24,785 nucleotides of DNA, from assembly GCA_019057795.1 (NCBI GenBank), contig JAHLWS010000045.1, positions 1-24,785 of the forward strand, in the 5' to 3' direction. A program made the translations under genes and the position numbers. Shown here one piece after another: positions 1-24,785 of the stretch. The notes beneath the pieces were generated by a model. The model was not told the DNA's origin. It did no database searches and saw nothing but the letters and a program-made list of their open reading frames with translations. How positions within the stretch are numbered: the stretch's first letter is position 1; each line of letters opens with the position of its first letter. The stretch is from Promethearchaeota archaeon (GTDB taxonomy: Archaea > Asgardarchaeota > Lokiarchaeia > Sigyniarchaeales > SOKP01).

Positions 1-357
1 CACTAAAAGAATAATTATATTTAAATTAGCAACAAATTTTCCTAAGAATAATTTATATTTGTTAATTTTTGGAAACATGATATACCCCGTTTTCTTAAAA
101 AATTCTGAGCAAACAATATCAGAGAAAAAGAAGCACGAAACGAATATAAGGAAAAATCTAAAATAGGTAATACCATTTCGATAAAATTTTCCTATACGAT
201 GATAAGGATAAGGATAAAAGAACGAAAATAAAAGGGCAAATAATACAGTCGTAATATAAAAGAATAAAACCCTTTTCCATCGCAACCTAAATTCCAAAAA
301 ATAAGTTCTTAGGATTGGATTAAAAACTCCTTTATATTTTATTATTTTTTTATTCAT
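1..357 (-). CDS. ABC-2 type transporter permease (3'-partial, runs off the window start)
   Basis: Read by hand: ATG at 357, open for 119 codons to position 1 (MNKKIIKYKGVFNPILRTYFLEFRLRWKRVLFFY...FFSDIVCSEFFKKTGYIMFPKINKYKLFLGKF). Hydrophobic segments and an 'E...TG....P..K....GK' ABC-2 permease pattern; lies directly downstream of the ABC ATPase. Confidence 0.75.
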   Translation of the reverse strand, partial: MNKKIIKYKGVFNPILRTYFLEFRLRWKRVLFFYITTVLFALLFSFFYPYPYHRIGKFYRNGITYFRFFLIFVSCFFFSDIVCSEFFKKTGYIMFPKINKYKLFLGKFVANLNIIILLV

Positions 358-386
358 TTCTTATTTGATCTCGTTTTTACTTATTC

Positions 387-1403
387 TTATTTAATTTTTT
401 CTAAGTATAGTTTTTCTAAGAGAGATGTTTTTGATTGTGAAAACGATATTACAGTAAACTCTGACTCAAAATCTTTTCCTAAAATTTTAAAAATCTCTCC
501 TTTAGATTCAGGTCTCCCATCGTAGTAGATCGTAAGATTCTTGCTTGAGGGTTGATATTGCACAGGCGATTTAACAATTGTAAGATCAATATTTTTATCC
601 AAATACGGTGCTAATTTTTCATTAAGTTTTTTCTCGACCAGTTCAAATCTTTCTATTGGAATTGGCTCAAGAAGTTGGCACACAATTTCACTTGTTTTAA
701 GCATTTTCTCCATATTTTCGATTCGATCAAATTTAATAATTTCTCCGTTGTTGATAAACGCAATTTTATCGCAAACTTCTGATATCTCACGTAGCATATG
801 CGATGCTATAAAAATCGTTTTATTTTGTTCTTTGAAGGTTTTTAAATATTGTCTAATTTTTATTCTAGCTTTTGGATCTAATCCTGTTTGAGGTTCGTCT
901 AAGAAAATAATATCTGGGTCGTGAAAAATGGCTTGAATAAATCCCAGTTTTTGTTTCATACCCTTAGAAAAGGTTTTAATTCTTTTTTTTTTCCAATTAA
1001 TTAAATTAAAATGAGAAAGTAATTCATCGATTCGTTGATTTATTTTTTCTTTAGGATAGTTATGAAGTTTAGCGTAATGTTTTAATAAAACTTTAGGATT
1101 TGAATCGTAGAATACGGGAATATCGATTAAAAAACCCATTGAGATTAGGTCTTGCGAATTTACGCTTATATCTTGTAGATTATTCCTTTTATTTTTTATT
1201 AAGATATTACCAGTAGTGGGTCTTAATAGTTTTGCAATAAGTTTTATAGTTGTTGTTTTGCCTGCTCCATTTGGACCGACAAACCCAATGGTTTCTCCTT
1301 TGTGAACTTCAAGATTTAAATTTTTTACTACAAAAATTTTTCCAAACTTTTTGCTTAAATTATTTGTCTTTAGTATTATCTCATTCAAATTATTGTCACT
1401 CAT
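387..1403 (-). CDS. ABC transporter ATP-binding protein (ABC-2/DrrA-like)
   Basis: Walker A GPNGAGKTT, signature FSKGMKQK, Walker B/D-loop IIFLDEPQTGLDP, H-switch ASH. Start placed at MSDNN (1403) rather than the ORF-track start at 1484. Confidence 0.92.
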   Translation of the reverse strand: MSDNNLNEIILKTNNLSKKFGKIFVVKNLNLEVHKGETIGFVGPNGAGKTTTIKLIAKLLRPTTGNILIKNKRNNLQDISVNSQDLISMGFLIDIPVFYDSNPKVLLKHYAKLHNYPKEKINQRIDELLSHFNLINWKKKRIKTFSKGMKQKLGFIQAIFHDPDIIFLDEPQTGLDPKARIKIRQYLKTFKEQNKTIFIASHMLREISEVCDKIAFINNGEIIKFDRIENMEKMLKTSEIVCQLLEPIPIERFELVEKKLNEKLAPYLDKNIDLTIVKSPVQYQPSSKNLTIYYDGRPESKGEIFKILGKDFESEFTVISFSQSKTSLLEKLYLEKIK

Positions 1404-1571
1404 TAATTTGTTTCTTACCAAATAAATGCTTAGGTTTTTACGATAAGATCGTTTGAAAAATAACTTTTTCTTCAATTGAGGCATCGATGTATTAAAAGGG
1501 ATTAGCAGATAAAATTTATCTAATTAAAGCGATAACATCCAACTTCCTACTTCTCCACAATTACTATTAAG

Positions 1572-2363
1572 TCAACTAAGGATGACAAAAATTAGTAATG
1601 AAGTTATCGCAATACCAACCATTAAACCGATAAACGCATGTAAATTATATTGAAACCAATTTATCTTAAAGCCTTTATAATTCACTAAAATTTCATTAAA
1701 AACTTCATTCTTATTTTGAAGTTCAGTGTTATTGGCATAAAAATTGTCTTTTTTATCTTCTATTCTCGTAATCCTCGTGTAGTGTAAATAATTCAATAAT
1801 ATAAGTAAAGCAATTGGTATAAATCCGATAAACCAAAAACTCGTCCTAGATATAAAAGCCGATATGGCTAAAAAATAGAGACAGCATGTCGCAGGATTTG
1901 ACAAATTTCTACCTAAAGAGCTTGTTATAGTATTATAATCTTTCTCTTCAAGTTTTTCAATTTGAGACAGTTCATTATCCACAAAAACATTTCCTTTTGT
2001 ATAGATTATTTTATGATGTAAAATTCTATTATTTGTAAGAGTCACGTTATAACAGCCTTGAATATCAAGTTTGTAAATCGTACAATTTTCAATCGTAATA
2101 TTTTGGGTATTACGACATTTTAACTTGTAGATAATGGCATCTTTAATGATATAATGTAGAGTACTTCGATGTATCCATAAGTTCGGTTGTAACCCTTTTA
2201 ATTCATCAATAATAATCGATTCGAACTCCGAACCATCACCTTGCCATCCTTTTTCAGTCTTAAGGGAATTGATCTTTTTATCTGAAATTTCTATCTTATT
2301 AAATTTATTTCGCTTTAGATTCTTAATTATCTCATAATATTGATTCTTATTTAAAATTAATAA
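1572..2363 (-). CDS. Membrane protein with N-terminal beta-helix-like repeats; true start unresolved
   Basis: The ORF-track 157-aa frame stays open for 106 more codons upstream (to the TGA at 2364-2366). The extension includes GWQGDGSEFESIIIDEL and 'NITIENCTI..L.I.GC.NVTLTNNRI' repeat-like strands. C-terminal part has hydrophobic helices. Confidence 0.6.
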   Translation of the reverse strand, partial: LLILNKNQYYEIIKNLKRNKFNKIEISDKKINSLKTEKGWQGDGSEFESIIIDELKGLQPNLWIHRSTLHYIIKDAIIYKLKCRNTQNITIENCTIYKLDIQGCYNVTLTNNRILHHKIIYTKGNVFVDNELSQIEKLEEKDYNTITSSLGRNLSNPATCCLYFLAISAFISRTSFWFIGFIPIALLILLNYLHYTRITRIEDKKDNFYANNTELQNKNEVFNEILVNYKGFKINWFQYNLHAFIGLMVGIAITSLLIFVILS

Positions 2364-2436
2364 TCAACTTATAATTTATATCTCAATCAATTTAATAATA
2401 ATTATAATTAATTCAAGATAATAAATATAGATTTAC

Positions 2437-2616
2437 TTAGGAAGGTTTATCGGTAACTAACTGAAGTGATACATACCAAACTATAAAATTATCTAAACTA
2501 AAAAAAAATGGATGGATTTGCTGAGCCAGATAATATAATAATTCAGGCTCATCTCCGGATAATAACTCAATCACGGCACCTCCATCAAAAACAACTTTTC
2601 TAAAAGGAAATGTCAT
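2437..2616 (-). pseudogene. Truncated PIN-domain (VapC-like) toxin remnant
   Basis: ATG at 2616 overlaps the antitoxin 3' end. MTFPFRKVVFDGGAVIELLSG resembles PIN strand 1 with the first acidic residue. The frame stops after 59 aa, well short of a ~130-aa PIN domain. Confidence 0.55.
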
Positions 2617-2854
2617 CTTTTTTCCTCTCTAAGTACAATTCATCCAATACGGAATTGACATCGATATTTTCTACTTTTTCACAGGCATTTCTAAATTTCC
2701 TTCTATCTTTCTTATTTTTTTTCATATAATTGTTACTGATTAAAAATTTGATGATTGTATTATAATTTATCTTTTCATTTTTCTGAATTTGTAAATGAGC
2801 TGCTACTTTAAGCAATTCTTCTTTTGTCTCATCATCAATTGTTATTGTTGTCAC
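2600..2854 (-). CDS. Putative VapB-type antitoxin / small DNA-binding protein
   Basis: 84 aa, N-terminal MTTITIDDETKEELLK (RHH-like), acidic C-terminus VLDELYLERKKD, overlaps a PIN-like start. Confidence 0.6.
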   Translation of the reverse strand: MTTITIDDETKEELLKVAAHLQIQKNEKINYNTIIKFLISNNYMKKNKKDRRKFRNACEKVENIDVNSVLDELYLERKKDDISF

Positions 2855-3039
2855 TGATTATCACTCATAGTTTTAATAACTTTCATGAATTATATAGAAA
2901 ATATTAAATTTATAATTTTATATTTTAAGGTTTTTTATAATTCTAAGATTGTTGAATTTAAAATATATTATAATTCAATTTTGGGAAGCATTACTTGAGA
3001 ACCAATGAGTATTTAAATTTCCATGTCTAAATTATTAAT

Positions 3040-3555
3040 GTGAAAAGGAAATCAATCTTCTTAGTTATAGGGATATTTGTATTTTTGTGTTCTGTATTTA
3101 CTCAGAAAGTTTATGGAAATCCTGTTGTGGTGAGATCAGTTGATATATTGTTTGAGAATCCCTTTTTTACTGTCCCCCTGTTAATAATCATGTTTTTTAT
3201 AGGGGCACGGGTAGAGTACGCTTATTTTAATTCAAAATTTTTTAAAAAACATAGATTTGAGTCTGTCTCGAGAAGCCATTATGGATTATTTTTAAGAATT
3301 AATCTTGTTACCTTTCCTCTAACACAAATCCTTGCCTATTTTTTCTATATATATTTCTTGCTATTCTTTTGGTTTTACATATTTCTCATAGAGATTGGAG
3401 TTGTTTTAATTGAATCGTATCTTTTAAGAATGGAATTACAAAGATTAGGAGATGTAGAAATATCGTCAAAGTTTATACTTAGAAAGACCTTTTCTGCGAA
3501 TGTTATTTCTTTTCTCGTTGGTTTCTTAGCTTATTTGCCTGCAATCATTTTTTAA
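3040..3555 (+). CDS. Hypothetical integral membrane protein
   Basis: 171-aa ORF with a signal-like N-terminus and 4-5 hydrophobic segments. Confidence 0.7.
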   Translation: MKRKSIFLVIGIFVFLCSVFTQKVYGNPVVVRSVDILFENPFFTVPLLIIMFFIGARVEYAYFNSKFFKKHRFESVSRSHYGLFLRINLVTFPLTQILAYFFYIYFLLFFWFYIFLIEIGVVLIESYLLRMELQRLGDVEISSKFILRKTFSANVISFLVGFLAYLPAIIF

Positions 3556-3560
3556 ACAAA

Positions 3561-5084
3561 TTAACTAATTTTTTTCTTATTTTTCTTATTACTTCTTAAT
3601 ATCGATAATAATGCTATTGGAGAAATTATACATGCAATACCTACGACGCTGAAGAGAAAATAGTCGCGTATGTCCAAATCCCTTCTTCTGGGTTTGGGAG
3701 GAGTCCCCCCATTTAAAGGATTTTTAACTAATACTGTGTATCTATAACGGACTCTCCAAATATCATAATCTTCGCAATTACAAATAAAATAGATATTATT
3801 ATCTAAATCTATAACCAGAGATCTTGGTGTTACAAAAAAAATACCACCCCAAATAATTCTTGAAAGAAATTCACCTGTACTACTAATTTTAACTAAATTA
3901 ATGTTTCCTATCGCATTATTTTGGATGATGTAAACATTGTTGTGTGAATCCTTAGCTAGATAGGTCCGAAGATTAAAATGGGCAAAAATATTATCGGATA
4001 ATGAAAAGCTCCATTTTAGATCTAAATTTAAATCATAACATAAAATTGACATAGAATACTTATTAAATACCAATAAATCATATAAATCATTCAAATACCA
4101 AATTTCTCCATCAGAGGCTCTGAAATTTTCTATTAGAATCTCCTTGATTTGATTCCCAGTACTATTTAATTTAAGAATATATCCTGTGGAATAACTCTTG
4201 TCTCCCATGATAAATAAATTATTATCAGAATCTACCATTAATAGTTGAATTTTATTTTCTAAACCCATTTGCCATATTATAGCCCCTGAACTATTAATTT
4301 TAGCCAAGTTAAATATAGAATTGTTGCTAAAATAAAGATACATGTTATATCCGGAATCTTTTACGATATTAGGAGAATAACCATCGAGGTAAATTGAAGT
4401 GTTCCATAAGAATTGGTCAGCATTATTAAATTTCATTATAAATAATCTCCCAGGATAAGGATAAAAATAATGACCGAAAATTAGCAGGGAATTATTTTCA
4501 CCTAAAATTAAAGAAGCATGGCTAATGTATTGGTCTAGACTAAGTTCCTTTGAAAAAAGAAGCGCCCCTGAAGAATTTATTTTTATAAGTAATATCTTAG
4601 ATGAAGAATAATCTATATTTAAAATAAATAAATTATTATCATTGTCAAAGAGGTAAGAGATATAGCAATAATCGTCTAATTTAATAGAAAGTTCCCACTC
4701 TTTAATTCCTGATGTATTAAAATTCGATACATATAAGTATTTATTGGGGTTATCCTCTAAAAATATCTTTCCGATAATATATAGAGAACCATTAACTAAT
4801 TCACAATAAGGCTCAAAGAGACTTCCTCCATCTTTTACGATTTTTGACCAAGAATTGGAATTTGATAAACCTAACGGGTAATTTTGATCATACGCTTCAA
4901 AATTCTGAAGGAAATTTCCTATATTAGATATCATGCTGCTAATTATTAAGCATATAATAAGACTTTTCCAAGCGATTTTTTTCATTTTAGTCAATATTAC
5001 TAATTTTTTTATAACCATATAATACTTATTGTGTCTAAAATGAAAAGTTGAGATGTAATCAGAAAGAATTGAATTATGAATCAA
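3561..5084 (-). CDS. Membrane-anchored beta-propeller-like surface protein
   Basis: Repeated 'D..NN.(Y/F)I' and 'L.K.NSSG...W' blade motifs, an N-terminal hydrophobic segment and a C-terminal TM helix with a basic tail. The real start is probably one of the internal Met (MVIKK or MKKIAW). Confidence 0.7.
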   Translation of the reverse strand: MIHNSILSDYISTFHFRHNKYYMVIKKLVILTKMKKIAWKSLIICLIISSMISNIGNFLQNFEAYDQNYPLGLSNSNSWSKIVKDGGSLFEPYCELVNGSLYIIGKIFLEDNPNKYLYVSNFNTSGIKEWELSIKLDDYCYISYLFDNDNNLFILNIDYSSSKILLIKINSSGALLFSKELSLDQYISHASLILGENNSLLIFGHYFYPYPGRLFIMKFNNADQFLWNTSIYLDGYSPNIVKDSGYNMYLYFSNNSIFNLAKINSSGAIIWQMGLENKIQLLMVDSDNNLFIMGDKSYSTGYILKLNSTGNQIKEILIENFRASDGEIWYLNDLYDLLVFNKYSMSILCYDLNLDLKWSFSLSDNIFAHFNLRTYLAKDSHNNVYIIQNNAIGNINLVKISSTGEFLSRIIWGGIFFVTPRSLVIDLDNNIYFICNCEDYDIWRVRYRYTVLVKNPLNGGTPPKPRRRDLDIRDYFLFSVVGIACIISPIALLSILRSNKKNKKKIS

Positions 5085-5171
5085 AATTTCTTTTTAAATT
5101 ATACTAAATCCTATTTGGTAATACTTTATCAAAGTTAGGGAAGGTAATGTTTAAAAAAAGAATGTATTTAT

Positions 5172-6002
5172 TCAGGTAACATCGACATAGGATTCGATGC
5201 GGGCAAAAAGCTCATCGATATGACTATAATCATCTATCGTAATGGTAATAGCGTGATTAGGACATTTTCTTTCGCATCTTCCGCAACCCAAACATGTTTC
5301 TAAGTCAATCATCGCCTTACCGTCAACCATCTTCATTGAATCATAAATACATACTTTAAAACATTCCCCGCAACCCTCGCAGAGGTCTCTATTTACTTCA
5401 ACTGTTACTCCTTCCATCCTCTTTAAAATCTTTTTAATTACTGATGTAGAGTATTTCATTGTAAATAGGATACAGCAACAAGGGCAACAGTGGCATAAAC
5501 TCATGAAATGCCCGGTGTCAGGTAGGACGTCGTACCTCCAAGAATCTGCTTTAAGCCTACCTAAATGGGGCACTAATCCATTTTCGTAAGCCAAGCGCTC
5601 ACGCTCCAAGGCTTCCTCTACGGTACCTTGGCGCGCACTAGGATGTTTTTCAAGATCGATCCTCGCAGCATCTTTACCCAACCATGTACATCCTAACGAA
5701 ATGTCGTGATTTTCGCACTTGCTATGTTTTCGACAGGGACAATCCATTAATACAATATAACTTGCTTTTTTGATGAAATGTTCCGTTACAGCGAGAGGTA
5801 ATACTTGATTCTCGTATGTTCCTAAAGATACATTAATCGGAATTGGCGACCCAGTTGAAGTCTCAGGACCAAAAATTCGTTTAAAAAAATATTTTATCCC
5901 GGGAACTTTTGATAATCGAATTCCATTTTTATAACGTTTCATGAGTTTCGTGTGCGCTTCTATAGGCCGTAAATCTTTGGAAGTTTTAATTTTATTTCCC
6001 AT
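5172..6002 (-). CDS. 4Fe-4S dicluster (ferredoxin-like) domain protein
   Basis: CEGCGECFKVC and CLGCGRCERKCP motifs plus CPCR...C and CHCCPCCC clusters. Start taken at MGNKIK (6002). Confidence 0.85.
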   Translation of the reverse strand: MGNKIKTSKDLRPIEAHTKLMKRYKNGIRLSKVPGIKYFFKRIFGPETSTGSPIPINVSLGTYENQVLPLAVTEHFIKKASYIVLMDCPCRKHSKCENHDISLGCTWLGKDAARIDLEKHPSARQGTVEEALERERLAYENGLVPHLGRLKADSWRYDVLPDTGHFMSLCHCCPCCCILFTMKYSTSVIKKILKRMEGVTVEVNRDLCEGCGECFKVCIYDSMKMVDGKAMIDLETCLGCGRCERKCPNHAITITIDDYSHIDELFARIESYVDVT

Positions 6003-6286
6003 TATACCATCACTATATACTTTCAAGAATATTTCTAATTTTTAATTATATCCTTCATTTAATATTAAGTTTGATAATTAAAATTAAGAATTCAATGACA
6101 AGAGAATATTTATTTTAGGAAAAGAATTATGTTTATTTTTCTCCTCTCATTCACCGAATTATGCAAAACTTGAAAAATTTCAAAAAACTTTAATCTTAGA
6201 AGTGATTAAAGATAAAAATAATTAAAATCCAATACGAAAACATAATAATAGGAAGCTAGATAATTATATTACAAGAGGAAAATTTA

Positions 6287-6883
6287 GTGCAATCCGTGAA
6301 TAGAATAAGGGTAGTGTTCTTTTTGACAGGAACCTTAGCATTTCCATTAATCTTCGTGATACTTATTTTAATTCCAACTTATTATTTCATAGTATTTGCA
6401 ACATTTATTATAGGATTTTGGTTTCAAAATAACATTTACTTTATGAAGAACCTGTATAGCAAACAATATGGAATACAATATAGTTCTAATAAAGTAAAAA
6501 AGGTAGAATTCATTCTAACAGCAGTATTATCCCTCTTTATGATATTTGGGGGGGTGTTAGCAATATATTTATCTTCTCAAAATCCAAGTGCTTTTAATAA
6601 AAACACAGCAGATTTAATACTCTCGTCTTATTTAATCCTATATGGAATAGGCAATTTAACAATCGCAAAAATCAACGAGGATAATTCTACAATATACAGA
6701 GTATGGTTGGGGTTAGGAAGTATAACTTCTCTTCTTTTAGGAAGCATTACTCTTATTATGACTTTATTCTATAACGCAGAGGTACTATTTTTATTTATCG
6801 TAGCTTTAATTTTATCAGCAAGTTCTAATATGGTTTTCGCCATTAAAGGAAGAAAGCCTATAGTTGTTGGAAATGACGAATAA
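6287..6883 (+). CDS. Hypothetical membrane protein (about 6 TM)
   Basis: 198-aa hydrophobic ORF, GTG start preceded by AGAGGA. Confidence 0.7.
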   Translation: MQSVNRIRVVFFLTGTLAFPLIFVILILIPTYYFIVFATFIIGFWFQNNIYFMKNLYSKQYGIQYSSNKVKKVEFILTAVLSLFMIFGGVLAIYLSSQNPSAFNKNTADLILSSYLILYGIGNLTIAKINEDNSTIYRVWLGLGSITSLLLGSITLIMTLFYNAEVLFLFIVALILSASSNMVFAIKGRKPIVVGNDE

Positions 6884-6977
6884 AAAAAGATAAAGCAAAT
6901 ATCCCTGAATTTAATTCATATAGATCAAAATAAATTGATTCAAACTCCAATTTTATAGCTTCCATGTTTTAACCACA

Positions 6978-7289
6978 TCACTCAGAAATACGTTCTAATT
7001 TAAAGCATACAGGACGAATTCCATCTGGACAGGCTGTATATATCATATCTTCTCCAGTCCAATTGGGAAACCCACCGCCACATCGCAAAATTGATATATT
7101 TTTGTATAATCCATACCAAGCGTGGTGGCAGAATCCTTCCGGCATATTCCCTGATTCACCAACGGTGAATTCAAGACCTTCTTTCATACTGCATTTTGTT
7201 ATGGGGCTACCATCTTCCCTAATAAATACATGTCCAAGGATATCTTCAGGACCAAACTGTTTTACTACTGTAATTTTTACATTATTCAT
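6978..7289 (-). CDS. TIGR04076-family small Cys protein (copy 2)
   Basis: KITV..., MPEGFCHHAW...GG.F...ACPDGIRPVCFKLERI; paralogous to the adjacent gene. Confidence 0.8.
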   Translation of the reverse strand: MNNVKITVVKQFGPEDILGHVFIREDGSPITKCSMKEGLEFTVGESGNMPEGFCHHAWYGLYKNISILRCGGGFPNWTGEDMIYTACPDGIRPVCFKLERISE

Positions 7290-7311
7290 TTCGATTTCTC
7301 ACTTTTTCAAA

Positions 7312-7620
7312 CTAATTTATTCTTTCTAGTTTAAAACATACTGGTTTCCGACCATCCGAACAAGTGGTATGCTGAACGCCTTCTTCATGACGATTAAAGT
7401 TTCCTCCAAAATATAACACGGAAAGATCTTTGTAAATATCGCGCCATGCCCAACCACAGAATCCATCGGGCATCTTTTCGATGTGGTCAACAATAAATTC
7501 CTGACCTTCATCAAACGCACCGCAACGAGTGATTTTCGTTCCAGATGTCGAGTAGACCTCGTGTCCAAAAACATCAATTGGATTAAATTTTTTAATCACT
7601 GTAATTTTCACTTTTGACAT
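7312..7620 (-). CDS. TIGR04076-family small Cys protein (copy 1)
   Basis: KVKITV..., MPDGFCGWAW...GG.F...TCSDGRKPVCFKLERI; AGGTG upstream of the ATG. Confidence 0.8.
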   Translation of the reverse strand: MSKVKITVIKKFNPIDVFGHEVYSTSGTKITRCGAFDEGQEFIVDHIEKMPDGFCGWAWRDIYKDLSVLYFGGNFNRHEEGVQHTTCSDGRKPVCFKLERIN

Positions 7621-7680
7621 TTCTATTTAACACCTATAAATAAAAACAAACGATTTAATTTATAGATTTATTTAATGAAG

Positions 7681-7708
7681 TTCAGTCGAAGTTTGAACCA
7701 CGACTGAA
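7681..7708. repeat. Perfect 8-bp inverted repeat hairpin (TTCAGTCG / CGACTGAA, 12-nt loop)
   Basis: Directly visible in an otherwise very AT-rich intergenic region. Confidence 0.7.
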
Positions 7709-7835
7709 TGATAGTTTGTAAAAATTATTGTAAAAAGCATTTTTTCTGCTTACAAAAATCCGCTTCTATTTTAAGAGATTTTGGAATAGTCTATTAAATC
7801 TTCTAAAAAATCTTCGTATTCTTTTTTTTCTAATT

Positions 7836-8177
7836 CTAATTTTTAATTATATCATTTAATATTTTTTCAATTTCATTCAATTCTTCTGAATTAGGACTTA
7901 AAATACATGATTTCACGACATTTCCTTCTTGTATCGTTATTGCGCCTGACGATTTTACTCTATTTTTGATATGACTTGCCTTATTTGCTATGGCTTCTTT
8001 AATAATTAACGCTATTTTGTTGTATTGGTGTTGAGTAATTTTTTTTTTCACTTGATCTCCTCCGTCGTAAATTCCACTTGAACTAAATTTGGGTTTGACG
8101 GGATTATATTCAATGCTTTCTTGTTCAATAATGTATTGGTTGCCATTTCCATCGCCGTAATTAATCATGTTTTTCAA
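7836..8177 (-). CDS. Hypothetical protein
   Basis: 113-aa ORF with non-random-looking motifs YGDGNGNQY and EYNPVKP..SSSGIYDGG; start uncertain. Confidence 0.65.
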   Translation of the reverse strand: MKNMINYGDGNGNQYIIEQESIEYNPVKPKFSSSGIYDGGDQVKKKITQHQYNKIALIIKEAIANKASHIKNRVKSSGAITIQEGNVVKSCILSPNSEELNEIEKILNDIIKN

Positions 8178-8374
8178 CTCTTTTTTTTATCAATGTTTAC
8201 CTTCCAATTCTGAACTTTATCATTTCATTCAGGTAATGAATGAGTTTTTGCAATTTCAGACATAATTTCTCTCCTATTGATGCTTAATATCTTTTATCAA
8301 TTATTAAATATAAGTCGCATCAATACCGTTTTTAATTTAAGCAGAAATAAAAAAAAAATCAGAAAATCGGTGAA

Positions 8375-8741
8375 CTATTCAAGTTTCTCCCAGAATTCTT
8401 CATTTGGATGCTCAGGTTGTGGAATTTGTTTCAGATTATGGTAGCAAAAATCGCACATAGTTCCCCCTTGGAGAATCGTCTGAGATCGGGTCAAATGAAA
8501 ATCTTTATTCGCTTTTTTGGGAGAGAAAAAGTCACCAAAGCAAATAATATAGTACAGCATGTCAGGATCTTCAACATTCCGCAAAGCCTCACCATAGATA
8601 CAGCTTGTGACCTTAAAAATATATTGATCATCTTGAGACATGCCTGAAATAAAACTATGCGTCTTGACACCCGCCGAGTCGATCCTTTCCCGATAATCTT
8701 TCAATGATGAATAAGTCTGTTGTTTGGGATTTGGACGAGAA
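8375..8741 (-). pseudogene. N-terminally truncated L-2-amino-thiazoline-4-carboxylic acid hydrolase-like (ATC hydrolase family) gene
   Basis: C-terminal pattern 'VTSCIYGE...IC.GD...LTRSQTILQGGTMCDFCY'. The ORF-track ATG (8773) lies inside an unrelated thiolase scrap in another frame. Confidence 0.6.
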
Positions 8742-8840
8742 TGGATCGGTGATTCCCGCTTCTTTATAAGCATACTTCGCTGCTTTTATGGTCGATGGGA
8801 ATGCTGTGAAGTCTGCTCCAGGTCCACCGTGAGGCACATA
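8742..8840 (-). pseudogene. 99-bp internal fragment of a thiolase paralog
   Basis: YVPHGGPGADFTAFPSTIKAAKYAYKEAGITDP is 27/33 identical to YIPSNGPGADFTAFPATVKAAEYAYKEAGITDP encoded at 13776-13874. Confidence 0.9.
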
Positions 8841-8957
8841 TAGTAAAGAGGAGTTAGAATTAAACCTCGAAATTACCTTATAAAAAAAGAAAAACTTAAA
8901 TAATGATCCGACAAAATTGAAAAATAAAAACTAACTTTATTATATAAAATTTATTGT

Positions 8958-9053
8958 ATGGAAAAGAAAGAAACTCTCTGTGAAATAATTGGAATAATTT
9001 TAGGAGATGGTTATATTCGTTTTGCAACAACCATATTAGGTCTACGAGATTAG
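8958..9053 (+). pseudogene. LAGLIDADG homing-endonuclease-like N-terminal fragment
   Basis: Read by hand: MEKKETLCEIIGIILGDGYIRFATTILGLRD*. EIIGIILGDG matches the LAGLIDADG helix; only 31 aa. Confidence 0.55.
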
Positions 9054-9172
9054 AAAATTTTTCTATTATTTTTTTTATTCTATAATAATTCTCTCTATGA
9101 GTTATGTGAAATTATTAGTAACAAAAAGTTAGCTTATTATAGATATATCTTTCGAAAAGAATTAAAAAAAAA

Positions 9173-10951
9173 CTTAATTGATAAATTACACTCACCCGAC
9201 AAAAATACGCTCGGGCGAAACCTAAAAGAGTAACATTTATCTTCGTATTTTCCTTATTATTATTAATGCCTGCAAAACCTAACGACATTCGTACGGCCAC
9301 GAGGTATACCTATTGGGATTCTCCCGAAGAATTCACTTGTCCCCTCTGTAATTCGAAACTACGACACGAGTTTAATAACGGAGGCCGAAGAATTGAGACA
9401 ATGAAAGGACCGCTCTGGGTAGTCACCAATTATTATAGCTGTACTAATCAAGATTGTGAAATGCATAAAGCATTTCCAGCCGTGTATCCTTCTACTATAA
9501 AACGTAAGCGATTTGCCTTGGATGTATGGGCTAAGGTGATCCAGCACTATTTCAAGCATCATCTGAACTACTCGCTAATCGTGGAGCTCATGTGGGACGA
9601 TTGGGAGGTCTCCATTTCGAGGGGCACAGTAAAGCATATCTGTGAATATTTTGAGATGTCCGGTAAGCAATACATGGACGAGAAGGTCCTTAATGACGTT
9701 AAATCAAGTGGGAAAATCGTCTTATCGTTGGATGGAGCTCAACCCGTTAAAAAGGAGCCTTCTCTATGGGTTTTTTCTGATCGCCTTACAGGACACGTGT
9801 TAATAGCAAGAAACCTGGAATCCGCACCAGCATCCAAACTTGAAGGCTTATTACAGGAAATTGAAGAACTCTACGAGGTACCAGTAGTTGCTGTAATTTC
9901 TGATAAACAAAGGAATATTGTTAATGCCGTCAAATCTTTCAATAGGAAAATCCCTCATGTTTTCTGTCAATATCACTTTCTTGACCACATCGCCGAGCTA
10001 ATTGCATCAAAAGATTCTCATCTCAAGACAACAATTAAAAAAGCTGTCAGACAATTATCTATCGTTGCCAAAAGCAACCTTGCTGATTCAAATGATTTAT
10101 ACAAGCTTTTCTTACCAATCAGTGAGGAGTTAAAGTGTGCAATATCGGCACGAGGAGATCGCTTCAAGATATTTCCCGGGATTGAATGTCACGCCAATCT
10201 AAAATATGTGGTTGATAAATTAGAGCCTTTCAGATCGTATCCATTAAGTCCAAAGCTCTCTCACTCGCTTGGTTCTTTAATCAATGCCCTTACTACCCTT
10301 CTCTCTGAAACCCAACAGTTGCGAGACGAGATCACCTCTTTGATTCCTGATCTCGAGAATATTAGAAGGATCTTTGGAAAACGAGCAAATCGCTCTCAAT
10401 TCATCCAGAAGCAAATAGATAAATGGGTATATAAGCTTCAGAGTCGCCTAAAGAGACGGAGTCTAGAGTATAATCCCCACAATATTAAGTGGCAACAGTC
10501 TTCCCACAAGCTTTCTTGCGAGAAAGTCTGGCAACAGTGGATACGGTTAGTTAATTCATATAGAGAGGGTCTATTCGTAGCGTACGATGACGACCAGCTA
10601 GAGTTCACCAATAATGCCAAAGAACAATTATTTCATCGCAGCAAGCATCATTTTCGGTCATTAATGGGAAGAGAAAACATATCAAGAATCTTTCTCGAGC
10701 ACGGTGGACTTTACTCTCAGCTAATAGATATAGATTATTCCAAGAAAAATGTCACTAGCATCCTTTTAGCAAGCGAGACACCGCTCACTGAATTCAGTAG
10801 GAGAAACTTTACGGCTCAATACGCTATGGTAAAGCGTACATGGAGAATCCGGGAGATTGATACGGGAAACTTCGCTCAATTTGAAGAAAATCTAAGGGAG
10901 TTAGGGAGCACCTAAATGATTTTGTCGAGTGAGTGGGGATTATCAATTAAG
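9173..10951 (+). mobile_element. Complete insertion sequence, 1779 bp
   Basis: TIRs CTTAATTGATAAATTACACTCACCCGACAAAA (9173-9204) and reverse complement CTTAATTGATAATCCCCACTCACTCGACAAAA (10920-10951), 27/32 identical. Flanked by A8 on both sides (9165-9172; 10952-10959). Single transposase, GC higher than the flanks. Confidence 0.9.
9266..10915 (+). CDS. DDE transposase (IS256/ISL3/Mutator-like superfamily)
   Basis: N-terminal Zn ribbon (CPLC...CTNQDC), VLSLDG, VISDK, CQYH (CxxH), and TNNAKE motifs. Confidence 0.88.
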   Translation: MPAKPNDIRTATRYTYWDSPEEFTCPLCNSKLRHEFNNGGRRIETMKGPLWVVTNYYSCTNQDCEMHKAFPAVYPSTIKRKRFALDVWAKVIQHYFKHHLNYSLIVELMWDDWEVSISRGTVKHICEYFEMSGKQYMDEKVLNDVKSSGKIVLSLDGAQPVKKEPSLWVFSDRLTGHVLIARNLESAPASKLEGLLQEIEELYEVPVVAVISDKQRNIVNAVKSFNRKIPHVFCQYHFLDHIAELIASKDSHLKTTIKKAVRQLSIVAKSNLADSNDLYKLFLPISEELKCAISARGDRFKIFPGIECHANLKYVVDKLEPFRSYPLSPKLSHSLGSLINALTTLLSETQQLRDEITSLIPDLENIRRIFGKRANRSQFIQKQIDKWVYKLQSRLKRRSLEYNPHNIKWQQSSHKLSCEKVWQQWIRLVNSYREGLFVAYDDDQLEFTNNAKEQLFHRSKHHFRSLMGRENISRIFLEHGGLYSQLIDIDYSKKNVTSILLASETPLTEFSRRNFTAQYAMVKRTWRIREIDTGNFAQFEENLRELGST

Positions 10952-10964
10952 AAAAAAAAGGGAA

Positions 10965-13358
10965 TTAATCATTTTCTTTTAAAATTTTATTGAGAGTTTC
11001 TATAGCATTTTCTATAATCCTTTTTGAATACACTTTTTTTATGGTTTTTGCCATCATTTTATAGGATCCTGTGACTTCAATTTCTATTTCAATAAAGACG
11101 CCAATACCTGAATCTATATCTTCAAAGTTTATTGTATAAGAAACTTCACCAGGAGAAGGAACAACTTCGAATTTTGTAGAACGTTCAGTTCTTGGGCCAA
11201 TTTCATTGGTTGAAATTTCTTTTCCCTGAACTACCGTAGTATGTTGTCCAATTGTATCAAAGAGCTTGTTTACTATTTTTCCCAAATCGGCTTGTTTCTC
11301 TTTTAATTCAAATATTAATTGCTTAGCTTCAGGTTCTTGTTTTTCTTTACCACTTACCACAACCCTCACGCGACCGATGTTCCGAATTCGTGCATTGGGT
11401 GTTTGAGAGTCACCTTGCCTTTGCGAGGTTACACGAACTGCCGGGAAGTAAGTACCGCTCTCGGAGAAAGTATAAGTGGTTTTCACCTTAGCACGATTGC
11501 TCTTGGTGTCTTTAAGCTGCTCGGTGACTGGATAGTCGCCATTACCCTCGAAATCCCATTCCACACCAACTACCGAACCTGCATTCGGCGGCGTTTCGAT
11601 AACCGCAGAAAACTTAACTTTCTTCCCAACCTTGACATCTGCACGCTCACCTCCATTTACTGTAAGAGTGACCACCGGTTGAATCCCCTTACGCTCCGCA
11701 GCAGTCGGTGGCACTTCCACTTGACCATCTACCACTTTATATGTAGTACTTGCTGGTGGTGCCACGCCTTTTTCAACCCATGCGCTCACGTCGCGCAGTG
11801 CCTGTTGTAATATACCACTATAGTTGATAACTCGCGTGGTTATAGCTGGATGGGAGTCTAAAGGTGTGATCACCGGTGGTGTATGCATTGCATTGTCAAT
11901 GAACCAGAGCCGATAGTTATCATCAAACTTTTCTCCCAATGCGGCTTTTACCTTCGAGCGATACCAGTCGGCTTGCCAAGGATAGGCAGCCTCGTCCACT
12001 AACATTTCTACTACGATCATCTTACCCTCAAACTTGCCAGTTTGGACCGAACCAGCGCCCTGATACGCATGACGCGGACCCAATATCTCGGGTCGTTGTG
12101 GATACAACGGTTTACCGTCATTGCCCCGGAATTGGTCCCAGACATAGTATTCAGGTGACGGAACTTGATGGCGATGATAGGTTTGAGTTGCGAGATAATT
12201 AGAGTTGTCGATCAGCACTTTATCACCCGCCTTGACAGCTGCCAGAAACCCGTAGTTATCCTCGCCATAGGCCAGAAATACCATGTCATCGAACACTGCA
12301 ACAGCGTAAACCACGCAACCCTCAGCTTCGCCGCTTTTCAAGAATATTGAAGCCCCCTGTATGTCACCTTCAGGCACGCTTTCTAATACAAACCCTGCTG
12401 GGACTGTTACGTTACCAGCTTGCCCAGCAGATATAGACAATGACCCTCCCATTTTCCTGATATCATCGGGCATAATAAGCTTGCTTATAGTTGTATCGTG
12501 TTTTATCCGGGCGTCTAGGAGCGATTGGGTCGGATTCGCTCCGAGATAGCCAGGTTCCTTCCAAAAATCTTCAAAGTATGTGGGATCCCATTTAATCATT
12601 GGGTCAAGGAGCGTAGTTAAGACTCCGGTGTAGCCGAACGCTATTCTCCTGTAATTGAACCAAGCACGTGGCGGAAATCCCATCTTAGTCACTTCGGTAA
12701 GCGCCTCTCGTTCCTCTTCATTTAGATTAGCATACATATCTCCGCTACCACCAGGTTCTACTGCATCGATGATGGTGGACATTTTATCTTTCAACACGCG
12801 CATCGCATGAGCCTGTACCGAGAATACATTGATCATGGCCATTGGTGTTGCGTGAATAAATGGCACCACGCCGTCCCAGACACCGACTGTGTTTTCTATA
12901 CAGCTTATTATCTTATAACCTCCACCGCTACCGCCAAATGCATAACCATAGGGGCGGTGGGAGCCATACATTTCAGAGGCCAAAGCGCGCGAATACTTCA
13001 CCACTGCCACACTGGTCCGATACCCGGCGATAGTGGGATCTTCCCCTGGGAACATATCCAACCTTCCTAGGTTTGATTCCACAAAATAGCCGCCACTCTC
13101 GAATGCAAAGTCTAATGAGTAGGGAGGATCAGGGTAATTTGGTTTCTGTACAACATTTTCGTTCCCAGACATCGGCATGATATACTGGAAGAACCGACCA
13201 TCGTATTGCTCTTTCGGTGGGAAGTAGAACGAGAATCGGGCTTGGGTGTCTTTAAATCCGCCATGGATGTATCGATGGCGTACGGGCTCGTCCCGCCACT
13301 CATCGATATCCACATATGGTTGGGCGAAAAACGGATCGTTTGTCTCACTTGTTTGCAT
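10965..13358 (-). CDS. Alpha/beta-hydrolase-like (tannase-related) protein with PKD-like domain and extra C-terminal domain
   Basis: Nucleophile-elbow-like FGGSGGG, 'WDFEGNGDY...TYTFSESGTYFPAVRV' PKD-like motif, GAGGTGA RBS upstream; 797 aa. Confidence 0.65.
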   Translation of the reverse strand: MQTSETNDPFFAQPYVDIDEWRDEPVRHRYIHGGFKDTQARFSFYFPPKEQYDGRFFQYIMPMSGNENVVQKPNYPDPPYSLDFAFESGGYFVESNLGRLDMFPGEDPTIAGYRTSVAVVKYSRALASEMYGSHRPYGYAFGGSGGGYKIISCIENTVGVWDGVVPFIHATPMAMINVFSVQAHAMRVLKDKMSTIIDAVEPGGSGDMYANLNEEEREALTEVTKMGFPPRAWFNYRRIAFGYTGVLTTLLDPMIKWDPTYFEDFWKEPGYLGANPTQSLLDARIKHDTTISKLIMPDDIRKMGGSLSISAGQAGNVTVPAGFVLESVPEGDIQGASIFLKSGEAEGCVVYAVAVFDDMVFLAYGEDNYGFLAAVKAGDKVLIDNSNYLATQTYHRHQVPSPEYYVWDQFRGNDGKPLYPQRPEILGPRHAYQGAGSVQTGKFEGKMIVVEMLVDEAAYPWQADWYRSKVKAALGEKFDDNYRLWFIDNAMHTPPVITPLDSHPAITTRVINYSGILQQALRDVSAWVEKGVAPPASTTYKVVDGQVEVPPTAAERKGIQPVVTLTVNGGERADVKVGKKVKFSAVIETPPNAGSVVGVEWDFEGNGDYPVTEQLKDTKSNRAKVKTTYTFSESGTYFPAVRVTSQRQGDSQTPNARIRNIGRVRVVVSGKEKQEPEAKQLIFELKEKQADLGKIVNKLFDTIGQHTTVVQGKEISTNEIGPRTERSTKFEVVPSPGEVSYTINFEDIDSGIGVFIEIEIEVTGSYKMMAKTIKKVYSKRIIENAIETLNKILKEND

Positions 13359-13433
13359 AATAATTCACCTCTTTTTTTATTTTATATAAAAATATAAAAT
13401 TAGAACTAAAAAATAAAAAAAAATAATTTAAAA

Positions 13434-14684
13434 TTAATCTCTTTGTCCTAAAACTGTGACGGAACAGACGCTAAATGCCCCACCGAGATTTTGGCATAAA
13501 CCAACCTTAGCATCGGGAACCTGTCTCCCCTCAGCTCGTCCTTGAAGTTGTTTGGTAATCTCTTGAAGCATGCGACAACCAGTTGATCCAATTGGATGAC
13601 CAAAAGATTTCAGTCCACCAGAAGGATTAACCGCAGTCTCCCCATCCCAATTAAATGTTCCATTCTTTAATTCCTCAGCAGCCATTCCACGATCGCAGAA
13701 TTGTAAGTCTTGACAATTTATAAGCTCAGTTATCGTGAAACAGTCGTGTACTTCGGCGGCATCGATTTCCTTTCTTGGATCTGTAATACCCGCCTCTTTA
13801 TATGCGTATTCGGCTGCTTTAACGGTCGCAGGAAAAGCTGTAAAATCCGCTCCAGGGCCGTTAGAAGGAATATACCATGGAAAATTAGTTCTACACGATA
13901 TAGCGTTTGCTTTAACTAATATATAATCGTCCGCGTGAGCATAACTTTCAGCAAGCTCTGGTGTAGTCAATATTAACGCAGCAGCTCCGTCCGACATGGC
14001 GCAGCAGTCAAAGCGACCGAGAGGGTCAGCGATCATTGGGGCTTTCATTACTTGGTCAATCGTGATCTTACTTCGAAAATGCGCTTTTGGGTGGTAAGAA
14101 CCGTTATCGTGGTTTTTAACCGCCACACGCGCTAAATCCTCTTTTGTCCAACCAAATTCGTGAAAACATCTAGTTGCTGCCATCGAAAACATAGCAGGAG
14201 CCGAAGGTAACGGTAAAACGGGGTGTCCAAATATTTTAAAGCCGGGTAAACCGCTTCCGCCCTCGTCCATGAGTCTAGAGCATATTAACAAGGTGTTAAT
14301 ATTGTTTCTCCACTCCACAGGCGAGGACTACATCGTAAGCTCCAGATGCGACGCCAAAACAAGCATTTCGCTGAATCACTATAAGTGATTTCATTTACGA
14401 AAAGCGTCCATCCCCGAAGCGCAATAGTTCTCAGTACGCGTGATAGGAATCCCATCCAATCTTAGGATATCCTCCACTAATGCACCAGACATTCCAGTGA
14501 AGTAGTAGAAGATACCGACCCATGCTGCTTCAACCTCGTCCTTTTTTATTCCCGCATCTTTAAACGCATCCCGAGAAGCTTCAAATAGCAAGTCGTATTG
14601 GTTTTTATCCCATCGTTCGCCATATTTTGTAGCGTCACAGCCAATAATGGCTACTTTATCTCTAATTCCTTTTATTTTACTCAT
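13434..14684 (-). CDS. SCP2-type acetyl-CoA acyltransferase (thiolase), 396 aa, in three exons: 14684-14395, 14365-14306, 14274-13434
   Basis: Joined exons give 1191 nt with ...ENYCASGMDAFRNACFGVASGAYDVVLACGVEKLMDEGGSG..., catalytic Cys, AEVHDCFT, GHPIGSTG and GLCQNLGG. Strong GAGGTGA RBS; no other lesions. Confidence 0.88.
14275..14305 (-). other. Candidate bulge-helix-bulge-type mRNA intron 2 (31 nt)
   Basis: mRNA GGAG-AA|A-C(A)AUAUUAACA-CCU-UGUUAAUAUG-CUCU-AG|A-CUC. The 4-bp helix GGAG/CUCU is flanked by AAA and AGA; excision gives GAG AAA CUC AUG (E K L M). Confidence 0.75.
14366..14394 (-). other. Candidate bulge-helix-bulge-type mRNA intron 1 (29 nt)
   Basis: mRNA UCGU-AA|A-UGA(A)AUCACU-UAU-AGUGAUUCA-GCGA-AA|U-GCU. 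The 4-bp helix UCGU/GCGA is flanked by AAA and AAU; excision gives UUU CGU AAU GCU (F R N A). Confidence 0.75.
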
Positions 14685-14691
14685 TTTTTTT

Positions 14692-14698
14692 TCACCTC
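14692..14698 (-). promoter_or_regulatory. Shine-Dalgarno site GAGGTGA of the thiolase, overlapping the upstream stop codon
   Basis: TAGAGGTGA followed by an A-run and the ATG at 14684; typical archaeal anti-SD complement, implying co-transcription. Confidence 0.8.
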
Positions 14699-16134
14699 TA
14701 ATGTCTTAAGGGCCGACATTTCCAATAGTAGTTATGGAAATCAGCTCCTTCGTGTTCTTTTCTGAAAGTAAGTTCAACTTCCATCCCAATTTTTACGTTC
14801 TCTTCGGGTTTTTGGATTTCCGTCATGTTTAATAACACGCGTCCGCCACCCTCTAAATCAATTACACATCGAGGGACTGGTGTAGCTAAGTAAGCCCCTC
14901 CAACTAGATGATCTAAAGTATACGTAAAAATGGTTCCTTTGTGTGCAAGTTTAATTAGTTCAAGCTGGTCGTCTGCTCTACAAACAGCGCACGAACGCGC
15001 TGTTGTAGGATATTGAACGGTTCCACAGCTAGTGCATTTAAGGCCATACCATCTATAAACAGCGTATGTATCTCGCCACATGGTTACAGCAGAGCTTTTT
15101 CGGACATAACGATCTTTTACAAGTAATTCTTTATTTTCAACAAATACGTTGTAATTCTTCAGAGCGATCATTGATTTTTGGTGTCCTGCTACGCCCAAGT
15201 GCTTCTTTGAGAGTTCTCTTACAGCTTTTCTGTCTGTGATGTGCATTAAAATAGCATCTGCTCCATCTCCATATCCTGCCAAAATTACTTTTGCATCTTC
15301 CTTAGGTCGTTTTAAAGCAGCCATTAGTAGCATGAATGCCATCGGGGTTCCAAAATCGCCTAACTGGAAAAATAAACCGTTTTGAGCGGCTCCTTGTGGA
15401 AACTTCATCATTTTTGAGATTCTCCCGTGAACTCTAGGGTTGTTATAATAATAAGCTGCAATGTCAACTTCTTCTGGTTTTAGATCGTTCCTTTTCATAA
15501 TTTCAGTCATTACTTTCGTAATATTTTTCATGTAGAATTGATTGTCCATTTTGACTTCGAAAGTTCTTATAAATTTATCTTTGTTTGTCCGCTTCCAAGG
15601 TCCTGTTACGTTTGCCGAGATCGAATAATAATCGTCAATAATGAGCGGTAAATCGTCCCCTTCTGCTATTAATAAAGCTGCCGCGCCATCAGCGTAACCG
15701 TATTCCCACATGGTGGAAGGTTCAGGCTCTCTAGTATCAGCAGCGACAATAAGAATGCTTTTTATGTCTTTATTCGCTTTGATTGTATCAATCGCTCTAG
15801 CTAGGGCAGTAGTTCCCGATTTTAATGAATCAGTAAAATCTGCTGTTATTATACCTTCCCTTAAGTCCAATACTGTAGCAATTAAAGAAGCCGAATCTTT
15901 TTCCGTGTAGACTTGAGTAGTTGACGCGAAAAAAAGTCCATCAACGCTTTTTAGGTCGACACCTGCTAAACAATCTAACCCCGCTTCAACCGACATGGTA
16001 ATACTATCTTCGTCCGCGCTTGCAACTGCTTTTGAGCCGGGAATAGAAGGAAAATCCCATGCTTTAGCAATAAGATCGCGAGGAAGCAACCAGCGCGGTA
16101 AATACGCGCCATAACTTTTAATACCAATTGGCAT
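14698..16134 (-). CDS. HMG-CoA synthase/KAS III-like domain fused to a DUF35 (Zn-ribbon + OB-fold) domain
   Basis: GIKSYGAYLPRW, DEDSITMSVEA, G.ADGAAA, AGYGDGADA; C-terminal CTSCGTVQYP...CAVC, GTIFTYT, IGMEVELTFRK, YYWK. Confidence 0.85.
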   Translation of the reverse strand: MPIGIKSYGAYLPRWLLPRDLIAKAWDFPSIPGSKAVASADEDSITMSVEAGLDCLAGVDLKSVDGLFFASTTQVYTEKDSASLIATVLDLREGIITADFTDSLKSGTTALARAIDTIKANKDIKSILIVAADTREPEPSTMWEYGYADGAAALLIAEGDDLPLIIDDYYSISANVTGPWKRTNKDKFIRTFEVKMDNQFYMKNITKVMTEIMKRNDLKPEEVDIAAYYYNNPRVHGRISKMMKFPQGAAQNGLFFQLGDFGTPMAFMLLMAALKRPKEDAKVILAGYGDGADAILMHITDRKAVRELSKKHLGVAGHQKSMIALKNYNVFVENKELLVKDRYVRKSSAVTMWRDTYAVYRWYGLKCTSCGTVQYPTTARSCAVCRADDQLELIKLAHKGTIFTYTLDHLVGGAYLATPVPRCVIDLEGGGRVLLNMTEIQKPEENVKIGMEVELTFRKEHEGADFHNYYWKCRPLRH

Positions 16135-16332
16135 ATTAAATTTTTACCTCTAATATTTTTATTTTTATAATTTAGATTTAAATTAATTAGTTATGTGATT
16201 TTCAATTTTTTACAATAAATATATTTTGTTTTTTAAAATAGCACAAGTATTGAATTTAAAAAGCTAGCTTATTTAAGAGTAAAGGATGTAAAGAACGAAA
16301 ATATTTGGTTTGAACCACTTTTAAAGAAAATC

Positions 16333-16818
16333 TTAGTTTAAATCAAACTTTTTCTCAAGGACAATAATTATAGGCTCGAAACCGACTTTTCCAAAGATAT
16401 CTATCAATCTTTTTACGCCTTTATATGCCATATTAATTCTTATGGCTTCACAACCCCAAGATTTTAAAATTTGAATGGCTCTATCCGCTAGGATTTTACC
16501 AACTCCTCTTCCGATAAATTCTTTCTTGGTAGCCCACGAATTAAGATAGCCAAGGTACTGCCCTAAATTGTTTTTTACTGCTTCTAGCATTCCCATTGAA
16601 ACAACTTGTCCAGAAGATTTTAATTCAGCAATCAAGGTTATACGTTTCAAATTGGGTTTAAATTGTCTTAATCCAGAAGTTTCTCTCCATTTTGCTTCGT
16701 CTAATCCAATGTTAAATTGGCTCTGGAGCTCTCTTAAAATTTCTAAAGTTGCTTGATAATCAGATGTTCGATAATTTCTGATTATTATTTCTTCTTTATC
16801 AATTAATTCGTCAGACAT
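16333..16818 (-). CDS. GNAT family N-acetyltransferase
   Basis: IIRNYRTSD start, motif A KKEFIGRGVGKIL, C-terminal FGKVGF; 161 aa. Confidence 0.8.
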   Translation of the reverse strand: MSDELIDKEEIIIRNYRTSDYQATLEILRELQSQFNIGLDEAKWRETSGLRQFKPNLKRITLIAELKSSGQVVSMGMLEAVKNNLGQYLGYLNSWATKKEFIGRGVGKILADRAIQILKSWGCEAIRINMAYKGVKRLIDIFGKVGFEPIIIVLEKKFDLN

Positions 16819-16836
16819 ATTTCTAACACCATTTTA

Positions 16837-17877
16837 TTAATTATTTAGTTTTTTTATAAGATTTAAATCAATTCTTTTTGATAATAACTTCTCGTTACTT
16901 ACTTCATCTATAATAAAGAAGATGTACTCATCAATGTGGGGGATAATGGGCGAGATAAATACCAATTCCTCTTCAGCATACCAAGAATCAATCAATTCAA
17001 TCATAATTTCTTTTTCGAAATATTCTCTAAGGTGAGTAATTTTTACAACTAACCCTTTCATTTCATTCAGGGAATTATTTTGGACTAATATCTCTAATTC
17101 TTGGCTATCTTCCGTTATATTGATTTTAAGTAATATAAAGGGCTTCTTGTCAATAAAATTTAACTCTCCTTTTTTGTTAGGGTCAAATAATTGAATACTT
17201 GAGAAAGAATCTTTGTAATCTTCACTATGTATATGCGATACATCTATCCCTTTAAACGCCAAATATGCAATCGCTTTTTGCATTCTTATTGAACTAGCGT
17301 CAGCTTTTTTAATTACAGTAGAGAAAAAATGATCCGTCGTGTTATCAATCAGTTCCCTTAATTTTTTCTTAATTTTATCACCCGCTTGGATAACCTTCTT
17401 AGTTTTAGGAGATTTAATTACATCATCCTTCAATATCTCAGATTCAATAATTTGAAAGATATTTTTTTCAAAATTATCTTTTATATCTTGAGTTAAATGT
17501 CTAATGAGGTCATCTCCAAAAAGTTCAATATTGTTTGGTAACGACACTATAATCACGATATTCTCAGGCGTTTCCCCTGTGAGTCCAGCTCTTCTTTTTT
17601 CTCTTCGAGAGTAAGCCCTAAATTTTTTACCAAAAAAAGTATAGCCTTTAAATTCCAAGTCTATGTGGTCTAAAGCGTCAGACTCGTTTATATTTAAAAA
17701 CCAAATAGGGTGATACCTAATCGGGCGCATAAATGTCTTATCGTCTTTATATCGGTCATCCGGGTAGATTAATAACGGCATGTGACCACGAGCTTCGTCA
17801 AAATATAGGACATAAACTACGGTTAATTCCTCGAAAGGATTTTTTTCAGATGACGACGGTCCAAATAATTCAGCCAC
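16837..17877 (-). CDS. Hypothetical protein with N-terminal longin/uDENN-like domain
   Basis: VVYVLYFDEARGHMPLLIYP resembles the 'FD...G......YP' opening of uDENN/longin domains; C-terminal beta-rich region; 346 aa. Confidence 0.5.
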   Translation of the reverse strand: MAELFGPSSSEKNPFEELTVVYVLYFDEARGHMPLLIYPDDRYKDDKTFMRPIRYHPIWFLNINESDALDHIDLEFKGYTFFGKKFRAYSRREKRRAGLTGETPENIVIIVSLPNNIELFGDDLIRHLTQDIKDNFEKNIFQIIESEILKDDVIKSPKTKKVIQAGDKIKKKLRELIDNTTDHFFSTVIKKADASSIRMQKAIAYLAFKGIDVSHIHSEDYKDSFSSIQLFDPNKKGELNFIDKKPFILLKINITEDSQELEILVQNNSLNEMKGLVVKITHLREYFEKEIMIELIDSWYAEEELVFISPIIPHIDEYIFFIIDEVSNEKLLSKRIDLNLIKKLNN

Positions 17878-17993
17878 GAGTGAACCCGTTTAAGCAGTTA
17901 ATTTATAATACAATAGAATTAAATAATACTTTGTCTAAAAGTTTAATTGAAATATATATATTATTTATTATAACATTTTTGATGTGAGTTCTT

Positions 17994-19079
17994 ATGCAAA
18001 TAACAGATGTTAAAACATATGTTTTACAATTAGATTTTAAAATTAAAATTGGCTCGATGCCCGCATTAAAAGCCACCGGATTATATCTGAACATTAAAAC
18101 AGACGAAGATATCGACGGATGGGCTTTATCTCACTGGAACTTAAGTAATATAGCTCATAAACAATTTATCGATGAGGCACTTAAGCGATTATTACTAAAA
18201 AAAGATCCGTTTATGACTGAGCGAATTTACAACACAATATATCATTCGAGCAATCGAATAATGTTTGGCATACCTCAAGCAACTAGCGCCATTCAAGTAG
18301 CGTTATGGGACATTATTGGAAAAGCAACGAAGCAACCTATATATAAGTTGTTGGGAGGGATGAAAAGAGAAGTAAGAGCATACGGGTCTATGCCACGGGG
18401 TTACAAACCTAAAGCTGCTGTTGGAGCTGTGCAAGCCGCTATTGATTTGAACGGCTTCAAGGCTGTAAAGTTACGAATTGGAAAGAGTTTAAAAAGCGAT
18501 GAAGCGATCATAAAAGAAGTTAGGGACGCTTTTCCCGATATAGATATTATGGTGGACGTGAACTCGGGATATACAACGGTTAGAGACGCGTTGAAAGTCG
18601 CGCATATTTGCGATAAATACAATGTGGCTTGGTTAGAGGAACCTTTACCTTCCGATAATTTGAACGGTCTCGCTATTTTACGCAATAAATCTCCCGTGGA
18701 AATAGCAGGAGGAGAAAACGATATGGGTACTTTCAGGTTTGAGGATATTCTATCAAAGGGAAGCTACGATATAGTGCAACCTGATGTTACTCGTAGCGGT
18801 GGTTATTTACAACTGAAAAAGATTGACGCGATGGCAGAAGTAAAAGGAGTGCGCTGCATACCCCATATATTCGGGTTCGGCCATATACTGGCTGCTAATC
18901 TTCATTTTATTATGGCTTCGCGTTGCGATTGGTGTGAATTTCCATTTATTCCAGACGAGTATCAAATACTTGAAGAACCAATAAAGTGCGAAAAGGGAAA
19001 AGTTAAAGCGTTAGGTAAACCTGGTTTGGGCATTGAAATCAATCGAAAGATGTTTGAGGAAAATGTTCTTAAAATATAG
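17994..19079 (+). CDS. Mandelate racemase/muconate lactonizing enzyme family protein (enolase superfamily)
   Basis: ALWDIIGK...PIYKLLGG, KAVKLR, metal ligands in MVDVN, WLEEP and GGEN, QPD, PH, PGLGIE. Confidence 0.92.
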   Translation: MQITDVKTYVLQLDFKIKIGSMPALKATGLYLNIKTDEDIDGWALSHWNLSNIAHKQFIDEALKRLLLKKDPFMTERIYNTIYHSSNRIMFGIPQATSAIQVALWDIIGKATKQPIYKLLGGMKREVRAYGSMPRGYKPKAAVGAVQAAIDLNGFKAVKLRIGKSLKSDEAIIKEVRDAFPDIDIMVDVNSGYTTVRDALKVAHICDKYNVAWLEEPLPSDNLNGLAILRNKSPVEIAGGENDMGTFRFEDILSKGSYDIVQPDVTRSGGYLQLKKIDAMAEVKGVRCIPHIFGFGHILAANLHFIMASRCDWCEFPFIPDEYQILEEPIKCEKGKVKALGKPGLGIEINRKMFEENVLKI

Positions 19080-19124
19080 TTTTTTTAGGTTAGATTAATA
19101 ATCAAAGTAAAACAAGGTGAGCTA

Positions 19125-20270
19125 ATGAAACCTATTACAGAAGAAAAATTCGAATCTATTTTAAAATTTTTAGAAGAAAAGAAAATCGATGTTCTAATGA
19201 TAACTGATTACGAAAACAGTAGGAATGTTAACTTGCAATATCTTTCTGGTCATCCTACCGACGCAACGATATTAATAAATTCAAGTGGAGAATCGATCTT
19301 AATACCTTGGGATGTGTCGTTAGCAGAAAAACATTCTGAGGTTGATGAAATTATAAATCCAGCTAATTTTAGCTTCAATATATTTTTAGCAATGAAAGAA
19401 TTATTTGAAAATCGCTGGAAAAAGTCATCCATTACGGTCGGAGTCCATTCAATGACTACTTATGGCTTCATTGTAAAAATGAAAGCAATTATACCCGGAA
19501 TTAAGTATTTTGAAGAACCTATCCAAATAAAGCAAGTTTTCGACAAAGTAAGGGCAACCAAAACTGAATTTGAGATTAAGAAATTATTAAAAGCAGCGCA
19601 AATTGGAACAAGAACTATCAGAGATATCCAAGATTTCTGTATAAATACTCCTGATGGTACAGAGAAAGATTTATCGTTTATAGTTAGAAAAAAAATAGCA
19701 GATTATGGTGGTGATGATGTTGCTTTTGAACCTCTTGTTGCAAATTCATCACGCGCTCATGAAATTCACCAATATCCTTTTGCTAGTGATCAGAGATTTG
19801 GATTACCAGGATTAGCTTTAATCGATTTTGGAGTAAAATATCAGGGATACAACTCTGATATTACTGTACCGATTAGTTTTGGCAAATTATCAGACGAACA
19901 GAATAAGATGCGTGAGTTAGCAATCAAGTCTTATGAAGCAGCAATAGAAATTATCGATATAGATGTTCCTTTATGGAAGATTCATGATACTGCGGAACAA
20001 ATGCTTAAGAAAGGGAGCTATTCTATGCCCTATTCTTTGGGCCATGGTTTAGGGTTAACTGTCCACGATTCTCCATCTATAAGTCGAAAGCCTACGGATG
20101 AGTATTCAAAAAAACATTGGAAAGAAGAAACAATTCAAGATGGAATGGTATTTGCTATTGAACCTGGAGCCTATAAGCAAGGGTTAGGAGGCCAAAGACT
20201 TGAGAACGATTTCTTAATTCGGAATGGCAAGGTAGAAATTATTACTAACTCAGAACCTTTGAATTTTTAA
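19125..20270 (+). CDS. Xaa-Pro aminopeptidase/dipeptidase (M24B)
   Basis: IDFG...GYNSDIT, GHGLGLTVHD, AIEPG, RLEND metal-binding motifs; AGGTGA RBS. Confidence 0.92.
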   Translation: MKPITEEKFESILKFLEEKKIDVLMITDYENSRNVNLQYLSGHPTDATILINSSGESILIPWDVSLAEKHSEVDEIINPANFSFNIFLAMKELFENRWKKSSITVGVHSMTTYGFIVKMKAIIPGIKYFEEPIQIKQVFDKVRATKTEFEIKKLLKAAQIGTRTIRDIQDFCINTPDGTEKDLSFIVRKKIADYGGDDVAFEPLVANSSRAHEIHQYPFASDQRFGLPGLALIDFGVKYQGYNSDITVPISFGKLSDEQNKMRELAIKSYEAAIEIIDIDVPLWKIHDTAEQMLKKGSYSMPYSLGHGLGLTVHDSPSISRKPTDEYSKKHWKEETIQDGMVFAIEPGAYKQGLGGQRLENDFLIRNGKVEIITNSEPLNF

Positions 20271-20462
20271 AAATTTTTATTATAAATTATACTTTATTTC
20301 GATTACTAGTAAAAGTTTTGGGCATTTTTGACGAAAATAATATAAATTTTAATCTAATTTTACATTAAATACATCGAGGTTTAAAATATACAAGCATTAA
20401 ATATTAGAAAATCTATAAACAAAAATCTTTAATTATTCTTTGATTTGGAGCCCTATTGATTC

Positions 20463-23400
20463 ATGAAACTTGCTAATAAACTCGAATTAGTTTATATTCC
20501 CGCATCATATTGGAATGAGCCATTAAGTGGGTTTGAATTAATTTCTAAAGGAAAAAAACTTCCTAGAAATTCTAGTTTTTTTCTATTGTGGAATCCAACA
20601 AATCCATCAGAAAAGGAGCTTACTGAGCGTATTAGGCTCAGTTTTCCAACTATTCCTGCAAATAAGCTATTGACTTGTAAGATCAACTTTGCGGTTCCGG
20701 TACAGTCATTAAAAACTGATAATGATATGATATCTTCCACGAAATTTTTTGAAGTATCGTCATTCATTGGAAAAATCATGCCTATTGCACCTACTGTCAA
20801 ATTACTATTTCAATTGGAAATAATTGACAGTCAAGATCGAGGCATGAAGCGTTTTAGTAATTCAATTAAGACGTGGGCGTTTTTAACAAAATTAATATTT
20901 GAACTGTTAAACAATGGAAAATTCATCCCCATTTTAGAACCAATTACAAGAGAAAGATATAATGGCCAATGGCGCTTATTACTAAACTCTCAAAAGGATA
21001 AAAATCGTTTTAAAACGATCTTAAATAATAGTTCTTGGCCTGCTTTTTGTCTTCCTATAAATTTCATTCGAGTAAATGGAGCAATTAAATCAGATGGTCT
21101 TTGGCACCCATCCTATGTTTTTTCAATCTTCATGGATAATATAGGAGATTATTTAATACGTTCTACGCTTAATAAAAGTGATTTTCAAACTTTTAAAGAA
21201 TTTTATAGTACAGAAATTAAAAAGGAAACAGATCCAGACTTTATATTGGGTTGGGATTACAAATTTCTTAAAGCTCTCGTCAAAAAAGATCCTAGTTTCA
21301 AAGTAGAAGAATTTTATGAGACTATTTTACCAACTTTAGTAAAGAATTGGACCCAAACAGCCCAAGGATTTACGCTAAAGCACGGTTTTACTTTCAGTTT
21401 GGAATTGAAATACCCTAAAAAACCAGAAGATGATTGGCCATTTTTATTTTACCTTTCTTTACAAGACGGGGCAAATTCCATTCCTTTAAATGAACTCTGG
21501 GAAGGTAGTAGCTTTAAAAAAAAAGAATTTCAAAAATTTTTTCAAAACGATGGACAATTTTTAGAAATAATTCTAAGAGCTTTGGGTGCAGCATCAAAGA
21601 TATTCCCACCAATTAAAAGAGCTCTATTAGAAACCATACAAGGCGAGATTAAACTTACTTCCAGAGAGGTAATGGATTTTTTAAAATATCCAAAAGATTT
21701 ATTGATTCAAAGTGGATTTAATATTGTTCTTCCTGATGTGTTTAGGAGGGGCGGAAAACAACGTTTATCAGCAAAGCTAATTATTCGTTCAAAAAATGAA
21801 AAAAAGCTAAGAAAAGGGACATACTCGGTTTTACCATCAATATTTGATCTAAATTCAATGCTAGAATCTAAATGGGAGGTTACACTTGAAGGGAAAAAGA
21901 TTTCGGATGAGAAATTCGATAGTTTGATTAACTCCAACGCTCCATTAATTAACTTAAGTGGAAAATGGATCTTAGTTGATCAGCAAAATATTGAAGATTT
22001 AAAGAGAATTAAGGATTCTGAAATGAAAAGTTACATGGATGCTCTAAAACTTGGATTAACGGGAAATATTCAACTACAAGAAAACGGTATGAAGTATGAG
22101 GTAATAATCGAAGGAGAATTAAGCGAGATTATTGAAAAATTACAATCAGTAGAATCATTTGAGGAAATTCCTTGTCCTTCATCGTTTAATGGAATCCTGC
22201 GTCTTTATCAGCAGGATGGGCTGACATGGATGGCAAACATGGCAAGATTCAACTTTGGATTGTGTTTAGCTGACGATATGGGGCTTGGAAAGACGATCCA
22301 AGTCATTGCGTTTTTAAGTTATCTTAAAGCTCAATTCCCTAATAATCTGGGAAGTGCATTAATTATATGCCCTACCTCAATATTATTTAATTGGCACCGT
22401 GAGTTAAAGAAGTTTGCTCCTGATTTAGATGTAGTACTTCACCATGGAGCCAAGCGAATTACAGAAGCGTCAGGAATTTCTGAGTTTTTAAAACCACATC
22501 GAATTTTTTTAACGTCTTATGGGACTATTAGAAATGATATTGACTTTTTAGAAACAATTGAATTTAGCGGAATCATCGTCGACGAAAGTCAAAACATGAA
22601 AAATTACGCTTCCAAACAAACTAAAGCAATAAATAAGCTAAAAAGTCAATTTAGAATTTGTTTGAGCGGTACTCCAATAGAGAATCGATTAATTGAGCTT
22701 TGGTCGCTTTTTAATTTCTTAAATCCCGGTTTATTAGGAAGCAGGGTGGAATTTCAAAAGAAGTATGTCTTGCCAATAGAACGTTTTCAAAATCAAGATA
22801 TAATAAATAATTTAAAGTTAATTATTGCTCCCTTTATCATGCGCCGCGTTAAATCAGACAAATCCATTATTAATGATTTACCTGAAAAAAATGAAATGAA
22901 AATAATTATCGAATTGACCGAGGAGCAAGTTAAACTCTACCAAGAACTTGTAGAAAACACATTGAAAGAGATTGAAACCTTGTCAACAGATAAGAGAAAG
23001 AAGAAAGGGTTAATATTAGCCTTATTAGTAAAATTAAAGCAGATATGTAATCATCCTTCTCAATATCTTAAAATCGATATATCATCGATAAATCTGGATG
23101 AAAAAATGGAGGAAATTGTCTCTCAATCACAAAAATTAGAGAGAATATTAGAAATGACTGATGAAGTCATCTCAAATGGAGAAAAAGTCTTGATTTTCAC
23201 TCAGTTCACGCAAATGGGAAATATCTTACAAAAAGTTCTTGAACACAAGTATAAATTCAAGATTCTTTACTTTCATGGGGGCGTACAAGAAAAGAAAAGA
23301 AAGGAAATTGTTGACGATTTTCAATCAGAAAATATTGAAAGCCCTCCAATATTAATTCTGTCTCTAAAAGCGGGTGGAACTGGCTTAAACTTGACCCAAG

Positions 23401-23660
23401 GAACTACAGTTATCCATTTTGATAGGTGGTGGAACCCCGCAGTTGAGGACCAGGCAACGGATAGGGCTTATCGAATTGGTCAAAAATCAGTGGTAAATGT
23501 TTATAAATTCATTTCTAAAGGAACTATTGAAGAAAAAATCGATTATTTATTAGAAGAAAAGCGAGATCTAGCAGATAAAATTGTTACATCCACAGGAGAG
23601 TCTTGGGTTTCAAATTTAGATGATGAAAAATTAAAGAAATTGTTATTATTAAGTAATTAA
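20463..23660 (+). CDS. SNF2-family helicase/ATPase
   Basis: LADDMGLGKT, DESQNMKN, LSGTPIENR, LKQICNHP, SLKAGGTGLNLT, WWNPAVEDQATDRAYRIGQ. Confidence 0.95.
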   Translation: MKLANKLELVYIPASYWNEPLSGFELISKGKKLPRNSSFFLLWNPTNPSEKELTERIRLSFPTIPANKLLTCKINFAVPVQSLKTDNDMISSTKFFEVSSFIGKIMPIAPTVKLLFQLEIIDSQDRGMKRFSNSIKTWAFLTKLIFELLNNGKFIPILEPITRERYNGQWRLLLNSQKDKNRFKTILNNSSWPAFCLPINFIRVNGAIKSDGLWHPSYVFSIFMDNIGDYLIRSTLNKSDFQTFKEFYSTEIKKETDPDFILGWDYKFLKALVKKDPSFKVEEFYETILPTLVKNWTQTAQGFTLKHGFTFSLELKYPKKPEDDWPFLFYLSLQDGANSIPLNELWEGSSFKKKEFQKFFQNDGQFLEIILRALGAASKIFPPIKRALLETIQGEIKLTSREVMDFLKYPKDLLIQSGFNIVLPDVFRRGGKQRLSAKLIIRSKNEKKLRKGTYSVLPSIFDLNSMLESKWEVTLEGKKISDEKFDSLINSNAPLINLSGKWILVDQQNIEDLKRIKDSEMKSYMDALKLGLTGNIQLQENGMKYEVIIEGELSEIIEKLQSVESFEEIPCPSSFNGILRLYQQDGLTWMANMARFNFGLCLADDMGLGKTIQVIAFLSYLKAQFPNNLGSALIICPTSILFNWHRELKKFAPDLDVVLHHGAKRITEASGISEFLKPHRIFLTSYGTIRNDIDFLETIEFSGIIVDESQNMKNYASKQTKAINKLKSQFRICLSGTPIENRLIELWSLFNFLNPGLLGSRVEFQKKYVLPIERFQNQDIINNLKLIIAPFIMRRVKSDKSIINDLPEKNEMKIIIELTEEQVKLYQELVENTLKEIETLSTDKRKKKGLILALLVKLKQICNHPSQYLKIDISSINLDEKMEEIVSQSQKLERILEMTDEVISNGEKVLIFTQFTQMGNILQKVLEHKYKFKILYFHGGVQEKKRKEIVDDFQSENIESPPILILSLKAGGTGLNLTQGTTVIHFDRWWNPAVEDQATDRAYRIGQKSVVNVYKFISKGTIEEKIDYLLEEKRDLADKIVTSTGESWVSNLDDEKLKKLLLLSN

Positions 23661-23669
23661 AAACTAGAA

Positions 23670-24623
23670 GTGATAAAAATAGACAATCGTAGAAAAGAAT
23701 TCATGGAGAATCGTCGTAGTAGGCGTAAAGGCCCTGATAAGCCCCAAAGAAAGAGCGAATACGAGAAAGAACGCACTCGTGAAGAAGTTGAACAAATTAA
23801 AAAAAATCTCATAAATTTTGCCAAAACTTCTTGGGGTAAGCAGTGGATTCAATCAAATTTAAAAGTAGGGCGGCCATTTAGAATGCAAAGGGGAATTGAA
23901 TATGTTAAAGACGAAAGACGAATTGAGAACCTTTCTATTAGTACAGGTCAAATCTTCGCAACCGTACAAGGTACTGCTCCAACGCCATATAGAGTGAAAA
24001 TAAATTTTGAACCTATCCTCGAAGAAGGATGGAAAATTCTACTTAAAGAACTAGCAAAAAAAACCATCAATCTAATAGAATTATTAGAAGGCTTCTTACC
24101 AGAGGATATAATTACTATTTTTGATGAGAATGGATATTCGCTATTTCTAAATGCTTCAAAAGGCTTAAATGCAACTTGTTCCTGTCCCGATACGGCAATT
24201 CCATGCAAACACATTGCTGCTGTAATTCTATATATCGCCCGCGTTTTGGATTATAATCCTTTTTTACTGTTAGAATTACGAGGTAAATCTAAAAGTGAAA
24301 TTCTCAACGAATTAAGTTTAGGGCAAGGAGTAAAAAGCAAAAATGAATTAGAAAAAGTTTCTACTACAAGTAATATTGAATTTAAATTTAACGTTCCAAA
24401 AATCTCTATTGTAGAATTATCAAGCGAACAAAAAAAATCAGACACAGATATTGATGATTATAATATTGGGTTTACATTTAGAAAGCCTGGAAAAATCATA
24501 GAAACTTTAGAAAATCTAGGCGTTCCTCAAAATATTGAAAATAAGGCTTTTGAGATCGTATTAAGAGCAATTTATCGTAAAATTACATCAAAAATACATG
24601 ACATATCTTTAGAACTAAGTTAA
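23670..24623 (+). CDS. SWIM zinc-finger protein (partner of the SNF2 helicase)
   Basis: CSCPD...PCKHIAA SWIM motif, WG..W, A.VQGT...PY.V, PFLLLELRG; 9 bp downstream of the SNF2 gene. Confidence 0.9.
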   Translation: MIKIDNRRKEFMENRRSRRKGPDKPQRKSEYEKERTREEVEQIKKNLINFAKTSWGKQWIQSNLKVGRPFRMQRGIEYVKDERRIENLSISTGQIFATVQGTAPTPYRVKINFEPILEEGWKILLKELAKKTINLIELLEGFLPEDIITIFDENGYSLFLNASKGLNATCSCPDTAIPCKHIAAVILYIARVLDYNPFLLLELRGKSKSEILNELSLGQGVKSKNELEKVSTTSNIEFKFNVPKISIVELSSEQKKSDTDIDDYNIGFTFRKPGKIIETLENLGVPQNIENKAFEIVLRAIYRKITSKIHDISLELS

Positions 24624-24785
24624 TGAAAAGAATTGAAAAAAAAATATGAGGCTGCAAGTTCATCTCAGTCCAGCTTGTAAACGCTTGTAGGTGGCGACAA
24701 AATGACCATAACCTTAAAATACGCGTTTATCCTATCTAATAATATGAGATATAAAACAAATTCTGAAGAATACGAGACGATTCGG

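What the first reader, a model, noticed from the sequence alone, without database searches (positions are those of the whole stretch)
13434..14684. Thiolase mRNA apparently carries two tiny BHB-type introns: candidate protein-coding-gene splicing in an Asgard-like archaeon
Seen: the two ORF-track pieces (97 aa and 294 aa) plus a hidden 60-nt middle exon join into one 396-aa thiolase once 29 nt and 31 nt are removed. Both inserts are AT-rich hairpins (9/29 and 9/31 GC, versus 32/60 in the middle exon) with the same architecture: a 4-bp exon/intron helix, an AAA bulge, a 9-10 bp intron stem with one bulged A near its base and a 3-nt loop. Established: archaeal splicing endonuclease EndA cuts after the 2nd nt of each 3-nt bulge around a 4-bp helix and RtcB ligates; the well-known protein-coding case is crenarchaeal cbf5. 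Applying this cut rule restores the frame at both sites independently. Inference: these are functional mRNA introns in a metabolic gene, which annotation would report as a pseudogene. The RBS, catalytic motifs and operon partner are all intact.
Basis: partly seen in the sequence, partly recalled or inferred. Interest (0 to 1): 0.95.

Follow-up and report, generated by a model that had tools for sequence, protein, structure and literature searches.

The report
tRNA-type mini-introns in Asgard thiolase gene
A conserved lipid-pathway gene of an uncultured Asgard archaeon is broken by two inserts of about 30 bases that have the shape cut by the tRNA-splicing enzyme, and comparison with relatives indicates they are removed from the messenger RNA, which the papers I searched document for only one other archaeal protein gene (cbf5).

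Summary
The acetoacetyl-CoA thiolase gene (window 14684..13434, minus strand) carries a 29-nt insert (14366-14394) and a 31-nt insert (14275-14305) around a 60-nt exon. Removing them gives an open 396-aa frame.

Each insert has this layout:
- a 4-bp exon/intron helix;
- a 3-nt AAA bulge;
- a 9-10 bp hairpin;
- the 4-nt partner strand;
- a second 3-nt bulge.

Cutting after the second base of each bulge restores the orthologous protein.

An independent DNA sample holds both inserts. The three closest relatives lack exactly these bases. More distant Promethearchaeota carry homologous inserts at the same sites, and at three further sites of this gene, with compensatory changes. The exons are under strong purifying selection (dN/dS about 0.04, the same as intron-free pairs). 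The genome encodes two EndA subunits and RtcB.

I verified like inserts in two more genes here (GH38 mannosidase, a CobO-like ATPase), and partly in the sole uL11 gene. The scan had already noted such introns on other DNA of this genome.

No RNA data covered the junctions, so splicing is inferred, not shown. Verdict: new members of the bulge-helix-bulge mRNA intron class. Confidence 0.85, interest 0.8.

The parts
14395..14684 (-). Exon 1 of the thiolase gene (ATG at 14684; ends ...UUUCGUAA), encoding residues 1-96 plus two bases of Asn97. It includes the catalytic NYCASG motif.
   Evidence: Pfam Thiolase_N. Aligns to intron-free orthologues.
14366..14394 (-). Intron 1, 29 nt. Motif parts: helix strand H1 UCGU 14397-14400 (exon), bulge AAA 14394-14396, hairpin 14372-14393, helix strand H2 GCGA 14368-14371, bulge AAU 14365-14367.
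   Evidence: Absent from G020, G005 and G009. A homologous intron in G046 has a compensatory U-A to C-G change in the helix.
14306..14365 (-). Exon 2, a 60-nt micro-exon (codon remainder plus ACFGVASGAYDVVLACGVE plus two bases of Lys).
   Evidence: Colinear with all orthologues.
14275..14305 (-). Intron 2, 31 nt. Motif parts: H1 GGAG 14308-14311 (exon), bulge AAA 14305-14307, hairpin 14281-14304, H2 CUCU 14277-14280, bulge AGA 14274-14276. Flanking exons can pair further (GAGU/ACUC).
   Evidence: The same intron is in G016 and G057, differing only in the loop. Absent from the other orthologues.
13434..14274 (-). Exon 3 (residues 118-396 and the stop), with the thiolase C-terminal domain.
   Evidence: Pfam Thiolase_C_1, 5.5e-36.
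14693..14698 (-). Ribosome-binding site GAGGTG, overlapping the stop codon of the upstream gene by one base.
   Evidence: Read from the sequence.
14698..16134 (-). Upstream operon partner: HMG-CoA synthase fused to a DUF35-type zinc-ribbon/OB domain.
   Evidence: Pfam and NCBIfam. The nearest solved thiolase is from the archaeal thiolase/HMGCS/DUF35 complex, 6ESQ.

Best explanation
The gene encodes the acetoacetyl-CoA thiolase of the archaeal mevalonate pathway, in an uncultured Promethearchaeota (Asgard, Loki-type) archaeon. It is interrupted by two bulge-helix-bulge mini-introns.

Proposed mechanism:
1. In the transcript, the last exon bases before each insert pair with four bases at the 3' end of the insert. 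This sets out a 4-bp helix with a 3-nt bulge on each strand, next to a 9-10 bp intron hairpin.
2. The host's heteromeric tRNA-splicing endonuclease EndA cuts after the second base of each bulge.
3. RtcB joins the exons and probably circularises the 29- and 31-nt introns.
4. The result is an mRNA for a 396-aa enzyme.

Shown here: the anatomy, the presence of the inserts in DNA, intron-free and intron-bearing orthologues, structure-preserving evolution, purifying selection on the exons, and presence of the enzymes.

Inferred: that cutting and joining happen in the cell, and that EndA and RtcB are the enzymes responsible.
For: 1. Anatomy and cut rule. Both inserts fit helix(4)-bulge(3)-hairpin-helix(4)-bulge(3), and the rule gives 29 and 31 nt and the protein ...AFR|NAC... 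and ...GVE|KLM....
2. Orthologues. Of the 26 genomes with a match among 42 of the genus, the three closest (92-93% nt identity outside the inserts) lack exactly these 60 nt and have open frames of 398-412 aa.
3. The same sites are occupied elsewhere. Site 1 is occupied in G046, with 9 of 29 bases changed, the hairpin kept, and the helix pair U-A replaced by C-G through a synonymous exon change. Site 2 is occupied in G016 and G057, with changes only in the loop. Three further sites (codons 92/93, 208, 299) carry 30-31 nt inserts with the same layout. At site 3, three species have three different stems.
4. At site 3 only the rule's cut restores the conserved DCCAMS. At sites 4 and 5 the placement is unique and matches the rule.
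5. With inserts removed, all 23 orthologues are open. dN/dS is 0.041-0.062 for the window's gene against its relatives, versus 0.042-0.047 among intron-free pairs. It is 0.019 between G016 (three introns) and G022 (one), which share the site-4 intron. Changes unique to the window's gene are 17 synonymous and 3 non-synonymous.
6. The introns change less than 4-fold degenerate sites of the same genes (P from 2e-11 to 0.03).
7. Machinery. There are two EndA paralogues of about 200 aa. One matches the catalytic half and the other the structural half of fused enzymes. RtcB is also present. PMC5829648 reports the (alpha-beta)2 type with the broad-specificity loop in Asgard.
8. The same kind of insert occurs in other genes of this genome, with intron-free orthologues: GH38, a CobO-like ATPase, and the only uL11 gene.
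Against: No spliced or unspliced RNA was seen; the RNA runs held only fragments of relatives and none crossed a junction.

Intron 1 has no convincing outer exon-exon helix. In the minimum-energy fold its second bulge (AAU) pairs with the UUU upstream, so it is a relaxed (HBh'-type) motif rather than a canonical one. Site 3 has only 3 of 4 helix pairs.

My structure-plus-reading-frame scan of the whole genome gave no excess over shifted-cut controls. The class is therefore sparse, and the scan cannot by itself prove a general system.

The window's two introns are absent from its three nearest relatives, so they could be recent on this lineage.
Confidence: 0.85

Rival explanations
1. The inserts are small palindromic DNA insertions (MITE-like elements or replication errors) that have inactivated the gene, so it is a pseudogene.
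For: Both inserts introduce stops or frameshifts. They are absent from the three closest relatives, so they could be recent. Short direct repeats flank them (AAATG at intron 1, AC at intron 2).
Against: Exons evolve under dN/dS of about 0.04, the same as intron-free genes. Intron-bearing genes that share an insert (G016/G022) have dN/dS 0.019 over dS 0.72.

No other copy of any of the inserts exists in the 4.95-Mb genome.

A DNA insertion model does not predict pairing between exon and insert in the exact register, nor compensatory exon/intron changes.

The sole uL11 gene carries the same kind of insert.
Confidence: 0.05
2. The inserts stay in the mRNA and are skipped by the ribosome (programmed translational bypass, as in phage T4 gene 60 or the byp elements of yeast mitochondria).
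For: Hairpin-containing gaps of about 30 nt. At intron 1 a stop (UGA) lies two codons after the break, and CGU/CGA could serve as take-off and landing codons giving the same protein.
Against: At intron 2 and at sites 4 and 5, the conserved residue is rebuilt from a codon split by the insert (AA|A, AC|U, G|AC). No matching landing codon precedes the resumed frame.

Bypass does not explain the conserved 4-bp exon/insert helix and the two 3-nt bulges.
Confidence: 0.03
3. The inserts are removed from the RNA, but by machinery other than EndA/RtcB (another nuclease/ligase pair or self-cleavage).
For: The enzymes were not tested. Intron 1 and site 3 depart from the canonical motif.
Against: The spacing rule specific to EndA (two cuts, each two bases past a 4-bp helix) predicts the excised length at all five sites. 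No known ribozyme or RNA family matches the region. 29-31 nt is too small for a known self-splicing intron (my own knowledge).
Confidence: 0.05
4. The inserts are an assembly or sequencing artefact.
For: The genome is a metagenome-assembled draft with 7.5% estimated contamination.
Against: A separately assembled contig from another sample is identical over 926 nt across both inserts. Like inserts occur at the same sites in MAGs of other species, whose records bear unrelated names.
Confidence: 0.01

Closest known systems
BHB intron in the cbf5 (pseudouridine synthase) pre-mRNA of Crenarchaeota (Watanabe 2002; Yoshinari 2006; Yokobori 2009, PMC2738675)
   Same: A short intron inside a protein-coding frame, bounded by a (often relaxed) bulge-helix-bulge motif. 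The hosts have a heteromeric splicing endonuclease. Distribution among relatives is patchy, with gain and loss.
   Different: The phylum differs (Asgard/Promethearchaeota) and the gene is a metabolic enzyme. There are two introns 60 nt apart in one gene and five occupied sites across the gene family. The size class is uniform (29-31 nt) with A-rich bulges. Several other genes of the same genome are affected. Splicing is not yet shown experimentally here, whereas it was shown for cbf5.
Non-canonical and multiple tRNA introns of Archaea, including the heavily interrupted tRNA genes of Asgard archaea (PMC4090602; preprint 10.64898/2026.10.13.758758)
   Same: Same motif, same predicted enzymes, and the same dependence on exon sequence to build half of the motif. 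The preprint likewise reports repeated gains at sites that allow the motif to form. ARAGORN finds only 18 tRNA genes in this complete genome, as expected if most are interrupted.
   Different: The host molecule is an mRNA, so the exon half of the motif must also satisfy a reading frame. The preprint does not treat protein-coding genes.
Unconventional HAC1/XBP1 mRNA splicing in eukaryotes (Ire1 cleavage, tRNA-ligase/RtcB joining)
   Same: A small intron is cut out of an mRNA at stem-loop-defined sites by a protein endonuclease, and the exons are joined by the tRNA ligase, changing the reading frame (my own knowledge).
   Different: The endonuclease (Ire1) and the recognition motif differ, and that system is regulatory and stress-induced. 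There is no evidence here for regulation.
Archaeal thiolase/HMG-CoA synthase/DUF35 complex (PDB 6ESQ)
   Same: The spliced protein aligns end to end with the 6ESQ thiolase (E 2e-62). It sits directly after an HMG-CoA synthase gene.
   Different: Here the synthase and the DUF35-type domain are fused in one 478-aa frame, and the thiolase gene is interrupted.

Membership tests
BHB (tRNA-type) intron cut by EndA and joined by RtcB | [quoted passage not shown] | tested here: met
   Intron 1: UCGU/GCGA (3 Watson-Crick pairs plus 1 G-U), bulges AAA and AAU. Intron 2: GGAG/CUCU (3 Watson-Crick pairs plus 1 G-U), bulges AAA and AGA. The register is specific.
BHB (tRNA-type) intron cut by EndA and joined by RtcB | Flanking helices h (exon-exon) and h' (intron) on either side of the motif | tested here: inconclusive
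   h' is strong in both (9-10 bp). h is plausible for intron 2 (GAGU/ACUC and further pairing). For intron 1 it is weak or absent, so that intron is of the relaxed HBh' type.
BHB (tRNA-type) intron cut by EndA and joined by RtcB | Cutting after the second bulge base at both sites gives a functional product | tested here: met
   Gives an open 396-aa frame colinear with intron-free orthologues. The same rule works at all five sites of the gene family.
BHB (tRNA-type) intron cut by EndA and joined by RtcB | Structure conserved through compensatory change among homologous introns | tested here: met
   Site 1: helix pair U-A becomes C-G. Site 3: three different stems. Sites 2 and 4: changes only in loops. 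Few sequences per site, so no formal covariation statistic.
BHB (tRNA-type) intron cut by EndA and joined by RtcB | Host encodes a splicing endonuclease able to cut relaxed motifs outside tRNA, and RtcB | tested here: met
   Two EndA paralogues (catalytic-like and structural-like) and one RtcB. Broad specificity is taken from PMC5829648 and was not tested.
BHB (tRNA-type) intron cut by EndA and joined by RtcB | Spliced RNA, or the circular or linear excised intron, observed | not testable with these tools
   The one read-laying run found no RNA contig across a junction.
Acetoacetyl-CoA thiolase of the archaeal mevalonate pathway | Family model above the curated cut-off, catalytic Cys and His motifs, adjacency to HMG-CoA synthase | tested here: met
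   The intron-free orthologue, 97-98% identical to the window's protein in the matched parts, scores 507 bits on NF004810 (cut-off 403). CASG and GHP are present. HMGCS lies upstream.
MITE or other repeated insertion element | Multiple related copies in the genome | tested here: not met
   Only self-hits for the window's two introns and the two G016 introns (sites 3 and 4) tested against G000. The one partial hit (C78:51512) is unrelated AT-rich DNA.
Programmed translational bypass (gene 60 / byp) | Matching take-off and landing codons flanking the gap | tested here: not met
   Possible at intron 1 only (CGU/CGA). Absent at intron 2 and at sites 4 and 5, where a split codon is rebuilt.

The most novel reading that the evidence does not exclude
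The 29-31 nt introns may be an actively spreading population. On this reading they enter protein-coding genes (and tRNA genes) of Promethearchaeota again and again, at sites whose exon sequence can complete a BHB motif, and they move between lineages. That would make Asgard archaea a living example of intron gain into coding sequence by a protein-only splicing system.

The best hint is the site-2 intron. It is identical but for two loop bases in three species whose host genes differ at 64% of 4-fold sites, while close relatives of each lack it.
Probability: 0.3. Interest if true: 0.9.

Novelty: new member of a known kind. Interest (0 to 1): 0.8.

Why it matters
In the papers I could search, including a 2025 review of the endonucleases, splicing of an archaeal coding sequence by the tRNA enzymes is documented only for cbf5 in Crenarchaeota.

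Here the same mechanism appears to be needed to express a mevalonate-pathway enzyme, and at least three other proteins including the only uL11, in the archaeal lineage closest to eukaryotes. Introns come and go between species.

Two practical consequences follow:
- Such genes are annotated as pseudogenes or fragments, which distorts metabolic reconstructions of Asgard MAGs.
- The patchy gains at motif-permissive sites give a tractable system for asking how introns colonise coding DNA.

Tried and rejected
- RNA evidence. The one run search found only small shares in RNA runs. Laying X15 and X17 gave fragments 90-97% alike that stop short of the junctions, with no joints. X1, the probable source, laid nothing because of the tool's filter. 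Nothing follows for or against splicing.
- De novo census of the genome. 202,845 motif-like candidates were combined with open-frame and codon-usage tests, and cuts shifted by 1-2 nt served as controls. No version gave an excess. Gene junctions and off-frame open stretches in this 31% G+C genome swamp a sparse signal. The scan also misses introns with a mismatch at the hairpin base, such as uL11 intron 2.
- Alignment with a close relative. About 200 kb of G020 aligned to G000 showed 44 indels of 12-150 nt. Only the two thiolase inserts are coding hairpins, so I did not fetch the rest of that genome.
- Search for other copies of the intron sequences found none.
- Rfam gave nothing meaningful.
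- A degenerate exon-gap-exon pattern for site 1 in genome contigs was too unspecific and returned chance bacterial hits.
- An apparent +531 nt in L126 is a partial duplicate after an intact gene, not an intron.
- Candidates C62:7153-7181 and C49:81126-81154 from my scan were fetched but not checked against relatives.

Full report
**What is there.** The minus strand of window 13434-14684 holds three pieces of one gene: a 97-aa frame, a hidden 60-nt piece and a 294-aa frame. Pfam places Thiolase_N on the first piece, and Thiolase_N plus Thiolase_C_1 on the last. Taking out 29 nt (14366-14394) and 31 nt (14275-14305) leaves 1191 nt, 396 aa and one terminal stop. The junction region reads NYCASGMDAFR|NACFGVASGAYDVVLACGVE|KLMDEGG. 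A GAGGTG ribosome-binding site lies before the ATG and overlaps the stop codon of the upstream gene.

**Anatomy of the inserts.**
- Intron 1 reads UCGU-AAA-[9-bp stem, one bulged A, loop UAU]-GCGA-AAU.
- Intron 2 reads GGAG-AAA-[10-bp stem, one bulged A, loop CCU]-CUCU-AGA.
- In both, the four exon bases pair with the four bases that end the insert. Each strand of that helix is followed by three unpaired bases.
- This is the bulge-helix-bulge arrangement of archaeal tRNA introns. The cut falls after the second bulge base. That rule follows from the canonical 37/38 site together with the description in PMC4090602 (and my own knowledge).
- The rule gives 29 and 31 nt.
- Intron 2 can also form an outer exon-exon helix. 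Intron 1 cannot convincingly, and in the minimum-energy fold its second bulge pairs with upstream U's. Intron 1 is therefore of the relaxed type.

**The inserts are real DNA.** A contig assembled from another sample of the same study covers 13560-14485 without a single difference.

**Organism and gene.**
- The window is contig C45 of a 4.95-Mb, 87-contig draft genome with 31.4% G+C.
- Its relatives are deposited as Promethearchaeota / Promethearchaeia MAGs, that is, Asgard archaea of the Loki type.
- The intron-free orthologue is 97-98% identical to the window's protein in the matched parts. It scores 507 bits on the NCBIfam acetyl-CoA acetyltransferase equivalog (cut-off 403).
- The nearest solved structure is the thiolase of the archaeal thiolase/HMG-CoA synthase/DUF35 complex, 6ESQ.
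- The gene directly upstream is an HMG-CoA synthase fused to a DUF35-type domain.
- This is therefore the entry enzyme of isoprenoid lipid synthesis.

**Comparison with relatives.** 26 of the 42 genomes of the genus have a match to the gene.
- The three closest (G020, G005, G009) lack exactly the 29 and 31 nt and have open frames.
- Site 1 is occupied again in G046. There 9 of 29 bases differ and the hairpin is kept. The outer helix pair has changed from U-A to C-G through a synonymous TTT-to-TTC change in the exon and an A-to-G change in the intron.
- Site 2 is occupied in G016 and G057 by the same intron, with two changes, both in the loop. A pattern scan of 185,579 species representatives found only these two.
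- Three further sites exist. Codon 208 is occupied in G016, G007 and G024, with three unrelated stems. Codon 299 is occupied in G016 and G022. Codon 92/93 is occupied in one further MAG.
- All of these are 30-31 nt and have the same layout.
- At codon 208 only the cut rule, not the aligner's placement, restores the conserved DCCAMS. At codons 299 and 92/93 the excision has a single possible placement, and it is the one the rule predicts.
- Over nine instances the helix has on average 3.67 of 4 pairs at the true register, against 1.1-2.2 at slid registers.

**Is the gene alive?**
- After removing the inserts, all 23 orthologues are open.
- dN/dS between the window's gene and its three close relatives is 0.041-0.062. 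Among those intron-free relatives it is 0.042-0.047.
- Changes unique to the window's lineage are 17 synonymous and 3 non-synonymous.
- G016 (three introns) and G022 (one) share the codon-299 intron and are separated by dS 0.72. Their dN/dS is 0.019.
- The introns themselves change less than 4-fold degenerate sites of their host genes.

A gene that carries such inserts has therefore stayed under full selection. This excludes a pseudogene unless the inserts are removed or skipped.

**Rival readings.**
- Ribosome bypass could explain intron 1, where CGU/CGA could serve as take-off and landing codons. It cannot explain intron 2 or the sites at codons 299 and 92/93. There a conserved residue is rebuilt from a codon split by the insert, and no matching landing codon exists.
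- The inserts are not a repeat family. None has a second copy in the genome.
- Rfam has no match.

**Machinery.**
- The genome has two EndA-family genes of 200 and 201 aa. One aligns with the catalytic half and the other with the structural half of fused endonucleases.
- It also has one RtcB gene.
- PMC5829648 reports that Asgard archaea have the (alpha-beta)2 enzyme with the loop that confers broad specificity.
- Yoshinari 2006, as cited there, tied cbf5 splicing to this enzyme type.
- ARAGORN finds only 18 tRNA genes in a genome scored 100% complete. This fits the heavy intron load of Asgard tRNA genes described in a 2026 preprint, which says nothing about mRNA.

**Other genes.** Earlier notes of this scan list like introns elsewhere in this genome. 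I tested three.
- The GH38 mannosidase insert (C65:69693-69722, inside HWDRE|WY) is present in 6 of the genomes I aligned and exactly absent from 6. The stems show compensatory changes, and the exon helix strand CGUG is found only where the intron is present.
- A CobO-like ATPase insert (C47:20781-20809, inside GRG|KGKT) is present in 11 and absent from 3.
- The only uL11 gene has a 30-nt and a 28-nt insert around a 29-nt exon. Both fit the rule with relaxed helices (by hand). I did not compare this gene with relatives.
- My own genome-wide scans gave no statistical excess over controls. About 200 kb aligned to a close relative showed only the two thiolase inserts. The class is therefore sparse, probably tens per genome (a guess).

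**What is not shown.** No RNA read or contig crossed a junction. The splicing, the enzymes responsible and the fate of the introns are inferred.

**Comparison with what is known.** The closest case is the cbf5 intron of Crenarchaeota (PMC2738675). It has the same motif class, the same enzyme type and patchy gain and loss. The differences here are:
- the phylum;
- the kind of gene;
- two introns in one gene and five sites in the gene family;
- a uniform size of about 30 nt with A-rich bulges;
- several affected genes in one genome.

I found no paper reporting such introns in Asgard protein genes.

I file these as new members of a known kind. The open and more novel question is how they spread. 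The gene tree shows the same sites occupied in distant branches and empty in close ones. The site-2 intron is nearly identical across hosts that differ at 64% of 4-fold sites. This suggests transfer or repeated gain rather than simple inheritance.

Noticed in passing
G000 C65:69693-69722 (locus L080:494-523): A 30-nt BHB-type insert with an in-frame stop splits the HWDRE|WY motif of a GH38 alpha-mannosidase. It is present in 6 and exactly absent from 6 of the relatives aligned. The stems vary with compensation, and the exon helix strand CGUG occurs only in intron-bearing alleles.
   Followed up: yes
G000 C47:20781-20809 (locus L081:482-510, minus strand): A 29-nt BHB-type insert splits the P-loop (GRG|KGKTTAALG) of a CobO-like ATPase. 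It is present in 11 aligned genomes and absent from 3. One relative shows a U-G to C-G change in the helix via a synonymous exon change.
   Followed up: yes
G000 C73:108820-108920 (minus strand; loci L192, L193): The only uL11 ribosomal protein gene is interrupted by a 30-nt and a 28-nt insert around a 29-nt exon. Both fit the cut rule with relaxed helices (GCCU/AUGU with 3 of 4 pairs; GCAU/AUGC with 4 of 4, and AAA bulges). Not compared with relatives.
   Followed up: partly
whole genome G000: ARAGORN finds only 18 tRNA genes (10 with a predicted intron) in a genome scored 100% complete, suggesting that most tRNA genes are too interrupted for a standard finder.
   Followed up: no
window 14698-16134 (minus strand): HMG-CoA synthase and the DUF35-type zinc-ribbon/OB scaffold protein, separate in the solved methanogen complex, are fused here into one 478-aa frame.
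   Followed up: partly
L124 (CAZRBD010000193.1), about 30 nt at thiolase codon 92/93: A fifth intron site in the same thiolase family, in another uncultured archaeon: GAAU-GGG-hairpin-AUUC-AAA, with a unique placement that fits the cut rule.
   Followed up: yes
L126 (JAHLWH010000201.1) 1859-2307: A partial duplicate of the 3' third of the thiolase gene lies just after the intact copy.
   Followed up: partly
G000 C62:7153-7181 and C49:81126-81154 (loci L082, L083): Two further 29-nt candidates from my scan (CCGU-UUA...GCGG-UAU splitting CPF|CG; CAUG-AAA...CAUG-AAU). Not checked against relatives.
   Followed up: no
thiolase site 2 flanks, window 14306-14330 and 14255-14274: The intron-free close relative G009 differs from the window in this 41-nt flank at only two synonymous positions. 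Both are bases that pair in the intron-bearing RNA (GGAG versus GGAA in the helix; CGAGGGC versus CGAAGGC in the outer helix). This hints that exon sequence tracks intron presence.
   Followed up: partly

What the first reader, a model, noticed from the sequence alone, without database searches (positions are those of the whole stretch)
14366..14394. Intron 1: 29-nt BHB-like insert just after the catalytic cysteine, containing in-frame stops
The insert lies about 8 codons after ENYC. Unspliced, the frame reads CGU AAA UGA AAU CAC UUA UAG, so translation ends at 97 aa and UGA read-through would not rescue it. The central helix UCGU/GCGA includes one G-U pair. The intron-side bulge (AAA) is canonical, while the exon-side helix is weak (BHL/HBh'-like relaxed form). 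That would require a broad-specificity endonuclease. The resemblance of CGUAAAUG at the 5' junction to CGAAAUG at the 3' junction may hint at how the insert arose.
Basis: partly seen in the sequence, partly recalled or inferred. Interest (0 to 1): 0.8.

Follow-up and report, generated by a model that had tools for sequence, protein, structure and literature searches.

The report
tRNA-type mini-intron in Asgard thiolase gene
A 29-base insert that breaks a thiolase gene of a Loki-type Asgard archaeon has the shape cut by the archaeal tRNA-splicing enzyme and has evolved under that constraint, so the mRNA is almost certainly cut and rejoined; the papers I could search report this inside only one other archaeal coding sequence (cbf5).

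Summary
Bases 14366-14394 (minus strand) are a 29-nt insert in a thiolase gene. It is absent from 101 intronless orthologues, shifts the frame and carries in-frame UGA and UAG.

Cutting after the second base of each bulge gives the invariant F-R-N-A. The 4-bp helix UCGU/GCGA, the AAA bulge and an intron hairpin form an HBh'-type bulge-helix-bulge motif. The exon-side helix is essentially missing.

The same insert sits at the same site in two diverged relatives, with a compensatory U-A to C-G change in the central helix.

The host gene is still under purifying selection: 17 synonymous against 3 non-synonymous lineage-specific codon changes.

An independent DNA sample holds the insert.

The genome encodes a catalytic and a non-catalytic EndA subunit, with the L1/CSL loop tied to broad specificity, plus RtcB.

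Across the genus this gene has six intron positions of 29-31 nt, and five fit the strict cut rule.

Ribosome hopping, pseudogene, mobile repeat and artefact are rejected.

There is no RNA evidence for this intron: no transcript contig covered it.

The scan has reported the same kind of intron in other genes of this genome.

The parts
14395..14684 (-). Exon 1 of the thiolase gene (codons 1-96 plus the first two bases of Asn97). It contains the ENYCASG active-site cysteine.
   Evidence: ORF list; colinear with intronless orthologues. An orthologue matches NF004810 acetyl-CoA acetyltransferase and PDB 6ESQ.
14397..14400 (-). Exon half of the central 4-bp helix H (UCGU: last base of Phe95 plus Arg96 CGU).
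   Evidence: Pairs with GCGA at 14368-14371. U-A becomes C-G in the G036 copy. The Arg codon changed from AGG to CGU only in this lineage.
14394..14396 (-). 5' bulge AAA. The predicted cut lies between 14395 and 14394.
   Evidence: Unpaired in the MFE and centroid folds. It reads AAA, AAA and AAU in the three copies. The rule of cutting after the second bulge base is stated for cbf5 in PMC2738675.
14366..14394 (-). Intron 1 (site A), 29 nt, with in-frame UGA and UAG.
   Evidence: Absent from 101 orthologues. Present at the same site in G036 (L025) and in metagenome contig L081.
14372..14393 (-). Intron-side helix h' and hairpin (UGAA.UCACU / AGUGA UUCA, loop UAU).
   Evidence: It is 95.8% paired across three copies, with one compensatory and two one-sided changes.
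14368..14371 (-). Intron half of helix H (GCGA).
14365..14367 (-). 3' bulge positions AAU. The predicted cut lies between 14366 and 14365. In the predicted fold this is part of a 10-nt open loop, not a closed bulge.
   Evidence: Only one U-G pair is available for the exon helix h.
14306..14365 (-). Exon 2, 60 nt (last base of Asn97 to the first two bases of Lys117).
14275..14305 (-). Intron 2 (site B), 31 nt. Helix H is GGAG/CUCU, the bulges are AAA and AGA, and there is a 9-bp hairpin.
   Evidence: It is shared with G016, G052 and contig L081.
13434..14274 (-). Exon 3, to the stop codon. The three exons sum to 1191 nt, the same as the intronless orthologues.
14698..16134 (-). Upstream gene of the same operon: an HMG-CoA-synthase-like protein fused to a DUF35/ChsH2 zinc-ribbon and OB fold.

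Best explanation
Bases 14366-14394 are a bulge-helix-bulge (BHB) intron of the relaxed HBh' class, lying inside the coding sequence of a thiolase gene of a Loki-type Asgard archaeon.

Proposed mechanism (inferred, not shown): in the pre-mRNA the last four exon bases before the cut (UCGU) pair with GCGA near the 3' end of the intron. The AAA bulge and an intron hairpin flank this helix. The two-subunit splicing endonuclease EndA cuts after the second base of each bulge position, and RtcB joins the exons to give ...UUU CGU AA|U GCU... (F-R-N-A). A second intron of 31 nt lies 60 nt downstream and must also be removed to restore the frame.

Shown: the insert, its motif, its conservation with covariation, selection on the exons, and the presence of the enzymes.

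Inferred: the cleavage and ligation themselves.
For: 1. The insert is exactly 29 nt, breaks the frame and is missing from 101 orthologues.
2. Only one register gives 4/4 central pairs plus a 4-bp h' helix, and that register yields the invariant FRNA. Only 60 of 20,000 shuffles do as well.
3. The same site carries a 29-nt insert about 69% identical in G036 and in contig L081. Helix H is 100% paired with a U-A to C-G double change, the hairpin is 95.8% paired, and slid controls reach 21-47%.
4. The G036 gene carries only this insert, so its remaining roughly 900 nt would be out of frame unless the insert is removed, yet they are intact.
5. Exons are under purifying selection: dN/dS is 0.04-0.06 against the nearest intronless genes. 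Lineage-specific codon changes are 17 synonymous to 3 non-synonymous, as in intronless sisters.
6. Two of those synonymous changes (Arg96 AGG to CGU, Glu116 GAA to GAG) create the exon halves of the two central helices.
7. Five further intron positions in the same gene across the genus are 29-31 nt long. Four of them meet the strict cut rule and site C pairs only 3 of 4. None of 368 wrong offsets reaches 4 central pairs plus at least 2 h' pairs.
8. The genome has a catalytic EndA (Tyr/His/Lys; best match A. pernix alpha 3P1Z_B, with no gap across the L1/CSL loop), a His-less second EndA, and one RtcB.
9. The insert is present in an independent DNA sample.
Against: - There is no RNA evidence. 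Three metatranscriptome runs gave no contig over 14344-14525. The only joint seen, at intron 2, belongs to a relative about 94% identical that may lack the intron in its DNA.
- The 3' cut site is not in a closed 3-nt bulge; the exon helix h has one wobble pair.
- Covariation rests on three sequences only. On the covariation score and the share of cells paired, 31 of 500 shuffles of the pair partners did as well.
- The substrate range of this EndA is inferred from homology, not measured.
Confidence: 0.85

Rival explanations
1. The gene is a pseudogene. A small insertion broke it, it is never repaired at the RNA level, and one of the many thiolase paralogues does the work.
For: The genome holds about 13 thiolase-like matches. 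No RNA proof of removal was obtained.
Against: - There is no other lesion in 1191 nt.
- dN/dS is 0.04-0.06, and lineage-specific changes are 17 synonymous to 3 non-synonymous, as in intact sisters.
- The same insert is kept in two diverged lineages with a compensatory change.
- No second copy of this orthologue exists in the genome; the next best match is 41% identical.
Confidence: 0.05
2. Translational bypassing: the ribosome takes off at Arg CGU and lands on CGA 29 nt further on, as in phage T4 gene 60. The hairpin and the nearby UGA would promote the hop.
For: In this window a hop from CGU to CGA would give exactly FRNA, and a hairpin and a stop follow the take-off site.
Against: - In contig L081 the same hop would give FRIA, whereas Asn is invariant in 101 orthologues. 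The BHB cuts give FRNA there.
- In G036 the landing codon would be CGG.
- Intron 2 and the other sites have no matched codon pair.
- A hop does not explain the covariation in helix H.
Confidence: 0.03
3. The insert is removed from the RNA, but by enzymes other than EndA and RtcB.
For: The 3' site is not a canonical bulge. Enzyme specificity was not measured.
Against: The cut rule of EndA predicts the right product at five of six sites, with exon/intron covariation in the 4-bp helix. The host has the EndA type that cuts such motifs in Crenarchaeota (PMC5829648, PMC2738675). No other candidate system is known.
Confidence: 0.05
4. The insert is an assembly or sequencing artefact, or a copy of a repeated mobile element (MITE).
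For: The insert contains a 7-bp inverted repeat.
Against: A contig from another sample is identical over 926 nt. Independent assemblies carry the orthologous insert. No other copy of the sequence exists in the 4.95-Mb genome.
Confidence: 0.01

Closest known systems
BHB intron in the cbf5 pre-mRNA of Crenarchaeota (Watanabe 2002; Yoshinari 2006; Yokobori 2009, PMC2738675)
   Same: A short intron lies inside a coding sequence. The BHB is unconventional or relaxed, with cuts between the second and third bulge bases. The host has a hetero-oligomeric EndA. Presence varies among relatives.
   Different: The phylum is different (Asgard, not Crenarchaeota) and the gene is a metabolic one. Here there are two introns in one gene and six positions across one genus, and the introns are only 29-31 nt. 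Splicing is shown experimentally for cbf5, not here.
Non-canonical tRNA introns of Asgard and TACK archaea (Marck and Grosjean 2003; bioRxiv 10.64898/2026.10.13.758758)
   Same: The HBh'-type motif, the size range, the presumed enzymes and the repeated, patchy gains are the same. Three anticodon-loop tRNA introns called by ARAGORN in this genome fit the same cut rule with H = 4 and both flanking helices.
   Different: [quoted passage not shown]
BHB intron in the 5' UTR of Haloferax volcanii HVO_1309 mRNA (PMC7714728)
   Same: EndA cuts an mRNA.
   Different: That intron lies in the untranslated leader and does not interrupt the reading frame.
HAC1/XBP1 unconventional mRNA splicing in eukaryotes
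   Same: A small intron that changes the frame is removed from an mRNA without the spliceosome, and the exons are joined by a tRNA ligase (RtcB in animals).
   Different: The nuclease is Ire1 and the sites are two stem-loops, not a BHB. That splicing is a regulated stress switch, and no regulation is shown here.

Membership tests
Archaeal BHB intron (strict hBHBh') | Two 3-nt bulges on opposite strands, 4 bp apart, each closed by an outer helix | tested here: not met
   The 5' bulge, the 4-bp helix H and the intron helix h' are present. The exon helix h has a single U-G pair, and the 3' site lies in a 10-nt loop.
Archaeal BHB intron, relaxed HBh' class | All four central pairs, plus a 3-nt bulge, plus one flanking helix of at least 2 pairs | tested here: met
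   UCGU/GCGA gives 4/4 pairs, the bulge is AAA, and h' has 4 pairs followed by 5 more. Only 60 of 20,000 shuffles do as well.
Archaeal BHB intron, relaxed HBh' class | Cuts after the second base of each bulge give a functional product | tested here: met
   The cuts give CGU AAU = R-N. FRNA is invariant in 101 orthologues. The same holds in G036 and L081.
Archaeal BHB intron, relaxed HBh' class | The structure is kept in evolution (covariation) | tested here: met
   Helix H is 100% paired with one compensatory change. The hairpin is 95.8% paired with one compensatory and two one-sided changes. Only three sequences were available.
Archaeal BHB intron, relaxed HBh' class | The intron is absent from the mature RNA | tested here: inconclusive
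   No RNA contig covers 14344-14525 in three metatranscriptome runs.
Archaeal BHB intron, relaxed HBh' class | The host has EndA of a broad-specificity type and an RtcB ligase | tested here: met
   The alpha-like subunit has Tyr/His/Lys and aligns without a gap through the A. pernix L1/CSL loop. The beta-like subunit lacks the His. There is one RtcB. Specificity is inferred from PMC5829648.
Programmed translational bypass (T4 gene 60 type) | Matched take-off and landing codons that give the conserved protein | tested here: not met
   L081 would give Ile for the invariant Asn. G036 would land on CGG. Intron 2 has no matched pair.
MITE or other repeated insertion element | Several copies in the genome | tested here: not met
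   blastn-short found only the locus itself, plus 14-18-nt chance matches.

The most novel reading that the evidence does not exclude
Lokiarchaeial protein-coding genes host a living population of tRNA-type mini-introns that are gained, lost and passed between lineages into the same sites. One thiolase gene has six intron positions within a genus. Intron 2 differs at only 2 of 31 bases between genes that are 71% identical. The exon codons have adapted to pair with the intron. If so, routine enzyme-based mRNA splicing and intron turnover existed in the archaeal relatives of eukaryotes.
Probability: 0.4. Interest if true: 0.9.

Novelty: new member of a known kind. Interest (0 to 1): 0.78.

Why it matters
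In the papers I could search, enzyme-spliced introns that interrupt an archaeal reading frame are reported for a single gene (cbf5). PMC7714728 says so explicitly. I found no report for Asgard archaea.

Here a metabolic gene of an Asgard archaeon needs two such splices to be read at all. The same gene shows six intron positions across one genus. That makes several questions directly testable in the closest prokaryotic relatives of eukaryotes:
- how often archaeal mRNAs are spliced;
- how introns arrive at new sites;
- how codons co-evolve with the splicing motif.

It also matters for annotation. Such genes are called as fragments or pseudogenes.

Tried and rejected
1. RNA evidence. One search for runs and one laying of reads were allowed. 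The three metatranscriptome runs held only 5-10% of the sampled words and gave no contig over intron 1. The single joint at 14270>14305, with TAA between, comes from a relative about 94% identical that uses a TTA Leu codon. It cannot separate splicing from a natively intronless gene.

2. Genome-wide census. I scanned for the HBh' motif plus merging of two open frames of at least 80 codons. The true geometry gave 273 loci against 270-313 for three decoy geometries, so adjacent genes swamp the signal and the census says nothing.

3. tRNA intron comparison. ARAGORN finds only 18 tRNAs and handles one anticodon-loop intron each. Three (Thr, Ala, Ser-GGA) fit the cut rule cleanly with H = 4 and both flanking helices, and the rest are unreliable.

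4. Copies of the intron elsewhere in the genome: none found.

5. Rfam and tRNA scans of the window: nothing found.

6. The outer exon-exon helix GACGC/GCGUC of the MFE fold is only 80% kept in the three copies. I do not count it as part of the motif.

7. uL11 check. The gene is in three open pieces with hairpin inserts. My strict rule gave a 26-nt solution for the second insert that is out of frame, so I did not resolve its junctions.

Full report
**What is there**

The window is the whole contig C45 of a 4.95-Mb, 31% G+C genome in 87 contigs. I take the genome to be a Loki-type Asgard archaeon. ARAGORN finds few simple tRNAs and many with introns. The orthologues come from marine-sediment and cold-seep metagenomes. 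Earlier notes of this scan say the same.

On the minus strand, an HMG-CoA-synthase-like gene fused to a DUF35 zinc-ribbon/OB domain (16134-14698) is followed by a thiolase gene (14684-13434). The thiolase gene is in three pieces. An intact orthologue (L022, 98% identical) matches NCBIfam NF004810 acetyl-CoA acetyltransferase above its cut-off. Its best solved relative is the thiolase of the archaeal thiolase/HMGCS complex, 6ESQ.

**The observation**

Exon 1 ends ...ENYCASGMDAFR.

Alignment with 11 and then 25 orthologues of the same genus shows an insert of exactly 29 nt here. A second insert of 31 nt lies 60 nt downstream. After removal of both, the gene is 1191 nt, like the others, and colinear with them. 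All 101 orthologues without this insert read F-R-N-A at the site.

The stated coordinates (14366-14394) are one of three equivalent registers that give CGU AAU. Three more registers give CGA AAU.

A DNA contig from another sample of the same study is identical over 13560-14485. The insert is therefore in the DNA and is not an assembly error.

**The motif**

The rule for archaeal BHB introns is a cut after the second base of each 3-nt bulge, with the bulges separated by 4 bp. This rule is stated for cbf5 in PMC2738675. Under it, exactly one register works:

- The central helix is UCGU (exon) with GCGA (intron): 4 of 4 pairs, one of them G-U.
- The 5' bulge is AAA.
- A 4-bp intron helix leads into a 5-bp hairpin.
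- The 3' positions are AAU.

The exon-side helix has a single U-G pair, and in the predicted fold the 3' site lies in a 10-nt loop.

Only 60 of 20,000 shuffles of the insert do as well in any register that gives the right product.

**Comparative evidence**

A DNA search of 42 genomes of the genus found one genome, G036, with a 29-nt insert at the same site. A scan of metagenome contigs found a third copy, L081. The three copies are about 69% identical.

- The central helix is paired in all three. Its outer pair changes from U-A to C-G: a synonymous UUU to UUC in the exon, matched by A to G in the intron.
- The hairpin is 95.8% paired, with one compensatory and two one-sided changes.
- Sliding the partners by 1-3 columns drops pairing from 92% to 21-47%.

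With three sequences this is suggestive rather than statistically strong.

The G036 gene has only this one insert. Its remaining roughly 900 nt would be out of frame if the insert stayed, yet they are intact.

**Selection on the host gene**

Against its nearest intronless relatives the gene has dN/dS of 0.04-0.06. Codon changes unique to this lineage are 17 synonymous and 3 non-synonymous, which is like the intact sisters (22:6, 20:1, 34:3).

Two of the unique synonymous changes are Arg96 AGG to CGU and Glu116 GAA to GAG. These are exactly the exon halves of the central helices of introns 1 and 2.

All four carriers of intron 2 have GGAG at the exon half, against 10 of 100 non-carriers. These sequences are not independent of one another.

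**A class of introns in this gene**

Across 26 genome and 80 metagenome orthologues there are six insert positions:

| Site | Length (nt) | Carriers |
|---|---|---|
| E | 30 | five contigs; 13 nt upstream of site A |
| A | 29 | 3 |
| B | 31 | 4 |
| C | 30 | 6 |
| D | 30 | 3 |
| F | 30 | 2 |

At five sites the strict rule picks one register with 4 of 4 central pairs and an intron helix, and that register gives the conserved peptide. Site C has 3 of 4 pairs. None of 368 other offsets reaches 4 central pairs plus at least 2 intron-helix pairs.

Only site E has a good exon helix. The weak exon side of intron 1 is therefore typical of this class.

On the gene tree the carriers of one site are scattered.

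**Enzymes**

The genome has two EndA genes of about 200 aa.

- One keeps Tyr, His and Lys. It is closest to the catalytic alpha subunit of the A. pernix heterotetramer (3P1Z_B, E = 4e-34). The alignment has no gap across the L1/CSL loop and keeps its Lys.
- The other lacks the His.

There is one RtcB.

Kaneta et al. (PMC5829648) report (alpha-beta)2 EndA with the L1 loop for Asgard archaea, and tie that loop to cleavage of relaxed motifs.

**Rivals**

A ribosome hop from CGU to CGA would give the right protein in this window. In L081 it would put Ile in place of the invariant Asn, and in G036 the landing codon would be CGG. The other introns have no matched codons.

A pseudogene is contradicted by the selection data and by the conserved, covarying insert.

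A repeated element is excluded, because there is no other copy in the genome.

**What is missing**

There is no RNA evidence for this intron. My motif-based census of the genome failed against its controls.

Earlier notes of this scan report similar introns in other genes of this genome, among them uL11. I confirmed only that the single uL11 gene is in three open pieces separated by short hairpin inserts.

**Known or new**

cbf5 of Crenarchaeota is the published case of a BHB intron inside an archaeal coding sequence, and Haloferax has one in a 5' UTR (PMC2738675, PMC7714728). Seven full-text searches found no report for Asgard protein genes. A 2026 preprint treats Asgard tRNA introns only.

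I file this as a new member of a known kind. The wider reading, an active population of mRNA mini-introns, remains open.

Noticed in passing
window 14275-14305 (minus strand); L012, L035, L081: Intron 2 differs at only 2 of 31 bases (both in the hairpin loop) between this genome and G016/G052, whose thiolase genes are about 71% identical with saturated synonymous sites. The copy in contig L081 is much more diverged. This suggests recent passage of the intron between lineages into the same site.
   Followed up: partly
L045, L097, L101, L102, L103 (reference position 277); L089, L094 (reference position about 1039): There are two more intron positions in the same thiolase gene in metagenome contigs. 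Site E (30 nt, full hBHBh' with a 5-bp exon helix) lies 13 nt upstream of site A. Site F (30 nt) lies near the C-terminal GHP motif.
   Followed up: partly
window 14366-14396 and 14365-14371: The bases AAAUG follow the helix on both sides of the intron (spacing 28 nt). In contig L081 both sides read AAUUG instead, so the first intron base and the last intron base changed together (A/A to U/U). This may be chance or a preference of the enzyme.
   Followed up: no
window 8673-8843 (minus strand): A 59-residue fragment is 56% identical to residues 148-206 of exon 3 of this thiolase. It lies about 400 nt from a 549-aa ORF (9266-10915, plus strand) that begins with a cysteine-rich stretch and that I did not search. 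It is possibly a thiolase relic.
   Followed up: no
G000 C73:108504-108980 (minus strand): The only uL11 gene is in three open pieces (MSKTNK...GGPP / GPAVGPTGIN / IKDVVDAVNEKT...) separated by short inserts with hairpins and stops. My strict rule finds a 26-nt solution for the second insert that is out of frame, so its bulges may be irregular.
   Followed up: partly
G000 C11:43315-44088 (plus strand); G005 C71:40083-40853: A thiolase paralogue has one in-frame TAA inside the match in both genomes.
   Followed up: no

What the first reader, a model, noticed from the sequence alone, without database searches (positions are those of the whole stretch)
14275..14305. Intron 2: 31-nt BHB-like insert in the GVEK motif, with extended exon-exon pairing
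The insert splits the Lys codon of the conserved thiolase GVEK motif. The intron stem AUAUUAACA/UGUUAAUAU is perfect. Beyond the helix GGAG/CUCU, the flanking exons pair further (GAG/CUC and GUCCUCG/CGAGGGC), as expected for an endonuclease substrate. It is only 60 nt from intron 1 and unrelated in sequence, suggesting repeated independent intron gain at conserved motifs. Because 29 and 31 are not multiples of 3, both must be excised, which could act as a post-transcriptional control (inference).
Basis: partly seen in the sequence, partly recalled or inferred. Interest (0 to 1): 0.78.

Follow-up and report, generated by a model that had tools for sequence, protein, structure and literature searches.

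The report
tRNA-type mini-intron in Asgard thiolase mRNA
A 31-base insert that breaks the only mevalonate-pathway thiolase gene of a Loki-type Asgard archaeon has the shape, cut sites, variation pattern and insert-free relatives expected of an intron removed by the tRNA-splicing enzyme, a kind of mRNA splicing so far confirmed for the coding part of only one archaeal gene (cbf5).

Summary
On the minus strand, 14305-14275 is a 31-nt insert that splits the Lys codon of GVEK in an acetoacetyl-CoA thiolase. A second 29-nt insert lies 60 nt upstream.

- **Fold:** it forms a bulge-helix-bulge: GGAG/CUCU helix, AAA and AGA bulges, 9-bp hairpin. Cutting after the second base of each bulge removes exactly 31 nt and restores ACGVEK|LMDEGG.
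- **Relatives:** 21 of 29 orthologs lack the insert to the base. Eight carry it, always 31 nt.
- **Variation:** changes sit in the loop, or are structure-preserving in one diverged copy.
- **Flanks:** the 12+12 exon bases beside it are invariant in carriers but vary at 7 sites in non-carriers.
- **Gene status:** dN/dS is 0.04-0.06, the partner HMG-CoA synthase is single copy, and the genome encodes two EndA subunits and RtcB.

Most likely this is a real endonuclease-spliced mRNA intron (about 0.8). No RNA evidence could be obtained.

The same four sites recur in several clades with diverged homologous sequences, which fits old introns with repeated exact loss or exchange. A control role is untested.

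This scan has noted similar introns before, in this genome and in other Asgard genomes.

The parts
14395..14684 (-). Thiolase exon 1 (290 nt). It ends ...CASGMDAFR plus AA of the Asn codon.
   Evidence: The end point is set by the cutting rule and by insert-free orthologs.
14366..14394 (-). Intron 1, 29 nt. Helix UCGU/GCGA, bulges AAA and AAU, hairpin UGAA-A-UCACU/AGUGA-UUCA. An in-frame UGA follows the 5' cut.
   Evidence: Also present in G046 and L083 with compensatory changes.
14306..14365 (-). Exon 2, 60 nt. With the two bases carried over from exon 1 it encodes NACFGVASGAYDVVLACGVE and the first two bases of the Lys codon.
14275..14305 (-). Intron 2, the finding, 31 nt. It runs from the third base of bulge AAA, through the hairpin 14304-14281 and CUCU 14280-14277, to AG of bulge AGA.
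14308..14311 (-). Exon half (GGAG) of the 4-bp central helix of intron 2.
   Evidence: Invariant in all 8 carriers, but present in only 4 of 21 insert-free orthologs.
13434..14274 (-). Exon 3 (841 nt with stop). It begins with the A of the Lys codon, then LMDEGGSG...; it holds the thiolase C-terminal domain.
14698..16134 (-). Upstream gene of the same operon: HMG-CoA synthase fused to a DUF35 (zinc ribbon plus OB) module. Single copy in the genome.

Best explanation
Intron 2, like intron 1, is an archaeal bulge-helix-bulge (tRNA-type) intron inside the coding region of the acetoacetyl-CoA thiolase mRNA.

**Proposed mechanism (inferred)**
1. The transcript folds so that exon bases GGAG pair with intron bases CUCU. 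A 3-nt bulge (AAA, AGA) lies on each strand and an AU-rich hairpin lies beyond.
2. The heteromeric splicing endonuclease (two EndA paralogs in this genome) cuts after the second base of each bulge.
3. RtcB joins the exons.
4. Removing 31 nt here and 29 nt upstream gives one 396-codon reading frame with GVEK restored.
5. Unspliced mRNA would stop at UGA in intron 1 or UAA in intron 2.

**Shown**
- The fold and the exact register.
- Insert-free orthologs.
- Structure-respecting variation.
- Purifying selection on the gene.
- The presence of the enzymes.

**Inferred:** that cutting and joining actually occur.
For: 1. **Exact absence.** 21 of 29 orthologs of the genus are uninterrupted and lack the 31 nt to the base. 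These include close kin at about 92% identity after the inserts are removed.
2. **Rule gives the protein.** The cut rule yields ...ACGVEKLMDEGGSG... in all 8 carriers. At a neighbouring site of the same gene (G007), only the rule's register gives the conserved CAMSD. Other 30-nt removals give CCVVS, CAVS or CAKS.
3. **Variation respects the structure.**
   - The window, L089/L090 and G016-type copies differ only in the 3-nt loop (CCU, CUU, UUU).
   - L088 loses only the loop-closing pair.
   - L083 differs at 11 of 31 positions. It keeps 31 nt, both 3-nt bulges, the 4-bp helix (G-C to G-U) and a 9-bp stem with a C-G compensation.
   - Introns 1, 3 and 4 of the same gene show several compensatory pairs.
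4. **Exon flanks are constrained only in carriers.** There are 0 variable sites in the 12+12 nt next to the intron among the 8 carriers, against 7 among 21 non-carriers. Window-lineage synonymous changes AGG>CGU and GAA>GAG fall in the exon halves of the two central helices.
5. **The gene is alive.**
   - dN/dS is 0.04-0.06 against close kin, and 18 synonymous against 6 nonsynonymous changes are specific to the window.
   - All nine insert-bearing sequences examined give a 392-396 aa frame once the inserts are removed.
   - Orthologs match the acetyl-CoA acetyltransferase equivalog NF004810 and PDB 6esq_A.
   - Paralogs are at most 41% identical and the HMG-CoA synthase is single copy.
6. **Machinery is present.** Two EndA-domain proteins are encoded, one closest to crenarchaeal catalytic alpha subunits, and one RtcB. 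Asgard EndA is reported as the broad-specificity (alpha-beta)2 type (PMC5829648).
7. **Chance rate** of such a motif in register is about 7e-5 per placement.
Against:
- **The motif is not textbook.** A competing register is about equally populated, and an extra U lies between the outer and central helix.
- **The stems of most copies are identical**, so covariation for intron 2 itself rests mainly on one diverged metagenomic copy (L083).
- **Kin are not independent.** Flank invariance could also come from co-transfer of flanks with the intron.
Confidence: 0.8

Rival explanations
1. The gene is a pseudogene. Two small palindromic insertions killed the thiolase, and another paralog supplies acetoacetyl-CoA.
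For: - The genome holds at least 8 thiolase paralogs.
- Both inserts bring stop codons.
- No transcript evidence was obtained.
Against: - dN/dS is 0.04-0.06, with an 18:6 synonymous to nonsynonymous ratio on the window's own branch.
- The same insert is kept in 8 lineages with intact frames either side.
- Synonymous sites in the flanks are frozen only in carriers.
- Paralogs are at most 41% identical, and this copy alone sits beside the single HMG-CoA synthase.
Confidence: 0.05
2. The insert is skipped at translation (ribosome hopping, as in phage T4 gene 60) or removed by a different nuclease and ligase, not by EndA and RtcB.
For: A hairpin and a stop codon follow the putative take-off point. 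Intron 1 has AAA-UGA ... AAA-UGC, which resembles matched take-off and landing codons.
Against: - Hopping AAA to AAA at intron 1 lands in the wrong frame (CLFWR instead of the conserved NACFGV).
- Intron 2 has no matched codons.
- The conserved features are the 4-bp helix and two 3-nt bulges, which hopping does not need.
Confidence: 0.07
3. This concerns origin, not mechanism. Intron 2 reached the window's lineage recently, by lateral transfer or gene conversion of the intron with about 20 nt of flank on each side, rather than by descent.
For: - Window against G016: the gene is 75.7% identical, but the 72 columns around the intron have 2 mismatches. The median is 17 and the best elsewhere is 9. 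The two longest exact runs (35+35) flank the loop.
- Presence or absence needs at least 6 changes on the tree.
- The window's three closest genomes lack it.
Against: - Metagenome copies from the window's own clade (L089, L090) carry it too.
- L083 carries a copy diverged about as much as the gene.
- Flank identity is equally explained by selection for pairing.
Confidence: 0.3
4. Assembly or binning artefact.
For: The genome is a draft of 87 contigs with 7.5% contamination.
Against: The same 31-nt insert at the same base appears in 2 other species genomes and in 8 metagenome contigs from separate assemblies.
Confidence: 0.01

Closest known systems
BHB intron in the cbf5 (pseudouridine synthase) pre-mRNA of Crenarchaeota (Watanabe 2002; Yoshinari 2006; Yokobori 2009, PMC2738675)
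   Same: - A short intron inside a coding sequence with a bulge-helix-bulge fold.
- Linked to hetero-oligomeric EndA.
- Patchy presence, with inferred loss in some lineages.
- Mis-annotated by gene callers as split or partial genes.
   Different: - A different gene (a lipid-pathway thiolase) and a different phylum (Asgard, Promethearchaeota).
- Two introns in one gene here, and four sites across the genus.
- Presence or absence flips within a single genus.
- Splicing is not yet shown by RNA here.
Archaeal tRNA and rRNA BHB introns, including the many non-canonical tRNA introns of Asgard archaea (PMC5829648; bioRxiv 10.64898/2026.10.13.758758)
   Same: - The same motif (4-bp helix, two 3-nt bulges) and the same cut rule.
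- The same size class (about 30 nt).
- The same enzymes.
- This genome has only 14 uninterrupted tRNA genes detectable by ARAGORN.
   Different: - The host RNA is a translated message.
- The exon half of the helix is made of codons, so synonymous sites are constrained.
BHB intron in the 5' UTR of Haloferax volcanii HVO_1309 (PMC7714728)
   Same: An mRNA substrate of the splicing endonuclease.
   Different: That intron lies outside the coding region and does not interrupt a reading frame.
HAC1/XBP1 unconventional mRNA splicing in eukaryotes (Ire1 cut, RtcB or Trl1 ligation; from general knowledge)
   Same: A small frame-changing intron removed from an mRNA by a protein endonuclease at stem-loops, with ligation by a tRNA ligase.
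   Different: - A different nuclease and a different recognition motif.
- A proven regulatory switch there, none shown here.

Membership tests
Archaeal BHB (splicing-endonuclease) intron | Two 3-nt bulges on opposite strands separated by a 4-bp helix | tested here: met
   GGAG/CUCU with bulges AAA and AGA. The pairs have about 0.46 probability in the ensemble, next to a competing register. The feature is kept in all 8 carriers.
Archaeal BHB (splicing-endonuclease) intron | Flanking helices on both sides (hBHBh') | tested here: inconclusive
   The inner helix is strong: a C-G pair, a 1-nt bulge and 9 bp. The outer helix GAG/CUC is separated from the central helix by one extra U, or leaves a 2-nt bulge if that U pairs. 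This is a relaxed form.
Archaeal BHB (splicing-endonuclease) intron | Cutting after the second base of each bulge yields the functional RNA | tested here: met
   The rule removes exactly 31 nt and gives GVEK|LMDEGG, identical to 21 insert-free orthologs.
Archaeal BHB (splicing-endonuclease) intron | Structure conserved through sequence change | tested here: met
   Changes are loop-only in most copies. L083 has 11 of 31 changes with the helix, stem and bulges kept.
Archaeal BHB (splicing-endonuclease) intron | Host encodes EndA and an RtcB-type ligase | tested here: met
   Two EndA paralogs and one RtcB.
Archaeal BHB (splicing-endonuclease) intron | Excision and exon ligation observed in RNA (spliced mRNA, circular intron) | not testable with these tools
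The spliced junction was not found in metagenome contigs.
cbf5 intron lineage | Located in cbf5 at the conserved crenarchaeal position | tested here: not met
   The host gene is an acetyl-CoA acetyltransferase. It works like the cbf5 intron but is not a member of that intron lineage.

The most novel reading that the evidence does not exclude
In this Asgard genus, ordinary metabolic genes carry several endonuclease-spliced mRNA introns at fixed sites. These introns are kept for long periods, co-evolve with the codons that pair with them, and are lost exactly and repeatedly. That would be a prokaryotic exon-intron gene architecture with rapid intron turnover in the closest relatives of eukaryotes. 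The base-exact losses hint at recombination with spliced-RNA copies or with intron-free alleles.
Probability: 0.5. Interest if true: 0.88.

Novelty: new member of a known kind. Interest (0 to 1): 0.78.

Why it matters
- **State of the literature.** The papers I could search say splicing of an archaeal coding sequence by the tRNA endonuclease is confirmed only for cbf5 (PMC2738675, PMC7714728). None describes such introns in Asgard protein genes.
- **What this gene shows.** The gene is needed to start isoprenoid lipid synthesis. It carries two such introns 60 nt apart. The genus shows four sites, with a mosaic of presence and absence.
- **Testable questions it opens.** How do protein-coding introns arise, persist and disappear in the archaeal lineage nearest to eukaryotes? 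How does an RNA structure constrain synonymous codons?
- **Practical consequence for annotation.** Public gene calls of this thiolase are fragments of 278, 187 and other lengths labelled 'partial'.

Tried and rejected
- **RNA evidence.**
  - The exact spliced-junction pattern gave no hit in metagenome contigs. Records of this genome may be left out of that collection.
  - Among 154 database proteins fetched, none matches the spliced product of any carrier above 96%.
- **Genome-wide census.** I looked for BHB motifs whose removal fuses two long open frames, with shifted-register controls. There was no excess at the true register, about 80 or about 800 candidates in every control. The background comes from hairpins at same-strand gene junctions. 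The filter also misses this gene, because exon 2 has only 20 codons, and my first hairpin criterion rejects intron 2 itself. The census says nothing either way.
- **Repeat family.** Neither intron has another copy in the genome. A 30-nt look-alike at C78:51512-51541 lies in AT-rich, intergenic-looking DNA and is at chance level.
- **ARAGORN intron calls** were too noisy to compare tRNA and mRNA introns in detail.
- **Ribosome hopping** was rejected on reading frame.
- **Target-site duplication** (AAAUG at intron 1, CGCAA at intron 3) was rejected. Repeat lengths differ between sites, and the repeats follow from near-palindromic central helices.

Full report
**What is there**

The window's minus strand carries an operon of HMG-CoA synthase fused to a DUF35 module (14698-16134) followed by a thiolase (13434-14684). 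The thiolase is in three pieces:
- Exon 1 ends ...CASGMDAFR.
- A 29-nt insert follows.
- A 60-nt exon comes next; with two bases from exon 1 it reads NACFGVASGAYDVVLACGVE plus the first two bases of the Lys codon.
- The 31-nt insert of the finding (14305-14275) follows.
- Exon 3 supplies the last base of that Lys codon and then LMDEGGSG....

**Fold and register**

The 86-nt context folds at -29.3 kcal/mol (z -3.4). In a 201-nt fold both insert structures coexist. Read as a bulge-helix-bulge, the parts are:
- exon GGAG pairing with intron CUCU;
- bulge AAA on the 5' strand;
- a hairpin made of a C-G pair, a one-base bulge, 9 bp and loop CCU;
- bulge AGA on the 3' strand;
- outer pairing GAG/CUC and GUCCUCG/CGAGGGC.

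Cutting after the second base of each bulge removes exactly 31 nt and joins AA|A. This is the rule for archaeal tRNA introns, taken from general knowledge.

The motif is relaxed. A competing register (AGA/UCU) is about as populated (0.51 against 0.46), and one U separates the outer and central helices.

The same rule fits intron 1: UCGU/GCGA, bulges AAA and AAU, 29 nt.

In 3 million random placements in this genome, a 4-bp helix in register plus a comparable hairpin occurs at 6.9e-5.

**Relatives**

I collected 23 orthologs from species genomes of the genus and 6 from metagenome contigs.
- 21 of 29 have no insert at this site, with the gap exact to the base.
- 18 of the 23 species-genome orthologs have no insert anywhere in the gene.
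- A pattern scan for any 21-46 nt insert at GVEK|LMD found only two other species genomes among 185,579 (G016 and G057). It found eight metagenome contigs. All inserts are 31 nt.
- The gene has four insert sites across the genus:

| Sequence | Inserts carried |
|---|---|
| window | i1 + i2 |
| L083 | i1 + i2 |
| G046 | i1 |
| L089, L090 | i2 + i3 |
| G016, L084, L085 | i2 + i3 + i4 |
| L088 | i2 + i4 |
| G007 | i3 |
| G022 | i4 |

- On the gene tree, the minimum numbers of state changes are 3 (i1), 6 (i2), 4 (i3) and 2 (i4).
- The window's clade of six holds three carriers of i2 and three insert-free genes.

**Variation respects the structure**

For intron 2:
- Most copies differ only in the 3-nt loop (CCU, CUU, UUU).
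- L088 loses only the loop-closing pair.
- L083 differs at 11 of 31 positions. It keeps the length, both 3-nt bulges, the central helix (G-C to G-U) and a 9-bp stem with one C-G compensation and a moved bulge.

For the sister introns:
- i1 shows U-A to C-G in the central helix, between a codon base and an intron base, and A-U to U-A in the stem.
- i3 shows four compensatory pairs between G016 and G007.
- i4 of L088 shows C-G to U-A.

In G007, only the rule's register yields the conserved CAMSD.

**Codons are constrained by the intron**

- The 12+12 exon bases next to intron 2 are invariant in the 8 carriers.
- They vary at 7 sites in the 21 non-carriers.
- Only 4 of 21 non-carriers have GGAG at the helix position.
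- Of 24 changes specific to the window's lineage, three are synonymous changes inside the exon halves of the two central helices (AGG to CGU, GAA to GAG).
- Kin are not independent, and co-transfer of flanks would give the same picture. Window and G016 are 75.7% identical overall but have 2 mismatches in the 72 columns around the intron.

**The gene is functional and needed**

- dN/dS against close kin is 0.04-0.06, with 18 synonymous and 6 nonsynonymous window-specific changes.
- After removal of the inserts, all nine insert-bearing sequences examined give a single 392-396 aa frame.
- The ortholog scores above cut-off for acetyl-CoA acetyltransferase NF004810. Its closest solved structure is 6esq_A, the thiolase of the thiolase/HMG-CoA synthase/DUF35 complex.
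- Paralogs are at most 41% identical.
- HMG-CoA synthase is single copy.

**Machinery**

- The genome encodes two EndA paralogs of about 200 aa. One is closest to the catalytic alpha subunits of Aeropyrum and Pyrobaculum.
- It encodes one RtcB.
- Asgard EndA is described as the (alpha-beta)2 type with the loop linked to broad substrate range (PMC5829648).
- ARAGORN finds only 14 uninterrupted tRNA genes in this 100%-complete genome. This agrees with a preprint on heavily interrupted Asgard tRNA genes (10.64898/2026.10.13.758758).

**What is missing**

Direct RNA evidence is missing. The spliced junction was not in metagenome contigs. No database protein equals a spliced product. My genome-wide census was uninformative.

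**Literature and earlier notes**

- Full-text searches found no report of BHB introns in Asgard protein genes.
- Reviews and primary papers state that cbf5 is the only coding-region case, plus one 5' UTR case in Haloferax.
- This scan has noted similar introns before, in this genome and in other Asgard genomes. Some of those notes claim RNA support. I did not verify them and they carry no weight here.

**Verdict**

This is a real, selected RNA structure at a real interruption of a functional gene. It is best explained as an endonuclease-spliced mRNA intron (0.8). The history looks like old introns with frequent exact loss, or exchange, rather than repeated fresh gain. A regulatory role is open.

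Noticed in passing
L007:1950-2000 (own genome, contig C11, about 43.76-43.81 kb, + strand): A paralogous thiolase of the same genome has a 30-nt in-frame insert with a TAA (CUGG aca ...UUGUC/GACAA... CCAG uca). It sits just before the conserved Glu of HDxF(S/T)..E, the site homologous to intron 4 of the ortholog. The cut rule gives HDAFSGQEVISYEELGF.
   Followed up: partly
L070 (G007), L071 (G022), L075 (G016), L089, L085, L088: There are two further 30-31 nt BHB-type inserts in the same thiolase in relatives, at CCA|MSD and TIT|ELIN. They show several compensatory stem changes. Intron 3 is 31 nt in L089/L090 and 30 nt elsewhere.
   Followed up: yes
window 8673-8843 (-): A 57-residue stretch 56% identical to thiolase residues 133-191. 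It lies next to or over an ORF with an ATC_hydrolase match (8375-8773). It may be a gene remnant.
   Followed up: no
window 14698-16134 (-): HMG-CoA synthase is fused to the DUF35 zinc-ribbon/OB module in one 478-aa protein. In the solved methanogen complex (6esq) these are separate chains.
   Followed up: partly
whole genome G000: ARAGORN finds only 14 uninterrupted tRNA genes, or 29 with its intron mode, in a genome scored 100% complete. Several amino acids have no detected tRNA, which suggests many multi-intron or non-canonical tRNA genes.
   Followed up: partly
G049:C242:7884-9062, G057:C2:124019-125194, G042:C58:47664-48839: Paralogous thiolases in relatives also show 1-2 stop codons inside otherwise full-length matches. 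They are candidates for further short inserts.
   Followed up: no
protein clusters: Public gene calls for this thiolase include many fragments of 278, 187, 214 and 180 aa labelled 'partial'. One lies on a 3.34-Mb contig. This pattern is expected if callers stop at these inserts.
   Followed up: partly
G000:C78:51512-51541: An AT-rich hairpin that is 87% identical to 30 nt of intron 2, in DNA that looks intergenic. The match is at chance level.
   Followed up: partly
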